This document shows positions 1 through 64,000 of a DNA stretch of 64,000 nt, piece by piece. The stretch comes from an uncultured Acidobacteriota bacterium. Lineage in GTDB: Bacteria > Acidobacteriota > Vicinamibacteria > Vicinamibacterales > CAVVIG01. The stretch lies in contig CAVVNL010000021.1 in the NCBI GenBank assembly GCA_963749565.1, forward strand, positions 14,111-78,110, in the 5' to 3' direction. The notes beneath the pieces were generated by a model. That model was given only the letters and a program-made list of their open reading frames with translations, was not told where the DNA came from and ran no database searches. A program made the translations under genes and the position numbers. Numbering within the stretch: the first letter of the stretch is position 1; each line of letters opens with the position of its first letter.

Positions 1-1
1 G

Positions 2-451
2 CCGGCGTGGTACCTGTTCGGCGGGGCGGCGTTCCTGTACGGCGTCTTCGATCTCGTCGAACGCACGCCGCTCGAGATCGTGTTCATCGCGATGGCCTCG
101 GGGTTCGTCTATCTCAGCATCGTGCTGCACAGCCGCATGCTGCTCTTCGTCAGCACGATGGCGATCCTGGCCTACACCGGGTGGTTCACCAGCGAGCACT
201 TCACCGATTCCGTCGGCTGGCCGCTGGCACTGGTCGCGTTCGGGCTGTTCATGATCGGCCTGAGCGTCGTGGCGCTCCGAATCGATCGCCTGTATGTTCG
301 CGGGAAAGGCGGACGCGGCGCGTTAGCGGTTGAGAACATGGCAGGTCTAAAGACCTGCGCTACAAGCTCGATGACACTGCGAGGCCAAAGCCTGGAGCCT
401 CGAGCGACGGATAGTTCGATACGTCGAGCACGCCCCCGGCCTGGAACATGA
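2..451 (+). CDS. Polytopic membrane protein, C-terminal part (5' end outside window)
   Basis: Frame is open from the window edge. Hydrophobic helices are present (IVFIAMASGFVYLSIVL, MAILAYTGWF, WPLALVAFGLFMIGLSVVAL). The tail reads through hairpin 341-358 and overlaps the convergent gene, so the true stop is uncertain. Confidence 0.45.
   Translation, partial: PAWYLFGGAAFLYGVFDLVERTPLEIVFIAMASGFVYLSIVLHSRMLLFVSTMAILAYTGWFTSEHFTDSVGWPLALVAFGLFMIGLSVVALRIDRLYVRGKGGRGALAVENMAGLKTCATSSMTLRGQSLEPRATDSSIRRARPRPGT
341..358. repeat. Small REP-like stem-loop GCAGGTC-TAAA-GACCTGC between convergent genes
   Basis: Perfect 7-bp stem with a 4-nt loop, directly 3' of the minus-strand stop at 360. Same design as the elements at 13213-13292, 18972-18989 and 26157-26212. 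Confidence 0.7.
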
Positions 452-1495
452 GCGGCGGATCGCAGACGTCGCGCGCCAGCAGCCACGTCCCGAATGCTCC
501 TTCCTGGGCAATCAACCGATCGCCGGCCGCGACGGCGACCGTCAGCCCCGCGCGGGTAAGCAGGCTGGTCTCGCCGACTTGCGCACCGACAATCAGGCCG
601 ATGCCAGCCGCGCGTGACGCGCGGACAACCGCCAGCGATCGGAGCAACCCGCCCATCTTGGAAACCCGGAGGTTGATGAGCCAGCGGGCCGGCCTGTCGC
701 GCAGCAGGGCGATCTGGACAATCTGGGCGGCGCGCAGAAGGCTTTCGTCCAGGACGATCTGGCAATCGAGCATTTCGCCGATGCGGGCCAGCTCATCGTA
801 CTGATTCGGACGAAGCGGCTCCTCGATCGCGAAAAACGGATAGTCGAGCGCGCGGAGAAACCCGGCCGCCTCCCCGGCGCTGTTCCAGAGATTATTCGCG
901 TCAACCCTGATCCTGAGGCCCTGCGTGTTCCAGCCGCGAAACACCTCGATGTGCTCCCGATCGCGTTCGAGGTTGCCGGACAGCTTCAGCTTGAAATCAG
1001 TGAACCCATACTGGCGATACCGCTCAGCGGTGGCGCGGAACACATCGGCGTCTGCGTCGCCGGCCACGGCCGTGTACGTGAATCGACGGCCTCGCAGGCT
1101 TGGCAGAGACAAGTAAAGCCTCCATCGTCTGGTCGGCGGTCCTTGGCGAAGACGTCGAGGATCGCCAGCTCGATCGCACACCAGGCCGCCGGGTTTCGGT
1201 CGAGATCCTCCGCATGGAACGTCATCCAGGCCTCGAGCGACGCCAGGTCCACAACCTGGTCGCGCAATCCGGCTTCGTGCCGCGAAAAAAAGGCAGCCGC
1301 CGTCTCGAGCGTCTCTCCGGTGACGTAAGGCCTCGGACACGCTTCGCCGTAACCCGTGGCGCCTGCTTCGGAGACAGCCTCGACCCAGAGACTCGACGTC
1401 TCGGTCCGCTCGGCGGAGGCGTGACGAAATCCAGCCTTGAACGGAATCTCGAGAGACTTGATCTGGAGACGGCAAATCACGGTGCGTCCCGGCAT
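360..1495 (-). CDS. Enolase-superfamily enzyme, MLE subgroup (dipeptide epimerase / N-acylamino-acid racemase-like)
   Basis: The N-terminal capping domain lies in the ORF 986-1642 frame (MPGRTVICRLQIKSLEIPFK..., ATG at 1495). The barrel lies in the ORF 360-1475 frame with FKLKLSG (KxK), RVDANN, IEEP, VLDES and RVSKMGG. There is a frame break near 1100. Confidence 0.8.
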
Positions 1496-1503
1496 GGCGT
1501 GTT

Positions 1504-3151
1504 TCAGGAAATCACGTACTCGTCGAACGACAGCACGAGGTCCTTGCGGTATTGGACGACCGCCGGCTTGAACTGACCTTCGCGCTGCCCCCGGCCAACG
1601 CACGCCGCCTTGTAGGCTTCGGCCGCCCCCGGCCTGAGCCACGCGACGCTGAGTGCCCCGAGCCGGCCGCTCGCCCGCTTGCTGTCGTACTCGATATTGA
1701 GCTCGCCGAGGCGCCGGTCGACCGCCACGGCGATCGTCTGCGCATCGGGAGGCGTTCGGTCTTCCGACTCGATATACAGGCGATACGCCGACCGCTCGTC
1801 GTCGGCGACCAGCACGAAAAACGCTGGCGCCATGCCGAACCGCGATCCGACGTCACGAACCGCCTGGATGGTTTGCGCCTCGTACACCTTCTCGCCGGTG
1901 AGGCTGGTCACACCCTTGCCCTTCTGAACGAAGCGCAACAGCGGCGTTCGATGAAAGATGTCTGTGACCTCGATCAGGTCGTTCATGAAGTAGCGGTACA
2001 AGCCTGACATCGTGGTGATCAGGATGTAGTAACGCCTGCCGGCTTCGAGGCGATCCAGCGTGAGCGATTCCGGGTTGCCGCCGTCCCACTGGTCCTGTTC
2101 CACGAATTCGAAAAAATGATGGTGCAGCGGAGGCAAGCCGCCCGGCGTTTCGGCACTGAGCGGGATCGTGCCCCTGAACTCGGTCGCCTGATAACCGAGC
2201 TCCATGACCGCGGCGCCGGGAGGCAGCTTCTCGCGCAGCCTGTCGAGGCGCGATGCCGCAGCTCCCACCCGTCCAGGTCGTGACGAGCCGGATGCCGGGC
2301 CAGACGTTCGCAAACGTCAGCGCCGGCATGCCTCGCAGGCGCGCCGCGATCGCGGGGCGAGGCTTCAACCGGCCCGTGACGACATCGCGCAGCGGGGCGT
2401 CGACATTCTCGAGGGCATCGAGGCGGCCGGTCTCGAGCGCCCGCAGGAGCACATCGCGTCGAGCGTTCAGCACGTCCAGCAGGCGAAGAAACGTACTCGG
2501 GTTCGGTGAACCCATGTAGGTGATGCCGGGCTGGGCGAGGGCGAGGCTCACGATGACGAGGTACTTCAGATCGTAGTCCGTCAGGCTCGACACCTCGGGA
2601 GGGATGACCAGGCGCGATTGAACGACGCGGGGCAGAGCCTGATAGAGATGTCCGGATACGGAGCCGACGACGTGGCCGGAATCGAGACGGCCCTCGACGG
2701 CCGCGCCCATGATGCCGAGGGCCTTTCCCGCGAACGCCTCCGGACACGCGCGCCATTGCAGATAGGAAAACAGGGCCTGCTCGGCTCGATGGGCGGCGAG
2801 CATGTCCGGCGTGATCGGAATGAGTTTGGGCGCGCCGGTGGTGCCGCTCGTTTGCGCGTAGAACAACGGAGCTTCCATCGTGAGCGCCTGCACGCCGGTA
2901 CGGCGCTGTTCGTCCACGTAGGGGCGCAGCATCTCGTAGTCCTGCACGGGCACCCGCTCGCGAAACTGCGCGGCCGTTCGAATGTCGGCAAATCCATGGT
3001 CGATGCCGAACCGGGTGCGCTGATTCGCGGCGAGCAACCTGCGCAGCACATCGAGCTGCGCGACATCGGGCTGGTGCGCCATCCGTTCGACAGGGCGCCA
3101 GTACCGGTGCTCGTACCAGCGCATCGCCGCGCCCAGCAAGAGCCCGCCCAT
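1504..3151 (-). CDS. Bacterial GH3-family protein (ATP-dependent acyl-acid amido synthetase fold)
   Basis: N-part in ORF 1853-3151 (…FYAQTSGTTGAPKLIPIT…) and C-part in ORF 1504-2313 (…YRYFMNDLIEV…, …SKRASGRLGAL…). There is one frame break near 2270. The stop is 8 nt before the next gene start. Confidence 0.8.
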
Positions 3152-3161
3152 CTATGCGTTC

Positions 3162-4028
3162 CTACCGGATGAACGGCGCCCGCATGAGGCTGAGAAACGA
3201 CCGTGGGTACTCGCGATCCTGCAGACCAAGATCTTCGACCTCGCGTTCCCTGGGCAGGTACCACGTGCCGAAGAGCACGTCCCACACAATCACCGTGTTG
3301 CCGTAGTTGGCGTTCGACTCCTTTGGCGCGCGGGAGTGATGCCAGCGGTGGGTTTCGGCGCTGCCGACGATGTAGTTGAGCAGGCCGTAGTGGAGCCGGA
3401 TGTTGCAGTGCTGAAAAAAGCCGTTGGTCGCGTAGGAGATGTAGTACAGCGCGAGCACGCGTGCATCAACCTGCATGAGCAGGAACGGCAGGCTGTCGAA
3501 ACACATCTGCAACGCTTTCTCGATCGGATGGAAGCGCGAGGTGTTCAACCAATACAGCTGCTCGACAGAGTGGTGGACGGAATGCAGCCGCCAGAGCGTC
3601 GGGCTCTCGTGCGACGCACGGTGCAGCCAGTAACGCAGAAAGTCCACCGCCAGGACCATGAGTACCGCCTGCAGCCAGATCGGCCAGCGGTGCGGCCAGA
3701 TGACGGCGATCGGCAGATCGAGTGCGCGCGCCGGCGCGATCAACGCGTACGTGAACAGGAAGCCCATGAGAGGAGGAAATGCCAGCTGCACCACGACCAT
3801 GAAGGTCAGGTCGGTCCTGACCTCGCCCGTGACCGGCCGCCAGTCCAATCGGTGCGGGAACTTCGCCTCGAGCCACGTCACCAGGGCCGCGGTGACCAGG
3901 ACGGGAACGTAGGTGCTGACGATCAGCGATGCGCCCTGGCGCTGCAGCAACGCGAACTGCACGAACGCCAGGATCATCACCCCCGGATAGATCAGCCACG
4001 GAGCCGCTTTCTCCATCCCCGCAGTCAT
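3162..4028 (-). CDS. Fatty-acid hydroxylase / sterol-desaturase superfamily membrane enzyme
   Basis: Intact 288-aa ORF. N-terminal TM helices are followed by histidine boxes HRASH, HSVHH and HRWHH. Confidence 0.85.
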   Translation of the reverse strand: MTAGMEKAAPWLIYPGVMILAFVQFALLQRQGASLIVSTYVPVLVTAALVTWLEAKFPHRLDWRPVTGEVRTDLTFMVVVQLAFPPLMGFLFTYALIAPARALDLPIAVIWPHRWPIWLQAVLMVLAVDFLRYWLHRASHESPTLWRLHSVHHSVEQLYWLNTSRFHPIEKALQMCFDSLPFLLMQVDARVLALYYISYATNGFFQHCNIRLHYGLLNYIVGSAETHRWHHSRAPKESNANYGNTVIVWDVLFGTWYLPREREVEDLGLQDREYPRSFLSLMRAPFIR

Positions 4029-4048
4029 CGTACCGATTGTGGCTCATT

Positions 4049-5311
4049 TCATTCCGGCAGCTCGCGCAATCGCCGCTCGAGAAAGCGCCGCTCGGGTTCC
4101 TGCAGAGTCAGCGCGAGGGCTCGCTGGTACGAGGCCCTGGCCTCCGCGGTCCTTCCCAACCTCCTGCACAGGTCCGCGCGCGCCGAGTGCGCCAGGCGGT
4201 AGTCGTCGAGATCGCCCCGCGCCAGGATCGCGTCGATCAGCGCCAGGCCTGCCGCCGGCCCGTCGCGCATCGCAACCGCCGCGGCGCGGTTCAGCAGGAC
4301 GACGGGCGACGGGTCCGCCCGCGCCAGCACATCGTACAGCCCGACGATCTGCGCCCAGTCGGTTGCCCCGGCATCCTGCGCCTCGGCGTGGACCGCGGCA
4401 ATCGCCGCCTGAAGCGTGTACGGGCCGAAGCGTCGCGACGACAACGCCCGCTCCACCAGCGCAGAGCCCTCGGCGATGTGGTCGCGGCTCCAGAGCGAGC
4501 GGTCCTGCTCGTCGAGCAGCACGAGCTCGCCGGCCGCCGACGATCGCGCCGGGCGCCTCGCCTCGTGGAGCAGCATCAGCGCCAGCAGCCCTTCCGCTTC
4601 GGGCTCGGGCAGCAGCTCGACGAGCAGCCGCATCAGGCGGATCGCTTCGCCCGAAAGATCGTGGCGCGTCAGCGAGGCGCCAGACGAAGCCGAGTACCCT
4701 TCGTTGAACACCAGATAGATCACGTGGAGAACCGTATCCAGGCGGCCCGGCAGGTCGGCGCGCGACGGCACCTGATACGGAATGCGCGCGTCACGGATCT
4801 TCGCCTTGGCGCGGACGATCCGCTGCGCGACGGTCGAAGGAATAGTAAGAAACGCCCGCGCGATTTCCTCGGTGGTGAGGCCGCACACCTCGCGGAGCGT
4901 GAGCGCGATCTGCGCATCGGGCGGAAGGGCCGGATGGCAGCAGGTGAAGATGAGGCGCAGCCGATCGTCCTCGACGCCGTCGTGTTCGAGGTGTTCGAGC
5001 TCCGCAGCGCTGCCCGCCCTCGCCTCGAGCTGCTCGGCGAGCCCCGAGAGCGACGCCTGGAACCGGGCACGGCGGCGGAGGGCGTCGATCGCCTTGAACC
5101 GGCCGGTCGAAACGAGCCACGCCCGCGGGTTGTCAGGCACGCCGTCCTGCGGCCAGCGTTCCACCGCGGCCGCGAACGCGTCGTGAAGCGCCTCCTCGGC
5201 GAGGTCGAAATCGCCGAGCAGGCGAATCAAGGTGGCGAGGACGCGGCGCGAGTCGGAACGGTAGACAGCATCTACCGCCTCGCGGGCTCGTTGGGCTGCG
5301 TCCTCGCTCAC
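4049..5311 (-). CDS. ECF sigma factor with long C-terminal helical/TPR-like extension (ECF42-type)
   Basis: Sigma-70 region 2/4 core (…RRVLATLIRLLGDFDLAEEALHDAF…, …LTLREVCGLTTEEIARAFL…) plus a C-terminal extension of about 230 aa. GTG start at 5311 was chosen because the upstream part of ORF 4049-5827 overlaps the YciI-like gene. Confidence 0.8.
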   Translation of the reverse strand: MSEDAAQRAREAVDAVYRSDSRRVLATLIRLLGDFDLAEEALHDAFAAAVERWPQDGVPDNPRAWLVSTGRFKAIDALRRRARFQASLSGLAEQLEARAGSAAELEHLEHDGVEDDRLRLIFTCCHPALPPDAQIALTLREVCGLTTEEIARAFLTIPSTVAQRIVRAKAKIRDARIPYQVPSRADLPGRLDTVLHVIYLVFNEGYSASSGASLTRHDLSGEAIRLMRLLVELLPEPEAEGLLALMLLHEARRPARSSAAGELVLLDEQDRSLWSRDHIAEGSALVERALSSRRFGPYTLQAAIAAVHAEAQDAGATDWAQIVGLYDVLARADPSPVVLLNRAAAVAMRDGPAAGLALIDAILARGDLDDYRLAHSARADLCRRLGRTAEARASYQRALALTLQEPERRFLERRLRELPE

Positions 5312-5328
5312 GAATGGCAAGGCTGCCG

Positions 5329-5685
5329 CTATGGCTGATCGAAGGTCATGACGGGCCGCACCTCGACGCTGCCCGTGCGAGCCGACGGGATCTTCGAGGC
5401 CACCTGGATGGCGTCGTTCAGGTCCCTCGCTTCGATGTAGTAGAACCCGCCCAGCTGCTCCTTGGTCTCGGCGAATGGACCGTCCGTCGTCGACACCTTG
5501 CCGTTGCGGATCCGCACGGTCGTGGCTGTGTGAACGGGCTGGAGAGCCTCCCCGCCCAGGTACTGGCCGCTCTTCCGGATCCCTTCCGTAAAAGCGAAGT
5601 ATTCCCCCATGAAGGCATCCGATTCGCTCTTCGACATGGTCCCCATCGTCTTCTCGTCGTCGTATATCAGGCACAGATACTTCAT
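5329..5685 (-). CDS. YciI/DGPF-domain protein
   Basis: MKYLCLIYDDEK… …DGPFAETKEQLGGFYYIEA… (DGPF motif). AGGAGG lies 6 nt upstream of the ATG at 5685. This is the usual neighbour of ECF42-type sigma factors. Confidence 0.85.
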   Translation of the reverse strand: MKYLCLIYDDEKTMGTMSKSESDAFMGEYFAFTEGIRKSGQYLGGEALQPVHTATTVRIRNGKVSTTDGPFAETKEQLGGFYYIEARDLNDAIQVASKIPSARTGSVEVRPVMTFDQP

Positions 5686-5748
5686 CGCGTCCTCCTGCCA
5701 GATAGTCGTTCGGGGATCCGTCGAATTCGACACGCCGGCAAGACCGGC

Positions 5749-7738
5749 CTACCGGATTTTTCCCAAAGGCTGAGCGACGCGCTCCCTCGGCAGCAGCCGG
5801 TAGAGTCGCGTGTCCTTCCCCTGCCACGGGTCGACGCCAATCAGCTCGAAATCGCGACGCCGGTCCATGGCCGCCACGGTTCTCTGATATTCGTCCTGCC
5901 TTTCGTACAGCGCGCCGTGCACGATGATGAAGTCCACGTCCCGCCGCCGCAGCTCGGCGATGGATTCTTCGTCAGGGAATTTCTGCACGAGGCCGAGCAG
6001 GCGGGCGTACCGAGGGAGGACTGAACCCGCTGTACCCGTTCACCAGCGTGTGCCAGTGAAATGTCGAAAAGTACATGTAGACCGGTTCCAGGTAGATGTC
6101 CGGCGACTTGAGCGGCAGCTCCATCAGCACGCTCGGCGGCTCGTCGACGCAGCCGCTGGTAGACAGGTGGAGGCGACGCCTGGACATGGCCCAATATCAG
6201 CGTTGACCGGTATTCGGCGAAGATCAGAAGCGCAACGGCCAGCGTCATGACGGATGCCACGCGCCGGGTACGCCGCGCCGCGACGCGCGCGACTCCATAT
6301 CCCACCAGAATCGACAGCGAGAGGCCAACGAGCAATGGCCATTCGAGCCGGCACCCGGAGTCCCCTGTAGGGGGGAACGTACGCGTGCAGCCACTCGTAT
6401 GAAAAGCCGTTGAAGCCAAGCGACACGTCGAAGGCCAGCACGCGTGGCCAGCAGGTAGCCGATCCTTGCCGCCGACATCGGCGGCCAGAGCCCCACCAGC
6501 GCGACCAGCGGCACGAAAAACCCTTGAAACAGCTCCCGTTCCTGCTGGCCCAGTCCTTCGGTGAGCAGGCCGAAGGCGTCGTTCCGGCGATGCGCCGCCA
6601 GATAGTTCTGCGGCGTGGCGCTATAGAACGCGATCTCGGTCAGGGGACGCTCCCCTACCGATTGCCTCGCGGCCGAATAGGGGAACGCGAGCGGCGCGAC
6701 AAGGACACCCGCGAGTGCCGCGCCAGCCAGCAGCGGCCTGATAGCGCCAATGGCGCGGTCGCGCCCGGCCGCGATTAGCAGAACCCCGGCGAACGGCACC
6801 ATGAACGTCGCGAAGAAGATGCCGTAGTAGATGGACGACAGGGTCTGCAGCGCGAAGAAGAGGCCGGTCAGCACCCCGTCCCGAAGGCGTCCACTCTTCA
6901 GCGTCCGGTGAAAGGCCCACAAGCAGAGTGGCATCCACTGCGCCATCTGCAGCTCGAGGTGGGCGTAGTGCATGTAACGGTACGGCAGGAACGCGAAGAC
7001 GAAGCCAGCCACGAGCGCCGCGCCGATCTGCCCGGTCAGGGATCGGACCAGCACGAACATCCCGATTCCAGACAGGGCGAAGCCGGAAAGAAGCAGCAGG
7101 TTGTACACGACGAGCTGCGGCACGCCCAGCCAGATCAGCGGCGCAACGGTGAGCGCCGGCACCAGCGCCGCATCGGAGAAGGCCAGCGTGTACCGCGCCG
7201 GATGGAAGATGTTGCCGTCGAACAAATGGAGCGGATCGCGCGTGATCTGGTGCGCAACCCACGAGATGCGCCAGGTCGAGAACAGCGGGTCGCCGATGTC
7301 GGGGCTGACGCCTGTGTCGAGATGCCGAACCTGGGGGTAGGTCATGAACACCGTCAGCCCCGCAAAGAGCAGCGCCAGCCCCGCGGCCGTAAGCAGCCGA
7401 TGCCGTCGTTGCGTGCCACGGATCCAGGCGTGCGTGCTTTGCGCGTCCGGGTCGAGATCATCGTCGCGAAGCGGCCCGGCGGCCAGGGCCATATCGCGCA
7501 CCGAGTTGAAGATCCACTCGGGCAGGGCCGGGCGAGCCACGACGAGATGGCGGACGGCCAGGATGACCGAGGCCCAGAGGAGAATACGCGGCGTGGACCG
7601 GATGGCGAGCCTTAGGCCCAGCGGTCGAGCGATAAAACCGCCCTCGACCCATACGTAGGCAGCAACGGCGAGCAGGCAGAGCACAGCAATATCCGCGGCC
7701 AGCACCCACGGCCCGAATCGTTCACGACGATTGGTCAC
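5749..7738 (-). CDS. Large polytopic membrane protein, GT-C/PMT-like glycosyltransferase candidate (fragmented)
   Basis: The N-terminal 400 aa or so are multi-TM (ORF 6245-7738). The continuation is spread over ORFs 6124-6441, 5841-6419, 5972-6187 and 5749-5988 (…YFSTFHWHTLVNGYSGFSPP…, …FPDEESIAELRRRDVDFIIVH…). There are at least four frame breaks between 5970 and 6440. Confidence 0.55.
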
Positions 7739-7818
7739 CCGTTTATTCTAGCGGAGGGATCGGAGCAACGTGCTCTCCTGATGAGCGCACGCCACGCACG
7801 GACCTGCTCGCACGCTAA

Positions 7819-10122
7819 TCAAAAATCGAACAGGTTTGTCAGCTTGACGATGAGCGAGCGCTCCACGAGCTCACCGAGCGACGTGTCCCGGCGGTCGTTG
7901 TACACAACGTAGAGGTCGCTCAACGGGTGATGGATGAAATTGAACCGGATGTTCGAGCTGACCTGGCGGGTGTCGGCGTTGTACTGGACGAACGCATTCA
8001 GAGAGGCCCTGCCGGTGAAGGCATACACCAGACGCATGCCGACCAGATCGGTTGTGAACGCGCCGGTCGGCAATGTCACGTCATTGCGGCTGTAGCTCAG
8101 GTCGATGGCGAGGTGATAGTTCGGCGTGACACCCAAACCGCCGCCGAACGATTGACGGCTGCCATCCCAGAACTCGCCCCAGCTGACATTGCCGCTTCCC
8201 GATAGCTTTCGGCTTTGATTGGTACTGAAGCTCGCCGTATGGGCGAGGTAGCTGTAGTCTCCGGCGGGAACGATCACTCGATTGATTCGCGTGTCCTCTA
8301 CCAGCCGATCGAACGTTTGATTGATGTTGTAATTGACGGCTCCGCTGTTCTCGAACTGGATTCCGAGGTTCACTTCCTCGATTCTGGTCTCGATGGATCC
8401 ATTCCCGTCTTCGTAGTAGTCGAGGTTGGCGCCAAAGTCGAGATTTCGAATCGTCTGGCTCCTTCTCAACTGCGGTCTCCACGCGAATTCACCCGTGTAC
8501 TGTGAAAAATTGCCGCGTCGAAGGAATCCCACCTCGGGATTGAAATTCGCCCCAACGGCGTTGTACTCCGTGGCAAGGATCAGCTCGTCGTCCTGCCAGG
8601 CGACGCCAAGCCTCCTTGCGTGGTCCTTGCCCGCCCTGCCAGGAGTCTCGCTTCGGAGGAAATAGCCGTTGAACTGCCATTTGTCCAATTCGAAGAAAGC
8701 ATCCGTCCCATAGACGCGGTTGTGGTCGTCCGGAACGGCCGAGTCGCGGCTGGTGACAAGTGCGCCAACAAAAGAATTCGTCAACAGATTCCGTCTCACG
8801 CGCCCCACCACGTAGTTGTTGGATGGGGTCGACAGCTCATTGCCTGACGCGTCGCGCGTCTCGAGACCGTCGGTCTTCATCGTGAGAAAGCCCACGTCGT
8901 AGGCGCCGCCCACTTTCCCTGAGAGGCGCGCTCCTCCGATAATCGGAATCGGAGTGCCGGCAGGGCTCAGGCCTATCTGGCGGCTGTAGAACGGCGACAG
9001 GTTGCCGCTGGCTCCGGTGGAGCTTCCCCCGCCCGTGGTACGGCCCGTGCCGCCGCCGCCGCCGCCGAAGCCGAAGTTGCCGGCGTTCTCGATGAAGAAG
9101 TCGCGCTTCTCGGGAAAGAACAGGCTGAACCGCGTCAGGTTGACCTGCTGCTGGTCCACTTCCACCTGCGCGAAATCCGTATGATAGGTGCCATCGAGCG
9201 TCAGCGACGGACCGACGCCGTACTTGATATCCACTCCGCCGTCGTAATCCTTGATTCGTCCGAGGGACTGTACGAGCGTCGTGGTTGACGCCGGTGTCCC
9301 CAGCCCCGTACGAACCTGGGTGCTTCCACCCGCCACATACGGCTTGATCTTGAGATTGCGACCCGGGCGGATGTTTTCCAGGCCGGTCAGGGTCCCGGCA
9401 AGCGATATCTTGCTGATCGCCCTGTAGCGAATCGGGATCGGCGCCCACTGGCTGTCTTCGTTTCGACGAAGTATCTTTCGACCCAGGTTGAGCCCCCACT
9501 CCTGCGTGGGTTCGTTCGAGAACCGGAAGGTCGTGAAGGGGATGACGAACTCCGCGATCCACCCGTCCTCCTGCACGGTGACCTTGACGTCCCACACTCC
9601 ATCCCAGTCGTTGTTATATTGACCGTCGTTGGATATCTGCGAGTCGCGCTTCGCGCCTGCGGCATTGGTGGCGAATTGATAGCCGTTCTGCCGATCGTGA
9701 AGGCTGTCGATCACCAGGGTCGCGACGTCCGAGCTCGTCGGGCTGAAGTCCTCCTTGATCTCGGTGACCGTTCTGCGGGCCATCTCCGAATCCCACGAGT
9801 GGAAGGCGACGTACAGATTGTCGTCGTCGTAGAGAAAGCGGACCTCGGTGGGCTCGGGCGATAACTCGCCGGGATCCGGCGCGAACTGGTAAAAGTCCTT
9901 GGCCGGAGCCGCCAGCTTCCAGGCGGGCTCTTCCACGTGTCCGTCGATGGTGATCTTCTCGCTGATGCGAATGGCCCTGACGACCTTGGTTGCGCGAACC
10001 GCCTCGTAGTCGAGCTCACTCCCGCCATTGCCATTGCCACCGGGCCTGCCAGGAGGTGCTTGCGCAAACGCCGATGCGGCGGCGACGAGCCACGCTGCCG
10101 CAACTCCGCAGGCCTGTTTCAT
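7819..10122 (-). CDS. DUF5916/CBM9-like outer-membrane beta-barrel protein
   Basis: Intact 767 aa. It has a signal peptide (…AAASAFAQA), an N-terminal CBM9-like module (ITIDGHVEEPAWK…FLYDDDNLYVAF), a long beta-rich C-terminal part and a terminal …LTNLFDF. Confidence 0.75.
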   Translation of the reverse strand: MKQACGVAAAWLVAAASAFAQAPPGRPGGNGNGGSELDYEAVRATKVVRAIRISEKITIDGHVEEPAWKLAAPAKDFYQFAPDPGELSPEPTEVRFLYDDDNLYVAFHSWDSEMARRTVTEIKEDFSPTSSDVATLVIDSLHDRQNGYQFATNAAGAKRDSQISNDGQYNNDWDGVWDVKVTVQEDGWIAEFVIPFTTFRFSNEPTQEWGLNLGRKILRRNEDSQWAPIPIRYRAISKISLAGTLTGLENIRPGRNLKIKPYVAGGSTQVRTGLGTPASTTTLVQSLGRIKDYDGGVDIKYGVGPSLTLDGTYHTDFAQVEVDQQQVNLTRFSLFFPEKRDFFIENAGNFGFGGGGGGTGRTTGGGSSTGASGNLSPFYSRQIGLSPAGTPIPIIGGARLSGKVGGAYDVGFLTMKTDGLETRDASGNELSTPSNNYVVGRVRRNLLTNSFVGALVTSRDSAVPDDHNRVYGTDAFFELDKWQFNGYFLRSETPGRAGKDHARRLGVAWQDDELILATEYNAVGANFNPEVGFLRRGNFSQYTGEFAWRPQLRRSQTIRNLDFGANLDYYEDGNGSIETRIEEVNLGIQFENSGAVNYNINQTFDRLVEDTRINRVIVPAGDYSYLAHTASFSTNQSRKLSGSGNVSWGEFWDGSRQSFGGGLGVTPNYHLAIDLSYSRNDVTLPTGAFTTDLVGMRLVYAFTGRASLNAFVQYNADTRQVSSNIRFNFIHHPLSDLYVVYNDRRDTSLGELVERSLIVKLTNLFDF

Positions 10123-10131
10123 GGCGCCAGG

Positions 10132-10533
10132 CTACTGATCGATCGCCTGGCCGGTCATGGTCAGGACTTTGCCCGTCGGCAGCTTCGCATTCATGAACAT
10201 CCCGCCGTTCGAGCCATCTCTCATGGGACGGTAGGTGACGGTGATTGCATCGCCGGGCTTCAGCGTCGATTTGCTCCAGCCGCGGCGCGCCAGATAATTG
10301 GGACTCATTCCTTCGAACCCGAACGTCTCGACGGTTCCCTGGCCGTTCGACACGTCGACCCAGATCCAGGTGTGGGGATTGGTCCAGTCGACCTGCTTCA
10401 CCGTGCCGGAGATCGTCTTCTCGGTCGTTGTGATGAAGGCGGCGAAAGAGTGATGGGCTGACGCCGCTGACCCTGTTCCCAGGGCGACGGCAGCTGCCAG
10501 ACCCGCGGCCATGAGGATCTTCTTCATGAACAA
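10132..10533 (-). CDS. DUF6152-like small secreted protein (copy 1)
   Basis: Signal peptide ending …GSAASA, followed by HHSFAAF. Homologous to 15045-15452 (shared HHSFAA, NPH.W, FEG, GD..TV). Confidence 0.7.
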   Translation of the reverse strand: MFMKKILMAAGLAAAVALGTGSAASAHHSFAAFITTTEKTISGTVKQVDWTNPHTWIWVDVSNGQGTVETFGFEGMSPNYLARRGWSKSTLKPGDAITVTYRPMRDGSNGGMFMNAKLPTGKVLTMTGQAIDQ

Positions 10534-10536
10534 CCC

Positions 10537-11343
10537 CTAGTTCTGCTTCGGCGGAAGGCCGCCCGGGTTGGCGAGATTGATTCCCGCCTTGCCACTCTCG
10601 TCGACGAAATTGCGATTGTTCTCTTCACAGATGTACTCGGCGATCGTCCAGTTGCGATGACGCCCCAGATTCCTGCTCGAGGTGTACGGAGCCGTCAGGA
10701 CGTCGGGGTCGGTGATCGTGGTCTGGATGCTCATCGTGTCGGGATCGGTGAGCCGGAAGCGCTCGACGATCTTCATCTTGCCGCCATGCGGAACGCCGCG
10801 CTCGATTTGCGTGAGCGGCGAGAAGCCGACCGTTTCCACGACCAGCGTGTCGCCTTCCCATCGGCCGACCGATGTGCCGTGAAATTCCAGGTCCGGATCC
10901 TCGGGCAGCGGGCGGCCGTCGGTGTAGATGTGACGCACCTGCGTGTACGCCTCGATGACGATGGTCACCTTGCCGGGGGTGAAGAGGAACTCCATCGGAT
11001 AGGGCTGGCCCATGATCCCCGGCATGCCCGGCGGCAGACAGTTGGCCGTCTCGCTGTCCTCGGGCGGCGCAGCCAGAAACGCCTTCCGCTTCGCTTCCGC
11101 AGCGGGCGTCAGCGATGGCCTGGACGGAGCGGCCCCTGCAGCGCCGGCCGAACGCGTGGCCTCCCAGACGCCGGTGAAATCCGGCAGCTTGGCCAGCGCG
11201 GACCAATCTGCTGCGGTTGGCGCCCTCGGCGTGAACTTCTGGGCCTGAGCGAACGTACTCGGCCATGCCGGACGCAACATGCTCAGGACGCACGCAACCA
11301 GAACGGCAGTGATTGCGGAAAGAATTCTCGTTTTCGTCTCCAT
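10537..11343 (-). CDS. Secreted protein of unknown function, DUF6152 partner (copy 1)
   Basis: ATG at 11343 (METKTRILSAITAVLVACVL… signal). Shares LPDFTGVW, C.PPG, TDGR and G.WEGDTLVVET with 15477-16337. The upstream 334 aa of ORF 10537-12345 are treated as non-coding read-through. Confidence 0.65.
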   Translation of the reverse strand: METKTRILSAITAVLVACVLSMLRPAWPSTFAQAQKFTPRAPTAADWSALAKLPDFTGVWEATRSAGAAGAAPSRPSLTPAAEAKRKAFLAAPPEDSETANCLPPGMPGIMGQPYPMEFLFTPGKVTIVIEAYTQVRHIYTDGRPLPEDPDLEFHGTSVGRWEGDTLVVETVGFSPLTQIERGVPHGGKMKIVERFRLTDPDTMSIQTTITDPDVLTAPYTSSRNLGRHRNWTIAEYICEENNRNFVDESGKAGINLANPGGLPPKQN

Positions 11344-11391
11344 GCGCGTCAAAATAGCACGGACGAACACCTCGAAAGGAGAAGAATCGAT

Positions 11392-12051
11392 ATGCAGAAG
11401 AAGACGTTGCTTGCCGGCGCGACTGTCGCCGCCGTCCTGCTGATCGTGCTCGTGTGGAGCGGCCCGGGACTCGCGCAGAACACGCCGAACCTCGGTTTCT
11501 TCATTACGAGCGCCGGCTCCGGAAACGGCGCCAATCTGGGTGGCGTGGCGGGCGCCGACGCGATCTGCCAGAAGCTGGCCGCAGGGGTGGGAGCCGGCGG
11601 CAGGACCTGGCGCGCCTATCTCAGCACGAGCGCCTCCGGTAACCAGGCCGCCGTCAACGCACGCGACCGGATCGGCAAGGGTCCCTGGCAGAACGCCAAG
11701 GGCGTCGTGGTCGCACAAAGTGTGGACGACCTCCACAGCGACAAGAACAGGCTGGGCAAGGAAGGCTCGCTCACGGAAAAAGGCGCGATGGTGAACGGCC
11801 GCGGAGACAGCCCGAACACCCATGACATCCTGACCGGTTCCACCCTCGACGGCCGGGCCCTTCCCGGCGATGTGACCTGCAACAACTGGACGAGTGGAGC
11901 CGCGGGAAGCGCTCGAGTCGGCCACCACGACAAACAGGGAGGCGGCGAAAACCCCAACTCCTGGAACTCGGCGCATGCGTCGAGTGGCTGCAGCCAGGCC
12001 AATCTCGTCTCGACCGGCGGCGCGGGATTGTTCTATTGCTTCGCTCAGTAA
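11392..12051 (+). CDS. Secreted endostatin-like (C-type-lectin-fold) protein
   Basis: AAAGGAGAAG RBS, ATG at 11392 and a signal peptide (MQKKTLLAGATVAAVLLIV…). The mature part aligns by eye with collagen XVIII endostatin (GGVAGADAICQKLAAGVGAGGRTWRAYLS vs [31 protein letters not shown]), with 4 Cys in equivalent positions. Confidence 0.6.
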   Translation: MQKKTLLAGATVAAVLLIVLVWSGPGLAQNTPNLGFFITSAGSGNGANLGGVAGADAICQKLAAGVGAGGRTWRAYLSTSASGNQAAVNARDRIGKGPWQNAKGVVVAQSVDDLHSDKNRLGKEGSLTEKGAMVNGRGDSPNTHDILTGSTLDGRALPGDVTCNNWTSGAAGSARVGHHDKQGGGENPNSWNSAHASSGCSQANLVSTGGAGLFYCFAQ

Positions 12052-12084
12052 GCTGGAAGGCACTTCAGGTCGCAGAAGTAACAG

Positions 12085-13229
12085 ATGCGTGCCCTTTCGG
12101 AGCTGATCGACAGCTACAAGCGAGACGCGCCGATCGGGCACGCGTCCACCATTCCTGCCGCCTGGTACACCGATCCCCGGCTGATGGACCTGGAACGCCG
12201 CACGGTGTTTGCCCGTTCGTGGCAGCTCGCCGCTCGCGTCGATCAACTGCACGCAGCCCGGCCGGTACGTCACCTGCGAGCTCGCCGCCGGCGAGCCGGT
12301 GGTCGTCGTCCGCGACGATGCCGGCGAGGTACGCGGCTTCTTCAACGTGTGCCGTCACCACGCCGCGGCCGTAGTGACCGAGCCCGAAGGCGCCGCATCC
12401 GTCCTCCGCTGCCCGTACCACGGATGGACGTACGGGCTCGACGGTCAGCTGAAGGGCACTCCGGACTTCGCCGGCGTCTGCGACTTCGATCGCTCGGCGA
12501 ATGGTCTGGTTCAGGTCGAGACGGCGGCCTGGGAGAAATGGATCTTCGTCAGGCTCGAGCAGGGATGGTCCCTCGCTGGAGCGATTCCCCGGTTCCGAGC
12601 TTTCGACCCGGATCGAGAGTCTCGGGCTCGGGACGCTGCGCTGGATGGAGCGGCGCCACTACACGCTGGACTGCAACTGGAAGGTGTTCGTCGACAACTA
12701 TCTCGACGGGGGCTACCACGTGCCCCATCTGCACAAGGGCCTCGACAGCGTCCTCGACTACAGCACCTACACGATCGAGAACGGCGAGCGTTTCTGCCTG
12801 CAGTCGAGCCCGATCGTCACCGACGGGGCCGAGGCGCGAACCGGCGCCGTGCGAACGGGCGACCGGGCGTTCTATTACTGGATCTATCCGAACTTCATGA
12901 TCAACTGCTACGGCGGCGCAATGGACACGAATCTCGTCATCCCCCGCGCGATCGACAGGACCGACGTGATCTTCGATTTCTATTTTTCGGACGTCTCGGA
13001 ACAGGCGCGCGCGCGCAACCGCGCGAGCATCGAGGTGAGCGAGCAGATCCAGGATGAAGACGTCGCGATCTGCACGTCGGTCCAGCGTGGGTTGCGCTCC
13101 AGGGCATACACGGCGGGCCGGCTGTCGGTGCGCCGCGAAGCGGGGGAACACCTGTTCCATCGGCTGCTGTACGACGATCTCAAGGCCGGCCTTATCGCGG
13201 ACCAAGCAGGAAGTAGCGCAGGACTTTAG
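12085..13229 (+). CDS. Rieske [2Fe-2S] ring-hydroxylating oxygenase alpha subunit-like protein
   Basis: Rieske motif CRHHAAAV…CPYHGWTY (ORF 12209-13057 frame). N-terminus in ORF 12085, catalytic domain in ORF 12501-13229 (…NYLDGGYHVPHLH…). There are two frame breaks (about 12230 and about 12560). Confidence 0.8.
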
Positions 13230-13292
13230 TCCTGCCCGCTGATGTAGCGCAGGACTTTAGTCCTGCCCGTGATGTAGCAGGACTTTAGCGCG
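13213..13292. repeat. Tandem array (2.6 units of about 30 nt) of REP-like hairpin GCAGGAC-TTTA-GTCCTGC
   Basis: Units at 13213-13243 and 13244-13273, plus a partial unit at 13274-13292. The TAG stop of the Rieske gene (13227-13229) lies in the loop of the first hairpin. Confidence 0.85.
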
Positions 13293-13302
13293 TCGCACGC
13301 TC

Positions 13303-14638
13303 ATGTCCGATCGACGCGGGCGGTTGCTGCGCGTGCTCGGTGTCGGCTTCGGTCTGGCCGTGACGATCGGTAACACGATTGGCGCCGGGATCTTTCGCGC
13401 TCCCGGGGAAGTGGCCCGTCAATTGCCGGACACCTGGCTCTTCCTCGCCGCCTGGACCGCCGGCGGCCTCTACGCCCTGCTCGGCGCCATCCAGATCGCG
13501 GAGCTTGGGACGATGATTCCCCGTTCCGCCGGCCAGTACGTTTTTGCACGACATGCGATCGGTGAGTATGCCGGCTTCGTCGCGGGTTGGAGCGACTGGA
13601 TTTCCACCTGCGGCTCGACCGCCGCCGTCTCGATCGTCGTCGGCGAGTTCGCGGGTGCGCTGGTGCCGGCCCTGAGCGGACGTGCCCCCGCGGTGGCCGC
13701 GGTTGTCGCCGCCGTGTTCGCCATCATCCAATGGCGTGGGATACGCGTGGGCAGCCTGGTGCAGAACGCCACGAGCCTGCTGAAGGCCGCGGCGTTCGTG
13801 GTGTTGATTGCCGCCGTATTCGCACTTGGCGGGCCGGCGGGATCGTCCGCTGACGCGGCCGTCCTTCCACTACCGGGAGGCCTGGCCCTCGCCACCGCAT
13901 TCGTGCTGTCGCTTCAGGCGGTGATCTACACGTACGACGGCTGGACCGGCGTGATCTATTTCGGCGAAGAGATTCACGATCCCGGCCGGGCGATTCCTCG
14001 AGCGCTCTTCGGAGGGGTGCTCTCGATCATCGCGATCTATCTGCTGTTGAACGTGTCGTTCCTGTATGCGCTGCCGATTTCGGAGATCGCCGGAGAGGAA
14101 TTCGCAGCGGGCGCCGTCGCCGGCGCGATCTTCGGCCAGTACGGCGACCCGGTATTCAGAATCCTCACGATCCTCTCGATGCTGAGCGCCATCAACGCCT
14201 ACCACCTGATGGCGAGCCGCGTGCTCTTCTCGATGAGCCGGGACGGCCTCGTGTCGCGGCGGGCCGCCGCGGTGAACGAGGGTGGGACGCCGACTGTGGC
14301 GCTGGCGCTCAGCGCGGCGGTCGCGCTCGTCTTCATCGTCCTCGGCCAGACGTTCGAGCAAGGTCATCACAGTGCTGGCGTTCTTCTTCATCGCCAACTA
14401 CACGCTCTCGTTCATTTCCCTCTTTCTGCTGCGCCGGCGGGAACCCGAAAGGCCGCGCCCGTACCGCGCGTGGGGCTACCCCTGGACGACGGCGCTGGCA
14501 TTGTTCGGGTCGGTTGCGTTCCTGGCCGGTGCCATCGCAGGCGATACGCGCAACAGCGTCCAGGCGGCGCTCCTGCTCGCCGCCAGTTATCCGGTCTTTC
14601 ACATGATGAAAATGGCAAGACGACCGGAGGAGAGATGA
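13303..14638 (+). CDS. APC-superfamily amino-acid permease
   Basis: …GVGFGLAVTIGNTIGAGIFRAPGEVA… The body is in ORF 13303-15006. The last TM helices are in ORF 14282-14638 (…FFIANYTLSFISLFLLRRREPERPRPYRAWGYPW…). There is one frame break near 14360. Confidence 0.8.
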
Positions 14639-15006
14639 CGCCGCCCGTGGGAGTGCTGCAGCGCCTTCGGCAATTGTGTCTCTCGCTTCCGGAGACCAGC
14701 GAGCGATCGTCATGGGGTCACCCGAACTTTCGCGCCGGCAAGAAGACGTTCGCGGCGTTCGAACGTGTCAAGGGACGGCCTTCTATCGCGTTCAGGCTCG
14801 ACCGCCCGGACGTGGACCGGCTGATGCGTCGCAAGATGTTCTTCGCAACACCCTACGGCCGTGGCCTGTGGATCAGCGTGTGGGCCGACGTGCCGCTCGA
14901 CTGGCACGCCATCTCAGATCTCCTCGAGCGGAGCTATCGGGTCGTCGCCCTCAAGCGGATGATCGCAGCACTTGATAGCAAACGTGGGGTCGCAGAAGAC
15001 TTATAA
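14635..15006 (+). CDS. MmcQ/YjbR-family protein
   Basis: ATG at 14635 overlaps the permease stop (ATGA). …LRQLCLSLPETSERSSWGHPNFRAGKKTFAAF… is typical of the family. Confidence 0.75.
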   Translation: MTPPVGVLQRLRQLCLSLPETSERSSWGHPNFRAGKKTFAAFERVKGRPSIAFRLDRPDVDRLMRRKMFFATPYGRGLWISVWADVPLDWHAISDLLERSYRVVALKRMIAALDSKRGVAEDL

Positions 15007-15044
15007 TTCGCCGGGTAAGTGCATCAGTTCGGGTGAGGTGGAAT

Positions 15045-15452
15045 ATGGAACGCAAGAGTCTCGGTGTCCTCGCGTCGTGCGTCGCCGTGCTCGTCGCGGC
15101 CATGCCGGCGCATGCGCATCACTCGTTTGCGGCTGTGTTCGACGCGAACAAGCCGGTCACGGTGCGCGGTGTAATCACCTCGGTCAGGTTGGAGAACCCG
15201 CACTCGTGGTTCTTCCTCGACGTGAAGGACGCGAACGGCAAGGTCGAGAAATGGAGCTTCGAGGGCAGCACGCCGACATCGCTCATTCGGAGCGGCCTGA
15301 AGCCTGGCACCATCAAGGCGGGAGACGAGGTGACCGTCAAGGGCTATCACGCGAGGGATGTTTCTCAGAATGCCGGAGCGGCGCGCGAGATCGTGATGTC
15401 TGACGGCCGGGCGTTTGCCGTCGGTCCGCTCGTCGGACCGGGCGGACGATAG
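15045..15452 (+). CDS. DUF6152-like small secreted protein (copy 2)
   Basis: MERKSLGVLASCVAVLVAAMPAHA, then HHSFAAVF… Paralogue of 10132-10533. Confidence 0.7.
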   Translation: MERKSLGVLASCVAVLVAAMPAHAHHSFAAVFDANKPVTVRGVITSVRLENPHSWFFLDVKDANGKVEKWSFEGSTPTSLIRSGLKPGTIKAGDEVTVKGYHARDVSQNAGAAREIVMSDGRAFAVGPLVGPGGR

Positions 15453-15476
15453 GAGTGGTTCATAGGAGGTGTTCGA

Positions 15477-16337
15477 TGAAGCGCGCCGTGATCGCCATTG
15501 TCTTCGTCGTCGCCACGGCTTTCGCCGTCGCCGCTGCGCAGACTGGACAGGCCGGTGCCGGTGGAGGGTCCGCGACGAGTCGACACGTCGACAACGTCGA
15601 CTCCAGCCGGGCCGGTCCCGCGGACGGCAGACGGCCATCCCGACCTCTCCGGCGTGTGGTGGCCTGGCAACGATTTGACCGTGAGGCCTCTCGCGGATTC
15701 CCCTGCGCCCGCGCAGGCGCCAGCAACGCCGGCCGCCGCCCCGCGACCGCCACGCCCCTCTTTTGCCAGCCTGTATCAACCGTGGGCGCTCGAAAAAGCC
15801 AGGACGCTCAGCGACAAGGACGACCCCTCGCTGCATTGCATCACGGTGGCCTTCGGCACCTTGAACATCAGCTTGTACGCCATGGGTGCCGTCGGCCAGA
15901 TCGTACAGACGCCGAAGTTCGTGGTGATGCTCACGGAAACGTACCACGGCTTCCGCCTCGTCCCCACGGACGGGCGCAAACATCGTGACGATGTGGCGCC
16001 TTCGTTGCGGGGCGACTCGATCGGCTGGTGGGAAGGAGACACGCTGGTCGTCGACCAGACCAACTTTACCGATACGACCTGGATGCACGCCGAAGGCCTC
16101 GTGTCCTTTCACTCCGACGCCCTGCACATCGTCGAACGGTATCGCCGCGTGGATGCGAACACGCTCGAGGTCGAAGCCACAATCGAGGACCCGAAGGTAC
16201 TGACGGGCCCATGGGTTGTTCCCAAGCAGACCTTACGGCTCGCACCCTTTGATCAGATCATGGAGGTGGGCTGCACGGGGACAGACACCGCGGCCCTCAT
16301 GGAAGCCGCGTCCAAGGTGAACTACGGGAAGAAGTAA
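15477..16337 (+). CDS. Secreted protein of unknown function, DUF6152 partner (copy 2)
   Basis: The signal peptide MKRAVIAIVFVVATAFAVAAAQ is in the ORF 15455 frame. The body is in ORF 15498-16337 (HPDLSGVWW…, TDGRKH, GWWEGDTLVVDQT). There is a frame break between about 15545 and 15630. Confidence 0.6.
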
Positions 16338-16351
16338 ACCCCGCGCAACCT

Positions 16352-16792
16352 CTAGCCGACTTTCGCGTCGACCGTGATCTGCATCGTCCCGCGATAGGCG
16401 TTGGACACCGGGCAGCGTCCTTCGGCCTCCTGCGCAACCGCCGCGAACTGCGACGCCTCGAGCCCCTTGAGGCCGTACGCCGTCACGGTCAGCTTCGACG
16501 ACACGATCTTGATCCCCGCGTCAGTCTTGTCGGCGGTGACCGTCGCGCGCACGACGGTCCGGTCCGCAGAGGCCTGCTTGCGGCCGAGCGTGCCGTTCAG
16601 CGCCATCGCATAGCATGCGGCGTGCGCCGCGGCCATCAGCTCCTCGGGGCTTGTTTTTCCGGCCGGCTCGCCGATCCGGTTCGGAAACGTCACGGGCAGC
16701 GCGAACGCGCCGCTCCCTGCTTTCGCCTCGCCCTGCCCCTCCGTGACCGAGCCCTTCCAGTCCACGTCCACGTGTCGCTCGAATGTCGCCAT
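16352..16792 (-). CDS. osmC: OsmC-family peroxiredoxin
   Basis: MATFERHVDVDWKG…AAHAACYAMAL…EGRCPVSNA…; GAGGTGA lies 6 nt upstream of the ATG at 16792. Confidence 0.85.
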   Translation of the reverse strand: MATFERHVDVDWKGSVTEGQGEAKAGSGAFALPVTFPNRIGEPAGKTSPEELMAAAHAACYAMALNGTLGRKQASADRTVVRATVTADKTDAGIKIVSSKLTVTAYGLKGLEASQFAAVAQEAEGRCPVSNAYRGTMQITVDAKVG

Positions 16793-16796
16793 GCTG

Positions 16797-17447
16797 TCAC
16801 CTCGAATTGCTGATTGATGATTGGTGATTGATGATTGAGGGTTCTTCTTCTTCCCCTTGAAACTCAACTGGACGGCGGTACCGGCCAGGCCGAGCACGAC
16901 CCACGCGTAGGGAATCCACCGCTGTCCCGGAGGGGGCGTCGTCGGATACAGAATCCAGACGCTGCTCGCGGACTTGGCCGCCAGCGCACCGCGGCCGCCC
17001 GCGGCCGCAAGGATCCCGACGATGAGGGTCCACGCGCCGACGAATGCGGTGGTGACGATGATCACGTGCCGCTGGAGCGAACATCGCCGCGATCGCGCCC
17101 GCCACCGCCAGCCCGATCACGAGCAGCACGGGCGGATCGCCGCTGCCGAACGGCGCCCACCCGAAGTGCGCGACGAGCGCGCCGAGGCCCGCGCCGACGA
17201 GCGCGATGCCGACGAAGTACGCAAACATCAGGATCGCCGCGCCCACGAGGCCGCCGACGAGCGCCGCCACGATCATCCCGGCGGTGTTGCTGATCCCCAT
17301 CATCGAGCTGGCGATCATCGCGCCGAGAATGAAGCCGAAGAGCGCGAGGACGTATCGGAACAGCCGGTAGCCGGCAAAGCACGCCAGCGCGCCGGCGAGC
17401 ACCAGCACCATGGCGGCGGGCAGCTCGTACGCCTGCGGAAGCATCAC
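16797..17447 (-). CDS. DUF4203-like multi-TM membrane protein
   Basis: Gly/Ala-rich TM helices (…FGFILGAMIASSMMGI…, …LVGGLVGAAILMFAYFVGIALVGAGLGALVA…). There is a frame break near 17060. The C-terminal half continues in the ORF 16352-17065 frame, which has no stop before osmC. Confidence 0.5.
   Translation of the reverse strand: MMLPQAYELPAAMVLVLAGALACFAGYRLFRYVLALFGFILGAMIASSMMGISNTAGMIVAALVGGLVGAAILMFAYFVGIALVGAGLGALVAHFGWAPFGSGDPPVLLVIGLAVAGAIAAMFAPAARDHRHHRIRRRVDPHRRDPCGRGRPRCAGGQVREQRLDSVSDDAPSGTAVDSLRVGRARPGRYRRPVEFQGEEEEPSIINHQSSISNSR
16803..16841. repeat. One-arm word array (GATTGAT/GATTGGT units) in the osmC 5' leader
   Basis: Sequence is cgaattgctgattgatgattggtgattgatgattgaggg. 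On the minus strand it reads …CAATCATCAATCAGCAATTCGAGGTGACAGC-ATG. Confidence 0.7.
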
Positions 17448-17453
17448 CGCGCG

Positions 17454-18048
17454 TCAGACCTCACGTCGCCCTTCCATCGCCTTGTGCATCGTCACTTCGT
17501 CGGCGTACTCCAGGTCGCTGCCGACCGGCACGCCCATCGCGATGCGCGTCACCTTGACGCCGAGCGGCTTGAGAAGACGCGCGAGGTAGATGGCCGTCGC
17601 CTCGCCCTCGACGTTGGGATTGGTGGCGAGGATGATCTCGGTGACGCCGTTGCCCACGCGCGACAGCAACCCCTTGATCTTCAGATCGTCCGGGCCGATG
17701 CCCTGGAGCGGCGACAGCGCGCCCATCAGCACGTGATACACGCCGCGGAACTCGCGCGACCGCTCGACCGCGCTGACGTTCTGCGGCTCCTCGACGACGC
17801 AGATGATGTTGTGGTTGCGCTCGCTGTTGCTGCAGTACGAGGCACGGGTCGGCGTCGGTGATGTTGTTGCACACCGAGCAGTAGGTGACGCGCTCCTTGA
17901 CGTCGCGGAGGGCGTCGGCCAGGCGATCGGCCTGCTCGCGCGGTGTCTTGAGGATGTGGAACGCCAGACGCTGCGCGCCCTTGGGACCGATGCCGGGCAG
18001 GCGCTGCAGCTCCTCGATGAGGCGGAGGAGGGAGTCGGGAAGCGGCAT
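17454..18048 (-). CDS. recR: Recombination protein RecR
   Basis: The N-terminal HhH and zinc finger are in ORF 17461-18048 ([31 protein letters not shown]…CSVCNNIT). The Toprim/C-terminal part is in ORF 17454-17741 (…[47 protein letters not shown]). There are frame break(s) at about 17750-17850. Confidence 0.85.
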
Positions 18049-18054
18049 GAGGTG

Positions 18055-18354
18055 TTAGAGCCCGGGAATCTTCATTCCGGGCGGCAGCATGCCCCCCATC
18101 TTCTGGGCCATCTCGTCGTCGGCCTTGCGCTGCGCGTCGTTGATCGCGGCGACGATCAGATCCTGCAGCATCTCGACGTCTTCCTTCAGGACGACCTCGG
18201 GATCGATCTTCAGCGACTGCACCTGCTTGGCGCCGTTGATGACGACCGTCACCATGCCGCCGCCGGCGTTGCCTTCGACCTTGAGCTCGGCCATCTGCTT
18301 CTGCAGGCGCTCCTGCATCTCCTGCGCCTGCCTCATCATCTGCTGAATGTTCAT
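18055..18354 (-). CDS. ybaB: Nucleoid-associated protein YbaB/EbfC
   Basis: Intact 99 aa: [19 protein letters not shown]…[21 protein letters not shown]…. Confidence 0.9.
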
Positions 18355-18414
18355 GGGTTTCTCCCGGGTGCTTGGTGCTGCGTGCCAGCGTGCCGGGTGC
18401 TGTCACCGCGGCCC

Positions 18415-20207
18415 TCACATCTCCTCCACGTCGCGGATCTCCGCGGGAAACACCTCGAGCAGCGCCTGCACGCCGGCATCCGCGAGCGCCTGCTCGCGGA
18501 GGGCCGACTTCTTGTTGCTGTCGCCATTCGCTGCCGGGGCCGCCGGGGACAGCGACCCGCGCGCGCCGGCGGCCGCCGCCGCGCCAGACGGACCCGGCAA
18601 TGTCGCCGGCGCAGCCGCTGCCGACGAAGTTTGCTGGGGCGCAGGAGGCCCCGCCTCGCCCTGGACGCCGACGACGGTCACTCTGCGGCCGGCGATCTGC
18701 TGCGCAACGCCCTCGAGCCAGGCACGGTGCTGATCGAGGTTGCTCGCGAGCGTCCGCTGCGCGGGCGAAAACGTGAACGTCACGCGGTCGCCACTGACCT
18801 CGATTTTCTGCGCCTGCGCGACGACCATGTTGTAGAACACAGATTTCGATTTCTTGATTTCGGCGAGCAGGGCGTCCTTGAAGACGGCGTCAAGGCGGTA
18901 CCACGTCGGCTCGCGGCGTCGCAGTGCCGGGGCGGCTCACGCCTTCGGCGCTCTGCGGCTTCGCAGTCACGGTCCGGCTTAAGCCGGACAGCTCGACGTC
19001 TTGAGGAACGTTGCTGTTGTGGGTTCCGGTTGTGGCGACACGGATTTCTGCTGTGACGTGCCGCCCGAGCCGGATTCGACCCGAGCGATCAGATCCTCGA
19101 TCGGCGCCAGCTTCCGCAGGTGGATCCACCGCAGCAGCGCCATCTCGAGGTGATACCGCGGCTGGGCCGCTCCGCGGATCTCACTCTCCGCGCGGGTCAG
19201 CAGGTCGAACGCGCGCAGCAGGTCCTCGCGCGAGAACCGCGCGGCCAGCGCCTTCAGCCGATCGCGCTCTCCCTCGCCGGCGATCTCCGGATCGCTGATG
19301 CGCGACGGATCCACCGTCAGCACCAGCAGGTCGCGCACCACGCGCGACAGCTCGCGGCAGACGGCCCGCAGGTCGTAGCCCATCTCGACGGCGCGGCCGG
19401 CCAGCTCGAAGGCGGCGGCCGCGTTCTCGTCCGCCACCGCCTGCACGGCGTCGAGCAGCAGGTCGCGGCCGACCAGCCCGAGCACCGTCGCGACGTCCTC
19501 CGCCGTGATCGTCCTGCCGGTGAACGCAATCACCTGATCGAGCTTGCTCTGGGCGTCGCGCATGCTGCCTTCGGCGTCCCGCGCGATCAGCTGCAGCGAC
19601 TCGTCGCCGACGGCGATCTCCTCGTGCGTCGACGATGCGGCGGAGCTGATCGGCGATCGCCTTCGTGCTGATCGTCCGGAACTCGTAGACCTGCGAGCGC
19701 GACAGCACCGTCTCCGGAATCTTGTCGAGCTCGGTCGTCGCCATCATGAAGACGACGTGCGGCGGCGGCTCCTCGATCGACTTGAGCAGCGCGTTGAACG
19801 AGTGGCTCGACAGCTGATGGACTTCGTCGATGATGAAGATCTTGTAGCGGTTGCGCACCGGGGCAATCGACAGCCCGGAGATGATCACTTCGCGGATGTT
19901 GTCGACCTGCGTATGCGTCGCCGCGTCGATCTCGAGCACGTCGATGTCGCGCCCTTCGGCGAATCTCGACGCACGCGTCGCAGTCGCCGCACGGATCGGC
20001 CGTCGGCCCGTTCACGCAGTTCAGCGCCCGCGCCAGGATCCGCGCCGTCGTCGTCTTGCCGACGCCGCGCGGCCCGGCGAAGACAAACGCCTGCGCGAGC
20101 CGGCCGCTCTTCAGCGCGTTGGCGAGCGTGCGCGTGACCGCCTGCTGGCCGACGACATCGTCGAACTTCTGCGGCCGCCACTTGCGGGCGATGACTTGGT
20201 AGGACAT
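18415..20207 (-). CDS. dnaX: DNA polymerase III subunit gamma/tau
   Basis: [21 protein letters not shown]…GPRGVGKTT (ORF 19587-20306), then …[11 protein letters not shown]… (19181-19939), domain III (18979-19563) and a C-terminal part (18415-18840). There are at least three frame breaks, and a REP-like hairpin lies in the linker. Confidence 0.85.
18972..18989. repeat. REP-like stem-loop GTCCGGC-TTAA-GCCGGAC inside the dnaX linker region
   Basis: Perfect 7-bp stem. Same family as 26157-26212. Confidence 0.65.
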
Positions 20208-20209
20208 CC

Positions 20210-20280
20210 CGAATTGATGATTGCAGATTGCATGATTGCATGATTCTCTGATTGCTGACTGAATCTGCGTTGCAGACTGA
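20210..20280. repeat. Word array (GATTGCA/TGATTGC units) between ffs and the dnaX start
   Basis: Sequence is gaattgatgattgcagattgcatgattgcatgattctctgattgctgactgaatctgcgttgcagactg. On the minus strand it ends …CAATCATCAATTCGGG-ATG(dnaX). Confidence 0.7.
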
Positions 20281-20392
20281 ACCGCGGCCCGGAGGTCCTG
20301 CGGCACATGTCAGGATCTGCTTAGCGCTGCTGCCTTCCGGCCCTGACGCGGTTCGCAGGCTGAAATTGCACAGGTTCCGGACCGCGGTGCAA
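20278..20392 (-). ncRNA. ffs: Signal recognition particle RNA (small bacterial 4.5S-type)
   Basis: The minus strand reads …CGCGUCAGGGCCGGAAGGCAGCAGCGCUAAGCAGAUCCUGACAUGUGCCGCAGG…. This matches the E. coli 4.5S domain IV (…GGUCAGGUCCGGAAGGAAGCAGCCAAGGCAGAUGACGCGUGUGCCGGG…). The termini ACCGCGGUCCGG / CCGGGCCGCGGU pair. It lies upstream of dnaX, as in many bacteria. Confidence 0.8.
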
Positions 20393-20423
20393 TCCGCAAC
20401 GCTTCGCGAGTGTACTACGTTTT

Positions 20424-21275
20424 CTAAAGCGGCACGCGCGTGGCGAGCACCAGGTACTTCGCCAGCACCTCGCCGACGACGACGGTGAAAAAATCGACGT
20501 AGAGAATGCCGGTCGCCGACTGCGTCGAGCGAATCTTGGCGGTCTCCCACGTCAGATAGGACAGCACCGCGGGGCCGGCGAGGCCGAACAGCACGCGCTG
20601 CCAGAAGAAGATGCCGTCGACCGACATGATGTAGCGGCGAAAGCTCCCGACGTTGATGCCGACGGAGCCGGGCCGGCCTCCCACAACGCGATTCCCGCGA
20701 ACACGGCGGCGCCGACCACCACGATCCTGAACACCATCGAGGCGATGTGGAGCTTGACGATCGACTGGAGGTGCCTGACCTGGAGCGACGGGATGACGAG
20801 GTACCAGTGGCCGAGGATCATCGCCGTGCAGGCGCCGCCGAGCAGCGCCGCCGAGCTGAGGAAGCTGACGGCGGTGAGGAGCTGCATCGGCACGGTGTCG
20901 CCGGCGGTCAGGGCGACTCGCCTGGAGGACGACGGCGAGCAGGCCGCCGCCCACGGCGATCGCCAGGATGGCCGGCCGGATCCGGGCGAGCGTGCGTCCG
21001 ACCGTCGCCCAGTAGAGGACGAAGCGCGGCCTCGGCGACGACGAGTGCGACCAGACCGACCCCTTCGAGCCCGACGGTCCGGCCGGGTCCGCCAGGCCCG
21101 ATAGCCCCACCAGGCCCTGCCGCTCCCTGGTACGGAACGCCAGCGCGATCGCGATCAGGATCGCGGCGAGCCCGGCGTTGAAGCGGAAGAACTTCACGCC
21201 CGCCTCGCGCGACACGAACACGAGCGTGAGGGCGATGCCGACGCCGAGGTGGCTGAGGAAGAGGAAGAGGATCAT
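20424..21275 (-). CDS. Polytopic membrane protein of unknown function (fragmented)
   Basis: N- and C-terminal TM segments are in ORF 20424-21275. The middle is in ORF 20552-20893 (…[55 protein letters not shown]…). There are at least two frame breaks. Confidence 0.5.
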
Positions 21276-21277
21276 CA

Positions 21278-21368
21278 GGCAGGAGGGGCAGGAAGGGCAG
21301 GATCGGCGGGAATTGAACGGGCATCATGGCCCGTTCCTGCCTTCCTGCCCGTTCCGCCGATCCCGCCC
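21278..21368. repeat. Complex complementary word repeat (GGCAGGAAGG / CCTGCCTTCC and ATCGGCGGGA / TCCGCCGAT)
   Basis: The central stem GAACGGGC-atcatg-GCCCGTTC is flanked by segments arranged A-B…A'-B' rather than nested. The 3' end of the SOD ORF runs into the repeat. Confidence 0.7.
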
Positions 21369-21976
21369 CGTGATTACGCGCAGCCGCTTGTTGATCTCGG
21401 CCCAGTTGACGACGTTCCACCAGGCGTCGATGTAGTCGGGCCGGCGGTTCTGATACTTGAGGTAGTAGGCGTGCTCCCAGACGTCGACGCCGAAGACGAC
21501 CTTCTTGCCTTCCATCACCGGGCTGTCCTGGTTCGGGGTGCTCTCGATGGTCAGCTTGTTGCCGCTGCTCGATCACCCAGGCCCAGCCGCTGCCGAACCG
21601 GCCCACCGCCGCTTTCTTGACCTCTTCCTTGAACTTGTCGAAGCTGCCGAACGACGAGGTGATCGCGTCGGCGATGGCCCCGGTCGGCTGCACCGCCCGC
21701 GTTCGGACCCATGATCTGCCAGAACATCGAGTGGTTCACGTGGCCGCCGCCGTTGTTGCGGACCGCCGTCCGGATGTCTTCGGGGACGCTGTTGATGCCC
21801 TTGAGCAGATCCTCGATGCTCTTCGACTGGAGCTCGGGGTGCTTCTCCAGCGCCGCGTTGAGATTGGTGACGTACGCGTTGTGGTGCTTGCCGTGATGGA
21901 TCTCCATCGTCTGCTTGTCGATGTGCGGTTCGAGCGCATCGGATGGATAAGGGAGAGGGGGAAGCGAGTGAGCCAT
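21324..21976 (-). CDS. Fe/Mn superoxide dismutase
   Basis: [32 protein letters not shown]… (in the ORF 21551-23101 frame), …FGSGWAWV… (20908-21693) and …[19 protein letters not shown]… (21324-21518). There are two frame breaks. Confidence 0.85.
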
Positions 21977-22026
21977 CGGACGTCCTCCTTGTCGGGTCGA
22001 TAGACCGGAGCGATCGGTCACTTCGC

Positions 22027-23193
22027 TCAGTCGTGAATAGACAACATCCGGTCGAGCGCGACCCGCGTCCAGTGCTTCTGCTCGTCGGGGACGACGATGC
22101 GGTTGTGGACCTCGCCGTCGAGCAGCCCTTCGAGCACCCACAGCAGGTGATTCGGCGAGACGCGGAACATCGTCGAGCACAGGCAGCCGAACTGATCGAG
22201 CGACAGCACGGTGCGGTCCGGGCGCGACCTGCTGCGCGAGGCGATTGACCAGGTGGATCTCGGTGCCGACCGCCCAGACCGAGCCGACCGGGCTTTCCTT
22301 GACGCGGTTGATGATGTATTCGGTCGAGCCCGAATCGTCGGCCGCCTGCACCACGTCCCACGGCACCTCTGGATGGACGATGACGCGAAGGCCGGGATGC
22401 TGCGCGCGCATGATTTCGATCTGCCGCACGGTGAACCGCGCGTGAACCGAGCAGTGGCCCTTCCAGAGGATCATCCGCGCCTTCTTGACCGCGTCCGGCT
22501 CGAGCCCGCCCCAGATCTCGTTGGGATCCCAGACCACCATCTGGTCGAGCGGCACGCCAAGCTTGTACGCGGTGTTGCGGCCGAGATGCTGATCGGGCAG
22601 GAACAGGATGCGCTCGCCGCGCTCCCACGCCCACTTCAGCGTGGCCGCCGCGTTCGACGACGTGCAGACGACGCCGCCGTGCTCGCCGCAGAACGCTTTG
22701 ATGGAGGCGGCCGAATTGATGTAGGTGACCGGGACGACGCCCGGATCGTTCTCGCCCGGAGCGGCTCCTCCGTGGAGGATGCCCATCTGCCCGAGATCGT
22801 TCCAGCACATCTCGAGCTGATCGGGCGCGGCCATGTCGGCCATCGAGCAGCCGGCCGCGAGGTCCGGCAGGATCACCTGCTGATGCGGCGCGCTGAGCAC
22901 GTCGGCGCTCTCGGCCATGAAGTGCACGCCGCAGAAGACGATGAACTCGGCGTCGGGATGCTGGCTGACCTGGCGCGCGAGCTTGAACGAGTCGCCGGTG
23001 TAGTCGGCGAACTTGATCACTTCGTCGCGCTGGTAGTGGTGGCCGAGGATGACGAGGCGGCGGCCGAGCTTCGCCCTGGCGGCGGCGATGCGCGCGTCCA
23101 TCTCCTCATCGGACAGACCGAGATACGCTCGGGGAGCGGCTGGCGCTCGCCGATGTGCTCTTTCTCGTAGGCGGTCAGGAGAGGAATCAGCAT
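22027..23193 (-). CDS. nadA: Quinolinate synthase NadA
   Basis: …[28 protein letters not shown]…[11 protein letters not shown]…[13 protein letters not shown]… The C-terminal part is in ORF 22027-22209. The N-terminal 20 aa or so ([24 protein letters not shown] at 23193) are in a third frame. There are two frame breaks. Confidence 0.85.
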
Positions 23194-23254
23194 TTTCGTT
23201 CGCGAAACCTACTGGCTTGTGAAACTTTTCGCAAGCCCCTCTAACAGTATAGCA

Positions 23255-23340
23255 CCGGCTTCGGGCTTCATGAGCTCAGGGCTTCGGGCTTCAGGCTATG
23301 GGCTTCAGGCCGGCCTGAGCCCATAAGCCTAGAGCCCAGA
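23255..23340. repeat. Word hairpin built from GGGCTTC(A/G)G units
   Basis: GGCTTCAGGCTATGGGCTTCAGGCC|GGCCTGAGCCCATAAGCCTAGAGCC is an imperfect stem of about 25 bp centred at 23310-23313, preceded by further direct GGGCTTC units. It lies between the nadA start and the end of the mqnE-like gene. Confidence 0.8.
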
Positions 23341-24451
23341 TGTCAGTTCGTCGTGCTGCGTGCTCGATGACGTTGTAGAGCGTGTCGCGCTCGACCGGCT
23401 CGCGGCCGGCGGCCCTGATGAGGCGCTCGATCTCGCGCGGCGTCATCGCCTCGGGCGTGCGCGCGCCGGCCATGTGATAGATCTTCTCTTCCTGCACGGT
23501 CCCGTCGAGATCGTCCACGCCGAACCACAGCGCCGTCTGCGCCACTTCGACGCCGGTCGCAATCCAGAACGCCTTGACGTGCGGGATGTTGTCGAGCATC
23601 AGCCGCGACACCGCGTGGACGCGCAGGCTGTCGGCCGCGCTCGGCGCCGGCAGCTTCCGCATCTGGTTGTTGTCGGGGTGGAACGCCAGCGGGATGAACG
23701 CCTGAAAGCCGCCGGTTTCGTCCTGCAGCGCCCGCGCCCGCAGCATGTGATCGACGCGCTCTTCCGCCGTCTCGATGTGCCCGTACAGCATCGTCACGTT
23801 GCTGCGCATGCCGAGGCGGTGAGCGGTGCGATGGATCTCGAGGTAGCGCTCGGTGCCGCACTTGTCGTGGGCGATCTTCCGGCGCACGCGGTCCGCGAAG
23901 ATCTCGGCGCCGCCGCCCGGCAGCGAGTCGAGCCCCGCCGCCATCAGCTCGCGCAGCACCTGCTCGTCGGTCATGCCATACAGGTCGGCGAAGAACGCGA
24001 TCTCGACCGCCGTGAAGCACTTCAGGTGGATGCCGGGACGGATCCGCTTGAAGCCCCGCAGCATCTCCGTGTAGTAGTCGAACGGCAAATCGGGGTGCAG
24101 GCCGTTGACGACGTGGACCTCGGTGAGCGGCTGGTGGGCGCGCTTCCGCAGCTTGTCCCACGCCTCCTCGAGCGACATCGTGTACGCGCCCGGATCGCCC
24201 GGCTTGAGCCGCGCGAACGAGCAGAACAGGCAGCTCGCCACGCAGACGTTGGTCGCTTCGAGGCGGATGTTGTAGTTGTAGAAGGTGCGATCGCCGTGGC
24301 GCTTCTCGCGCTCCCGGTTGGCCAGCGCGCCGACGGCCAGGAGATCCGGCGCCTCGAACAGGCGGACGCCGTCGTCCAGGTCGAGGCGCACGCCGGCGTC
24401 GAGCTTGTCTGCGATGTCGAGGAGGCCGGCGGAGGCGAGGCGAGCTTGCAA
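23291..24451 (-). CDS. Radical SAM futalosine-pathway enzyme, MqnE-like (aminofutalosine synthase) or MqnC
   Basis: CxxxCxxC cluster motif (NVCVASCLFCSF) with family-typical …LHPDLPFDYY…, …GGGAEIF…, …MLYGHIET… A TTG start at 24451 is proposed (upstream residues are repeat-encoded). The C-terminal tail is repeat-encoded. Confidence 0.7.
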   Translation of the reverse strand: MQARLASAGLLDIADKLDAGVRLDLDDGVRLFEAPDLLAVGALANREREKRHGDRTFYNYNIRLEATNVCVASCLFCSFARLKPGDPGAYTMSLEEAWDKLRKRAHQPLTEVHVVNGLHPDLPFDYYTEMLRGFKRIRPGIHLKCFTAVEIAFFADLYGMTDEQVLRELMAAGLDSLPGGGAEIFADRVRRKIAHDKCGTERYLEIHRTAHRLGMRSNVTMLYGHIETAEERVDHMLRARALQDETGGFQAFIPLAFHPDNNQMRKLPAPSAADSLRVHAVSRLMLDNIPHVKAFWIATGVEVAQTALWFGVDDLDGTVQEEKIYHMAGARTPEAMTPREIERLIRAAGREPVERDTLYNVIEHAARRTDIWALGLWAQAGLKPIA

Positions 24452-24546
24452 TCGGGTAATCGGGTAATCGGGTAATTGGGTAATTGGATTGCTCAATTGC
24501 CACAATCAATTACCCGATTACCCGATTATCCAATTACCCAGATTGC
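24449..24546. repeat. Long word hairpin built from GGGTAAT(C/T)G units with CAATTG-containing centre
   Basis: The left arm atcgggtaatcgggtaatcgggtaattgggtaattggattg and the right arm caatcaattacccgattacccgattatccaattacccagat flank the loop ctcaattgccac. Confidence 0.85.
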
Positions 24547-24553
24547 CGTGCCG

Positions 24554-25057
24554 TCAGGAGATGCCGAAGATCTGGATTCGCAGCGACCGCGCGCGCGGGC
24601 CGTCGAGCTCCGCCATCAGGATGCGCTGCCATTGCCCGAGCACGACTTCCCCGCCGCTGACCTGCAGCGTCAGGTTGTGGCCGAGGAGCAGGGCGCGGAG
24701 ATGCGAGTCGGCGTTCATCCGATCGCAGTCGGAATGATCCGGATTGTTGTGCAGCCACTCGGCGTCGCGCGCGACCATCTGCTCGAGGAAGCGCTTGATG
24801 TCGGAGAGCAGCGCCGTCTGGAACTCGTTGATGAAGAGGGAGCAGGTCGTGTGCATCGACCAGAGGCTGACGAGCCCTTCGCGCATGTTGAAGCGCTTCG
24901 ACGAACTCCATCACCTGATTGGTGAGGTCGACCAGCTCGATCCGCTGATCGGTCTGATGACCAGCGTCTCGCCATGAATCGTAAGGCCGCCAACCGTCGC
25001 TGTCGCCACCTCTTCGACGGGCCGCTCGCGAACGGTGACGGTCGAACTCTTGCTCAT
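24554..25057 (-). CDS. yjbQ: YjbQ/UPF0047-family protein (secondary thiamine-phosphate synthase)
   Basis: …WSMHTTCSLFINE…HLRALLLGHNLTLQVSGGEVVLGQWQRILMAELDGPR… (ORF 24554-24886). The N-terminus MSKSSTVTV… (ATG at 25057) is in other frame(s). There are frame break(s) at about 24890-24960. Confidence 0.75.
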
Positions 25058-25194
25058 GCGGGTTCCTCTTGGCTGTTATGGAGTGTCCAGGTGCGAACAG
25101 GACATGTTACGCAAAAAGATGCACCCTGAGGCAACTCGCGCCTTCCGGTATACTCCGGCTAGTCCGGGCCTCGTACCGGACACTTACGATACCT

Positions 25195-25440
25195 TGACGT
25201 TCGCCCCGGCGGCCACGCGAAGTGGGTGCGAAGCCCACACGGTCCCGCCACTGTAAGCGGCTAGCGACGCTACGCTCTGGTCCCTGGTTCCTGGTCCTTC
25301 GTGCTTGGTCAGGTCCTTGGTCCCGCCACTGAGCCGCTGGCTTGGGAAGGCGCACGTAGATCGCATCGATCCGCGAGTCAGGAAACCTGGCCATCGGGGG
25401 CGTCCTTTTCCCGGCGCGCAAGACGCCGGAAGGAGCCCGG
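25195..25440 (+). promoter_or_regulatory. Cobalamin (B12) riboswitch with candidate SD-sequestering platform
   Basis: Core elements: GGTGCGAAGCCCACACGGTCCCGCCACTGTAAGCGG (25224-25260), GCCACTGAGCCGCTGGCTTGGGAAGGCG (25324-25351) and the B12 box AGTCAGGAAACCTGGCC (25376-25392). These are followed by the hairpin GGCGTC…GACGCC and the SD GGAAGGAG before the ATG at 25441. Confidence 0.8.
25276..25325. repeat. Direct word repeat (GGTCC(C/T)TGG units) inside the riboswitch variable region
   Basis: Sequence is ctggtccctggttcctggtccttcgtgcttggtcaggtccttggtccc, lying between the CTGTAAGCGG and GCCACTG riboswitch elements. Confidence 0.7.
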
Positions 25441-26118
25441 ATGAGCGTTGTCCCCCCCAAGCCGCGCGCCGCGATCTCATGGAGCGGCGGCAAAGACAGC
25501 TGCGCGGCGCTGCAGCGTGCGCGCGACGCGTTCGACGTCGTGGCCATGATCACGATGTTCGACGAGGACGCCGCGCGCAGCCGCTCCCACGGCCTGCGGC
25601 CCGAGGTGCTCGCGGCGCAGGCCGATCGCCTCGGGCTCCGCCAGGTCATCGGCCGGTGCACCTGGGCGACCTACGACGCGTGCTTCGCGCAGGCCCTTCG
25701 CGAAGTTGCATCCGACTCCGTCACGCACGTGATCTTCGGCGACATCCTGTTCGACGAGCACCGGCGATGGGCCGAACGCATGTGCGAGGACGCCGGCCTT
25801 GCGGCCGTCGAGCCGCTTTGGGGCTCTTCGACGACGACGTTGTTTCACGAATGGGTGGCGTCGGGCGCCGACGCGCTGATCGTCACGACGCGCGCCGCGC
25901 TGCTCGACGACCGCTGGCTGGGCCGGCGACTGAGCGCCGACCTGCTTCCGCTGTTCGAGCAGCTCGGCGTCGACCCCTGCGGCGAGCGCGGTGAATACCA
26001 CACGGTCGTCACCAACAGCCCGTTGTTCTGCCGGCCCCTGAAGCTGCGCGCGAACGGCTCGGTGCAGCGCGCCGACTGCTGGGCGCTCGACATGGTCCCC
26101 GATGCTGCGGGCGAGTGA
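25441..26118 (+). CDS. DUF71/COG2102 PP-loop ATP pyrophosphatase (Dph6 N-domain-like), copy 1
   Basis: Intact 225 aa. It has the PP-loop SWSGGKDS and the family C-terminal motif DPCGERGEYHT. It is the first gene after the riboswitch. Confidence 0.8.
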   Translation: MSVVPPKPRAAISWSGGKDSCAALQRARDAFDVVAMITMFDEDAARSRSHGLRPEVLAAQADRLGLRQVIGRCTWATYDACFAQALREVASDSVTHVIFGDILFDEHRRWAERMCEDAGLAAVEPLWGSSTTTLFHEWVASGADALIVTTRAALLDDRWLGRRLSADLLPLFEQLGVDPCGERGEYHTVVTNSPLFCRPLKLRANGSVQRADCWALDMVPDAAGE

Positions 26119-26967
26119 CATCACGTTCTCGTATGGGCGCCGTCCGGCCGACGAAATCCGGCTAAAGCCGGACACCACGTACCGCAGGCTGACGGTCCGG
26201 CTGAAGCCGGACACTACGCACGGGACGCGTACGTCCTGAAAGGGGTGTCGCTCGAGGTCAAGCGCGGCACGATCGTCGGCCTGCTCGGTCCGAACGGCTC
26301 CGGCAAGACGACGCTGCTGCGCATCATCTCGGGCGTCCTGAAGCCGCTCGCCGGACGCGTGTGGCTCGACGGACGGCCGATCGAGCAGCTGACGCGGCGC
26401 GATCTCGCCCGCCGGGTCGCGGTCGTGCCGCAGGAAACGCACTCGACCTTCGACTTCAGCGTGCTCGACATGGTGCTGATGGGCCGGTACCCGCACCTCG
26501 GCCCGTTCGAGCTCGAGGGCGCCGCCGACCAGGAGATCGCGCGGGACGCGCTGCGCGCCACGGGCACGGCCGCGCTCGACACGCGGGCGTTCGCCACCTT
26601 GAGCGGCGGCGAGAAGCAGCGCGTCGTGATCGCGAGCGCGCTCGCGCAGGCGTCGGACATGCTGCTGCTCGACGAGCCGACGGCGGCACTCGATCTTCGC
26701 TATCAGTTCGAGATTGCGACGCTGCTGCGGGGGCTGAACGTGGAGCGCGGCACGACGATGATCGTGTCGACGCACGACCTGAACCTGGCGGCGGCGCTCT
26801 GCGAGCGCATCGTGCTGCTCAAGCAGGGGCGGGTGCTCGCCCAGGGGCCGACGCGGGAGACGCTGACGGCGGAAAACATCCGCTTGCTCTACGACGTCGA
26901 CGCGGACGTGCAGTTTCATCCGCGCGCCGGTCACCTGACGGTGGTGCCCATTGCCCGAACGAGCTGA
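26102..26967 (+). CDS. ABC transporter ATP-binding protein, BtuD/FepC-type (5' end interrupted by REP-like insert)
   Basis: MLRASDITFSYGRRP (ATG at 26102) is followed by an insert of about 86 nt, then …VLKGVSLEVKRGTIVGLLGPNGSGKTTLL…LSGGEKQRV…LLLDEP… (ORF 26245-26967). The two parts are in different frames. Confidence 0.75.
26157..26212. repeat. Two REP-like stem-loops (TCCGGC-TAAA-GCCGGA and GTCCGGC-TGAA-GCCGGAC) inside the ABC ATPase 5' coding region
   Basis: Elements at 26157-26172 and 26195-26212, each followed by ACAC(C/T)ACG. In one frame they translate as the low-complexity peptide RLKPDTT. Confidence 0.8.
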
Positions 26968-27997
26968 GGCGATCGCCGGATTCCGGCCGCGCACGCCGAT
27001 TCGACGCCGGCTGATGTGGACGCTGGCGGGTTTCGGCACGCTCGCCGCCGGCGCCTGCCTGCTCGCGCCGCTCGTCGGCAGCACGCGCATCAGCCTGGCC
27101 GCGGTGTTCGACCGGTCGATCCCGTACGCCGACAACATCGACGCGCAGATTTTCTTCGTCGCGCGGCTGCCGCGCGTGCTCGCCGCGGCGCTCGTCGGCA
27201 GCGCGCTGGCGCTCTCCGGCGTCGTGTTTCAGGCGCTGCTGCGGAACCCGCTGGCGTCGCCCGACACGCTCGGCGTCTCCGCGGGCGCGTCCCTCGGCGC
27301 GATGATGGCGATCACCTTCGACCTCGATTTCTCGCTGCTCGGCATCTCGGCCGTGCCGCTGGCGAGCTTCTCCGGGTCGATCGGCGCGCTGGCGATCGTG
27401 TACGGCCTGTCGGCGGCCAGACGGCGCGGAACCTCCGCCGTCGTGCTGCTGCTCGGCGGCGTGACGCTGCACGCTGCTGCTGTCGGCGGTCATCGCGTTC
27501 GTGCAGTACCTGGCGGATTTCACGCGAGACGTTCCGCAACGTGCGCTGGCTGATGGGATCGCTCGACGTCGCCTCCTTTTCGCCGATCGTCGCGGCGCTC
27601 GTGCCGATGGCGATCGCGTGGGCCGGATTCGCCACGCTGCCGCGGGTGCTCGATCTCATCAGCGTCGGCAGCGAATCGGCCGCCGCGCGCGGCGTCAACG
27701 TCGAGCGGACGGAGCGCGTCGCGCTCGTCAGCGCGTCGCTGGCCACCGGCGCCGCGGTGTCGCTGGCGGGCCCGGTCTCGTTTGTCGGCATCATCGTGCC
27801 GCACCTCGTGCGGCTGATCGTCGGCGCGGATCATCGGCTCGTGCTGCCGGCGTCGGCGCTCTTCGGCGCCGCGTTTCTCATCGGCTGCGACCTCGTCGCG
27901 CGCACCATCATCGCGCCGCTCGAGCTGCCGGTCGGCATCGTCACCGCCATCATCGGAGGCCCGGTATTTCTTATGGCTGCTGTTCCGCCGCGCATGA
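26951..27997 (+). CDS. FecCD/BtuC-type ABC permease
   Basis: …RLPRVLAAALVGSALALSGVVFQALLRNPLASPDTLGVSAGA… (ORF 26951-27553), then …GPVSFVGIIVPHLVRL… (the 27016-28635 frame). The terminal FLWLLFRRA* is in a third frame (TGA at 27995-27997). There are at least two frame breaks. Alternative start: ATG at 27014. Confidence 0.8.
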
Positions 27998-28874
27998 AGC
28001 TCGTTCGCGTCGATCGCGCTCGTCGTCCTTGCAGGCTCGCGGCGTCTCTCGAGGCCGCGGGCGCCGGCGCCCAGAGCGCCGAGGGACCCCGCCGCATCAT
28101 CTCGCTCGTGCCCGCGACGACCGAAATGCTGTTCGCGATGGGCGCAGGCGACCGGGTCGCCGGCGTCAGCAACTACGACCGCTTTCCGCCGGAGGTCGCG
28201 CGGCTTCCGCGCGTCGGCGGACTGCTCGATCCGGACGTCGAACGGGTGCTGTCGCTGAAGCCGGACCTCGTCATCGTCTACGACACGCAGACGGATCTGA
28301 AGCGGCAGCTCGAACGCGCCCGCATTCCGATCTTCGGCTACCGGCATCGCGACCTGCGGGACATCACCGAGACGATGCGGGCGCTCGGCGCGCGCATCGG
28401 CGCCAGGGCTGCCGCGGACGCCGCGGCGAGCCGCATCGAACAGCAGCTGGCCGCCATCGGGACGCCGCGTCGCAGGCCGGCCGAGGCCGAAAACGCTGCT
28501 CGTCTTCGGGCGGGAGCAGGGCACGCTGCGCCACATCAACGCGAGCGGCGGCTACGGATTCCTCCACGACGTCCTCGAGCTCGCCGGCGGCGCCAACGTG
28601 CTCGCCGATCTGCACGAAGCAGGCGGTCGACATGAGCACGGAGATGGTCCTGACGCGGGCGCCCGAGGTGATCCTCGAGCTGCACTACGGCGATTCGCTC
28701 AGGCCCGAGCGGCTGGGCCCGGAGCGGCTGGTGTGGAACGCGCTCGCGTCCGTCCCGGCGGTGAGAACCAATCGCGTCTACCTGCTCGGCGGCGACGAGT
28801 TCGTCGTCCCGGGGCCGCGGATCGTGATCGCGGCGGAACGGTTTGCGCGGACGCTGCACCCGGAGGCGCGATGA
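27994..28874 (+). CDS. Periplasmic cobalamin/siderophore-type substrate-binding protein (BtuF-like)
   Basis: ATG at 27994 overlaps the permease stop (ATGA). …RRIISLVPATTEMLFAMGAGDRVAGVSNYDRFP…LKPDLVIVYD… The C-terminal part is in ORF 27501-28874 (…RTNRVYLLGGDEFVVPGPR…). There are several frame breaks. Confidence 0.75.
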
Positions 28875-28900
28875 CGTGGCCGACGCCCGAATCTGGTCAT

Positions 28901-28950
28901 CTGGTCATCTGGTTATTTGGTCATTGATTGGGGATTTGGGTCGATTGTTG
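28901..28950. repeat. Left arm of GGTCATCTGG-word inverted repeat flanking the four-helix-bundle gene
   Basis: aatctggtcatctggtcatctggttatttggtcattgattggggatttgg is near-identical to the reverse complement of 29346-29395. Confidence 0.85.
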
Positions 28951-29315
28951 AGCGCAGGTTGGTGCGGGCAGTGCGCAGCGAGCTTCGCGAAGATCGCGCG
29001 CAACTCGCTCGCTTCGGCGCGCGCGGGATCGCACGTCGAGACGGCGAGAAGCTGCGACTTCGGTCGATGACATCGAGCCAGTAGACGCGATTCGTCGGTT
29101 TCTTCGACGACGATCTGAGCTTCGCGATGAACTCGAGCTCGCGAGCGAGCGCTGCACGCAGCGCGATAGTTCGCGCCGACTGACGTGGCACTTTTTGCCA
29201 ATTGTCGGCCGATAACCTGGCCGCAGGCGCATGAGGAAACTTGTCGATCAGCCGTAAGACCGTGAGCGCAAAAGAGATCGTCCGTTGCTTTCAATTGCTC
29301 GCTCTGAGCGCTCAT
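28905..29315 (-). CDS. Four-helix-bundle protein (23S rRNA IVS-protein / Avd-like family)
   Basis: …IGRQLAKSATSVGANYRAACSARSRA (ORF 28905-29357), then EFIAKLR… and …VYWLDVI… (the 28913-29191 frame), typical of TIGR02436-type proteins. There is one frame break near 29130. Both ends abut repeat arms. Confidence 0.65.
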   Translation of the reverse strand: MSAQSEQLKATDDLFCAHGLTADRQVSSCACGQVIGRQLAKSATSVGANYRAACSARSRARVHREAQIVVEETDESRLLARCHRPKSQLLAVSTCDPARAEASELRAIFAKLAAHCPHQPALNNRPKSPINDQITR

Positions 29316-29345
29316 AGCGATCGATTCACATACATGCCAGTCGTA

Positions 29346-29395
29346 CCAATCCATCAATCAATGACCAGATAACCAGATGACCAAATGACCAAATG
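29346..29395. repeat. Right arm of GGTCATCTGG-word inverted repeat
   Basis: Sequence is ccaatccatcaatcaatgaccagataaccagatgaccaaatgaccaaatg. Confidence 0.85.
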
Positions 29396-30080
29396 TATGA
29401 TTTCCTGGTCGAGCGGCAAGGACAGCGCGTGGATGGTGCACGTGCTGCGGCGGCGTGGTGACGTGCAGCTGGCTGGATTGTTGACGACCATCAACGAGGC
29501 CGCGGAACGGGTGGCGATGCATGCGGTGCGTGTCGACGTCCTGGAGGCGCAGGCAGACGCACTGGGGCTGCCGCTGTGGAAGATCCCCATTCCGTCGCCG
29601 TGCCCGAACGAGGTCTACGAGCGCGCGATGGGTGCGGCGGTCGCCCGTGCCGTCGCCGAGGGCTTCACCCACATGGCGTTCGGCGATCTGTTCCTCGAGG
29701 ACGTCCGGCGCTATCGGGAGGAACGGCTCGCGGGCACGGGGCTGACGCCGCTGTTCCCGCTCTTCGGCGCCGACACGGCAGCGCTTGCCCGCGACATGAT
29801 CGCCGGTGGCCTTCGTGCCCGCATCACCTGCCTGGATCCCAAGGTGATCGATCGATCGTTTGCCGGCCGGGAGTTCGACCACGCGCTTCTGGCGGAGCTC
29901 CCGCCGGCAGTCGATCCGTGCGGCGAGCGCGGCGAGTTCCACACCTGCGCCTACGCGGGCCCGATGTTCCACCACCCCGTCCCCGTCGAAACGGGCATCA
30001 TCGTCGAGCGGGACGGGTATGTCTTCACGGACCTGACGTTGGCGACAGAATCCAGTCAATCTGGTCATTTGGTCATCTAG
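29385..30080 (+). CDS. DUF71/COG2102 PP-loop ATP pyrophosphatase, copy 2
   Basis: PP-loop SWSSGKDS and C-terminal DPCGERGEFHT. The first 4 codons and the last 10 or so are repeat-encoded (a start at ATG 29397 is also possible). Confidence 0.8.
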   Translation: MTKCMISWSSGKDSAWMVHVLRRRGDVQLAGLLTTINEAAERVAMHAVRVDVLEAQADALGLPLWKIPIPSPCPNEVYERAMGAAVARAVAEGFTHMAFGDLFLEDVRRYREERLAGTGLTPLFPLFGADTAALARDMIAGGLRARITCLDPKVIDRSFAGREFDHALLAELPPAVDPCGERGEFHTCAYAGPMFHHPVPVETGIIVERDGYVFTDLTLATESSQSGHLVI

Positions 30081-30161
30081 TCATCTGGTCATTGATTGGG
30101 GGATTGAACGGCTCAATCTTCCAATCAATGACCAGATAACCAGATAACCAGATGACCAAAT
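30057..30161. repeat. Long word hairpin (GGTCATCTGG units, arms of about 40 bp)
   Basis: ctggtcatttggtcatctagtcatctggtcattgattgg, then a loop containing GATTGA-acggc-TCAATC, then ccaatcaatgaccagataaccagataaccagatgaccaaat. Confidence 0.9.
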
Positions 30162-30176
30162 ATCCGCAATCGGATT

Positions 30177-30947
30177 GTGTGTCTCACCGAGGAGACCACC
30201 GAGACGCTGTACCTCCTTGGCGAAGGCGACCGCGTGGTCGGTGTGTCCGGATACACCGTGAGGCCGCCTGAAGCGCGCAGCAAGCCGAAGGTATCCGCAT
30301 TCATCAGCGCGAAGTTCGACCGCATCGAGGCGCTCCGTCCCGATCTCGTGCTCGCGTTCTCCGACCTGCAGGCGGACATTTCCGCCGAGCTCGTGAAGCG
30401 TGGCATCGCCGTCATGACGTTCAACCAGCGCACCGTCGCCGAGATTCTGCAGATGATCCAGATCGTGGGCGGGCTGGTCGGCTGCCAGGATCGAGCCGAA
30501 CAGCTGGTAAATCGCCTGACCGCGAATCTCGATCGGATCCGCGAGTCGGCGGGGCGCTTTCCGACCCGGTTGCGAGTCTTCTTCGAGGAGTGGGACGACC
30601 CGTTGATCTCGGGGATTCGATGGGTCGAGGAGCTGGTCGCGATTGCGGGCGGCGATGCGATTTTCCCCGAGCTGGCTGAGGCGCGCCTCGCACGCAACCG
30701 TATCGTGGCCGTTTCAGAGGTTGTCCGGCGGAACCCGGAGGTGGTGTTCGCCTCGTGGTGCGGCAAGAAAGTCCAGGCGGCGAGGATCCGCGAACGAGAC
30801 GGCTGGGATCGCATCAGCGCGGTGGTTCACAACCGAATCTTCGAGGTCAAATCGACGTACATCCTGCAGCCGGGCCCTGCGAGCCTGACGGAGGGCGTTG
30901 GCCGGATTCATCATGTTCTGTGCCAGCTCCATGGCCTGTCCCCTTAG
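30177..30947 (+). CDS. BtuF-like cobalamin-binding protein lacking a signal peptide
   Basis: It begins directly with the first beta-strand (R-I-)VCLTEETTETLYLLGEGDRVVGVSGY… …LRPDLVLAFSD… and is intact. GTG at 30177 (ATT at 30174 is possible). The upstream in-frame stop at 30150-30152 leaves no room for a signal peptide. Confidence 0.75.
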   Translation: MCLTEETTETLYLLGEGDRVVGVSGYTVRPPEARSKPKVSAFISAKFDRIEALRPDLVLAFSDLQADISAELVKRGIAVMTFNQRTVAEILQMIQIVGGLVGCQDRAEQLVNRLTANLDRIRESAGRFPTRLRVFFEEWDDPLISGIRWVEELVAIAGGDAIFPELAEARLARNRIVAVSEVVRRNPEVVFASWCGKKVQAARIRERDGWDRISAVVHNRIFEVKSTYILQPGPASLTEGVGRIHHVLCQLHGLSP

Positions 30948-30996
30948 CTGTTATCCTTTACGTCCATAATGTCCTTGTGATGATCGAGCGCGGCGC

Positions 30997-33900
30997 ATGA
31001 TGCCCCTCTTCCTTCACGCGCCCACCCGCCGAATGGCCCGCACGGCCCTCCTGTGCGCGTTGTCGCTCGCACTTTCCTCTTCCCCGCTTTGGGCCGGGGC
31101 ACTCTCGGAGGATGTACCTGTTCCAGGCGGGACGGCGGCGTTGGCCCGTGTGCTCGGCCTCGACCCGGCCCCCGAGCGCGCACGGTTCATGACCGAGCTG
31201 ACGCGCGTCGTCTACGACACGCCCGAAGGGACGAGCGCGGACACTGATGCGTTGTCGCTCCGGCTAACCAGCTACCTGCAGGCGATCGATCAGCTGCAGA
31301 AGGCGCTCACCGCCGTGCAACCAGTCGGAGGGTCGATCGCGTTGTCGATGGCGCGGAGCAGGAACGACCGCCGGCGGCTGGAGACCTTTCTCCAGACCGT
31401 GGGTCTCCGTCTCCGCGAGCGGAACAAGGCGTTCACCGTCGAGCGGCTCGACACCACGCAGGCGGAAGAGCGCGTCGCCATGCTCGCCAGCCTCGGGATC
31501 GAAGTAGAACAGCTCGCGGCGCGGTTGAACGGCGGCGAAGGTGTCCGCGTGGAAGTCCGAACCGAGACCGTTCCGGTACCGCTTACCCTCAAGATCTGGA
31601 GCGGCGCGGTCCTCCGGCAACCGGTGGGAATCGGAGATCTGTTTGCGACGCTCATCGGCGATCGGCAGGCGGCGCTCCTCAGCCACGGTCTCGCCGCGCT
31701 CGACGACGAGACGCTCGCCTTCCTCGGCGATCGCCCGGCGCTGCTGCGTGGATTTTACGAACGCGACGCGGCGGTGTTCGCGGCCTTCGCTGGAAGCCTG
31801 CGCATCCGGAACAACGCACTCGTTCTGCCGGGCGGCGATGCCGCGAGACCGCTTTGGGAGGCGGCGGTCGGCGAACCGGTCGCCAGGCCGGACCGCTTCA
31901 TCCGAGAGCTGTTCGCGCGGGCCGAGGGTCGCGTCGCGTATCTATACGACGCATTCGCCAGGTTCGACACTCCGACCCGGGCGTTCGCGCTGGGACTCTG
32001 GATGGAGGGCCCGATTCGCCGTGTGGAACGGTTCGAGGCCCTGGTCAATTCTGTGGCCGCATTCCCCGGATGGACGTTGCCGGAGCGGTCCTTCCGGCGT
32101 CCACCCGACGATCCAGTGCTGATGCTCCTCCGCGTCCCGGCAGAGGCGAACGGCGAGCCGAAAGCTCCCTCCTGGCGTGCCTTCTGGTCGCAGGTCTTCG
32201 AGAGCAGCGACATCCCGGACGATCCAGAACGCCGGGTAAGGAACGTCCAGGAGGACGGCCGCATCGACGCGGGATGGCTTGCCGAATCTGGTACTGGCCG
32301 CCGACCTGCCGTCGCGTGGCGAGCGACTCGACCAGCTCGCGTTCGGCCTGCGCGCCTTCGCCGCTTCTGACGATCGCATGCTGGCCGACATGCTGGTTGC
32401 CGTCCGGGCCTTTCCACGCTACCGCATGCTGATGCTTACGCTCGAACGCATGGGCATTGCGAATCCGGCGGTCTATGCGGCAGCCGCACGGCACGCCGTC
32501 CGCCTATCGGATCTCGGTGCCGAACGCGGGTTCGTCGCGCTCGGCCAGTTCCAGGGCGCGCTCGCGATCCTGGCGAGACAGGCGGATGCGCAGGTTCTCG
32601 ACGCCGCACGGACGGAATCGCTGGTCACGTCGTTGTCGGCCGTCCCGCTCACAGATGGGGCCTACGGCGGCGGCATCGCGCGCTGGCTCCGGGACTCGCT
32701 CGCCCCGCTCGCGGGCATCGAGGCCGGCGACGTCGACAACTTCGACAGGGAGCTCATCGCGTCGCTCGCCGGCCGGCGCCCGGGCGCGTCTCTTCCCCCG
32801 ACGCTCGTGTCCTGGGAGCAGAGGACGTACGCGCTCGATCTGCCGACATCGGAGGCCCGGCGCCTGACGCGCGTGCTCGAAATACTGCAGGCCGATCCCG
32901 TCAGCCTGGCGCTGGCTGTGGAAGCAGTCGCGGAACAGCTTTCGAGCCCGAGCCTCACCCTCGCGCAGGTGCAGGAGGCCGCGGCTGGACTGAAGGCTCT
33001 CCAGAGCGCACTCGATGCGCGGCCAAATCGGCAGGACATCGTCCGGCGGGCGATTCGGGATCTCTCGGAGGTGACGGCACCCAGGGATCTCCGAGACGCC
33101 GCCAAGGTTGCCGATTCCGTCTACGCGCTTGTCGACGATGTGCTCGCGGGCACGTTGATGTCGGTCGCGTACGCCCTTCACTCCGGCGTGCCTCAGGGAA
33201 CAGCGCTCGCGTCCAGCGTCGTTCGCCGGCACGACTTCGGCTTCGGCGACAACAGCCCGGACTCGCGCGTACGAACGGCGTGGGTCGAGCCGGTTCAGAA
33301 GATCCAACCGGGCGTCCCCTGGCACGTGAGCGGCTCGCTGCTCGGGCTGGACCTCGGGCTCTCGTCGCTGGCGCTCCGCCGCACGTCGCTCGGCGCACTG
33401 CCTGGACCGCCGACACTCAGGTCCGCGGACAAGGACATCTTCACGAAGACTGTCGCGCTGCTCAGTGTATTCAGGCTGCGCGACACCGAACGCGACGCGA
33501 TCGCCGCGGCCATCGCGCGAGGGCGCGAGCGTGTCGACGGGCTTGCCGCCCGCCCGGACGCTCTGGCCGCGATCGCGAACGACATCGCACTGGACGGATG
33601 GCGGCGCCGCGCCGTCCAATGGTCGCTCGTGAACGACCCGCAGCGGGTGCCGAGCTACTTTTCGCTGGCCGAGCTCGTCCAGCTCGGGGAGCCGAACGCG
33701 ATGGCCGGCCTCCACGCGTGGGGAATGGCGGCGGCTTGCATGTGCACAGCACTGACGCCGCCGGGGCAATGGATGCTCGACGCCGGCCGCTGGCCGCGCG
33801 GCTCGGTGGCCACGCACGTGGCCGATCTCAATCTGCGCGTTGCGGTTGCGCTGAACGAGCTGAAGCTGCCGGCGGCGCTCGCCAAAGGGGTGCTGGCGGC

Positions 33901-34054
33901 GGCAACGCAGGATTACGTCGATCGAGTGAAGCCCCTGTATCCCGACGACTGGCTGACCCTGGTTCGCTCGGCGCAGGCCCTGTCGATTCAAAAGATTCAG
34001 GACTACGTCGCCACGCTCACCGCCAACGGCCCGCTCCTGCCAGAGAGCCCGTAA
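30997..34054 (+). CDS. Large (about 1000 aa) secreted protein of unknown function
   Basis: Signal peptide MARTALLCALSLALSSSPLWAGA. ORF 30997-32370 continues in ORF 32279-34054, with one frame break at about 32280-32370. It is Ala/Leu/Arg-rich and helical, and I recognise no motif. Confidence 0.6.
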
Positions 34055-34133
34055 TCCGGCTTTAGCCAGATTCGGCCCGCCAGATCTGGGATATAAAGGC
34101 TCTCTAACCACTTCCGGGCAGGAGCCAGTAACG

Positions 34134-35282
34134 ATGGTCTCGAGGCCGTTGCACACCGCTCTCGGCATCCTTATCGTGACGGGCGGGGGGCTACTCGGCC
34201 AGGTTGCCACGGAGCGGGTAACGATTGTCTCGCCCGCCGATGGCGAGTACGTGGCGGGCCGGACGATGATTCGCGCGCGCGTGGAGCCGCCGTCCCCCGC
34301 GCCAAGCGTCGTCTTCTTCGTGGACGGCCGCCAGCTGTGCGTCGTGGCCCGCGCGCCATACGAGTGCCAGTGGGATGCCGGCTCGCGGGTCGAGGCGCAC
34401 CAGGTCCGAGTGGCGGCGACATTCGCAAATAGCGCCCGAATCGTCCACAACGTGCGGACGAGAGGCCTCGCCTACGCGGAAGCCGAGAACGTGGACGTCG
34501 TGCAGGTCACGGCGACCGTCACAAACAATGGACGCTACGTGCGAGGCCTCCCGCGATCGGCCTTTCGCGTCTGGGAGGATGAGCGTCCACAGACGATCAC
34601 GCACTTTCAAGCGGAAGACATCCCGCTCGATCTCGTGGTGGCGCTCGATATCAGCAGCAGCATGACCACGGCTCTCCCGAAGTTGAAGGAAGCCGCGAAG
34701 CAGTTCGTCGGGGCGGTATCCACGAGAGACAGGGTGTCGGTGCTCGGGTTCAACGACAGTGTCTTCACCCTCGCGCGCGGCTCTACCGATGTGGCGGACC
34801 GGGTCCAGGGCATCGACCAGCTCGCTCCCTGGGGGGCAACGGCGTTGTACGACGTCATCATCAGCGCCGCGGATATTCTGGGGAACGAAAGCGGCCGCAA
34901 AGCCCTGATCGTGTTCACCGACGGAGAAGATCAAGGCAGTCGCGCGGCCCTCGAAGAAGTCGAGCAGCGGTTGCTCGCGAGTGACGTCACGCTCTACATG
35001 ATCGGCCAGGGACGAGGCACGTCGCTCGAGCCGTTGAAAAAAGTGATGCGCGGTCTCTCGGAGCCGACGGGCGGCAGGGCGCTGTTCACCGACAGGATCG
35101 AGCAGCTCGGCGACGCGTTCACCGAGTTGCTCGAGGAGCTCTCCAATCAGTACCTGCTCGGCTACACCCCCACGAATACGAAGCGTGATGGCGCGCTGCG
35201 ACGCATCAAGGTGGAAGTCGAAGGGCATTCCGGCGTCCGTGCGCGAACCGCGTATCGGATGCCCGCGGCGTCGGATCGATGA
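34134..35282 (+). CDS. VWA-domain protein (acidobacterial TIGR03436-type)
   Basis: Intact 382 aa. It has the MIDAS motif DLVVALDISSSM, …ATALYDVI…, …LIVFTDGEDQGS… and the C-terminal …NQYLLGYTP…R.IKVEV… typical of this family. Confidence 0.8.
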   Translation: MVSRPLHTALGILIVTGGGLLGQVATERVTIVSPADGEYVAGRTMIRARVEPPSPAPSVVFFVDGRQLCVVARAPYECQWDAGSRVEAHQVRVAATFANSARIVHNVRTRGLAYAEAENVDVVQVTATVTNNGRYVRGLPRSAFRVWEDERPQTITHFQAEDIPLDLVVALDISSSMTTALPKLKEAAKQFVGAVSTRDRVSVLGFNDSVFTLARGSTDVADRVQGIDQLAPWGATALYDVIISAADILGNESGRKALIVFTDGEDQGSRAALEEVEQRLLASDVTLYMIGQGRGTSLEPLKKVMRGLSEPTGGRALFTDRIEQLGDAFTELLEELSNQYLLGYTPTNTKRDGALRRIKVEVEGHSGVRARTAYRMPAASDR

Positions 35283-38019
35283 AACGCCACCTCACGGCAG
35301 CTCTGGCGGTGTTCTTCGGCTGCGTCGCGCTGGCTCCAAGGCCGGCCGCCGGCCAGGCGGCGCCTCCTCAGGAGCCACCGCGGTTCCGGTCCGGTGTCGA
35401 CGTCGTCCCGATCGACGTCACCGTCGTGGACGACCAGGGCCGTCCCGTTGCCGATCTCCTGGCGCCGGATTTCAAGGTGTTCATCAACGGCGTCTCGCGC
35501 CGCGTGGTGACCGCCGACTGGACATCGTTCGTGGAGGGCCCGCCGCGTCCGAATGCGCTCGCAGCCGAGGGATACAGCTCGAACCAGCAGGCAAGCAACG
35601 GACGGCTGATCGTCCTGGCCATCGACCAGCCGAACATCCGGTTCGGCGGCGGACGTGTGATCAAAGAGGCAATCGACGGCTTCCTCGACCGTCTGTCTGA
35701 GTGCCGATCGGGTGGCCCTTGTCGGACTCGGCCGCGGCACGCGGTCGATTCCCTTTACGGCCGACCGCAACCGGATCAAAGAGGCGGTTGCGGGCATGAA
35801 CGGCGAGATGCGGTCGTCCGGGACAACGCCGCTGGTTCGGCGTCGCACTCTCCCTCGAAGCGGCGATCGAGATTACGCGCGGGAATGCCGCGACGATCGC
35901 GATGTTCGTCGAGAGCTGCACAGAGGCGCAGGCCTCGCGCCGGGGGCCCGACGCCTGCGAGACAGAGATCATTCGCCTGGCGCACGAGGCAGTACAGAAC
36001 GCCACCGAGCCGCGGGATGCCACGATCCGCGGCCTGACCGACGCGCTGACCAGCCTCAGGTCGATCGACGCGCCGAAATCGCTCGTGCTGGTGACTGAAG
36101 GGCTCGCGATGTTCGACGGAGAGGAAGAAGTCAGGTCACAGATGAACTCGCTCGGTTCGCTGGCAGCGGCCGCCCGCACGAGCATCTACGCGCTCAGGCT
36201 CGACGATCAGCGGATAGACGTCACGTCGGCGGGCCGTCAGGTGTCGCCGGGTTCTGACACACGGATCCGCATCGAGGGGCTCGAAGCGCTGACGACGGGC
36301 TCGCGCGGGGCGCTCTTCACCGTTGCCACCACCGGCGAAGCCGCCTTCGCCCGCATCGAATCCGAGTTGTCTGGCTCCTACCTTCTGGGCGTGGAAACGC
36401 CTCCGGACCTCGTCGCCGGGCAGTCGTCTCCGCTGCGTGTGGAGGTGGCGAGACGCGGCGTCACGATTCGAGCCCGCGCCGAGTTCGCGGCGCCGGCCTC
36501 GCAACTGCCAGCGTCCGCTCGCTCGACCCAGGTGGCGGCTGCGACGGCGTTGACGACTCCGGTGACGATGTCCGACCTTCCGCTGAGGGTAATCAGCTTC
36601 AATTTCCAGGGCCCCGATCCTTCCAAAGTACAACTGCTGATTCATGCTGACGTGGGCCAGTCGTACAGCGCGCCTCAGAGCGTGGCCGTGGCGTACATGA
36701 TCTCCGACGGCGACGGCCGCATCGTCGAAGGTCAGTCCGCAACCGAAAAGCTCCCTCCGGCGAGCACTGCCGTTCCATCGCCGCTGGTGTTCTCGGCCGG
36801 CACGGCCCTGGCGCCGGGAGAGTACATGTTGAAGCTGGCGGCCGCCGAGGGCAACAGGGTCGGAAGCGTCGAGCATCCGATCCACGTGTCGCTGATCGAG
36901 GGGGGCGCGCTCCAGTTGAGCGACCTCACCGTCGGCGGGCCGCAGGCGGCCACGGCGCCGCTGCAGCCATCGGTCGACTATACCGTCCGCTTCGGCGCCG
37001 TCCATGGCTACCTCGAAGCGTATGGTGCGGCAGCGGGCACCGCCACCGTCACCTACGAGGTGGGGCGGGACGAACAATCGCCTGCCCTGGTCAGCGCGGT
37101 CGTGGCGGCCCGGCCGATCAGCGAGTCGCGCGCGCTTTTCAGCAGGATCCTGCCCGTCAGCGCCCTTCCGCCTGGCCGGTATCGACTCCGCGCCATCGTG
37201 GATGTCGGCGGCGCACCGGTGGGAACGTTGTCGCGCGCCTTCGAGATCGCGGGGGACGCCTTCCCGGCGGCCGCCGCTGACGCACGCCGCACGGACGTCG
37301 TGTTGCGGAGCGGAACAGAGCTCTTCCTGCCAATCGACCCGGGTGATCTCAGAAATCCGTTTCAGGCGGCCGATGCGCTGCGGGCGGAGGTTCTCGATCC
37401 ATTTGCCGCTCGGGTCCCGGCTTCCGCAAAAGCCAGCTTCGACGCGGGTATCGGCCATCTGCGCAACGGCGAATTCGCGTCGGCCGAATCCAGCTTCAAG
37501 CTCGCGATTCGTCCCAACCTGGACTTTACGGCGGCCGTGACATATCTGGCCGTGGCGTTCGCGGCGTCCGGGCACGACGCCGAGGCAGCCAACGCGTGGC
37601 AGACCGCGCTCGTCGGCGGCAGCAACCTGCCGCAGATTTACGTCTGGCTTGGCGATGCGCTGCTCAGGATTCGGGAATTCGATCGCGCGCGAACGACGCT
37701 CGAGGAAGCGTTGCGCCGCTGGCCAGCGGACGTGCGGTTCGCGCGTCCGCTGGCCGTGCTCAACGCCACGACGGGCCGGGGATACGAGGCCATTCTGCGG
37801 CTGCAGCAGTACCTCGCTGCCAACGGCTCCGATCCCGGGGCCCTGTATCTCGGAGTGCAATGGATCTACACAGTCCATCTGAGCGGCGCGACGATTCGCG
37901 ATCGGGCCGCCGATGTCGCTCTGGCGCAAACGTACGCCGAGGCATACAGGCGAGCCAACGGCCCGAAGCAGCCGCTGGTGACCGAGTGGCTCGACTACCT
38001 CGCGAAATCCACGCGGTAG
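35279..38019 (+). CDS. VWA-related protein with Ig-like/TPR-like C-terminal region (fragmented)
   Basis: Signal peptide MKRHLTAALAVFFGCVALA. The N-terminal TIGR03436-like part is in ORFs 35279-36037 and 35712-36098. The main body is ORF 35902-38019 (…SLVLVTEGLAMFDGEEE…, …SGSYLLGVETP…, C-terminal TPR-like helices). There are two frame breaks at about 35700 and 35850. Confidence 0.7.
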
Positions 38020-38077
38020 CGGCCAGAGCCACGACAATCACCGCAGAGACCGCCGAGAGCGCAGAGACACATATTTG

Positions 38078-38587
38078 TCACTCTTTGAGCCCCGCTTGCT
38101 TCTCGATCCGTCCCGACATATGGCCGCCGACGGCGCCATGTTGCCAGGTGCCGGAGTACCGATCCCCGTAAAAGAACACCCGGGCGGTGAACGTGCCGAT
38201 TCCTGGCAGGCTGGTATCGGTCATCATGATCACCGGCGTATCGCCAACCCATCGCATCGGCACGACAATCGGCAGCGTCGCGCCGTCGACGCCGCAGCAG
38301 TCCATGCTCGCGTTGAACCGCCACCGGTCGTCGCCCACCTTCTCGACGCCGGCGATGTCGTAGCGGTCCGGACGAGGTGCGCGGTCTTCCCGGCCCGCGA
38401 CCGTGAAGGAGCCAATCAGCGTCACGTTCTGCATGCGCTCGGTGAACTGGCGTTCCAACTCCGTCAGCGACGCCGGGTCGACGACTGAACCGATCCCCAG
38501 CCTGCCGGCCAGCCAGCCCCCTGCGAAGACCGCCAGCAGCAGCGCGACGGCGGCCGTCGCCCCCAGGACACGTCGAACTCGCGCCAT
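38078..38587 (-). CDS. Signal-anchored hypothetical protein
   Basis: ATG at 38587 (MARVRRVLGATAAVALLLAVFAGGWLAG…), 169 aa. No recognised motif. Confidence 0.55.
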   Translation of the reverse strand: MARVRRVLGATAAVALLLAVFAGGWLAGRLGIGSVVDPASLTELERQFTERMQNVTLIGSFTVAGREDRAPRPDRYDIAGVEKVGDDRWRFNASMDCCGVDGATLPIVVPMRWVGDTPVIMMTDTSLPGIGTFTARVFFYGDRYSGTWQHGAVGGHMSGRIEKQAGLKE

Positions 38588-38741
38588 CACGACCTCCGAG
38601 CGGCCATTCTGGCCGATGAACCCCAAGGGTGCAAATCTCCGCTGCCGCTGGGGCAGGCTGTCTGGGCAAGCCCGGCCGTGGCGCCTCGGGCAAAGCTCAG
38701 GCATTCCATTTCTTGGCTCAAGTTTTGTAGAAACGTTACGG

Positions 38742-40400
38742 ATGACTGGGGTTGTCCGCGTCGCGGCGCTTGGGGACCTGCACTGCTCGAAGACGTCGCA
38801 GGGCGCCTTCCAGTCGCTCTTCGCGAAAATCGCCGAATCCGCCGATGTCCTGCTGATTGCCGGTGACCTCACAGACTACGGGTTGCCCGAAGAAGCCCAT
38901 ATCGTCGCCCGGGAGCTGTCGACGCTCCGGATGCCCGTTGTAGCCGTTCTTGGCAACCACGATTTCGAATCGGCAAGAGGCGACGAGGTGCGTCAGATCA
39001 TCACAGACGCCGGCATCGTCGTGCTCGATGGGGACGCGTACGAGACGCACGGCATCGGCATCGCCGGGATCAAGGGGTTCGGCGGCGGCTTCGGGCAGCG
39101 CGCGCTAGGTCCATGGGGAGAAACGATCATCAAGCAGTTCGTGCGGGAAGCCGTCGACGAAGCCTTGAAGCTGGAGGCGGCGCTGGCACGCCTGCGGACG
39201 AAGCATCTCATCGCGCTGCTGCACTATTCGCCGATTCAGCAGACCGTGGACGGCGAGCCGCCCGAGATCTACCCGTTCCTGGGCTCGAGCCGGCTCGAGG
39301 AACCAATCAATCGCTACCCCGTCTCGCTTGTCCTGCACGGACACGCGCATCGCGGGCAGTTGCAGGGCGCCACGACCGGCGGCGTCCCCGTCTACAACGT
39401 CTCCATGCCGTTGCTGACACGTTCGTTCGCCGACCGGCCGCCATTCCGCATTTTTGAAATGCCGGCCGGCGAGACGACGGTCGAGTTCCCGGCGACATTC
39501 CCAACCATGACCCACGTCGACGCCGCTGCGCGACGCGACGCCGCAACCCGTGCGCGGCGAGCGCCGTTCCGCCGAAAGGCGCGGCTGAGCCGTACCGCAA
39601 AGGAGCCCATGGAAACCTGCACAGCGCGTGCGATCCACGACCCTGCCGCCGCCTTCTATATCGAGGCGATGCGCAGGCTGCAAGAGACCGGGATTCCGTT
39701 TCTGCTCGGCGGTGCGTTTGCCTTCTCGCACTATTCAAAGGTGCCGCGCAATACCAAGGACGTCGACGTGTTCGTTCGTCCCGCCGATTGCCCGCGTGTT
39801 CTGGAGGCGTTCGCCCAGGCCGGGTACGACACCGAGATGACGTTCCCGCACTGGCTTGGCAAGATCAGGCGGGGCGAGCACTTCATGGATGTGATCTTCA
39901 ATTCCGGAAACGGCATCGCCCGCGTCGACGACCTGTGGTTCGATCACGCGCCGAAGGCCGACGTGCTCGGGCTGATCGTCCGCCTTTCGCCCGTTGAAGA
40001 GATGATCTGGTCCAAGGCCTTCATCCAGGAGCGCGAGCGCTTCGACGGCGCCGACGTCCTCCACCTGCTGCGCGAGATGGGGCCGTCGCTCGACTGGCCG
40101 CGGCTGCTGATGCGGTTCGGCGACCACTGGCGCGTGCTGCTCAGCCACCTGATTCTGTTCGGGTTCGTCTACCCGGACAAACGCCACAACCTGCCCGCCT
40201 GGGTCACCGACGAACTCCTGCGTAGACTGAGCGTCAGCCGAACGAATCTCAGCAGCGATGTCTGCTATGGAACGCTGCTCTCGCGCGAGCAATACCTCCA
40301 CGACATCGAGCGCACGAAATACCGTGATGGCCGCCTCGAAGTCGCCTCGATGACCGAGGAGCAGATCGCGATCTGGACGGACGCCATTCAGGATAAATGA
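38742..40400 (+). CDS. Metallophosphoesterase fused to an uncharacterised nucleotidyltransferase-fold domain
   Basis: ATG at 38742. MPE motifs GDLH, AGDLTD, GNHD and LHGHAH are present. After a basic linker of about 40 aa comes an NTase-like module (…FLLGGAFAFSHYSKVPRNTKDVDVFV…) in the same frame with no stop. Confidence 0.65.
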   Translation: MTGVVRVAALGDLHCSKTSQGAFQSLFAKIAESADVLLIAGDLTDYGLPEEAHIVARELSTLRMPVVAVLGNHDFESARGDEVRQIITDAGIVVLDGDAYETHGIGIAGIKGFGGGFGQRALGPWGETIIKQFVREAVDEALKLEAALARLRTKHLIALLHYSPIQQTVDGEPPEIYPFLGSSRLEEPINRYPVSLVLHGHAHRGQLQGATTGGVPVYNVSMPLLTRSFADRPPFRIFEMPAGETTVEFPATFPTMTHVDAAARRDAATRARRAPFRRKARLSRTAKEPMETCTARAIHDPAAAFYIEAMRRLQETGIPFLLGGAFAFSHYSKVPRNTKDVDVFVRPADCPRVLEAFAQAGYDTEMTFPHWLGKIRRGEHFMDVIFNSGNGIARVDDLWFDHAPKADVLGLIVRLSPVEEMIWSKAFIQERERFDGADVLHLLREMGPSLDWPRLLMRFGDHWRVLLSHLILFGFVYPDKRHNLPAWVTDELLRRLSVSRTNLSSDVCYGTLLSREQYLHDIERTKYRDGRLEVASMTEEQIAIWTDAIQDK

Positions 40401-41068
40401 ACCCCGGGTGCGCTCTCCTCGACGAACGGCTCGCCAATCCGTGAGAGCGTCGTCCGGCCGTGGCGTGCAGCGAGCCTGAGCAGACGAAGGAAGACCTGCG
40501 CGGTCAGGAAGGCGTCGCCACTTGCCGTGTGGCGGTCGTGCGGAATCACATCGAACAGGTTGCACAGTGCGTCCAGCGTGAAACGGCGAATCGGAGGACG
40601 GCCGGCGAATGCGCCGTCCCGTTCGAGGTGGAGCGTGAGGTCCATCGTGTCGAGGCTGCGATTGATCGTGCGAAAGCCCCAGCCGCGCTCGTAGCCGGCG
40701 TCGAGCGTGCCGATATCGTGACCGATATGGTGTCCAACGATCACGCCGTCCCGCAGGTAGTCGAGAAAGCGCGCCAGCGCGTCCTGTTCCTCCAGTCCCC
40801 CGCGAGTCTCGTCACGCGTGATGCCGTGTACCGTCACCGCACTCGTGTTCTCAGCCACTTTCAGAAGCGCCTCGAAGGAGTCCTCCAGCACAATCTCGCC
40901 AGCGCAGACCGCGACGGCTCCGATCGTAATGATGCGATCGGTGCGCGGATCGAGACCGGTGGTCTCCGAATCGAGCACGACGAAGCGCACCTGATCAATC
41001 GGCGTCTGATCGGTCCAGGTGGTTTCGAAGCACTTGCGGTAGCGCTCGAACAGCGATGGCTCCGTCAT
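40388..41068 (-). CDS. DnaQ-like 3'-5' exonuclease (DEDDh)
   Basis: Exo I VVLDSETTGL, exo II …GHHIGHDIGTLD… and exo III …HTASGDAFLTAQVF… The start overlaps the upstream gene stop (ATGA-type, 41065-41068). Confidence 0.8.
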   Translation of the reverse strand: MTEPSLFERYRKCFETTWTDQTPIDQVRFVVLDSETTGLDPRTDRIITIGAVAVCAGEIVLEDSFEALLKVAENTSAVTVHGITRDETRGGLEEQDALARFLDYLRDGVIVGHHIGHDIGTLDAGYERGWGFRTINRSLDTMDLTLHLERDGAFAGRPPIRRFTLDALCNLFDVIPHDRHTASGDAFLTAQVFLRLLRLAARHGRTTLSRIGEPFVEESAPGVHLS

Positions 41069-42906
41069 ATCGTCGCGAGCCAGGGCGAGTTGCCGGTGAA
41101 TTCGAGCAATTGCAGTATGGAGCGGAACCCGCTCTTCAACACGTGGCGGTCGTGGCGGCTGAGCAGGGCCGGCGGCAACTCTGATCCGCTGGTGCCCTGG
41201 CCGATCCCGATCCGCGCCTGCTGCCAGAGCAGGATGCGCAGGGTCTCGGACGCGTCGCGGAAGATCGATTCGTGCTCGGGCAACAGCGTTCGGGCCAACG
41301 CGAAACGCTCGCGCGTGGACGTGCCGAGCACCTTTTTCGCCGCCATCCCGAACACGCGCCCAACGTCGACGAGCGGCCGCAACGCGCTGTGCTCCAGTCG
41401 AAAGACGGCGGTGTGCTCGCCGGATTCCTCGACCACCGCATCCTGGAAAAAGGTCAGCGGCGGCAGACTCCCCAGGCAGTCGTTGGCCAGTACGTACAGG
41501 AGATCGCGGTCCAGCGCACCGGCAACCGTGGCCTCAACGTCGCGCCACAGCGATTCACGGCCGTGAACCGGGCGCAGATCGAACAGCGGGCGAGCCAGAT
41601 ACATCTTCGCGCGCACAGGGTCGCGCAGCCAATTCTCGTAGCGCGTCTGCCACTCGGCCCTGCTCGCCACATGGAACGGGCGGTCGAACGCCATATCGCC
41701 TCTGACAAGGTAGTCGCAGTCGGTGAGCGCGTCGGACACACGCTCGTACCTCTGCAACATATCGGCACGCCCACTCTCGTCTTCGACGATGAGTACCAGT
41801 TGCGGCGCATGTCTGGTGAGCGTTTCTCCCCGCCCCGACGCGCCGCAGAAGCACCAGCACGCGGACGACAGGTCCCCGCCCGCAAGCGCCATGATCCGTT
41901 TCACGATGTTCACGTCGGTCAGGGAAACGAAGCGCGCAAGCCAGTCGAGCGAGGCTGCGCTGGTGAGGTACTGAAAGGCCAATGCGCGCGCACGGTGATT
42001 GAGCTCGCGCAGCTCCCGGGCATTCGCGGCGAGCCGAATCTCCCGCAGAATCGAGATCGGCTGATCGCCAAAGACGCGGGCGATGTCTCTGGGCGTTACG
42101 AGCGCATGAAGCTGGCCGCTCGAGGAGCCGTCCGACGTCACGGCCAACGCGTCGGCATCGGCGTCGGCGAGGGCCAGCACGCCGTCGATGACCGACGCGG
42201 CCGACCCGACCGCGGGCGGAGCGCCCCTCAACAGGCCGTTGATCGGCTGGTCGGCGTTGCCCGCGCCCCCGGCCACCCAGGCGAGAACGACATTGACCGT
42301 CGCGACCGCCTGGACGCGATCGTCCCCATCCACGACGGCGATCACCTCGGACCCGGTGGTCAGCATCGACTGCGCCACATCGCGAATGCTCATTTGCGCA
42401 CTACAGCGCCCGAGCGCCTTTCCGCCGACCACGTCGTGCAGAAACACCCGCTGGGGATCGCGCGTATCCGTCCCCCAGTGATAGTCAGCGCTCACCGTAT
42501 CGTGGGCCTCCACGAATTGGCGGGCGTACGGATATTTCAGCACCAGATCCTCGAAGCCTGATGCCGGAAAGGAGTAGATCACCACGTCGCTCGCCGACCT
42601 CGCCGAGTAAAGGCAGCAGGGCGCGCCGGTAAAGCACTCGATCCCCAGCATGTCTCCCGCGCCGCGCACATCTCGCAGCGCCGCTTGCCCGCCCGCTTCG
42701 TCCCAGAGAGACACCGTCCCCTGCTGAATCACACTCACGTGAAGCTTGTGGGGTTCCCCCTGCCACAAGATGTATTCATTCGCTTCATGAAACCGCACGC
42801 GCCCCTGCGACGCGAGCTCGAGGAGGTCGCCTTCCTCCATGGCCTGAAAGGGTGGATGCTTCTTGAGGAAATCGGCGACACGATAGCTGATGGCGGAAGT
42901 GTCCAC
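41065..42906 (-). CDS. cNMP-binding / CBS-pair / DUF294 nucleotidyltransferase signal-transduction protein
   Basis: Intact 613 aa. It has an N-terminal cyclic-nucleotide-binding-like domain, central CBS-like repeats, and a DUF294-type NTase (…CWCFCGASGRGETL…) with a helical C-terminal DUF294_C-like region. Confidence 0.7.
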   Translation of the reverse strand: MDTSAISYRVADFLKKHPPFQAMEEGDLLELASQGRVRFHEANEYILWQGEPHKLHVSVIQQGTVSLWDEAGGQAALRDVRGAGDMLGIECFTGAPCCLYSARSASDVVIYSFPASGFEDLVLKYPYARQFVEAHDTVSADYHWGTDTRDPQRVFLHDVVGGKALGRCSAQMSIRDVAQSMLTTGSEVIAVVDGDDRVQAVATVNVVLAWVAGGAGNADQPINGLLRGAPPAVGSAASVIDGVLALADADADALAVTSDGSSSGQLHALVTPRDIARVFGDQPISILREIRLAANARELRELNHRARALAFQYLTSAASLDWLARFVSLTDVNIVKRIMALAGGDLSSACWCFCGASGRGETLTRHAPQLVLIVEDESGRADMLQRYERVSDALTDCDYLVRGDMAFDRPFHVASRAEWQTRYENWLRDPVRAKMYLARPLFDLRPVHGRESLWRDVEATVAGALDRDLLYVLANDCLGSLPPLTFFQDAVVEESGEHTAVFRLEHSALRPLVDVGRVFGMAAKKVLGTSTRERFALARTLLPEHESIFRDASETLRILLWQQARIGIGQGTSGSELPPALLSRHDRHVLKSGFRSILQLLEFTGNSPWLATI

Positions 42907-42994
42907 AGGCGTTCCTTGGCCGTCGAGACCTAGATGGCGGCCCCGAGGCGATTGAGTCGTATGACGTCCATCACAGATGGTCGGCGCGGCCGGC

Positions 42995-43822
42995 TCACCC
43001 TGCGAATTCCACCATTACCGGTTTTGGCAGCAATCCGGCCTTCTGCGCATCGCCGAGCAGGCGGTGCACAGCCTCACGTCCGCGGTCGCCGTAATCGAGC
43101 GTCAGGCCGTTCACATACATGCCGACGAAGCGATCGGTGCGCGCCTTGTCGAGACCGCGGCCGAACTGCATGGCATAGCCGACCGCCTCGTCCCGATGCT
43201 CGAGGCCGAACGCGATGCTGTCGTGCAGGAGGCGCGAGAGCGTCGCGATCGCCGCGGGCCCGAGGTCGCGCCGGATCACGTTGCCGCCGAGCGGCAGCGG
43301 CAATCCACCGGTGCGATCGGCCCACCACTCGCCCAGATCGACGATCTTCCGCAGACCCTCTTCCTCGTACGTCACCTGGCCTTCGTGAATCAGCAGGCCC
43401 GCGGCGATCTCGCCGGCATGCACGGCTTCCTGGATCTCGTCGAACGGCATGACGACGTACTTCACGCCGGGATCGTAGAGCCGCAAGGTGAGGAATGCCG
43501 TCGTCATCTCACCGGGTACGCCGACGCGCACGCCTTCGAGCGACGTGGGTCCATCTTTCCTTGCGACGACGACAGGGCCGTACCGATCACCCATGCTGGC
43601 GCCGTGCGGCAGCAGAATGTACCGGTCGGTCAGGTGCGCGTAGGCGTTGAACGACACGGCGGTGATCTCGTATCGGCCTTCGAGGGCCGCGAGGTTCAAC
43701 GTCTCGATGTCCGAGAGGACGTGCTCGAGCTCGAACCCATCGGACGGCACCTTGCCGCTCGCAAGGCCGTAGAACATGAAGGCGTCGTCGGAGTCAGGGC
43801 TGTGGGCGATGCGAATCTTCAT
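42995..43822 (-). CDS. MqnA/MqnD-family menaquinone (futalosine pathway) protein
   Basis: Intact 275 aa: MKIRIAHSPDSDDAFMFYGL…EITAVSFNAYAH…GLLIHEGQ…. Confidence 0.75.
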   Translation of the reverse strand: MKIRIAHSPDSDDAFMFYGLASGKVPSDGFELEHVLSDIETLNLAALEGRYEITAVSFNAYAHLTDRYILLPHGASMGDRYGPVVVARKDGPTSLEGVRVGVPGEMTTAFLTLRLYDPGVKYVVMPFDEIQEAVHAGEIAAGLLIHEGQVTYEEEGLRKIVDLGEWWADRTGGLPLPLGGNVIRRDLGPAAIATLSRLLHDSIAFGLEHRDEAVGYAMQFGRGLDKARTDRFVGMYVNGLTLDYGDRGREAVHRLLGDAQKAGLLPKPVMVEFAG

Positions 43823-43827
43823 AACGG

Positions 43828-43882
43828 GGCTTAGGGACGAAGGATTAGAGGTTAGAGGTTAGGGGTTAGGGAATAGGGCATA
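43828..43882. repeat. One-arm word array (GGTTAGAG/GGTTAGGG units)
   Basis: Sequence is ggcttagggacgaaggattagaggttagaggttaggggttagggaatagggcatag, lying between the mqnA/D start and the FtsX permease stop. Confidence 0.7.
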
Positions 43883-43887
43883 GAGTT

Positions 43888-45078
43888 CTACAGTTCTCTG
43901 AGTGCGGCCGAAATCGGGAGGCGCGCGGCGCGGATGGCTGGCAACAGGCCGCCGGCCAGTCCCATCAGGAGTGCGTACGACAGCCCCTGGAGCAGCAGCG
44001 ACGGCGTCACCGCAAAGGCGAACGCGACCTGGCTGAACGTCTGGAAGTTCATCGTCGAGGTCTGATAGCCGTTGAACGCGAGGTACGCCGCGAGGCCGCC
44101 GATCGTACCGCCGATTGCGCCGAGGACCAGCGATTCGCCGAGAACGGAGACGAGAACGGAGATCGTGTTGAAGCCAAGGGCGCGGAGCGTGGCGATCTCG
44201 CGCGCACGCGTGGACACGGCCGTGGACATCGTGAGAATGGCGCCGAAGATGGCGCCGATGCCCATCAGCGCCGCAATGCCGAAGCCGATCGTCCGGATCA
44301 GGTTGGTGAGCGCCTGCGACTGGCCGGCGTAATAGTCCGTCTCGCGGCGGACCATCAGGTTCACCGCCGGATTGGAGGTCAACCAGTCGCTGAAGGCGGT
44401 CAGTGAATCGGCGGACTCCAGTTGAGCGAGCACCGACTGGAAGGTGTTCCCCCGCCGGTAGGCGCCCTGCAGCGATCGGGCATCGCACCAGATCTCGGAC
44501 TCCGCTACGCCGCCGTCGGCTTCGAACACGCCGACGACCTGCCACCGGTTCTGGCCCGAGACGATTTCGTTTCCGACTTCGAGATTCGCAAACTGACCGC
44601 TGGCGCCGCGGCCGGCGATCACCTCGTTGGTGCCGAACTCGAACATGCGGCCCTCGATCAGCGACACTTCCTCGCGGACGCGCATGCCGGCCGGCTCGAT
44701 GCCGCGCATCGGAACGTTGGCCGGGGCTTCGGGAGTGGCCTTCTTGGGCAGGTCGATGATCACGTACAGCTCCGCCGAGGCGAGCGGCGCCTGGCCGTCG
44801 CGCCGCAGGCCTGGCGCCTGTTTGACGATGTCCACCTCGGACGCGCTCAGGCCGCTCGTCATCTCGCTGTCGGCGCCGCTGCGCATCACGAGCGCGCGCT
44901 GCGGCGATCCCGACTGACGCATCGCCGCCGAGAAACCGGCGGCGATCGAGAGCACGGAGACGAAGACCACCACGACGCCGGCGATGCCGACGATCGCCAC
45001 CGCCGACGAGCCGAGGCGCTGGGGAATGGTCCGGAGATTCAGGGCCATGACGGCGAACGTCTGGCTCAACCAGCGCAT
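43888..45078 (-). CDS. ABC transporter permease, FtsX/MacB-type
   Basis: Intact 396 aa. It has an N-terminal TM, a large periplasmic domain and a C-terminal FtsX 3-TM bundle. Confidence 0.8.
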   Translation of the reverse strand: MRWLSQTFAVMALNLRTIPQRLGSSAVAIVGIAGVVVVFVSVLSIAAGFSAAMRQSGSPQRALVMRSGADSEMTSGLSASEVDIVKQAPGLRRDGQAPLASAELYVIIDLPKKATPEAPANVPMRGIEPAGMRVREEVSLIEGRMFEFGTNEVIAGRGASGQFANLEVGNEIVSGQNRWQVVGVFEADGGVAESEIWCDARSLQGAYRRGNTFQSVLAQLESADSLTAFSDWLTSNPAVNLMVRRETDYYAGQSQALTNLIRTIGFGIAALMGIGAIFGAILTMSTAVSTRAREIATLRALGFNTISVLVSVLGESLVLGAIGGTIGGLAAYLAFNGYQTSTMNFQTFSQVAFAFAVTPSLLLQGLSYALLMGLAGGLLPAIRAARLPISAALREL

Positions 45079-45079
45079 C

Positions 45080-46228
45080 TCACGTCCTCCTCAAGGCATC
45101 GGTGATGCGCAAGCGCATCGCGGCCACGGCCGGCATGAGGCCGGCCAGCACTCCCATCAGGAGCATCAGGCCCGCGCCAATCGCAACGTCGCGGGCGGGC
45201 AGGACGAAGATCGGAAGCATCCCTCCCGTGGGATCCCCGTTCTGGACGAACAGCCAGGCGAGGCCAAGCCCGAGCGCGCCGCCGGCGACCGCAATGAAAA
45301 TCGACTCGGCGAGCACCAGCATCAGGATCAATCCGTCCGGAAATCCAAGCGTCTTGAGCACCGCGAGCTCGCTGGTCCGCTCGCGCACCGACTGCGCCAT
45401 CGTGCTGGCCGCGATCAGCAGGATGTTGAACAGGACCGCGGTCAGGATGGCAATCATGATCGCGCCGATATCGCCAATCTGCTTCGCGAATCCCTCGACG
45501 AACCCTTTCTCGGTCGTGGTCTTGGTCTCGGCCGACGAGTTCGCGAACATCCCGTCGAACGTGTGGCCCATCGCCACCGTCTGCGACGGATCGGCGACCT
45601 TCACCACGTACCAGCCGACCAGTCCTTCCCCACCCGCACGGTTCTCGTCGAGGTAATCGTAGCGGAAGAAAAACTGCGTCTTGTCGATGCCGTCGTCGCC
45701 GTCGTAGATCCCGGCGACGTTGAATTCCCACGTCTGGCCCTGCTTCGGCTGCCAGATGGTCGCCTGGATCGGAATTCGATCGCCGATCTTCCAGCCAAAC
45801 CTGTCCGCGAGGTCGCGGCCGACGAGCGCACCCTGCCGATCGGCGAGCCACGCCTTGAGCTGGTCCGGCGGCACTTTGAACTCGGGATAGACGGCCAGGA
45901 ACGTCTCGGGATCGACCGCCATCTGCGCGAAGAAGTTGGACGGATCCTGATAGACGCCGCCGAACCACGTCTGGTGCGTCACACGCTGGACCCCTGGAAC
46001 ACTCTGCAGGCGCGACTGGTACGACACCGGCAGCGGCATGATCAGGCTGACCTTGTGGATCAGCACAAGCCGGTCCAGCCCGGCGAGCTCCACGCCGAAG
46101 CTGAACGCCATCCGGATCGTCATCAGAATCCCGAACAACAGGAAGGCGACGAAGATCGACAGGAGCGTGAAGGTCGTGCGCATCTTCCGGCGCCAGACGT
46201 TCTTCCAGACGAGCGATACGAACTTCAT
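45080..46228 (-). CDS. ABC transporter permease, FtsX/MacB-type (second copy)
   Basis: ATG at 46228 (MKFVSLVWKNVWRRKMRTTFTLLSIFVAFLLF…), overlapping the ATPase stop (ATGA). Confidence 0.8.
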   Translation of the reverse strand: MKFVSLVWKNVWRRKMRTTFTLLSIFVAFLLFGILMTIRMAFSFGVELAGLDRLVLIHKVSLIMPLPVSYQSRLQSVPGVQRVTHQTWFGGVYQDPSNFFAQMAVDPETFLAVYPEFKVPPDQLKAWLADRQGALVGRDLADRFGWKIGDRIPIQATIWQPKQGQTWEFNVAGIYDGDDGIDKTQFFFRYDYLDENRAGGEGLVGWYVVKVADPSQTVAMGHTFDGMFANSSAETKTTTEKGFVEGFAKQIGDIGAIMIAILTAVLFNILLIAASTMAQSVRERTSELAVLKTLGFPDGLILMLVLAESIFIAVAGGALGLGLAWLFVQNGDPTGGMLPIFVLPARDVAIGAGLMLLMGVLAGLMPAVAAMRLRITDALRRT

Positions 46229-46908
46229 ACATTCGCCCCGGCCAGCACGCCTTTGTCGAGATGCAGCGTGCGGCGCGCGCGATCGGCGGCGTGCGGATCG
46301 TGCGTCACCATCACGATGGTCTTGCCGTGGTCGGCATTCAGCGCCTGGAGCAGCTCGAGCACCTCGTCGCCGGCCTTGCGATCGAGGTCCCCCGTCGGCT
46401 CGTCGCAAAGCAGCAGCGTCGGATCGGTGACGATGGCCCGTGCGATGCCGACGCGCTGCTCCTGTCCGCCGGAGAGCTGGCGCGGATAGTGTTTCGCCCG
46501 GTCCGCCAGCCCGACCACTTTGAGTGCGATGCCGGCCCGTTTCAGGCGCTCGCTCTTTGAAAGACTCGTCAACAGGAGCGGAAGCTCCACGTTGCGCTCG
46601 GCGGTAAGCACCGGAAGCAGGTTATAGAGCTGGAACACGAAGCCGACGTTCTGCGAGCGCCATCTGGAAAGGCTGCTGCCGCTGAGCCTGTTGATCTGTA
46701 CGCCGGCGACGTCCACCGAGCCGCCGGTCGGGAGATCGAGTCCGCCAATCAGGTTGAGCAGCGTCGTCTTTCCGGAACCGGATGGCCCCATCAACGCGAG
46801 AAAATCGCCCTGCGGGATCTCGAGGTTCACGCCCTTCAACACGTCGATGCGCTCGCTGCCGCGCGTGAAGTGCTTGTGGACATCGGTCACTTTGACGAGA
46901 GGGTTCAC
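46225..46908 (-). CDS. ABC transporter ATP-binding protein (MacB/LolD-type)
   Basis: Walker A GPSGSGKTT, signature LSGGQEQR and Walker B LLLCDEPT. Intact. Confidence 0.9.
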   Translation of the reverse strand: MNPLVKVTDVHKHFTRGSERIDVLKGVNLEIPQGDFLALMGPSGSGKTTLLNLIGGLDLPTGGSVDVAGVQINRLSGSSLSRWRSQNVGFVFQLYNLLPVLTAERNVELPLLLTSLSKSERLKRAGIALKVVGLADRAKHYPRQLSGGQEQRVGIARAIVTDPTLLLCDEPTGDLDRKAGDEVLELLQALNADHGKTIVMVTHDPHAADRARRTLHLDKGVLAGANV

Positions 46909-48164
46909 TGTGTCACCACCCTTGCGCCGGCGGCCAGCCCCGGCGGTGGCGAGACGACCACTCGGTCGCGGGCGCGTAGAGCGCCCAGGACCTCCACGCG
47001 ATCACCATCGGTGCCGCCCACGGTGACGGCCCGCCGTTCGACGATATCGTTGGTTGCGCCGGCAATCACGAAGACAAAACTTCCGGCCGTATCGGACGCA
47101 ATCGCCGCTTTCGGCACGAGCTTGGCCGGCTGCGCCGTGGGAGCGGCCGTCTCGTCTTCCTCGCGGAGAAATGTCACCTTCACGCCCATGTCGGGAAGGA
47201 TCCGGGGATCGAGCGCCTCGAACGCAATGCGCACCAGCACCGTGGCCTTCTGCCGATCCGCCGTCGGCACGAGCGTGATCACATGTCCGGGAATCTGCCA
47301 GTCCGGATAGGCGTCGAGCACCGCCGACACGTGTTGCGCCGGACGGACACGGTTGAGGTAACTCTCGTTCACGTCCACCTCGATCTCGAGCGAGCGCATG
47401 TCCACGATGGTGCCGATCCCGGTGCGGGTGAAGCCGCCGCCGGCAGAGACCGGCGAGACCATCTCGCCCGGCTGCGCGTCCTTGGAAATCGCCACCCCGC
47501 TAAAGGGGGCGCGGATCACCGTGTTGTCGAGGTCGGTCTGCTGCACCGCAACCTGGCGCTCGGCGACATTCACCTGCTGCCGGAGCGCGCTGATGCGCGC
47601 CTCGGTGCCGTCCACCTGGGCCTGCGCCTGCTCGAGCTCGGCCTCGGTCGTGATGCCTTCTTTCCGGAGATCGGCCATGCGCCGTAGCGTCAAGCGAAAC
47701 TGTGCCAGCTGGACCTCGTTTTCGGTTACGGCCCTGCGCGCAGACTCGACCTGCGCCTGGGCGAGCGCCAGCGCCGCACGAGGGGTCGAGTCGTCCAGCC
47801 GCGCGAGCACCTGGCCCTCCGTGACAGCCATGCCCTCTTCCACGTTCACCTCGACGACCTTGCCGGTAATCTTCGACGACACGGTCGCCCGGCGCCGCGC
47901 CGTGACATAGCCCGACGCGTTCAACACCGCCGCCTGCGCCCCGGCCGCGCGCTCGGTAACCTCGGCGACCTCGACGGCGATTGGCCGCTCGCGCGTCATC
48001 CACATCCAGACGCCAGTACCCGCGCCTGCGATCAGGACGAGCGCGAGGATCCACCCGAGCCAGCGCCCCGCGCCGGGACGTTCGGGCTGGCGCTCGATGC
48101 GCAACGCGTTCAAATCCTGTTTCAGATCAGCCACAGCGATAGATTCGTTCTGATTAGACGTCAT
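46905..48164 (-). CDS. Efflux periplasmic adaptor (HlyD/MacA family)
   Basis: N-terminal TM anchor, coiled-coil hairpin region (…AQAQVESARRAV…AQAQVDGTEARISALRQQV…) and beta-barrel domains. Intact. Confidence 0.8.
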   Translation of the reverse strand: MTSNQNESIAVADLKQDLNALRIERQPERPGAGRWLGWILALVLIAGAGTGVWMWMTRERPIAVEVAEVTERAAGAQAAVLNASGYVTARRRATVSSKITGKVVEVNVEEGMAVTEGQVLARLDDSTPRAALALAQAQVESARRAVTENEVQLAQFRLTLRRMADLRKEGITTEAELEQAQAQVDGTEARISALRQQVNVAERQVAVQQTDLDNTVIRAPFSGVAISKDAQPGEMVSPVSAGGGFTRTGIGTIVDMRSLEIEVDVNESYLNRVRPAQHVSAVLDAYPDWQIPGHVITLVPTADRQKATVLVRIAFEALDPRILPDMGVKVTFLREEDETAAPTAQPAKLVPKAAIASDTAGSFVFVIAGATNDIVERRAVTVGGTDGDRVEVLGALRARDRVVVSPPPGLAAGARVVTQ

Positions 48165-48660
48165 CCCGCACGTCGTCGTTCGGATCGGCCAGGACGTACG
48201 TCGTCGACGCCCGCTTGATGACGATGGTCAGCCCGAAGGCGACGAGCACCGCCGAGGCGCCGACGCCGAGATAGAGCCCGGTGCCGGCTAACGCCTCCGG
48301 CGCCTCGCCGGGCGACCGATCTTCCACAATCGCGTACGCCTGCGCCACCGTGCGGGCGCGCTCCCCGGCCATGCGCGGCATGATCCGCAGGGCCAGATAC
48401 GTGATACCCAGCGCGGCCAACCCCACGACCAGCAGCGGGTGGCGCGAGTTCTTGCGCGTGATCAGGCTGAGCGTGGCGAGCACCACGGCCAGCACCCCGA
48501 GGCCGAGGACCCACACGGCCGCCATCTCGGGAAAACCGGTCAGCGACACGCCGCTCACGACGACCCACGGGAGAAAGGCGCTGATGGCGAGGGCGACACC
48601 GGCCGCGAGCGGGATGAAGTACGCCCGCATGCCGGGACGGAACATCCCCCGAACGCTCAT
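48154..48660 (-). CDS. Hypothetical 4-5-TM membrane protein
   Basis: Intact 168-aa hydrophobic ORF that overlaps the adaptor start by 11 nt. Confidence 0.5.
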   Translation of the reverse strand: MSVRGMFRPGMRAYFIPLAAGVALAISAFLPWVVVSGVSLTGFPEMAAVWVLGLGVLAVVLATLSLITRKNSRHPLLVVGLAALGITYLALRIMPRMAGERARTVAQAYAIVEDRSPGEAPEALAGTGLYLGVGASAVLVAFGLTIVIKRASTTYVLADPNDDVRDDV

Positions 48661-48671
48661 TTTTGCGAGTG

Positions 48672-48790
48672 TACTATACCGGGGGGACGGGTCTCCGTAC
48701 CGGTACGGGGGCCTGTCCCCCTGTACTGGTACGGGGCCTGCCCCGTTACTGGTACGGGGACCTGTCCCCCGTACTGTACGGGTGCCGGCG
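48672..48790. repeat. Palindromic word cluster (GTACGGGG / CCCCGTAC units)
   Basis: ccgtaccggtacgg (perfect palindrome), ggtacggggcctgccccgttac and ggtacggggacctgtcccccgtac form several adjacent hairpins between the PilB-like stop and the next gene start. Confidence 0.75.
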
Positions 48791-48793
48791 GGC

Positions 48794-50596
48794 TTACTGA
48801 GTGACGCGGACGACTTCTTCGAGCGTGGTGGTGCCTTCCCGGACGCGCGCCAGGCACTGCTCGCGAAGAGTGCTCATGCCGTTCTCTCGGGCCGCTTTCA
48901 CCAGCATCGGCTCGGAGGCACGCGCAAGGACAAGCTCGCGGATCGATTCGGTCATCCGCATCATCTCGTAGATGCCCATGCGGCCCGTAAAGCCCGTCCC
49001 CCGGCAGTGCTCGCAACCGGCGCCGCGCATCAGGAGCTCGGGAACCTCGTCGCCGAACAGATGTCTGACGCCGGCCGGGACCGGCAGCTCTGTCGGACAA
49101 TGGACGCAGATCCGCCGCACCAGCCGCTGGGCGACGATCGCCAGGATTCCCGACGCGAGGAAGTAGGGCTCGATACCCATGTCGAGCAGGCGCGTGATGG
49201 TGCCGGCGGAGCTGTTGGTGTGCAGCGTCGCAAACACGAGATGGCCCGTCAGCGACGCCTCGATCGCCGTAGTCAGCGTCTCGCTGTCGCGAATCTCACC
49301 GACCATGATGACGTCGGGATCCTGCCGGAGCACGGCGCGCAGCCCTTTGGCGAACGTGAAGCCGGCCTTTTCGTTGATCTGCCCCTGATTGATCCCGACC
49401 ACTTCGTACTCGACCGGATTCTCGATCGTCGTGATGTTCTTGCCACCCTCCACCAGCTCGGTGAGGGCGGCGTAGAGCGTGGACGTCTTGCCGCTGCCGG
49501 TCGGACCGGTGATGAGAATGAGCCCCTCGGGACGGCGGATGGTCTCCCGAAAGTTGTCGAGGAGCGGCGCCCGCATGCCCAGGGCCGTCAACTCGAGGCG
49601 CAGCGAGGCCTGATCGAGCATCCGCAGCACCAGCTTCTCGCCGTGGATCGTGGGAAACGTCGACGCGCGGAAGTCGAGCCGGCGGGTGCCGATGGTGACA
49701 GTCAGCCGCCCGTCCTGCGGCAGCCGGTGCTCGGCGATGTCCATGCCGGCCAGGACCTTGAGCCGCGCGCAGATCGCCGGCGCCACGGCGGTGGAAATGT
49801 AGCCGATGTCGTTGAAGGTGCCGTCGACGCGGAAGCGCACGCGCAGGTTGTCGGGCATCCGCTCCAGGTGAATATCGCTCGCGCCCGCGCTCGCGGCGCG
49901 AGCCAGGATGCGATCGACCGTCCGCATCGCCGTCTGCTCCGTCGCCTCGTCGTACTCTTCTGCGTCGTCCTGGTCGGCTTTGCGCCGGCCCTTGGCCTGC
50001 CGCCGATCGGTTTTCACCGCCTCGCGCCTGTCCGATTCGAACGATTCTATCGATACCGCCTCCGTGCTCCCGTCGATTACGGACTCGAACATGCCCTGCG
50101 CGTAAAAGCGATCCAGCGCGGCCACGATTTCGTCTTCGAGCGCGACGAGCGTCTGGATCTGACATCCCGAGGCGAAACGAAGATCGTCGAGCGCGGCCAG
50201 ATCCGTCGGGGATGCGATGGCGACCTGCAGCATAGTCCCGAGTTTCTGCAGCGGGACCGCCATGTGCTTGCGGGCCACTTTCTCGGGAAGCGCCTGGACG
50301 GCCGCGGGACTCACCGTGAACCCGTTGAGGCGCGTGGCGGCCACGCCCAGCTGCAGGCTCAACGCGCCGAGGACGGCGTCAGGCGTGGTGTATCCCAGAT
50401 CGATCAGCACCTGGCCGAGGCGCCGGTCGGAATTGCGTTGGTGCTCGATGGCGAGCGTCAGCTGCTCGCGCGTGATGAGCTGCCGCTCGAGCAAGACTTC
50501 GCCGAGCGCCGCGCCCGCGCGCTGTGGCGGGGGCGGCTTCACCGGGCCGGCACTCTTTGGATCTCGGGGCGGAGGGAGCCTGAACTCAAGTGCCAA
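48794..50596 (-). CDS. Type II/IV secretion-system ATPase (GspE/PilB family)
   Basis: Two N-terminal T2SSE_N-like repeats (…LGEVLLERQLITREQL…), Walker A GPTGSGKTST, Asp box, Walker B DPDVIMVGEIRD, His box and a C-terminal CxxC…CxxC. The start is uncertain (TTG at 50596 or GTG at 50542). Confidence 0.85.
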   Translation of the reverse strand: MALEFRLPPPRDPKSAGPVKPPPPQRAGAALGEVLLERQLITREQLTLAIEHQRNSDRRLGQVLIDLGYTTPDAVLGALSLQLGVAATRLNGFTVSPAAVQALPEKVARKHMAVPLQKLGTMLQVAIASPTDLAALDDLRFASGCQIQTLVALEDEIVAALDRFYAQGMFESVIDGSTEAVSIESFESDRREAVKTDRRQAKGRRKADQDDAEEYDEATEQTAMRTVDRILARAASAGASDIHLERMPDNLRVRFRVDGTFNDIGYISTAVAPAICARLKVLAGMDIAEHRLPQDGRLTVTIGTRRLDFRASTFPTIHGEKLVLRMLDQASLRLELTALGMRAPLLDNFRETIRRPEGLILITGPTGSGKTSTLYAALTELVEGGKNITTIENPVEYEVVGINQGQINEKAGFTFAKGLRAVLRQDPDVIMVGEIRDSETLTTAIEASLTGHLVFATLHTNSSAGTITRLLDMGIEPYFLASGILAIVAQRLVRRICVHCPTELPVPAGVRHLFGDEVPELLMRGAGCEHCRGTGFTGRMGIYEMMRMTESIRELVLARASEPMLVKAARENGMSTLREQCLARVREGTTTLEEVVRVTQ

Positions 50597-50858
50597 TATA
50601 CGACTCCGAAATCTTCTGAGGGACTAGACAGGACTCTTCTATCATGAAGCGTACCCAATCAGGACACGAGGTGAAGTGACTGTAGTGAGGGGGGTTAGGG
50701 CATTAGACGTGAAGCCCGAGGGCAGGAGACGCGTCCGGAAACAACACACAGCCTAACGGTATTGGCACAAACGAAGACCGTCTAACTTCCATCGCTCGAA
50801 CCGGTTATGTCTTGTGTGTTCCGTTTCGCGGGATCGTGTATCGACGGCGCACCTGCGG

Positions 50859-51065
50859 CTACGACTTGCTGTCTGTATATTCCTCGTGCCACGCCATCTG
50901 GATGGCTTCGAGCTTCGGCTCGTTCGAGGTCTTGGGATCGTCGTCGAACCCATCGAGCGCGAGCACGTGGGCGCGCAAATCCGTGAACCGGACAGTCAAC
51001 GGATCAATATCGGGCAACTTCTCGACCAGCGCGATCGCGATATCTTCGGCGTCTGTCCACTTCAC
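50859..51065 (-). CDS. iscX: Fe-S assembly protein IscX
   Basis: MKWTDAEDIAIALVEKLPDIDPLTVRFTDLRAHVLALDGFDDDP…, 68 aa. Confidence 0.85.
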   Translation of the reverse strand: MKWTDAEDIAIALVEKLPDIDPLTVRFTDLRAHVLALDGFDDDPKTSNEPKLEAIQMAWHEEYTDSKS

Positions 51066-51068
51066 GGC

Positions 51069-51449
51069 CTACCCTCCTGATTTCCCGAGCTGGATGCCGC
51101 CGCCTTCCTGCACGTAGTTCCGCGTGTACATCGGCAACTCGCAGACGACGTCGCCGGTGATGACGGCCTGGCAACCGAGCCGTGACCGCGCGGTCAGGCC
51201 CCAGGCGGTGTCCAGGCGATCGGCCTCGTCGTCCTGCATCTCGCTGAGGTGCTGCTCGCCTTCACGGATGATCACGTGGCAGGTCGTGCAGGCACAACTT
51301 CCGCCGCACGCGTGTTCGAGCGGGACGTGCAGATTTTTCGCGACGTCGAGAAACGACTCGGGCTTCCCGTGGTGTGAATACGGCAGCTTGCCGTGCTCGA
51401 ATTCGACGGTCTGCGACTCGCCGTCGATGATGAACGTAACTCTTGGCAT
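51069..51449 (-). CDS. fdx: ISC-type [2Fe-2S] ferredoxin
   Basis: MPRVTFIIDG… with the adrenodoxin-type motif CGGSCACTTCH…C. Confidence 0.85.
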   Translation of the reverse strand: MPRVTFIIDGESQTVEFEHGKLPYSHHGKPESFLDVAKNLHVPLEHACGGSCACTTCHVIIREGEQHLSEMQDDEADRLDTAWGLTARSRLGCQAVITGDVVCELPMYTRNYVQEGGGIQLGKSGG

Positions 51450-51470
51450 GTCCCCCTTCAACGCACGCAA

Positions 51471-51537
51471 ACCACGAAGTCGCGAAGATCACGAAGCGCT
51501 TGGTACTTTTCGTGTGCTTCGTGTCTTCGTGGTTTAC
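51471..51537. repeat. Word hairpin (CACGAAG / CTTCGTG units) between hscA and fdx
   Basis: AAACCACGAAGTCGCGAAGATCACGAAGCGC … CTTTTCGTGTGCTTCGTGTCTTCGTGGTTT. Confidence 0.85.
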
Positions 51538-53375
51538 AGTCGATCGATAGACTTTCCCGCCAGCGCGGCGTGGACCGAACGGTTCATCATCACCTCCGCC
51601 AGGTGCTGCGTGGCTTCGTTCAACGCGTGCGTCTTTTTCTGAATGAGCTCGCGATCCGGTCCGTTCAGAACCGATTTCAGCCCGGCCAGCTCCGCCTCGA
51701 TGCGCTCACGCTCGCCGGCGGCCAGCTCGGACTCGGCGATCGCCGGGAATTCGGGAGACCGGAGCGACTTCTCCGTCGCGCGCATCACCGACTCCGCTTC
51801 GTTGCGCGCCTCGATCAGCAGGCGCGCCGCGAAATCGGCTTCCGCGTTCTCGAACGAATCGAGCAGCATGCGCTCGACTTCCTCGTCGGTCAGCCCGTAG
51901 GACGGCTTGACCTCGATCGTCTGCTCGACATCCGTCCGCAGCTCGCGGGCGGTGACGCTCAGGATGCCGTTGGCGTCGATCTGGAACTGCACCTGGACCC
52001 GGGGCATGCCGGCAGGCATCGCGGGAATCCCGCGGAGCTTGAACCGCGCCAGCGAGCGGTTGTCGTCGACCAGCTCGCGCTCTCCCTGCAGCACGTGGAT
52101 GTCGACGGACGTCTGGTTGTCGACGAAGGTCGTGAACATCTCGCTGCCGGTCGCCGGGATGGTGGAATTCCGCATGATGATCTTCGACATCACGCCGCCC
52201 ATCGTCTCGATCCCGAGCGACAGCGGCGTCACGTCTAGCAGCAGCATCTCGCGGTTGCCGGTCATCAGGATGTCGGCCTGCACGGCCGCGCCGAGCGCGA
52301 CGACCTCGTCGGGATTGAGCTCGCTGTGCGGCGTCTTGCCGAACAGCTCGCCGACCAGACGACGAACCAGCGGAATGCGGGTCGAACCCCCGACCAGGAC
52401 CACTTCGTCGATCTGCGACGCCTCGAGCTCCGCATCGGCGAGCGCCTGACGGCACGGCTCGAGCGTGCGCTCGACGATCGGACGGATCGCCGCCTCGAGC
52501 TCGGTGCGGGTGATCCGCCGGCGATAGTCGCCAAGGGCGATCTCGGTTTCTTCGTTGTCGGACAGATCGAGCTTGGCCCGGATGACGGCCTGACGAATCG
52601 CCTGCACCTCGCCGCCGGTCGACGCAATCCGGCTGAAGCCGGATCCCGCATCTCCCAGGATCTGTTCCATCAGGATCAGGTCGATGTCGTCGCCGCCGAG
52701 GTGGGTGTCGCCGTTGGTCGACAGCACCTGGAAAACGCCGTCTTCGACCCGCAGAATCGAAATGTCGAACGTGCCGCCGCCGAAATCGTACACGGCAATC
52801 AGGCCGGCGTGGCGCTTGTCGAGGCCGTACGCGAGCGAGGCCGCAGTCGGCTCGTTGATGATGCGGAGGACGTCGAGGCCGGCAATGCGCCCGGCGTCGC
52901 GCGTGGCGGTCCGCTGTGCGTCGTTGAAGTAGGCGGGCACGGTGATGACGGCCCGGTCGACCTCCGGATCGATCTCGCCCTCTTCGGCGAAGTGCGCCTC
53001 GGCGCGGCGCTTGAGCTCTCGCAGGATGAACGCCGAGACCTCCGGCGCCGTGAACTCGCGCGCTCCCAGCCCGATCTTGACGATTCCTCCCGGGTCGCCG
53101 GCGAGGCGGAACGGGAACAACCCCGCTTCGTCGCCGACATCGTGCACGCCTTTCCCCATGAAGCGCTTCACCGAGTAGACGGTCCGGCCCGGGTCGGTCA
53201 GCAGCCGACGTTCGGCCTCGCGGCCGACGAAGACGGTGTGGTCCTCCGAAACCGAGACGACCGACGGGACGAGGCCGTCGCCGCTGCGATCGCGGATCAC
53301 GACGGGCACGCCGTCCTTGACGTAGGCGACGAGGGAGTTGGTGGTGCCGAGATCGATGCCGACTGTTTTGCTCAT
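51534..53375 (-). CDS. hscA: Fe-S chaperone HscA (Hsp70 family)
   Basis: [19 protein letters not shown]…[12 protein letters not shown]…[10 protein letters not shown]… Intact. Confidence 0.9.
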
Positions 53376-53385
53376 GCTGAGAGAA

Positions 53386-53468
53386 TCTCCACCACGGAGG
53401 CCACGGGGGACACGGAGGAACAAACCCGTACGTTTTGACCTCCGCGTCCTCCGCTTCCTCCGTGGTAG
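53386..53468. repeat. Word hairpin (CGGAGG / CCTCCG units) between hscB and hscA
   Basis: CCACCACGGAGGCCACGGGGGACACGGAGGAAC … GACCTCCGCGTCCTCCGCTTCCTCCGTGGTAGG. Confidence 0.85.
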
Positions 53469-53475
53469 GTAGTCT

Positions 53476-54180
53476 TCATGCCGTTAGCTCCCGCTCGATC
53501 CCCTCGAGCAGGTTGTTGATGTAGTTCCGCTCGAGCACTCGCTCGCGGAGGGCGCTCAGGATCGCCTGGCGCTCGGGGTCGTCTCCCTGGGATCCGGAAG
53601 CGGCGCCGAACGCGTCCCAGCGCGCTGACAGATCCTTCAACTCTGCCTCGTGCGCCGCCCGCTTGGCCTCAATCGGGGCGCGGGCGCGTTCGAGCCTCGC
53701 CCGCCACACGTCGGCGGCGGCGCCGCCGCTGCGGAGATCGCGCACCTCGTCGAGCTCTTCGTTGAGGGAAAAGACCTCTTCGAGCATCGTCGCCGGCACC
53801 GAGTCCTGCGCCCGTGGCGAAAACCCTTCGAGCCCGAGCAGGTATTCCGCGCGCGCGATCGGGTTGCGAAGCGTGCGATACGCGTCGTTCAGGTACGAGG
53901 ACCGCTCGAGGCTCGCGCGGCGCTCGGCCGGCGTCGCGTTGTAGAAGAAATCGGGATGGAACTGCCGGCTCAGCGTGCGAAAACGCTGCTCGAGATCAGC
54001 GGCGTCAAGATTGAGCCGGCGAGGCACGCCCATGAACGCGAAATAGTCGCCGTGACGGCCGAGGGTCAGGATCTGGCTGCACTGCGGACAGAAGTGGACG
54101 TCCACCGGCGCCCCACCGCCGCAGTTCCTGCAGTCCTGAAGCGTCCGGGTCGTGATTGGGGAAGACATAGAAAATGACAA
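53476..54180 (-). CDS. hscB: Co-chaperone HscB with N-terminal zinc-ribbon
   Basis: CRNCGG…CPQCSQ, then a J-domain (…[15 protein letters not shown]…[10 protein letters not shown]…) and a C-terminal helical domain. Confidence 0.8.
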
Positions 54181-54238
54181 GTCTCAACTGTCAAGTCTGA
54201 AGTCTCAATGAGACTTGAGACTTGAGACTTGAGATTTC
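54176..54238. repeat. Word hairpin (GAGACTTGA / TCAAGTCTC units) between iscA and hscB
   Basis: acaagtctcaactgtcaagtctgaagtctca-a-tgagacttgagacttgagacttgagattt. Confidence 0.85.
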
Positions 54239-54239
54239 C

Positions 54240-54566
54240 CTAGGCTCCGAAAGAGCTGCCGCACCCGCAAGTGGTCTTCGCGTTCGGATTGTTGAAGACG
54301 AAGCCTTTGCCGAGCAGGTCGGTGTCGTATTCGAGGACCGTCCCGTTCAGATAGAGAAGGCTCTTCTTGTCGACGAAGATCTTGGCGCCATCGGCGCCCT
54401 CGAAGATCTCGTCACCCATTCGCGCCTGCTTCTCCCACGAGAAGGTGTAGCTCAGGCCCGAGCATCCGCCGCCCTTGACGCCGACACGCAGTCCCCCCTC
54501 GGCGATGCCCTGCTTGGCCATCAAGGTGCGGATCTTCCGTGCGGCGTTCTCGCTGATCTCGATCAT
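54240..54566 (-). CDS. iscA: A-type Fe-S carrier IscA/ErpA
   Basis: …GGGCSGLSY…NPNAKTTCGCGSSFGA. Confidence 0.9.
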   Translation of the reverse strand: MIEISENAARKIRTLMAKQGIAEGGLRVGVKGGGCSGLSYTFSWEKQARMGDEIFEGADGAKIFVDKKSLLYLNGTVLEYDTDLLGKGFVFNNPNAKTTCGCGSSFGA

Positions 54567-54570
54567 GGTC

Positions 54571-54999
54571 TTACGCAGTCGGCTGCGCGTGCGTCCCGGC
54601 CGGCGTGGTCTTCGCGCCCTGCTGCTTCTTCTTGTAGTCGGAGATCGCCGCCTTGATCGCGTCCTCGGCGAGCACCGAACAATGAATCTTCACCGGCGGC
54701 AGGCTGAGCTCGGCCACGATGTCGGTGTTCTTGATCGCCAGCGCCTGGTCGACGGTCTTGCCCTTCAGCCATTCGGTCGCGAGGCTCGAGCTCGCAATCG
54801 CCGAACCGCATCCGAAGGTCTTGAACTTCGCGTCGTCGATGAGCCCGGTTTCCGGGTTCACCTTGACCTGAAGCTTCATGACATCGCCGCACTCGGGCGC
54901 ACCCACCAGGCCTGTGCCAACGTTCGGATCTTCTTTCGGCAGCGATCCGACGTTGCGCGGGTGTTCGTAGTGCTCGATTACCTTTTCCGAATAAGCCAT
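54571..54999 (-). CDS. iscU: Fe-S scaffold IscU
   Basis: MAYSEKVIEHYEHPRNVG…GAPECGDVMKL…FGCGSAIASSS…LPPVKIHCSVLA…. Confidence 0.92.
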   Translation of the reverse strand: MAYSEKVIEHYEHPRNVGSLPKEDPNVGTGLVGAPECGDVMKLQVKVNPETGLIDDAKFKTFGCGSAIASSSLATEWLKGKTVDQALAIKNTDIVAELSLPPVKIHCSVLAEDAIKAAISDYKKKQQGAKTTPAGTHAQPTA

Positions 55000-55015
55000 T
55001 TCTGCTCCTCAACTC

Positions 55016-55106
55016 AATCTGGTCATTTAGTCATCTGGTTATCTGGTCATTGATCGGTCAATTGATCAATCAATGACCAAATAACCAGATGACCAGATGA
55101 CCAAAT
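55016..55106. repeat. Long word hairpin (GGTCATCTGG units) between iscS and iscU
   Basis: caatctggtcatttagtcatctggttatctggtcattgatcggtcaattgatcaatcaatgaccaaataaccagatgaccagatgaccaaat. Same family as 30057-30161 and 28901/29346. Confidence 0.9.
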
Positions 55107-55117
55107 TCATGATCGCA

Positions 55118-56338
55118 TCAGTCTGTTTGCCACTGCATGGTCGACAGATCGACCCCTTCCTTCGCCAGCTCGTAGAGCGGGGACATGTCGCGAAGCCGTG
55201 TCACGACCGTCGCCAGCTTGTCCGCCACGTAATCGACTTCTTCCTTCGTCGTCCACCGGCCGAGGCCGAAGCGGATCGAGGAGTGCGCCAGGTCGTCGCC
55301 CGCGCCGAGCGCCTTCAGGACGTAGGACGGCTCGAGGCTGGCCGACGTGCAGGCCGAGCCCGATGACACCGCGACGTCGTTGATGCCCATCAGCAGCGAC
55401 TCGCCTTCCACGTACGCGAAGCTGATGTTCAGGTTGTGCGGCAGCCGGTGCTCGGTCGAACCGTTGACGTAAATCTCGTCGAGGCTCTTGTGCAGCTTGT
55501 CGTTGAGATAGTCGCGGAGCCCGCCGAGGCGCGCAGCATCGGCCGCCATTTCCAGCCGGCACAGCTCCGCGGCCTTGCCGAAGCCGGCGATCCCCGGCAC
55601 GTTGAGCGTGCCCGAGCGCATGCCGCGCTCGTGACCGCCGCCGTCGATGATCGGCGCCAGGAGGACGCGCGGGTTCCGGCGGCGGACATACAACGCGCCG
55701 ACGCCCTTCGGTCCATACATCTTGTGGGCACTGATCGACGCCAGATCGACTTTCAGGTCGTTGACGTTGAACGGCACCTTGCCAACCGCCTGGACGGCGT
55801 CGGTATGGAACAGGACGCCCTTTTCCTTCGCGATCGCGCCGATCTCGGCGATCGGCTGAATGACGCCGATCTCGTTGTTGGCGGTCATGATCGTGATGAG
55901 GATCGTCTTGTCGGTGATGGCCGCCTTTAGATCGTCGAGGCTGATCCGGCCGTCCTTCGCCACCGGCAGATACGTGACCCGGTAGCCGTCCTTCTCGAGA
56001 CGCTTGCACGTGTCGATCACCGCCTTGTGTTCGGTGACCGCCGTGATGATGTGATTCCCCTTCTCCCGATACATCTCGGCGACACCCTTGATCGCCAGGT
56101 TGTCGGACTCGGTCGCGCCGCTCGTGAAGACAATTTCCTTCGGGTTCGCGCCGATGAGATCCGCCACCTGCTTGCGCGCCCTGTCCACCGCTTCTTCGGC
56201 TTCCCAGCCGAAGGGATGGTTGCGGCTCGCCGAGTTGCCGAAATGAGTCGTGAAATAAGGGACCATGACCTCCACGACGCGCGGATCGACCGGCGTGGTC
56301 GCGTGATAGTCCATGTAGATCGGGAGCTTGACAGCCAT
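55118..56338 (-). CDS. iscS: Cysteine desulfurase IscS
   Basis: ATG at 56338 ([21 protein letters not shown]…), PLP-Lys region …[12 protein letters not shown]… and active-site loop …[17 protein letters not shown]…. Confidence 0.92.
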
Positions 56339-56385
56339 ATTTTTTTCACCCGGCGGACCCAAAGGGTCCGCCCCTACCGCGTCCT

Positions 56386-56847
56386 TCACAAATGCGTGTG
56401 CAATACCGCCGCGCGTGTCTGAACCGGCACGGGTGGATCCGATGCCAGCTCGGCGATCGTGCATTCGCCGAGCGCCGCCAGAATCCTGTCGCGCACCTTG
56501 AACAGCGGATCGCGCACATTGCACTTCGAAAACTGCTCGCACTGCCCCTCGTCCGTCGTGCAGGCTGTTACGGTCACCGGGCCCTCGATCGCCTGAATGA
56601 CGTCGGCCACCGAAATCAGCCCCGGCAGACGGGCCAGTTGATATCCCCCGCGCGTCCCCTGGTGGGAGACGAGCAGGCCCCGCCGGACCAGCCGCTGCAG
56701 CACCTTCGCCATCAACTCAATCGGGACGTCGTACTGCTCCGCAATCTCGCGGGCGGATGATGAATCCTGGGAGCCCCGATCCCCGCGCACCGCCAGGTGT
56801 TTCATGGCAATGAGCGCGTAATCCGCCTTTTTTGAAAGCCTTAGCAT
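56386..56847 (-). CDS. iscR: Rrf2-family regulator IscR
   Basis: [19 protein letters not shown]…TRGGYQLAR… with a Cys cluster (C…C…C). First gene of the isc block. Confidence 0.8.
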
Positions 56848-56869
56848 CTACGACCTTATGAGTCGTATT
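56848..56869. promoter_or_regulatory. Candidate Rrf2/IscR operator-like palindrome directly upstream of iscR
   Basis: The minus strand reads ATACGACTCATAAGGTCGTAG-ATG, with half-sites ATACGACT / GGTCGTAG. This loosely resembles the E. coli type-1 IscR site (ATAsyyGACT…AGTCrrsTAT). Confidence 0.3.
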
Positions 56870-58030
56870 TTAGTATTTCGGCTGCGTCGGGTCAACCTTG
56901 TCGATCCAGTCGAGGATCCCGCCCTTGAGGTTCAGCGCTTTCTTGAACCCTACGGATCGGAGGAAATCCACCGCCTTCGCGCTTCGCCCGCCCATTTTGC
57001 AGTGCACGACCAGATCCTCGTCCGGGTCGAGCTCGGCATACCGCCGCGCGATGTCGCCCAATGGGATCAGCGTCGCGCCTGGAATGCGGTTGATCTGGTA
57101 CTCGTTGGGCTCGCGGACGTCCAGAATCGTCACCTTGTCTCCACGGTCGAGCCGCTGCTTCAGCTCGACCGCCGTGATGTCCGTCGCGTTGTTCACGATG
57201 CTTCCTCCTACAGGCTCCGGTGCGGCAGGGTGAATGCCGCAGAACTGGTCGTAGTCGATGAGCTTGGTGACCGTCGGGTGCGTGCCGCACACCGGGCAGT
57301 CGGGGTCCTTCTTCAGCTTCAGCTCGCGGAACTTCATCCGCAGCGCGTCATAGATGAGGAACCGGCCGACGAGCGGTTCACCGATGCCGGTAATCAACTT
57401 GATGGCTTCGGTCGCCTGAATCACACCGATGATGCCGGGCAGCACTCCCAGCACGCCGCCTTCGGCGCAGCTCGGCACGAGGCCGGGCGGCGGCGGCTCC
57501 GGATACAGGCAGCGGTAGCAGGGACCGTCCTTGGTGGCGAACACCGACGCCTGCCCCTCGAAACGGAAAATGCTGCCGTAGGCATTCGGCTTGCCCATCA
57601 GCACGCATGCGTCGTTTGTCAGATAGCGGGTCGGAAAATTGTCCGTCCCGTCGAGGATGACGTCGTAGGGCTCGAACAGCTTCAGCGCGTTCTCCGAGGA
57701 GAGCGCCACCTCGTATGTCTGAACATCGACGTGCGGGTTAATCGCGTTGAGCCGATCCTTGGCCGACGCGAGCTTCGAACGCCCCACGTCGGGCGTGCCG
57801 TGGATGATCTGCCGCTGAAGGTTGCTGAAGTCCACGACGTCGAAATCGACGATGCCGATGGTACCGACACCGGCGGCCGCCAGATATAGCGCGGCGGGGG
57901 ATCCGAGGCCCCCGGCGCCGATGCACAGCACGCTGCCCGCCTTCATCCGGCGCTGCCCGTCCATGCCGACTTCCGGCATGATCAGATGACGGCTGTAGCG
58001 CTTGACCTCGTCATTTGTCAGCTGCGGCAA
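56870..58030 (-). CDS. MoeB/ThiF-type adenylyltransferase fused to rhodanese (MoeZ-like sulfur-carrier activator)
   Basis: …YSRHLIMPEVG…GAGGLGSP…CYRCLYPEPP…CxxC… plus a C-terminal rhodanese (…VVHCKMGGRSAKA…). Intact. Confidence 0.85.
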   Translation of the reverse strand: MPQLTNDEVKRYSRHLIMPEVGMDGQRRMKAGSVLCIGAGGLGSPAALYLAAAGVGTIGIVDFDVVDFSNLQRQIIHGTPDVGRSKLASAKDRLNAINPHVDVQTYEVALSSENALKLFEPYDVILDGTDNFPTRYLTNDACVLMGKPNAYGSIFRFEGQASVFATKDGPCYRCLYPEPPPPGLVPSCAEGGVLGVLPGIIGVIQATEAIKLITGIGEPLVGRFLIYDALRMKFRELKLKKDPDCPVCGTHPTVTKLIDYDQFCGIHPAAPEPVGGSIVNNATDITAVELKQRLDRGDKVTILDVREPNEYQINRIPGATLIPLGDIARRYAELDPDEDLVVHCKMGGRSAKAVDFLRSVGFKKALNLKGGILDWIDKVDPTQPKY

Positions 58031-58058
58031 TTGATCGGGGAAGGGTTCCGGAGTCTTT

Positions 58059-58373
58059 TCAGCAACCGGCCCCCGTGGAAGGGAACCCGCCCCCGTGTAC
58101 CCCGCCGGCCACCGAGGGGATGATGCTGACCGTGTCGGCCGCGGTCACCGGCGTCTGCTCTTTCTGCAGATACCGGATGTCTTCGTCGTTGACGTACACG
58201 TTGACGAAGCTGCGGAGCTTGCCCTGCTCGTTGTACAGGTGGGCTTTCAGCCCGCCGTGCTTGCGCGTGAGATCCGCGAGCAGTTCACCCACGGTGGCGC
58301 CGTCGGCGTCCACCGCGTCCTTCTTATCGGTGTAAGGTCTGAGCGGTGTCGGAATCAGAATTTTCGTCGCCAT
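58059..58373 (-). CDS. MoaD/ThiS-family sulfur-carrier protein (CysO-like) with extension beyond the GG motif
   Basis: …VYVNDEDIRY…TVSIIPSVAGG, followed by 13 further codons (VHGGGFPSTGAGC) before the TGA. Confidence 0.75.
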   Translation of the reverse strand: MATKILIPTPLRPYTDKKDAVDADGATVGELLADLTRKHGGLKAHLYNEQGKLRSFVNVYVNDEDIRYLQKEQTPVTAADTVSIIPSVAGGVHGGGFPSTGAGC

Positions 58374-58785
58374 GATGCAGTTCGCCCTCTTCGAAGCTCG
58401 ATCGATCGTCTTTCAGCCACCACACGGTCATGTCGCCCGACCGCCCCGCGGCGACCGCGACGATGATGTACCCAAACGTGGGCCACGCGTGATCCAGATC
58501 GTACTGGGATGGACGCGCGGGGTGATCAGGATGTGAATGATAGAACCCGAGCAGCTCGCCGCCGAGCTCGCTCGCGCGGCCCTCAGCCGTGCGGTAGTCC
58601 GACGGACGGACGAGAAAACGGCGCCGCGGTCCTTCTTCCGTCGTATTCGGCAGCGGCACGGTCGCCGTCACGCTGCCGCTTTGGCCGACGAGCGCGCCGC
58701 AGCACTCGTGCGGGTACGTCTCCTCACCATGCCGCCGGATCGCATCGTCCACGGCCGCCGTGATCACCATCCGATGCTCAGTCAT
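58324..58785 (-). CDS. JAMM/MPN+ metalloprotease (Mec-like)
   Basis: E…HSHPDHPARPSQYD (JAMM H-x-H-x7-S-x2-D). The 3' end overlaps the carrier gene by 50 nt as assembled. Confidence 0.8.
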   Translation of the reverse strand: MTEHRMVITAAVDDAIRRHGEETYPHECCGALVGQSGSVTATVPLPNTTEEGPRRRFLVRPSDYRTAEGRASELGGELLGFYHSHPDHPARPSQYDLDHAWPTFGYIIVAVAAGRSGDMTVWWLKDDRSSFEEGELHHGDENSDSDTAQTLHR

Positions 58786-59731
58786 CGGCCGTCCAGAAGC
58801 TATCGGTCAGGTACTTCTCCGCCCCGTCGGGAAATATCGTGACGAGCACGCCGCGATCGAGGCCCCGCGCGACGTCGAGCATCGCGGCGAGCGCGGCGCC
58901 CGACGAGATGCCCGCCAGCAGCCCTTCCTCGCGGGCGAGGCGCTTCACCATCTCGTGCGCGCGTTCCGTGGCGATGCGCAGGTCTTGATCCGCGAGCGAC
59001 GGATCGTAGATCGCCGGCACGATGGCCGACTCCATGTGCTTGAGCCCTTCCAGCCCATGGAACGGGCCTTCGGGCTGAAACGAAATCAGCCGAATCGCCG
59101 GGTTGAATTTCCGCAGCCGGCGCCCCGTGCCGACGAACGTGCCGCTCGTGCCCAGGCCGGCGACGAAGTGAGTCAGACGGCCGCTCGTCTGCTCGATAAT
59201 CTCCGGCCCGGTCGTGTCGTAGTGCGCGCGCCAGTTCGCGTCGTTACTGTACTGATCCGGATAGAAATACATCTCCGGACTCTCGGCGTACAGCCGCCGC
59301 GCCTCGCGGATGGCGCCATCGATACCACCTTCGAGCGGGTCGGTGAGCACGAGCTCGGCGCCGAGCGCCCGGAGCATCAGTTTTCGTTCCGGGCTCGCAT
59401 TGGCCGGCACACACAGCTTCACCCGATAGCCACGCGCCGCGCCGACCATCGCGTATGCGATACCCGTGTTGCCCGACGTTGCGTCGAGAATGGTGCGGCC
59501 GGCTGTCAGCTTGCCGGACGCTTCGCCTTCGAGGATCATCCGCGCGGCCGCGCGATCCTTTACCGAACCTCCGGGGTTCTGCCACTCGGCCTTCGCATAC
59601 AGCTCGATGCCGGCAGGAACCTCGCGCTCGAAACGATGCAGCCGCACGAGCGGCGTCCGGCCAATCATGTCGAGGACCGACGAGCTGGAACGGTGATCGA
59701 CCGACGATTCAGAGGATGAGCTTGAAGACAT
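58778..59731 (-). CDS. cysM: PLP-dependent cysteine synthase (CysM-like)
   Basis: …NPGGSVKDRAA…TSGNTGIAYA…GLGTSGTFVGTG…SSGAAL… Intact. Confidence 0.85.
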   Translation of the reverse strand: MSSSSSSESSVDHRSSSSVLDMIGRTPLVRLHRFEREVPAGIELYAKAEWQNPGGSVKDRAAARMILEGEASGKLTAGRTILDATSGNTGIAYAMVGAARGYRVKLCVPANASPERKLMLRALGAELVLTDPLEGGIDGAIREARRLYAESPEMYFYPDQYSNDANWRAHYDTTGPEIIEQTSGRLTHFVAGLGTSGTFVGTGRRLRKFNPAIRLISFQPEGPFHGLEGLKHMESAIVPAIYDPSLADQDLRIATERAHEMVKRLAREEGLLAGISSGAALAAMLDVARGLDRGVLVTIFPDGAEKYLTDSFWTADD

Positions 59732-59814
59732 CGGAACTATATACGACCGAAGTAGTCCGGATTATACCAACCAAGGGACGGCTGTCAAACCGGGCTATAC
59801 TCTCGCTGACCGAA

Positions 59815-60525
59815 ATGACGGCTTCTGAATACCAGCAACTTCAATCAGAACAATCACATACAGATACGATTACAAGGCTTGGCGGATGGCTGTTCCGACG
59901 CCGGACGGTGATCCCGATACCCCTCGTCCTGGCCGTGCTGCTGGCGCCTGAGCCGGTGGAGCGCAGCTCTGTCGGCATCGTGGCCGCTGGAGTCGTGTTG
60001 GTTGCCGCCGGCGAGCTCATGCGGCTGTGGGGCGTGCGTCATATCGGCGCGATCTCCCGGACGCGGAGCAACCGGCTCGGGCCGCTCGTCGCGTCCGGTC
60101 CCTTCGCACTCATGCGCAACCCGCTGTACGTCGGCAACGTCGCGCTCTGGGTGGGGTTCGCGTTGAGCGCGCGACTCTTCTGGCTCGCTCCACTGTTCGT
60201 TGCGATCCTTGCATTCGAGTACCACGCGATCGTGCGATGGGAGGAACGGCTCCTCGTGGAACGCCTCGGCGATCGTTACCGCTTGTACGCGGCGCAGGTG
60301 CCGCGTTGGGTCCCCAACCCGATCTCCCGCAGAGCACTCGATTTCTCTGCGGACCCGGCCGTCTCTGAGGTGAACGTCTTCTCGTGGCGCGACACGTTCT
60401 ACAGCGAACGCGGCACTCTCATCGCGATTGCGGTGGGTACGTCCTTCTCTGGATCAAGGCTCAAGTCTGAAGCTCACGTCTCAAGTTGGCTCACGTTTAT
60501 TCTGAACTTGAGCTTTGAGAGTTGA
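59815..60525 (+). CDS. Isoprenylcysteine carboxyl / phospholipid methyltransferase-family membrane protein
   Basis: ATG at 59815. …GPFALMRNPLYVGNVALWVGFAL…EERLLVERLGDRYRLY… The C-terminal tail runs into the word hairpin. Confidence 0.7.
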   Translation: MTASEYQQLQSEQSHTDTITRLGGWLFRRRTVIPIPLVLAVLLAPEPVERSSVGIVAAGVVLVAAGELMRLWGVRHIGAISRTRSNRLGPLVASGPFALMRNPLYVGNVALWVGFALSARLFWLAPLFVAILAFEYHAIVRWEERLLVERLGDRYRLYAAQVPRWVPNPISRRALDFSADPAVSEVNVFSWRDTFYSERGTLIAIAVGTSFSGSRLKSEAHVSSWLTFILNLSFES

Positions 60526-60545
60526 GACTTGAGGTTTGAGTGATT
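60455..60545. repeat. Word hairpin (GAGACTTGAG units) between convergent genes
   Basis: caaggctcaagtctgaagctcacgtctcaagtt … gaacttgagctttgagagttgagacttgaggtttgag. Both flanking ORFs terminate inside it. Confidence 0.8.
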
Positions 60546-61194
60546 GCCACAGATACCAGCAGGCGACTGAGCGGTACGGCCGCCAGGCTTCGCCGATCTT
60601 CAGCAGGCGCTTCGAATCCGGCTGTTTGCGCAGTCCGTACATCCGCATCACCGCATTCACGATGCCGAGATCGCCGACCGGCAACACATCGGGCCGATGC
60701 AGGCGGAACATCAGGAACATCTCCGCCGTCCACCGGCCGAAGCCCTTCACCGACGTCAGGCGCTCGATCACGATCTCGTCGGGAAGGGCCTCGAGCTCGT
60801 CAAGTCGCAGTCGCCCGTCGGCGATGCGCGCGCACAGGTCGCGCATGTAGCCGACCTTCTGGCCGCTCAGGCCCACGCCCCGCAGCGCCACGTCATCGAG
60901 GGCCTCGATGGCCGCGGCGGCCGGAATCCGCTGCTCGGGGAACAGTGCAAGGAACCGCCCGAAGATCGTGGCCGCCGCCTTCGTGGACAGCTGCTGGCTC
61001 ACGATGGCGCCGACAAGAGCGGACAGGTGATCGCTGCGCTGGCGGTCGGCCATCCGGCAGGCGCCGATGCGCTTGATGGCCGCGCCGAGAATCGGATCGC
61101 GGCGCATCAGCAGCCGTCGTGCCCTGGCGTAGCCCTCCGGCGTCAACGGGGCCGGCGCGTCGCCCGCTCTGCCGCCGCTGCCTACGGCGTGCAC
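60481..61194 (-). CDS. HhH-GPD DNA glycosylase (AlkA / 3-methyladenine glycosylase II-like)
   Basis: …[16 protein letters not shown]…[17 protein letters not shown]…[15 protein letters not shown]…VLPVGDLG… The start is uncertain (GTG at 61194 proposed). Confidence 0.75.
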
Positions 61195-61971
61195 ACGACC
61201 CTGAAGCCGATGCTGTAGGCGTAAGTATCGGGCGGCACGGTGTGGCGACACGCGGACCGGAGCATCGACACGTCGTCATTCACCCAGGCCCCGCCCCGGA
61301 CAATGCGCAGGCTGCCATGGTCGGGTCCGAGCGGATCGTTCACCTCGCCGCTGCCGTAGTACTCGCTGTTGTACCAGTCGGACACCCATTCCCACACGTT
61401 TCCCACGACGTCGCACAGGCCGAACGCGTTGGGCGGATACGTGCCGGTCGGCCGCGTGCCGCGCTGATGCTTGGCCAGCGGATCGTCGAGATAGTTGCAG
61501 CGCGACGCGTCGACCACGTCGCCCCACGGATACCGTCTGCCTTCGACGCCGCCACGCGCCGCCTTCTCCCATTCCGCTTCGGTTGGCAGCCGGTACCACC
61601 CGCTCGATCGCCTCGGAGAGCCAGCGGCAGTACGCTTGTGCATCCTCGAAGCGCACCAGCACGACCGGATGGTTGCCGTGGCCATGGGGCGGTTCCTGGC
61701 CCTCCCAGACATAGGGCATCGACAATTCCTTGAAGAGCGCGTCCCGGCCGCCGGATGCGACAAGGGGCAGCTCTCCCACGGCCGGGGCCGGATGGCCGGT
61801 CGCCCTGACGAAGCGCGCGTACTCGTCGTTGGTAACCTCGAAGCGGCCCGTGAAGAACTCGCTGACGTGCACACGATGGACGGGACGCTCGTCGGCGGCG
61901 GCATCGGCGGCGCCCATCAGGAACGCTCCAGCGGGGATCCGTGCGAGATCGGGAAGTGTGGGCAGCGTCAA
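61182..61971 (-). CDS. Formylglycine-generating-enzyme (SUMF1/FGE) family protein
   Basis: N-part in ORF 61276-61971 (…[10 protein letters not shown]…[12 protein letters not shown]…[10 protein letters not shown]…) and C-part in ORF 61182-61904 (…[16 protein letters not shown]…[11 protein letters not shown]…RIVRGGAW…). There is one frame break near 61590. Confidence 0.8.
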
Positions 61972-62107
61972 AATGGTCGGGTTGCCTCGATCACGGGATA
62001 CTCTGCACGCTTACGATAGCCGGAATTGATTATGCGCCCAAAACACGCTTACCTTGCGACGTCGCGGCAACCCGGGAACGAGACATCGCGTGCGGGGAGG
62101 GGCCCCT

Positions 62108-62524
62108 ATGGAAATCTCTGACGTCAAGCGGAGGGTCGTCGAGACGATCGAACGCGCCAGACGCCTGTCGGGCGAAAGGCGGACGCGCATCGACGAAGCC
62201 GCCCGCGAGTACGAAGCATTTCTCGATCGTATCGCCATCCCTGTCTTCAAACAGGTGGCGAACGTCCTGCGCGCCGAAAGCTACCCGTTCACGGTGTTCA
62301 CGCCGGGCGGCAGCGTGCGCCTGATGTCGGATCGCGCCGCGGAGGATTACGTGGAACTGGAACTCGACACGACCGGCGAACCCGTGGTGACCGGTCGCGC
62401 CAGCCGCAGCCGGGGGCGGCGCGTCATCGAGTCGGAGCGGCCGATCGGATCGCCGGCGACGCTCACCGAAGAAGATGTGTTGTCGTTCGTGTTGAAGTCG
62501 CTCGAACCGCTCGTCGAACGATGA
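62108..62524 (+). CDS. Hypothetical cytoplasmic protein
   Basis: ATG at 62108 (MEISDVKRRVVETIERAR…), 138 aa. No recognised motif. Confidence 0.5.
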   Translation: MEISDVKRRVVETIERARRLSGERRTRIDEAAREYEAFLDRIAIPVFKQVANVLRAESYPFTVFTPGGSVRLMSDRAAEDYVELELDTTGEPVVTGRASRSRGRRVIESERPIGSPATLTEEDVLSFVLKSLEPLVER

Positions 62525-62580
62525 AAAAGGGTCGGCAGTCTTTTCGGATCGTGCAAAAAAGACTCCCGACCCCTTTTTCA
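62524..62580. terminator. Bidirectional intrinsic terminator-like hairpin
   Basis: AAAAAGGGTCGGCAGTCTTTT…AAAAGACTCCCGACCCCTTTTT has A/T tracts on both sides and lies between convergent stops at 62524 and 62578. Confidence 0.7.
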
Positions 62581-64000
62581 GGCGGGGCGCTCGAGGGCGG
62601 ACGTGTCGATGCCCTGGCGTTTGAGAAACGCGAGGAACGCGGGCCGGTCGCTCACGTGACGATAGGCATCGAGGATGTCCACAATACCGTTCTGCACGTA
62701 GTTTTCGAGCGCGTCGTGCAGCGGGACCATCCCCAGCCGCCGCCCTCCTTCGATCGCCATCGGCAACTGCGACGTCTTCCCCTCCGCGATAACACCTGCC
62801 ACGGCGGGCGTATTCAGGAGCACTTCGCGCGCCACCACGCGTCCCCCGCCAATTTTCGGCAGCAGGACCTGCGCGACCACTCCCCGGAGATTGTCGGCGA
62901 GGGCGAGCTGAACCTGTCGGGAATGCTCAGGGGTGTAGAAGTCGAGGACGCGATCGATGGTTTTTGTCACGTTGTGCGCCGAGAAGCCGGCGATGACCAG
63001 ATGGCCGAGGGCTGCGGCCTCGAGGGCGACGCTCATCAACGGTTCGGTCCGGATCTGTTCGAGAACGAGGACGTCCGGATCTTCGCGCAGCGCCGCGCGG
63101 GCGGCCGCCAGCACCTCGTCGTCGCCACCGCGCACTTCCCGCTGGCTGATGAAGGAACTGCGCCGGTCGTGGACGATATTGACCTCGCGCTCGATCGTGA
63201 TGACATGGTCGTGCCGGGTGCGATTGATCAGGTCCACGAGAGCGGAGATGAGCGTGCGCTTCCCGCTGGATCGCGATCCCGCGATGACCACGAGCCCCTC
63301 GGGCTCGATCGCCAGCGACTGAATCTCCGGCCCGAGGGAGAGATGGTCGACCGAGACCGAGCGCACTGGCATCAGCCGGAAGACGCCGCCGGGGCCTCGA
63401 TGATCGCTGAAGCTCATGCAACGGACGCGGCCGATGTCCTCGATGTCGCAGATCCACTCGGTCGTCGCACCCGTGCGCAGTGTTTCGTGGCTGCGATCGG
63501 GCATCAGCGTCAGCAGCAGCGAGATCACATCGTTCGACGTGAGCACCGGCTCGCTGTCCAGGCTCTGAAGCCCGCCATCCACCCGCGCGGACGGCCGCGC
63601 GTCGGAGGACAGATAGAGCGTCGATGCACCGCGCGCCGAGGCCGTTCGAAGCAGGCGCTCGAGACCCGACAACGTGTCGCCGACGGGGACAGAAAACGAC
63701 GGCGCTTCGATCCGGATCGGGCTGCGTGACATCGGGAGCACGACCGCGGGCGGCGGCGCGAGCCGCGGCTCCGGCGGCGGAATCGGCTCGGGTCGCAGCG
63801 GAGCGGGCGGCATGGCCGGCACCGGAGGTTTCGCAGACGCGGGTGGCGCCACGGCCACTGGTATCGGCGGTACGGTTGGCATAGGTTCAATTGAACGGAA
63901 TATCACCGTAAGGGGCACTGAGAGCGGCACAGCCTCGACGGGCACCGCAGGAATGCTGTCCGGCACGGCTGGCATTGCCGATGCGATTGCGGGCGCAGAC
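62578..64000 (-). CDS. PilT/PilU-like hexameric ATPase paralogue with Pro-rich N-terminal extension (5' end may lie outside window)
   Basis: PilT-like core (…REDPDVLVLEQIR…GHLVIAGFSAHN…) but with Walker A GSRSSGKRT and IEREVNI in place of IEDPIE. The frame remains open upstream of the ATG at 63975 up to the window edge. Confidence 0.7.
   Translation of the reverse strand, partial: SAPAIASAMPAVPDSIPAVPVEAVPLSVPLTVIFRSIEPMPTVPPIPVAVAPPASAKPPVPAMPPAPLRPEPIPPPEPRLAPPPAVVLPMSRSPIRIEAPSFSVPVGDTLSGLERLLRTASARGASTLYLSSDARPSARVDGGLQSLDSEPVLTSNDVISLLLTLMPDRSHETLRTGATTEWICDIEDIGRVRCMSFSDHRGPGGVFRLMPVRSVSVDHLSLGPEIQSLAIEPEGLVVIAGSRSSGKRTLISALVDLINRTRHDHVITIEREVNIVHDRRSSFISQREVRGGDDEVLAAARAALREDPDVLVLEQIRTEPLMSVALEAAALGHLVIAGFSAHNVTKTIDRVLDFYTPEHSRQVQLALADNLRGVVAQVLLPKIGGGRVVAREVLLNTPAVAGVIAEGKTSQLPMAIEGGRRLGMVPLHDALENYVQNGIVDILDAYRHVSDRPAFLAFLKRQGIDTSALERPA

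Follow-up and report, generated by a model that had tools for sequence, protein, structure and literature searches.

Results

The window, i.e., the whole stretch of 64,000 nucleotides that was analysed, contains an operon headed by a cobalamin riboswitch (Rfam RF00174; 25219–25385, plus strand). The genes of the operon follow the order DUF71-1, btuD, btuC, btuF-1, DUF71-2 and btuF-2; an armed cassette (A) lies between btuF-1 and DUF71-2, and a gene-less hairpin (B) lies between DUF71-2 and btuF-2. The cistron upstream of A, btuF-1 (Peripla_BP_2; 27973–28874, plus strand), is spread over three frames and carries +G insertions specific to the window at 28459 and 28612. The downstream cistron, DUF71-2 (Diphthami_syn_2, PP-loop; 29397–30080, plus strand), ends with a TAG stop (30078–30080) within the left arm of B. 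For btuF-2 (Peripla_BP_2; 30177–30947, plus strand), the first start in the window is the GTG at 30177; in relatives the ATG of this gene is the last arm word (MT[KR][YF]P...), and one extra base in the window puts this ATG out of frame. An Rfam scan of 24000–31500 found nothing besides the riboswitch, and the flanks of A are the coding genes btuF-1 and DUF71-2, not rRNA. The gene content of this locus and of 15 orthologous loci is confined to ABC transporter, DUF71 and btuF genes.

The inverted arms of A, of 57 nt each, occupy 28891–28947 and 29338–29394, with 390 nt between them and a complementarity of 82%. The preliminary description called them “near-perfect” reverse complements; the inverted arms are real, although at 82% the complementarity is good rather than near-perfect. 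Each arm consists of four tandem 8-nt units of the GGTCATCT type and an inner stem. The left arm has the words ATCTGGTC (twice), ATCTGGTT and ATTTGGTC, followed by the inner stem ATTGATTGGGGATTTGGGTCGATTG; the right arm has the inner stem CAGTCGTACCAATCCATCAATCA, followed by the words ATGACCAG ATAACCAG ATGACCAA ATGACCAA AT. The last word of the right arm, ATGACCAAAT, gives DUF71-2 an in-frame ATG (29385), from which the protein starts as MTKCMISW. Joined by a linker, the two arms fold with an energy of −80 kcal/mol. The word GGTCATCTGG (with at most one mismatch) occurs in the window 18 times against 4.4 expected, a count reached in 0 of 100 shuffles, and 15 of the 18 copies sit in six arms of three loci (A, B and a further hairpin, C).

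The loop of A contains a minus-strand pseudogene (28913–29315; ATG at 29315–29313) of the four-helix-bundle (4HB) family TIGR02436/PF05635. Its family-frame stop, the TAA at 28913–28915, is supplied by the left arm. The GC content of the pseudogene is 42–60% vs about 70% in the flanks. The 150-aa open reading frame found in the assembled sequence (28905–29357, minus strand) scores 16.7 bits against PF05635 and fails the cut-off of 33.8; residues resembling the family switch among all three minus-strand frames. Alignment with the nearest intact alleles (L001 and L002) gives eight frame-changing indels and one 3-nt deletion. The reading frame of L001, applied to the window copy, runs through without a stop and gives identity at 107 of 140 positions. 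With the frame corrected, the TIGR02436 score rises to 70.3 bits, above the cut-off of 24 and within the 65–74 bits of the intact orthologues from this site; therefore, the family assignment is correct. The gene at locus A is a member of TIGR02436/PF05635 and, as assembled, a pseudogene. The preliminary description was right about the strand and the family of the loop gene, but not in presenting the gene as intact, and the peptide quoted there (SATSVGANYRAACSARSRA|EFIAKL ... YWLDVI) joins two reading frames.

The frame-joined reading has 1553 homologues, the best of which is 78% identical (E 1.6e-43). Among solved structures, the closest relative is PDB 2RLD, which the clade profile matches with E 1e-21 and which was deposited with five chains. 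In the clade alignment A1, S45...N49-Y50-R51 (SATSVGANYR) is invariant, and the final E position of the published motif GxxRxxxSxxxNxxE (PMC3936711) is A, S or C. A sigma-70 promoter scan of 28700–30300 gave no site for the 4HB gene. Two further observations were considered and rejected. Six strictly alternating +1/−1 frameshifts, which hinted at selection for an open frame, became eight non-alternating indels in the alignment with the intact alleles. A presumed second 4HB remnant at 24211–24327, beside the hairpin at 24450 (114 queries, weak tblastn), is an out-of-frame Ala/Arg-rich chance match (E 0.2–1).

Two gene-less hairpins have the same words as A. Hairpin B (30059–30161) has arms of 49 nt, 86% complementary, and a 5-nt loop; it folds at −65.4 kcal/mol (z −11.5). 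Hairpin C (55016–55107), located between iscS and iscU of the minus strand, has arms of 46 nt, 87% complementary, and folds on the operon strand at −63.9 kcal/mol (z −12.5). In a three-way alignment, A is collinear with B and C over the whole length between the outer ends AATCTGGTCAT and ATGACCAAAT, and differs from them solely by about 400 nt in the loop. The earlier assignment of the arms of A to one family with the hairpins at 30057–30161 and 55016–55106 thus holds from end to end. In a metagenome relative, iscU is joined to iscS without the 118 nt that contain C. No direct repeat (target-site duplication) is common to the flanks of A, B and C, and no transposase was found in the cassette.

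Further gene-less hairpins, built of many different words, lie at cistron boundaries at 21278, 24450, 51469, 53382, 54172 and 60454; the isc operon alone has four gene-less hairpins with a different word in each. Gene-less word hairpins outnumber 4HB genes in the window by about nine to one, a single 4HB gene being present. Selection at the RNA level would predict a sense advantage in folding; the comparison of sense and antisense energies for nine hairpins showed no consistent direction. One metatranscriptome yielded only fragments from relatives and hairpins of other loci, and thereby neither ends nor joints of transcripts at locus A.

These counts can be taken to mean that the hairpins are primary, i.e., that they are REP-like operon punctuation generated by the host, with an independent origin and turnover (e.g., through slippage and foldback), and that the 4HB gene is a passenger that landed or was retained in a loop by chance and has no functional tie to them. 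Hairpins B and C, with their clean small loops, may just as well have been primary from the start, with no gene ever inside. The abundance of gene-less hairpins at cistron boundaries throughout the window, with only one 4HB gene among them, agrees with this explanation, as does the publication of heptamer arrays in Xanthomonas and Nostoc with no associated gene (PMC4692102). The evidence from relatives given below bears on it in both directions.

We surveyed one genome per species with DUF71-2 (about 40 species) and classified both junctions, i.e., site A and site B. In the five closest homologues examined (P0003, P0004, P0005, P0009 and P0013), the 4HB gene is antisense and lies between Peripla_BP_2 and Diphthami_syn_2 at site A; the A arms are present at L001–L004, and the fifth of these contigs is known from its gene list alone, its arms being unread. 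L003 is a near-identical relative (protein identity of 99% in DUF71-2 and 98% in btuF-2) with an intact 4HB gene of 130 aa. Site A is filled in the window and in L001–L004, L012, L015, L016, L032, L059 and L087–L089; at these orthologous loci the gene occurs together with the arms, in line with the preliminary description. Both orientations of the 4HB gene are known at site A, the sense one in L088.

Site A is tight in about 20 species, among them those that branch deepest in the DUF71-2 tree: the genes overlap by ATGA, there is no arm, and the N-terminus of DUF71-2 is MKTLV. Other species have partial structures: both arms and the last 35 codons of the 4HB gene in L013, right-arm words only in L007 and L026, and a single word in L020. 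DUF71-2 starts with the word ATGACCAAATGY (MTKC) in all filled and arm-remnant site-A loci and in no tight-junction locus. This word-derived start occurs in 15 of 38 rows; its distribution over the DUF71-2 tree takes no fewer than 6 changes, vs a mean of 12.2 with shuffled labels. The survey shows that the insertion at the btuF-1/DUF71-2 junction is derived and that the ancestral junction was a tight ATGA overlap. It also shows that the cassette persists in many species among soil Vicinamibacterales with an intact and selected gene, inherited vertically, that it has decayed repeatedly, and that the arms outlast the gene. A decay series at site A (intact, frameshifted, 35-codon remnant, right arm only, single word) is supported. 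The L013 remnant and the arm-only states are arrays left by a cassette, which speaks against the hairpins being primary.

The inner stems vary by lineage with their complementarity kept. Three variants were found, ATTGATTGG/CCAATCAAT, CATCGTTGA/TCAACGATG and TTTCTGAGACG/CGTCTCAGAAA; the A arms of the window have ATTGATTGG.../...CCAATCAAT. The complementarity of arms within a locus exceeds that between loci only slightly (32.7 vs 27.8), because all arms have words in common, and the covariation of the inner stems is the informative part. In soil metagenomes, the depth of the arms far exceeds that of the flanks; the contigs there come from relatives diverged by 5–12%.

At site B, the complete hairpin is found in the window, L003 and L001. 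The right-arm array only is present in L002, L004, L015, L016 and L059 and, in a degenerate form, in L012; arrays of other words occupy this site in L007, L010, L011, L017 and L021. Single, non-inverted arrays upstream of starts are the commonest state of site B in relatives, and this favours primary hairpins. In L027 (= L006) and L029, site B is filled: the words are the same, the 4HB gene is on the sense strand, the right boundary is identical to the base, and site A is tight.

All cassettes with GGTCAT/ATGACC words belong to one 4HB clade (support 97/95). The clade covers site A in antisense, site A in sense (L088), site B in sense and the unrelated locus L005, where the gene adjoins a CCA-adding enzyme gene and is enclosed by two complex hairpin arrays built from ATGAC-type words. 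That the GGTCAT word accompanies one clade to three unrelated sites is difficult to reconcile with a passenger gene. The same can be said of the C-terminus, which is [IMV]T[RK]* in 57 of the 120 closest homologues and is encoded by the arm (...AT(G/A)ACCA(G/A)ATGA), so that the arm builds the stop codon of roughly every second 4HB gene among the close homologues. Intact copies are under purifying selection (dN/dS 0.06–0.24, with dS saturated; 0.07 for the best pair).

The preliminary description proposed that other four-helix-bundle genes be checked for bracketing by inverted word arms. Displaced control intervals served as the reference: 66 of 79 more distant metagenome relatives of the 4HB clade exceed their 99th percentile in flanking inverted word arrays, vs 2 of 172 controls. 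Such bracketing is common among the relatives of this clade. Nearly all arms among the 79 relatives consist of 7–8-nt words that differ from locus to locus. We consider it unlikely that the hairpins are primary and the gene is a passenger.

RAYT, an HUH (Y1) tyrosine transposase, is encoded by a gene between inverted REPs. By analogy, the 4HB pentamer could be a word-specific factor acting in trans, non-enzymatic or of an unrecognised kind, that would maintain or spread the octamer hairpins, with the armed gene as the master and hairpins B and C as non-autonomous partners. The layout is that of a RAYT gene between inverted REPs with dispersed REP doublets, and A, B and C occur in one genome with the same words. 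The similarity of arms in 6-mers rises with protein identity (Spearman 0.20, 0 of 300 permutations, also without flank homology), a modest correlation confounded by relatedness. The own word of a cassette recurs elsewhere in the fetched flanks at 5 of 53 loci vs 0.44 expected from the words of other loci, which is again modest and confounded by relatedness. Purifying selection on the 4HB gene would also agree with such a role. However, hairpins B and C are in good condition in a genome in which the only 4HB copy seen is broken; the correlations are weak, with base composition as a further confounder; and we know of no catalytic motif in the TIGR02436/PF05635 family. The four words and inner pseudo-word of each arm may be compared with the five chains of 2RLD, and the PF05635 family is described as a pentamer by Lin et al., as cited in PMC3936711. 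Taken as a whole, we find this explanation improbable.

The comparison of the window with L003 reveals a mosaic: identity is about 99% from the right arm through btuF-2, about 93% upstream and about 80% inside the cassette. The interior of the cassette in the window is closest to the L001/L002 allele, and its flanks are closest to L003; therefore, either the interior has been exchanged and one of the breakpoints is at the right arm, or the contig joins two strains there as a chimera. Within one genome, the right arm of A resembles the B array more closely than it does the B arrays of other genomes (permutation p 0.0045), which is a modest effect confounded by relatedness; in L015 the two are identical at 32 of 34 positions. 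Both orientations at site A would be expected if the interior integrates or flips through the arms, which are mutual inverted copies. No movement was seen between near-identical strains, and no candidate enzyme was found.

The sequence around the cassette requires caution. There are three frameshifts in btuC and two in btuF-1, i.e., five single-base indels, and the pieces still have 81–96% amino acid identity to relatives; DUF71-2, btuF-2 and the isc genes are all intact. The indel-to-substitution ratio in the cassette is unusually high. Since the indels in the neighbouring genes leave amino acid identity high and this ratio is high, a local assembly error is possible; the indels of the block from btuC to the 4HB gene are either real recent decay or such an error, and the two are not distinguishable. 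None of the public sequencing runs searched for the cassette interior contains it, and the pseudogene status rests on one assembly.

The arms are a different matter, for independent assemblies also have them. One could still propose that the arms or the insert result from misassembly at a repeat, or that the complementarity is accidental: the identity of the contig to L003 switches exactly at the right arm, and the block from btuC to the 4HB gene is rich in single-base indels. This is contradicted by the gene between arms at the same junction in at least a dozen independent assemblies, by a word count far above that in shuffles, and by fold z-scores of −11 to −12.5 for B and C. We regard an artefact or chance as very improbable.

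Discussion

We believe that positions 28891–29394 of the window are a decaying hairpin cassette outside rRNA, similar to an intervening sequence (IVS) of rRNA, which is swapped by recombination through its arms and decays to gene-less hairpins; we would give this reading a probability of roughly 0.55. The idea of a general cassette resident in helix loops, with hairpins as its targets, remnants or carriers, was put forward in the preliminary description; the decay series at site A and the filled and empty states of site B support it, and none of the three refuting conditions named there was borne out. As to whether the hairpins are targets or remnants, the data fit both, via arm recombination. 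Locus A is one site that shows cassettes gained, swapped, decaying and leaving hairpins.

We presume that the gene and its arms would be one heritable unit. The arms of about 50 nt could serve as portable homology, since they repeat one another, and the arms of empty hairpins, in inverted form. Through recombination or gene conversion at these sequences, interiors would be swapped between lineages, empty hairpins filled in either orientation and filled ones cleanly emptied; untidy remnants would arise from random deletions. The arms probably outlive the gene in part because the terminal words became start and stop codons of neighbouring genes: arm ends provide the stop of DUF71-2 (left arm of B) and the starts of DUF71-2 and btuF-2 (in each case the last word of a right arm), in addition to the stop of the 4HB gene itself (left arm of A). 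In the operon transcript, pairing of the arms may give a stem of about 50 bp, which, to judge from rRNA IVSs, would be a putative substrate of RNase III; the enzyme would cut the polycistronic mRNA at the junction. The likeliest role of the 4HB protein is that of a pentameric nucleic-acid binder on word arrays.

The TIGR02436/PF05635 family was first found inside intervening sequences of 23S rRNA, and an ORF-bearing 23S rRNA IVS of Leptospira was reportedly described by Ralph and McClelland in 1993. To our knowledge, the “23S rRNA IVS protein” family has thousands of genes and a known function for none. ORF-bearing rRNA IVSs are the closest known system, linked to the cassette through architecture and protein family: they also have a PF05635/TIGR02436 ORF of about 120–130 codons inside terminal inverted repeats that form a long stem, and the ORF also decays. 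In the 23S IVS of Coxiella burnetii, which carries S23p, tandem heptamers adjoin the ORF and the ORF is in reductive evolution (PMC4990558). rRNA IVSs are distributed sporadically, having been acquired horizontally and then passed on vertically (PMC4990558). Their excision by RNase III has been shown (PMC4990558); for the cassette it is suggested by analogy. Unlike the IVSs, the cassette is located at a cistron junction of a protein-coding operon and not in a helix loop of 23S or 16S rRNA; its arms are made of four 8-nt words, its ends are start and stop codons of the neighbours, and gene-less copies with the same arms occur in the genome.

The cassette resembles REP/REPIN-RAYT systems in that short palindromes lie between operon genes and a gene lies between inverted copies of a repeat known also from gene-less hairpins. 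It differs in that the enclosed gene encodes a four-helix bundle (TIGR02436/PF05635 only) and not an HUH (Y1) transposase, and in that the arms are internally tandem-repetitive with a word that changes by locus. Unlike a transposon or MITE, the cassette has neither a target-site duplication nor a transposase. The likeness to the Avd proteins of diversity-generating retroelements, drawn in the preliminary description, is limited to the level of the protein fold and family (PF05635 in Pfam); there is no reverse transcriptase or template/variable repeat pair near the cassette, whose neighbours are btuF, DUF71 and btuC.

The arrays GGGNATC and GGGGAYT of Xanthomonas and Nostoc consist of tandem 7-nt units, preferably four, between co-directional ORFs near start or stop codons, with frequent convergent inverted pairs (70–75 per Xanthomonas genome); the arrays are transcribed and have been read as G-quadruplex formers (PMC4692102). 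The arms described here share with these arrays (Rehm et al. 2015) the four units and the position between aligned ORFs. They differ in the 8-nt unit (GGTCATCT) and in the 4HB gene between paired arrays; PMC4692102 names no gene. G-quadruplexes are not expected in the octamer arrays, because the unit has only GG. PF05635 genes are also known to be wedged in cas operons, e.g., between cmr3 and cmr2, and were treated as possibly cas-associated (PMC3936711). The likeness consists in family genes between unrelated operon genes, and the difference is that PMC3936711 reports them without flanking inverted arrays. A full-text search on the family names found no paper on cassettes of a gene with word arms in operons.

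Conclusions

An IVS-type cassette outside rRNA, as an element, is supported by the data presented. One conserved operon in about 40 species provides the states with no insert, with an intact gene, with a frameshifted gene, with an internal deletion, with an arm only and with a single start-codon word, and at the second junction of the same operon some species have the filled cassette where others have an empty hairpin. The ends of the cassette can become start or stop codons of essential neighbours. Besides the filled, empty and remnant states at two junctions of one operon, the locus adds the occurrence of the cassette and of gene-less hairpins with the same words in one genome and the evidence for exchange via the arms.

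Three orphans meet at locus A: the IVS protein family, the ORF-bearing rRNA IVSs, and the unexplained tandem arrays of 7–8-nt words between bacterial genes. It is tempting to go further, although we do so tentatively and hold what follows to be rather doubtful. The GGTCATYT hairpins scattered through Vicinamibacteria and the GGTCAT-armed 4HB gene could form one REPIN/RAYT-like system, in which the pentamer would recognise an arm by its four or five words and the gene would move among hairpins of the same word, in either orientation, by gene conversion through arm homology and without a transposase; rRNA IVSs would be the special case of this system where the cassette had landed in an rRNA helix. 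If true, a very large orphan protein family would gain a function, and IVSs would share a single origin with the heptamer and octamer arrays of bacteria.

B12 operon of the window

At the junction of DUF71-2 and btuF-2 (site B), the ATG of btuF-2 (MTKYP...) is part of the last arm word in L003, the relative near-identical to the window, and in most other relatives. The window has one additional base at 30152-30179 (CCGCAATCGG vs CCGAATCGG), which shifts the arm-word ATG out of the btuF-2 frame, so that GTG 30177 remains as the first start of this gene. Site B of L002 (positions 320-450) has no hairpin; the same words form two directly oriented arrays there, with 12 nt between them.

Upstream of the cassette, the reading frames of btuC (FecCD family) and btuF-1 (26951-28874) are broken into four and three pieces, respectively; these retain 81-96% identity to the proteins of L001, a relative with an intact allele of the four-helix-bundle gene. 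The ATPase gene upstream of the broken pair and the two genes downstream of it are intact. The interruptions represent either a recent pseudogene block of the importer or indel errors in that stretch of the assembly.

Word arrays and repeats elsewhere in the window

A hairpin built from the GGGTAATC word (24450-24544; -60.6 kcal/mol) separates a radical-SAM CofH/MqnC-like gene from a UPF0047 gene on the minus strand. Its GGGTAATC/ATTACCCG words recur in L007, L010 and L011, where they take up site B of the B12 operon. The minus-strand isc operon (iscS-iscU-iscA-hscB-hscA-fdx, 51469-55107) contains word hairpins at four cistron boundaries (55016-55107, 54172-54237, 53382-53475 and 51469-51535), each with a different word of 7-9 nt.

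The array of 5-6 CTGGTCC-type heptamers at 25277-25330 is direct, not inverted, and falls within the match to the cobalamin riboswitch model. It has the look of a word array that occupies a variable loop in a structured RNA. Tandem repeats whose units are longer occur at 13213-13288 (31-nt unit, 2.6 copies) and at 48695-48782 (24-25-nt unit, 3.5 copies), the latter overlapping a palindrome at 48671-48732.

Other layouts of the cassette in relatives

In L005 (2500-3700), a four-helix-bundle gene belongs to the same clade as that of the window and occupies an unrelated locus. It has a complete, complex hairpin on both sides, composed of higher-order units of about 40 nt built from ATGACYCG/ATGAACCA words; its "arms" are hairpins in themselves. 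In L088 (1094-1627), such a gene, with a frameshift close to its 3' end, is found in the sense orientation at the btuF-1/DUF71-2 junction, the same as site A of the window. This orientation suggests an inversion or re-insertion via the inverted arms.
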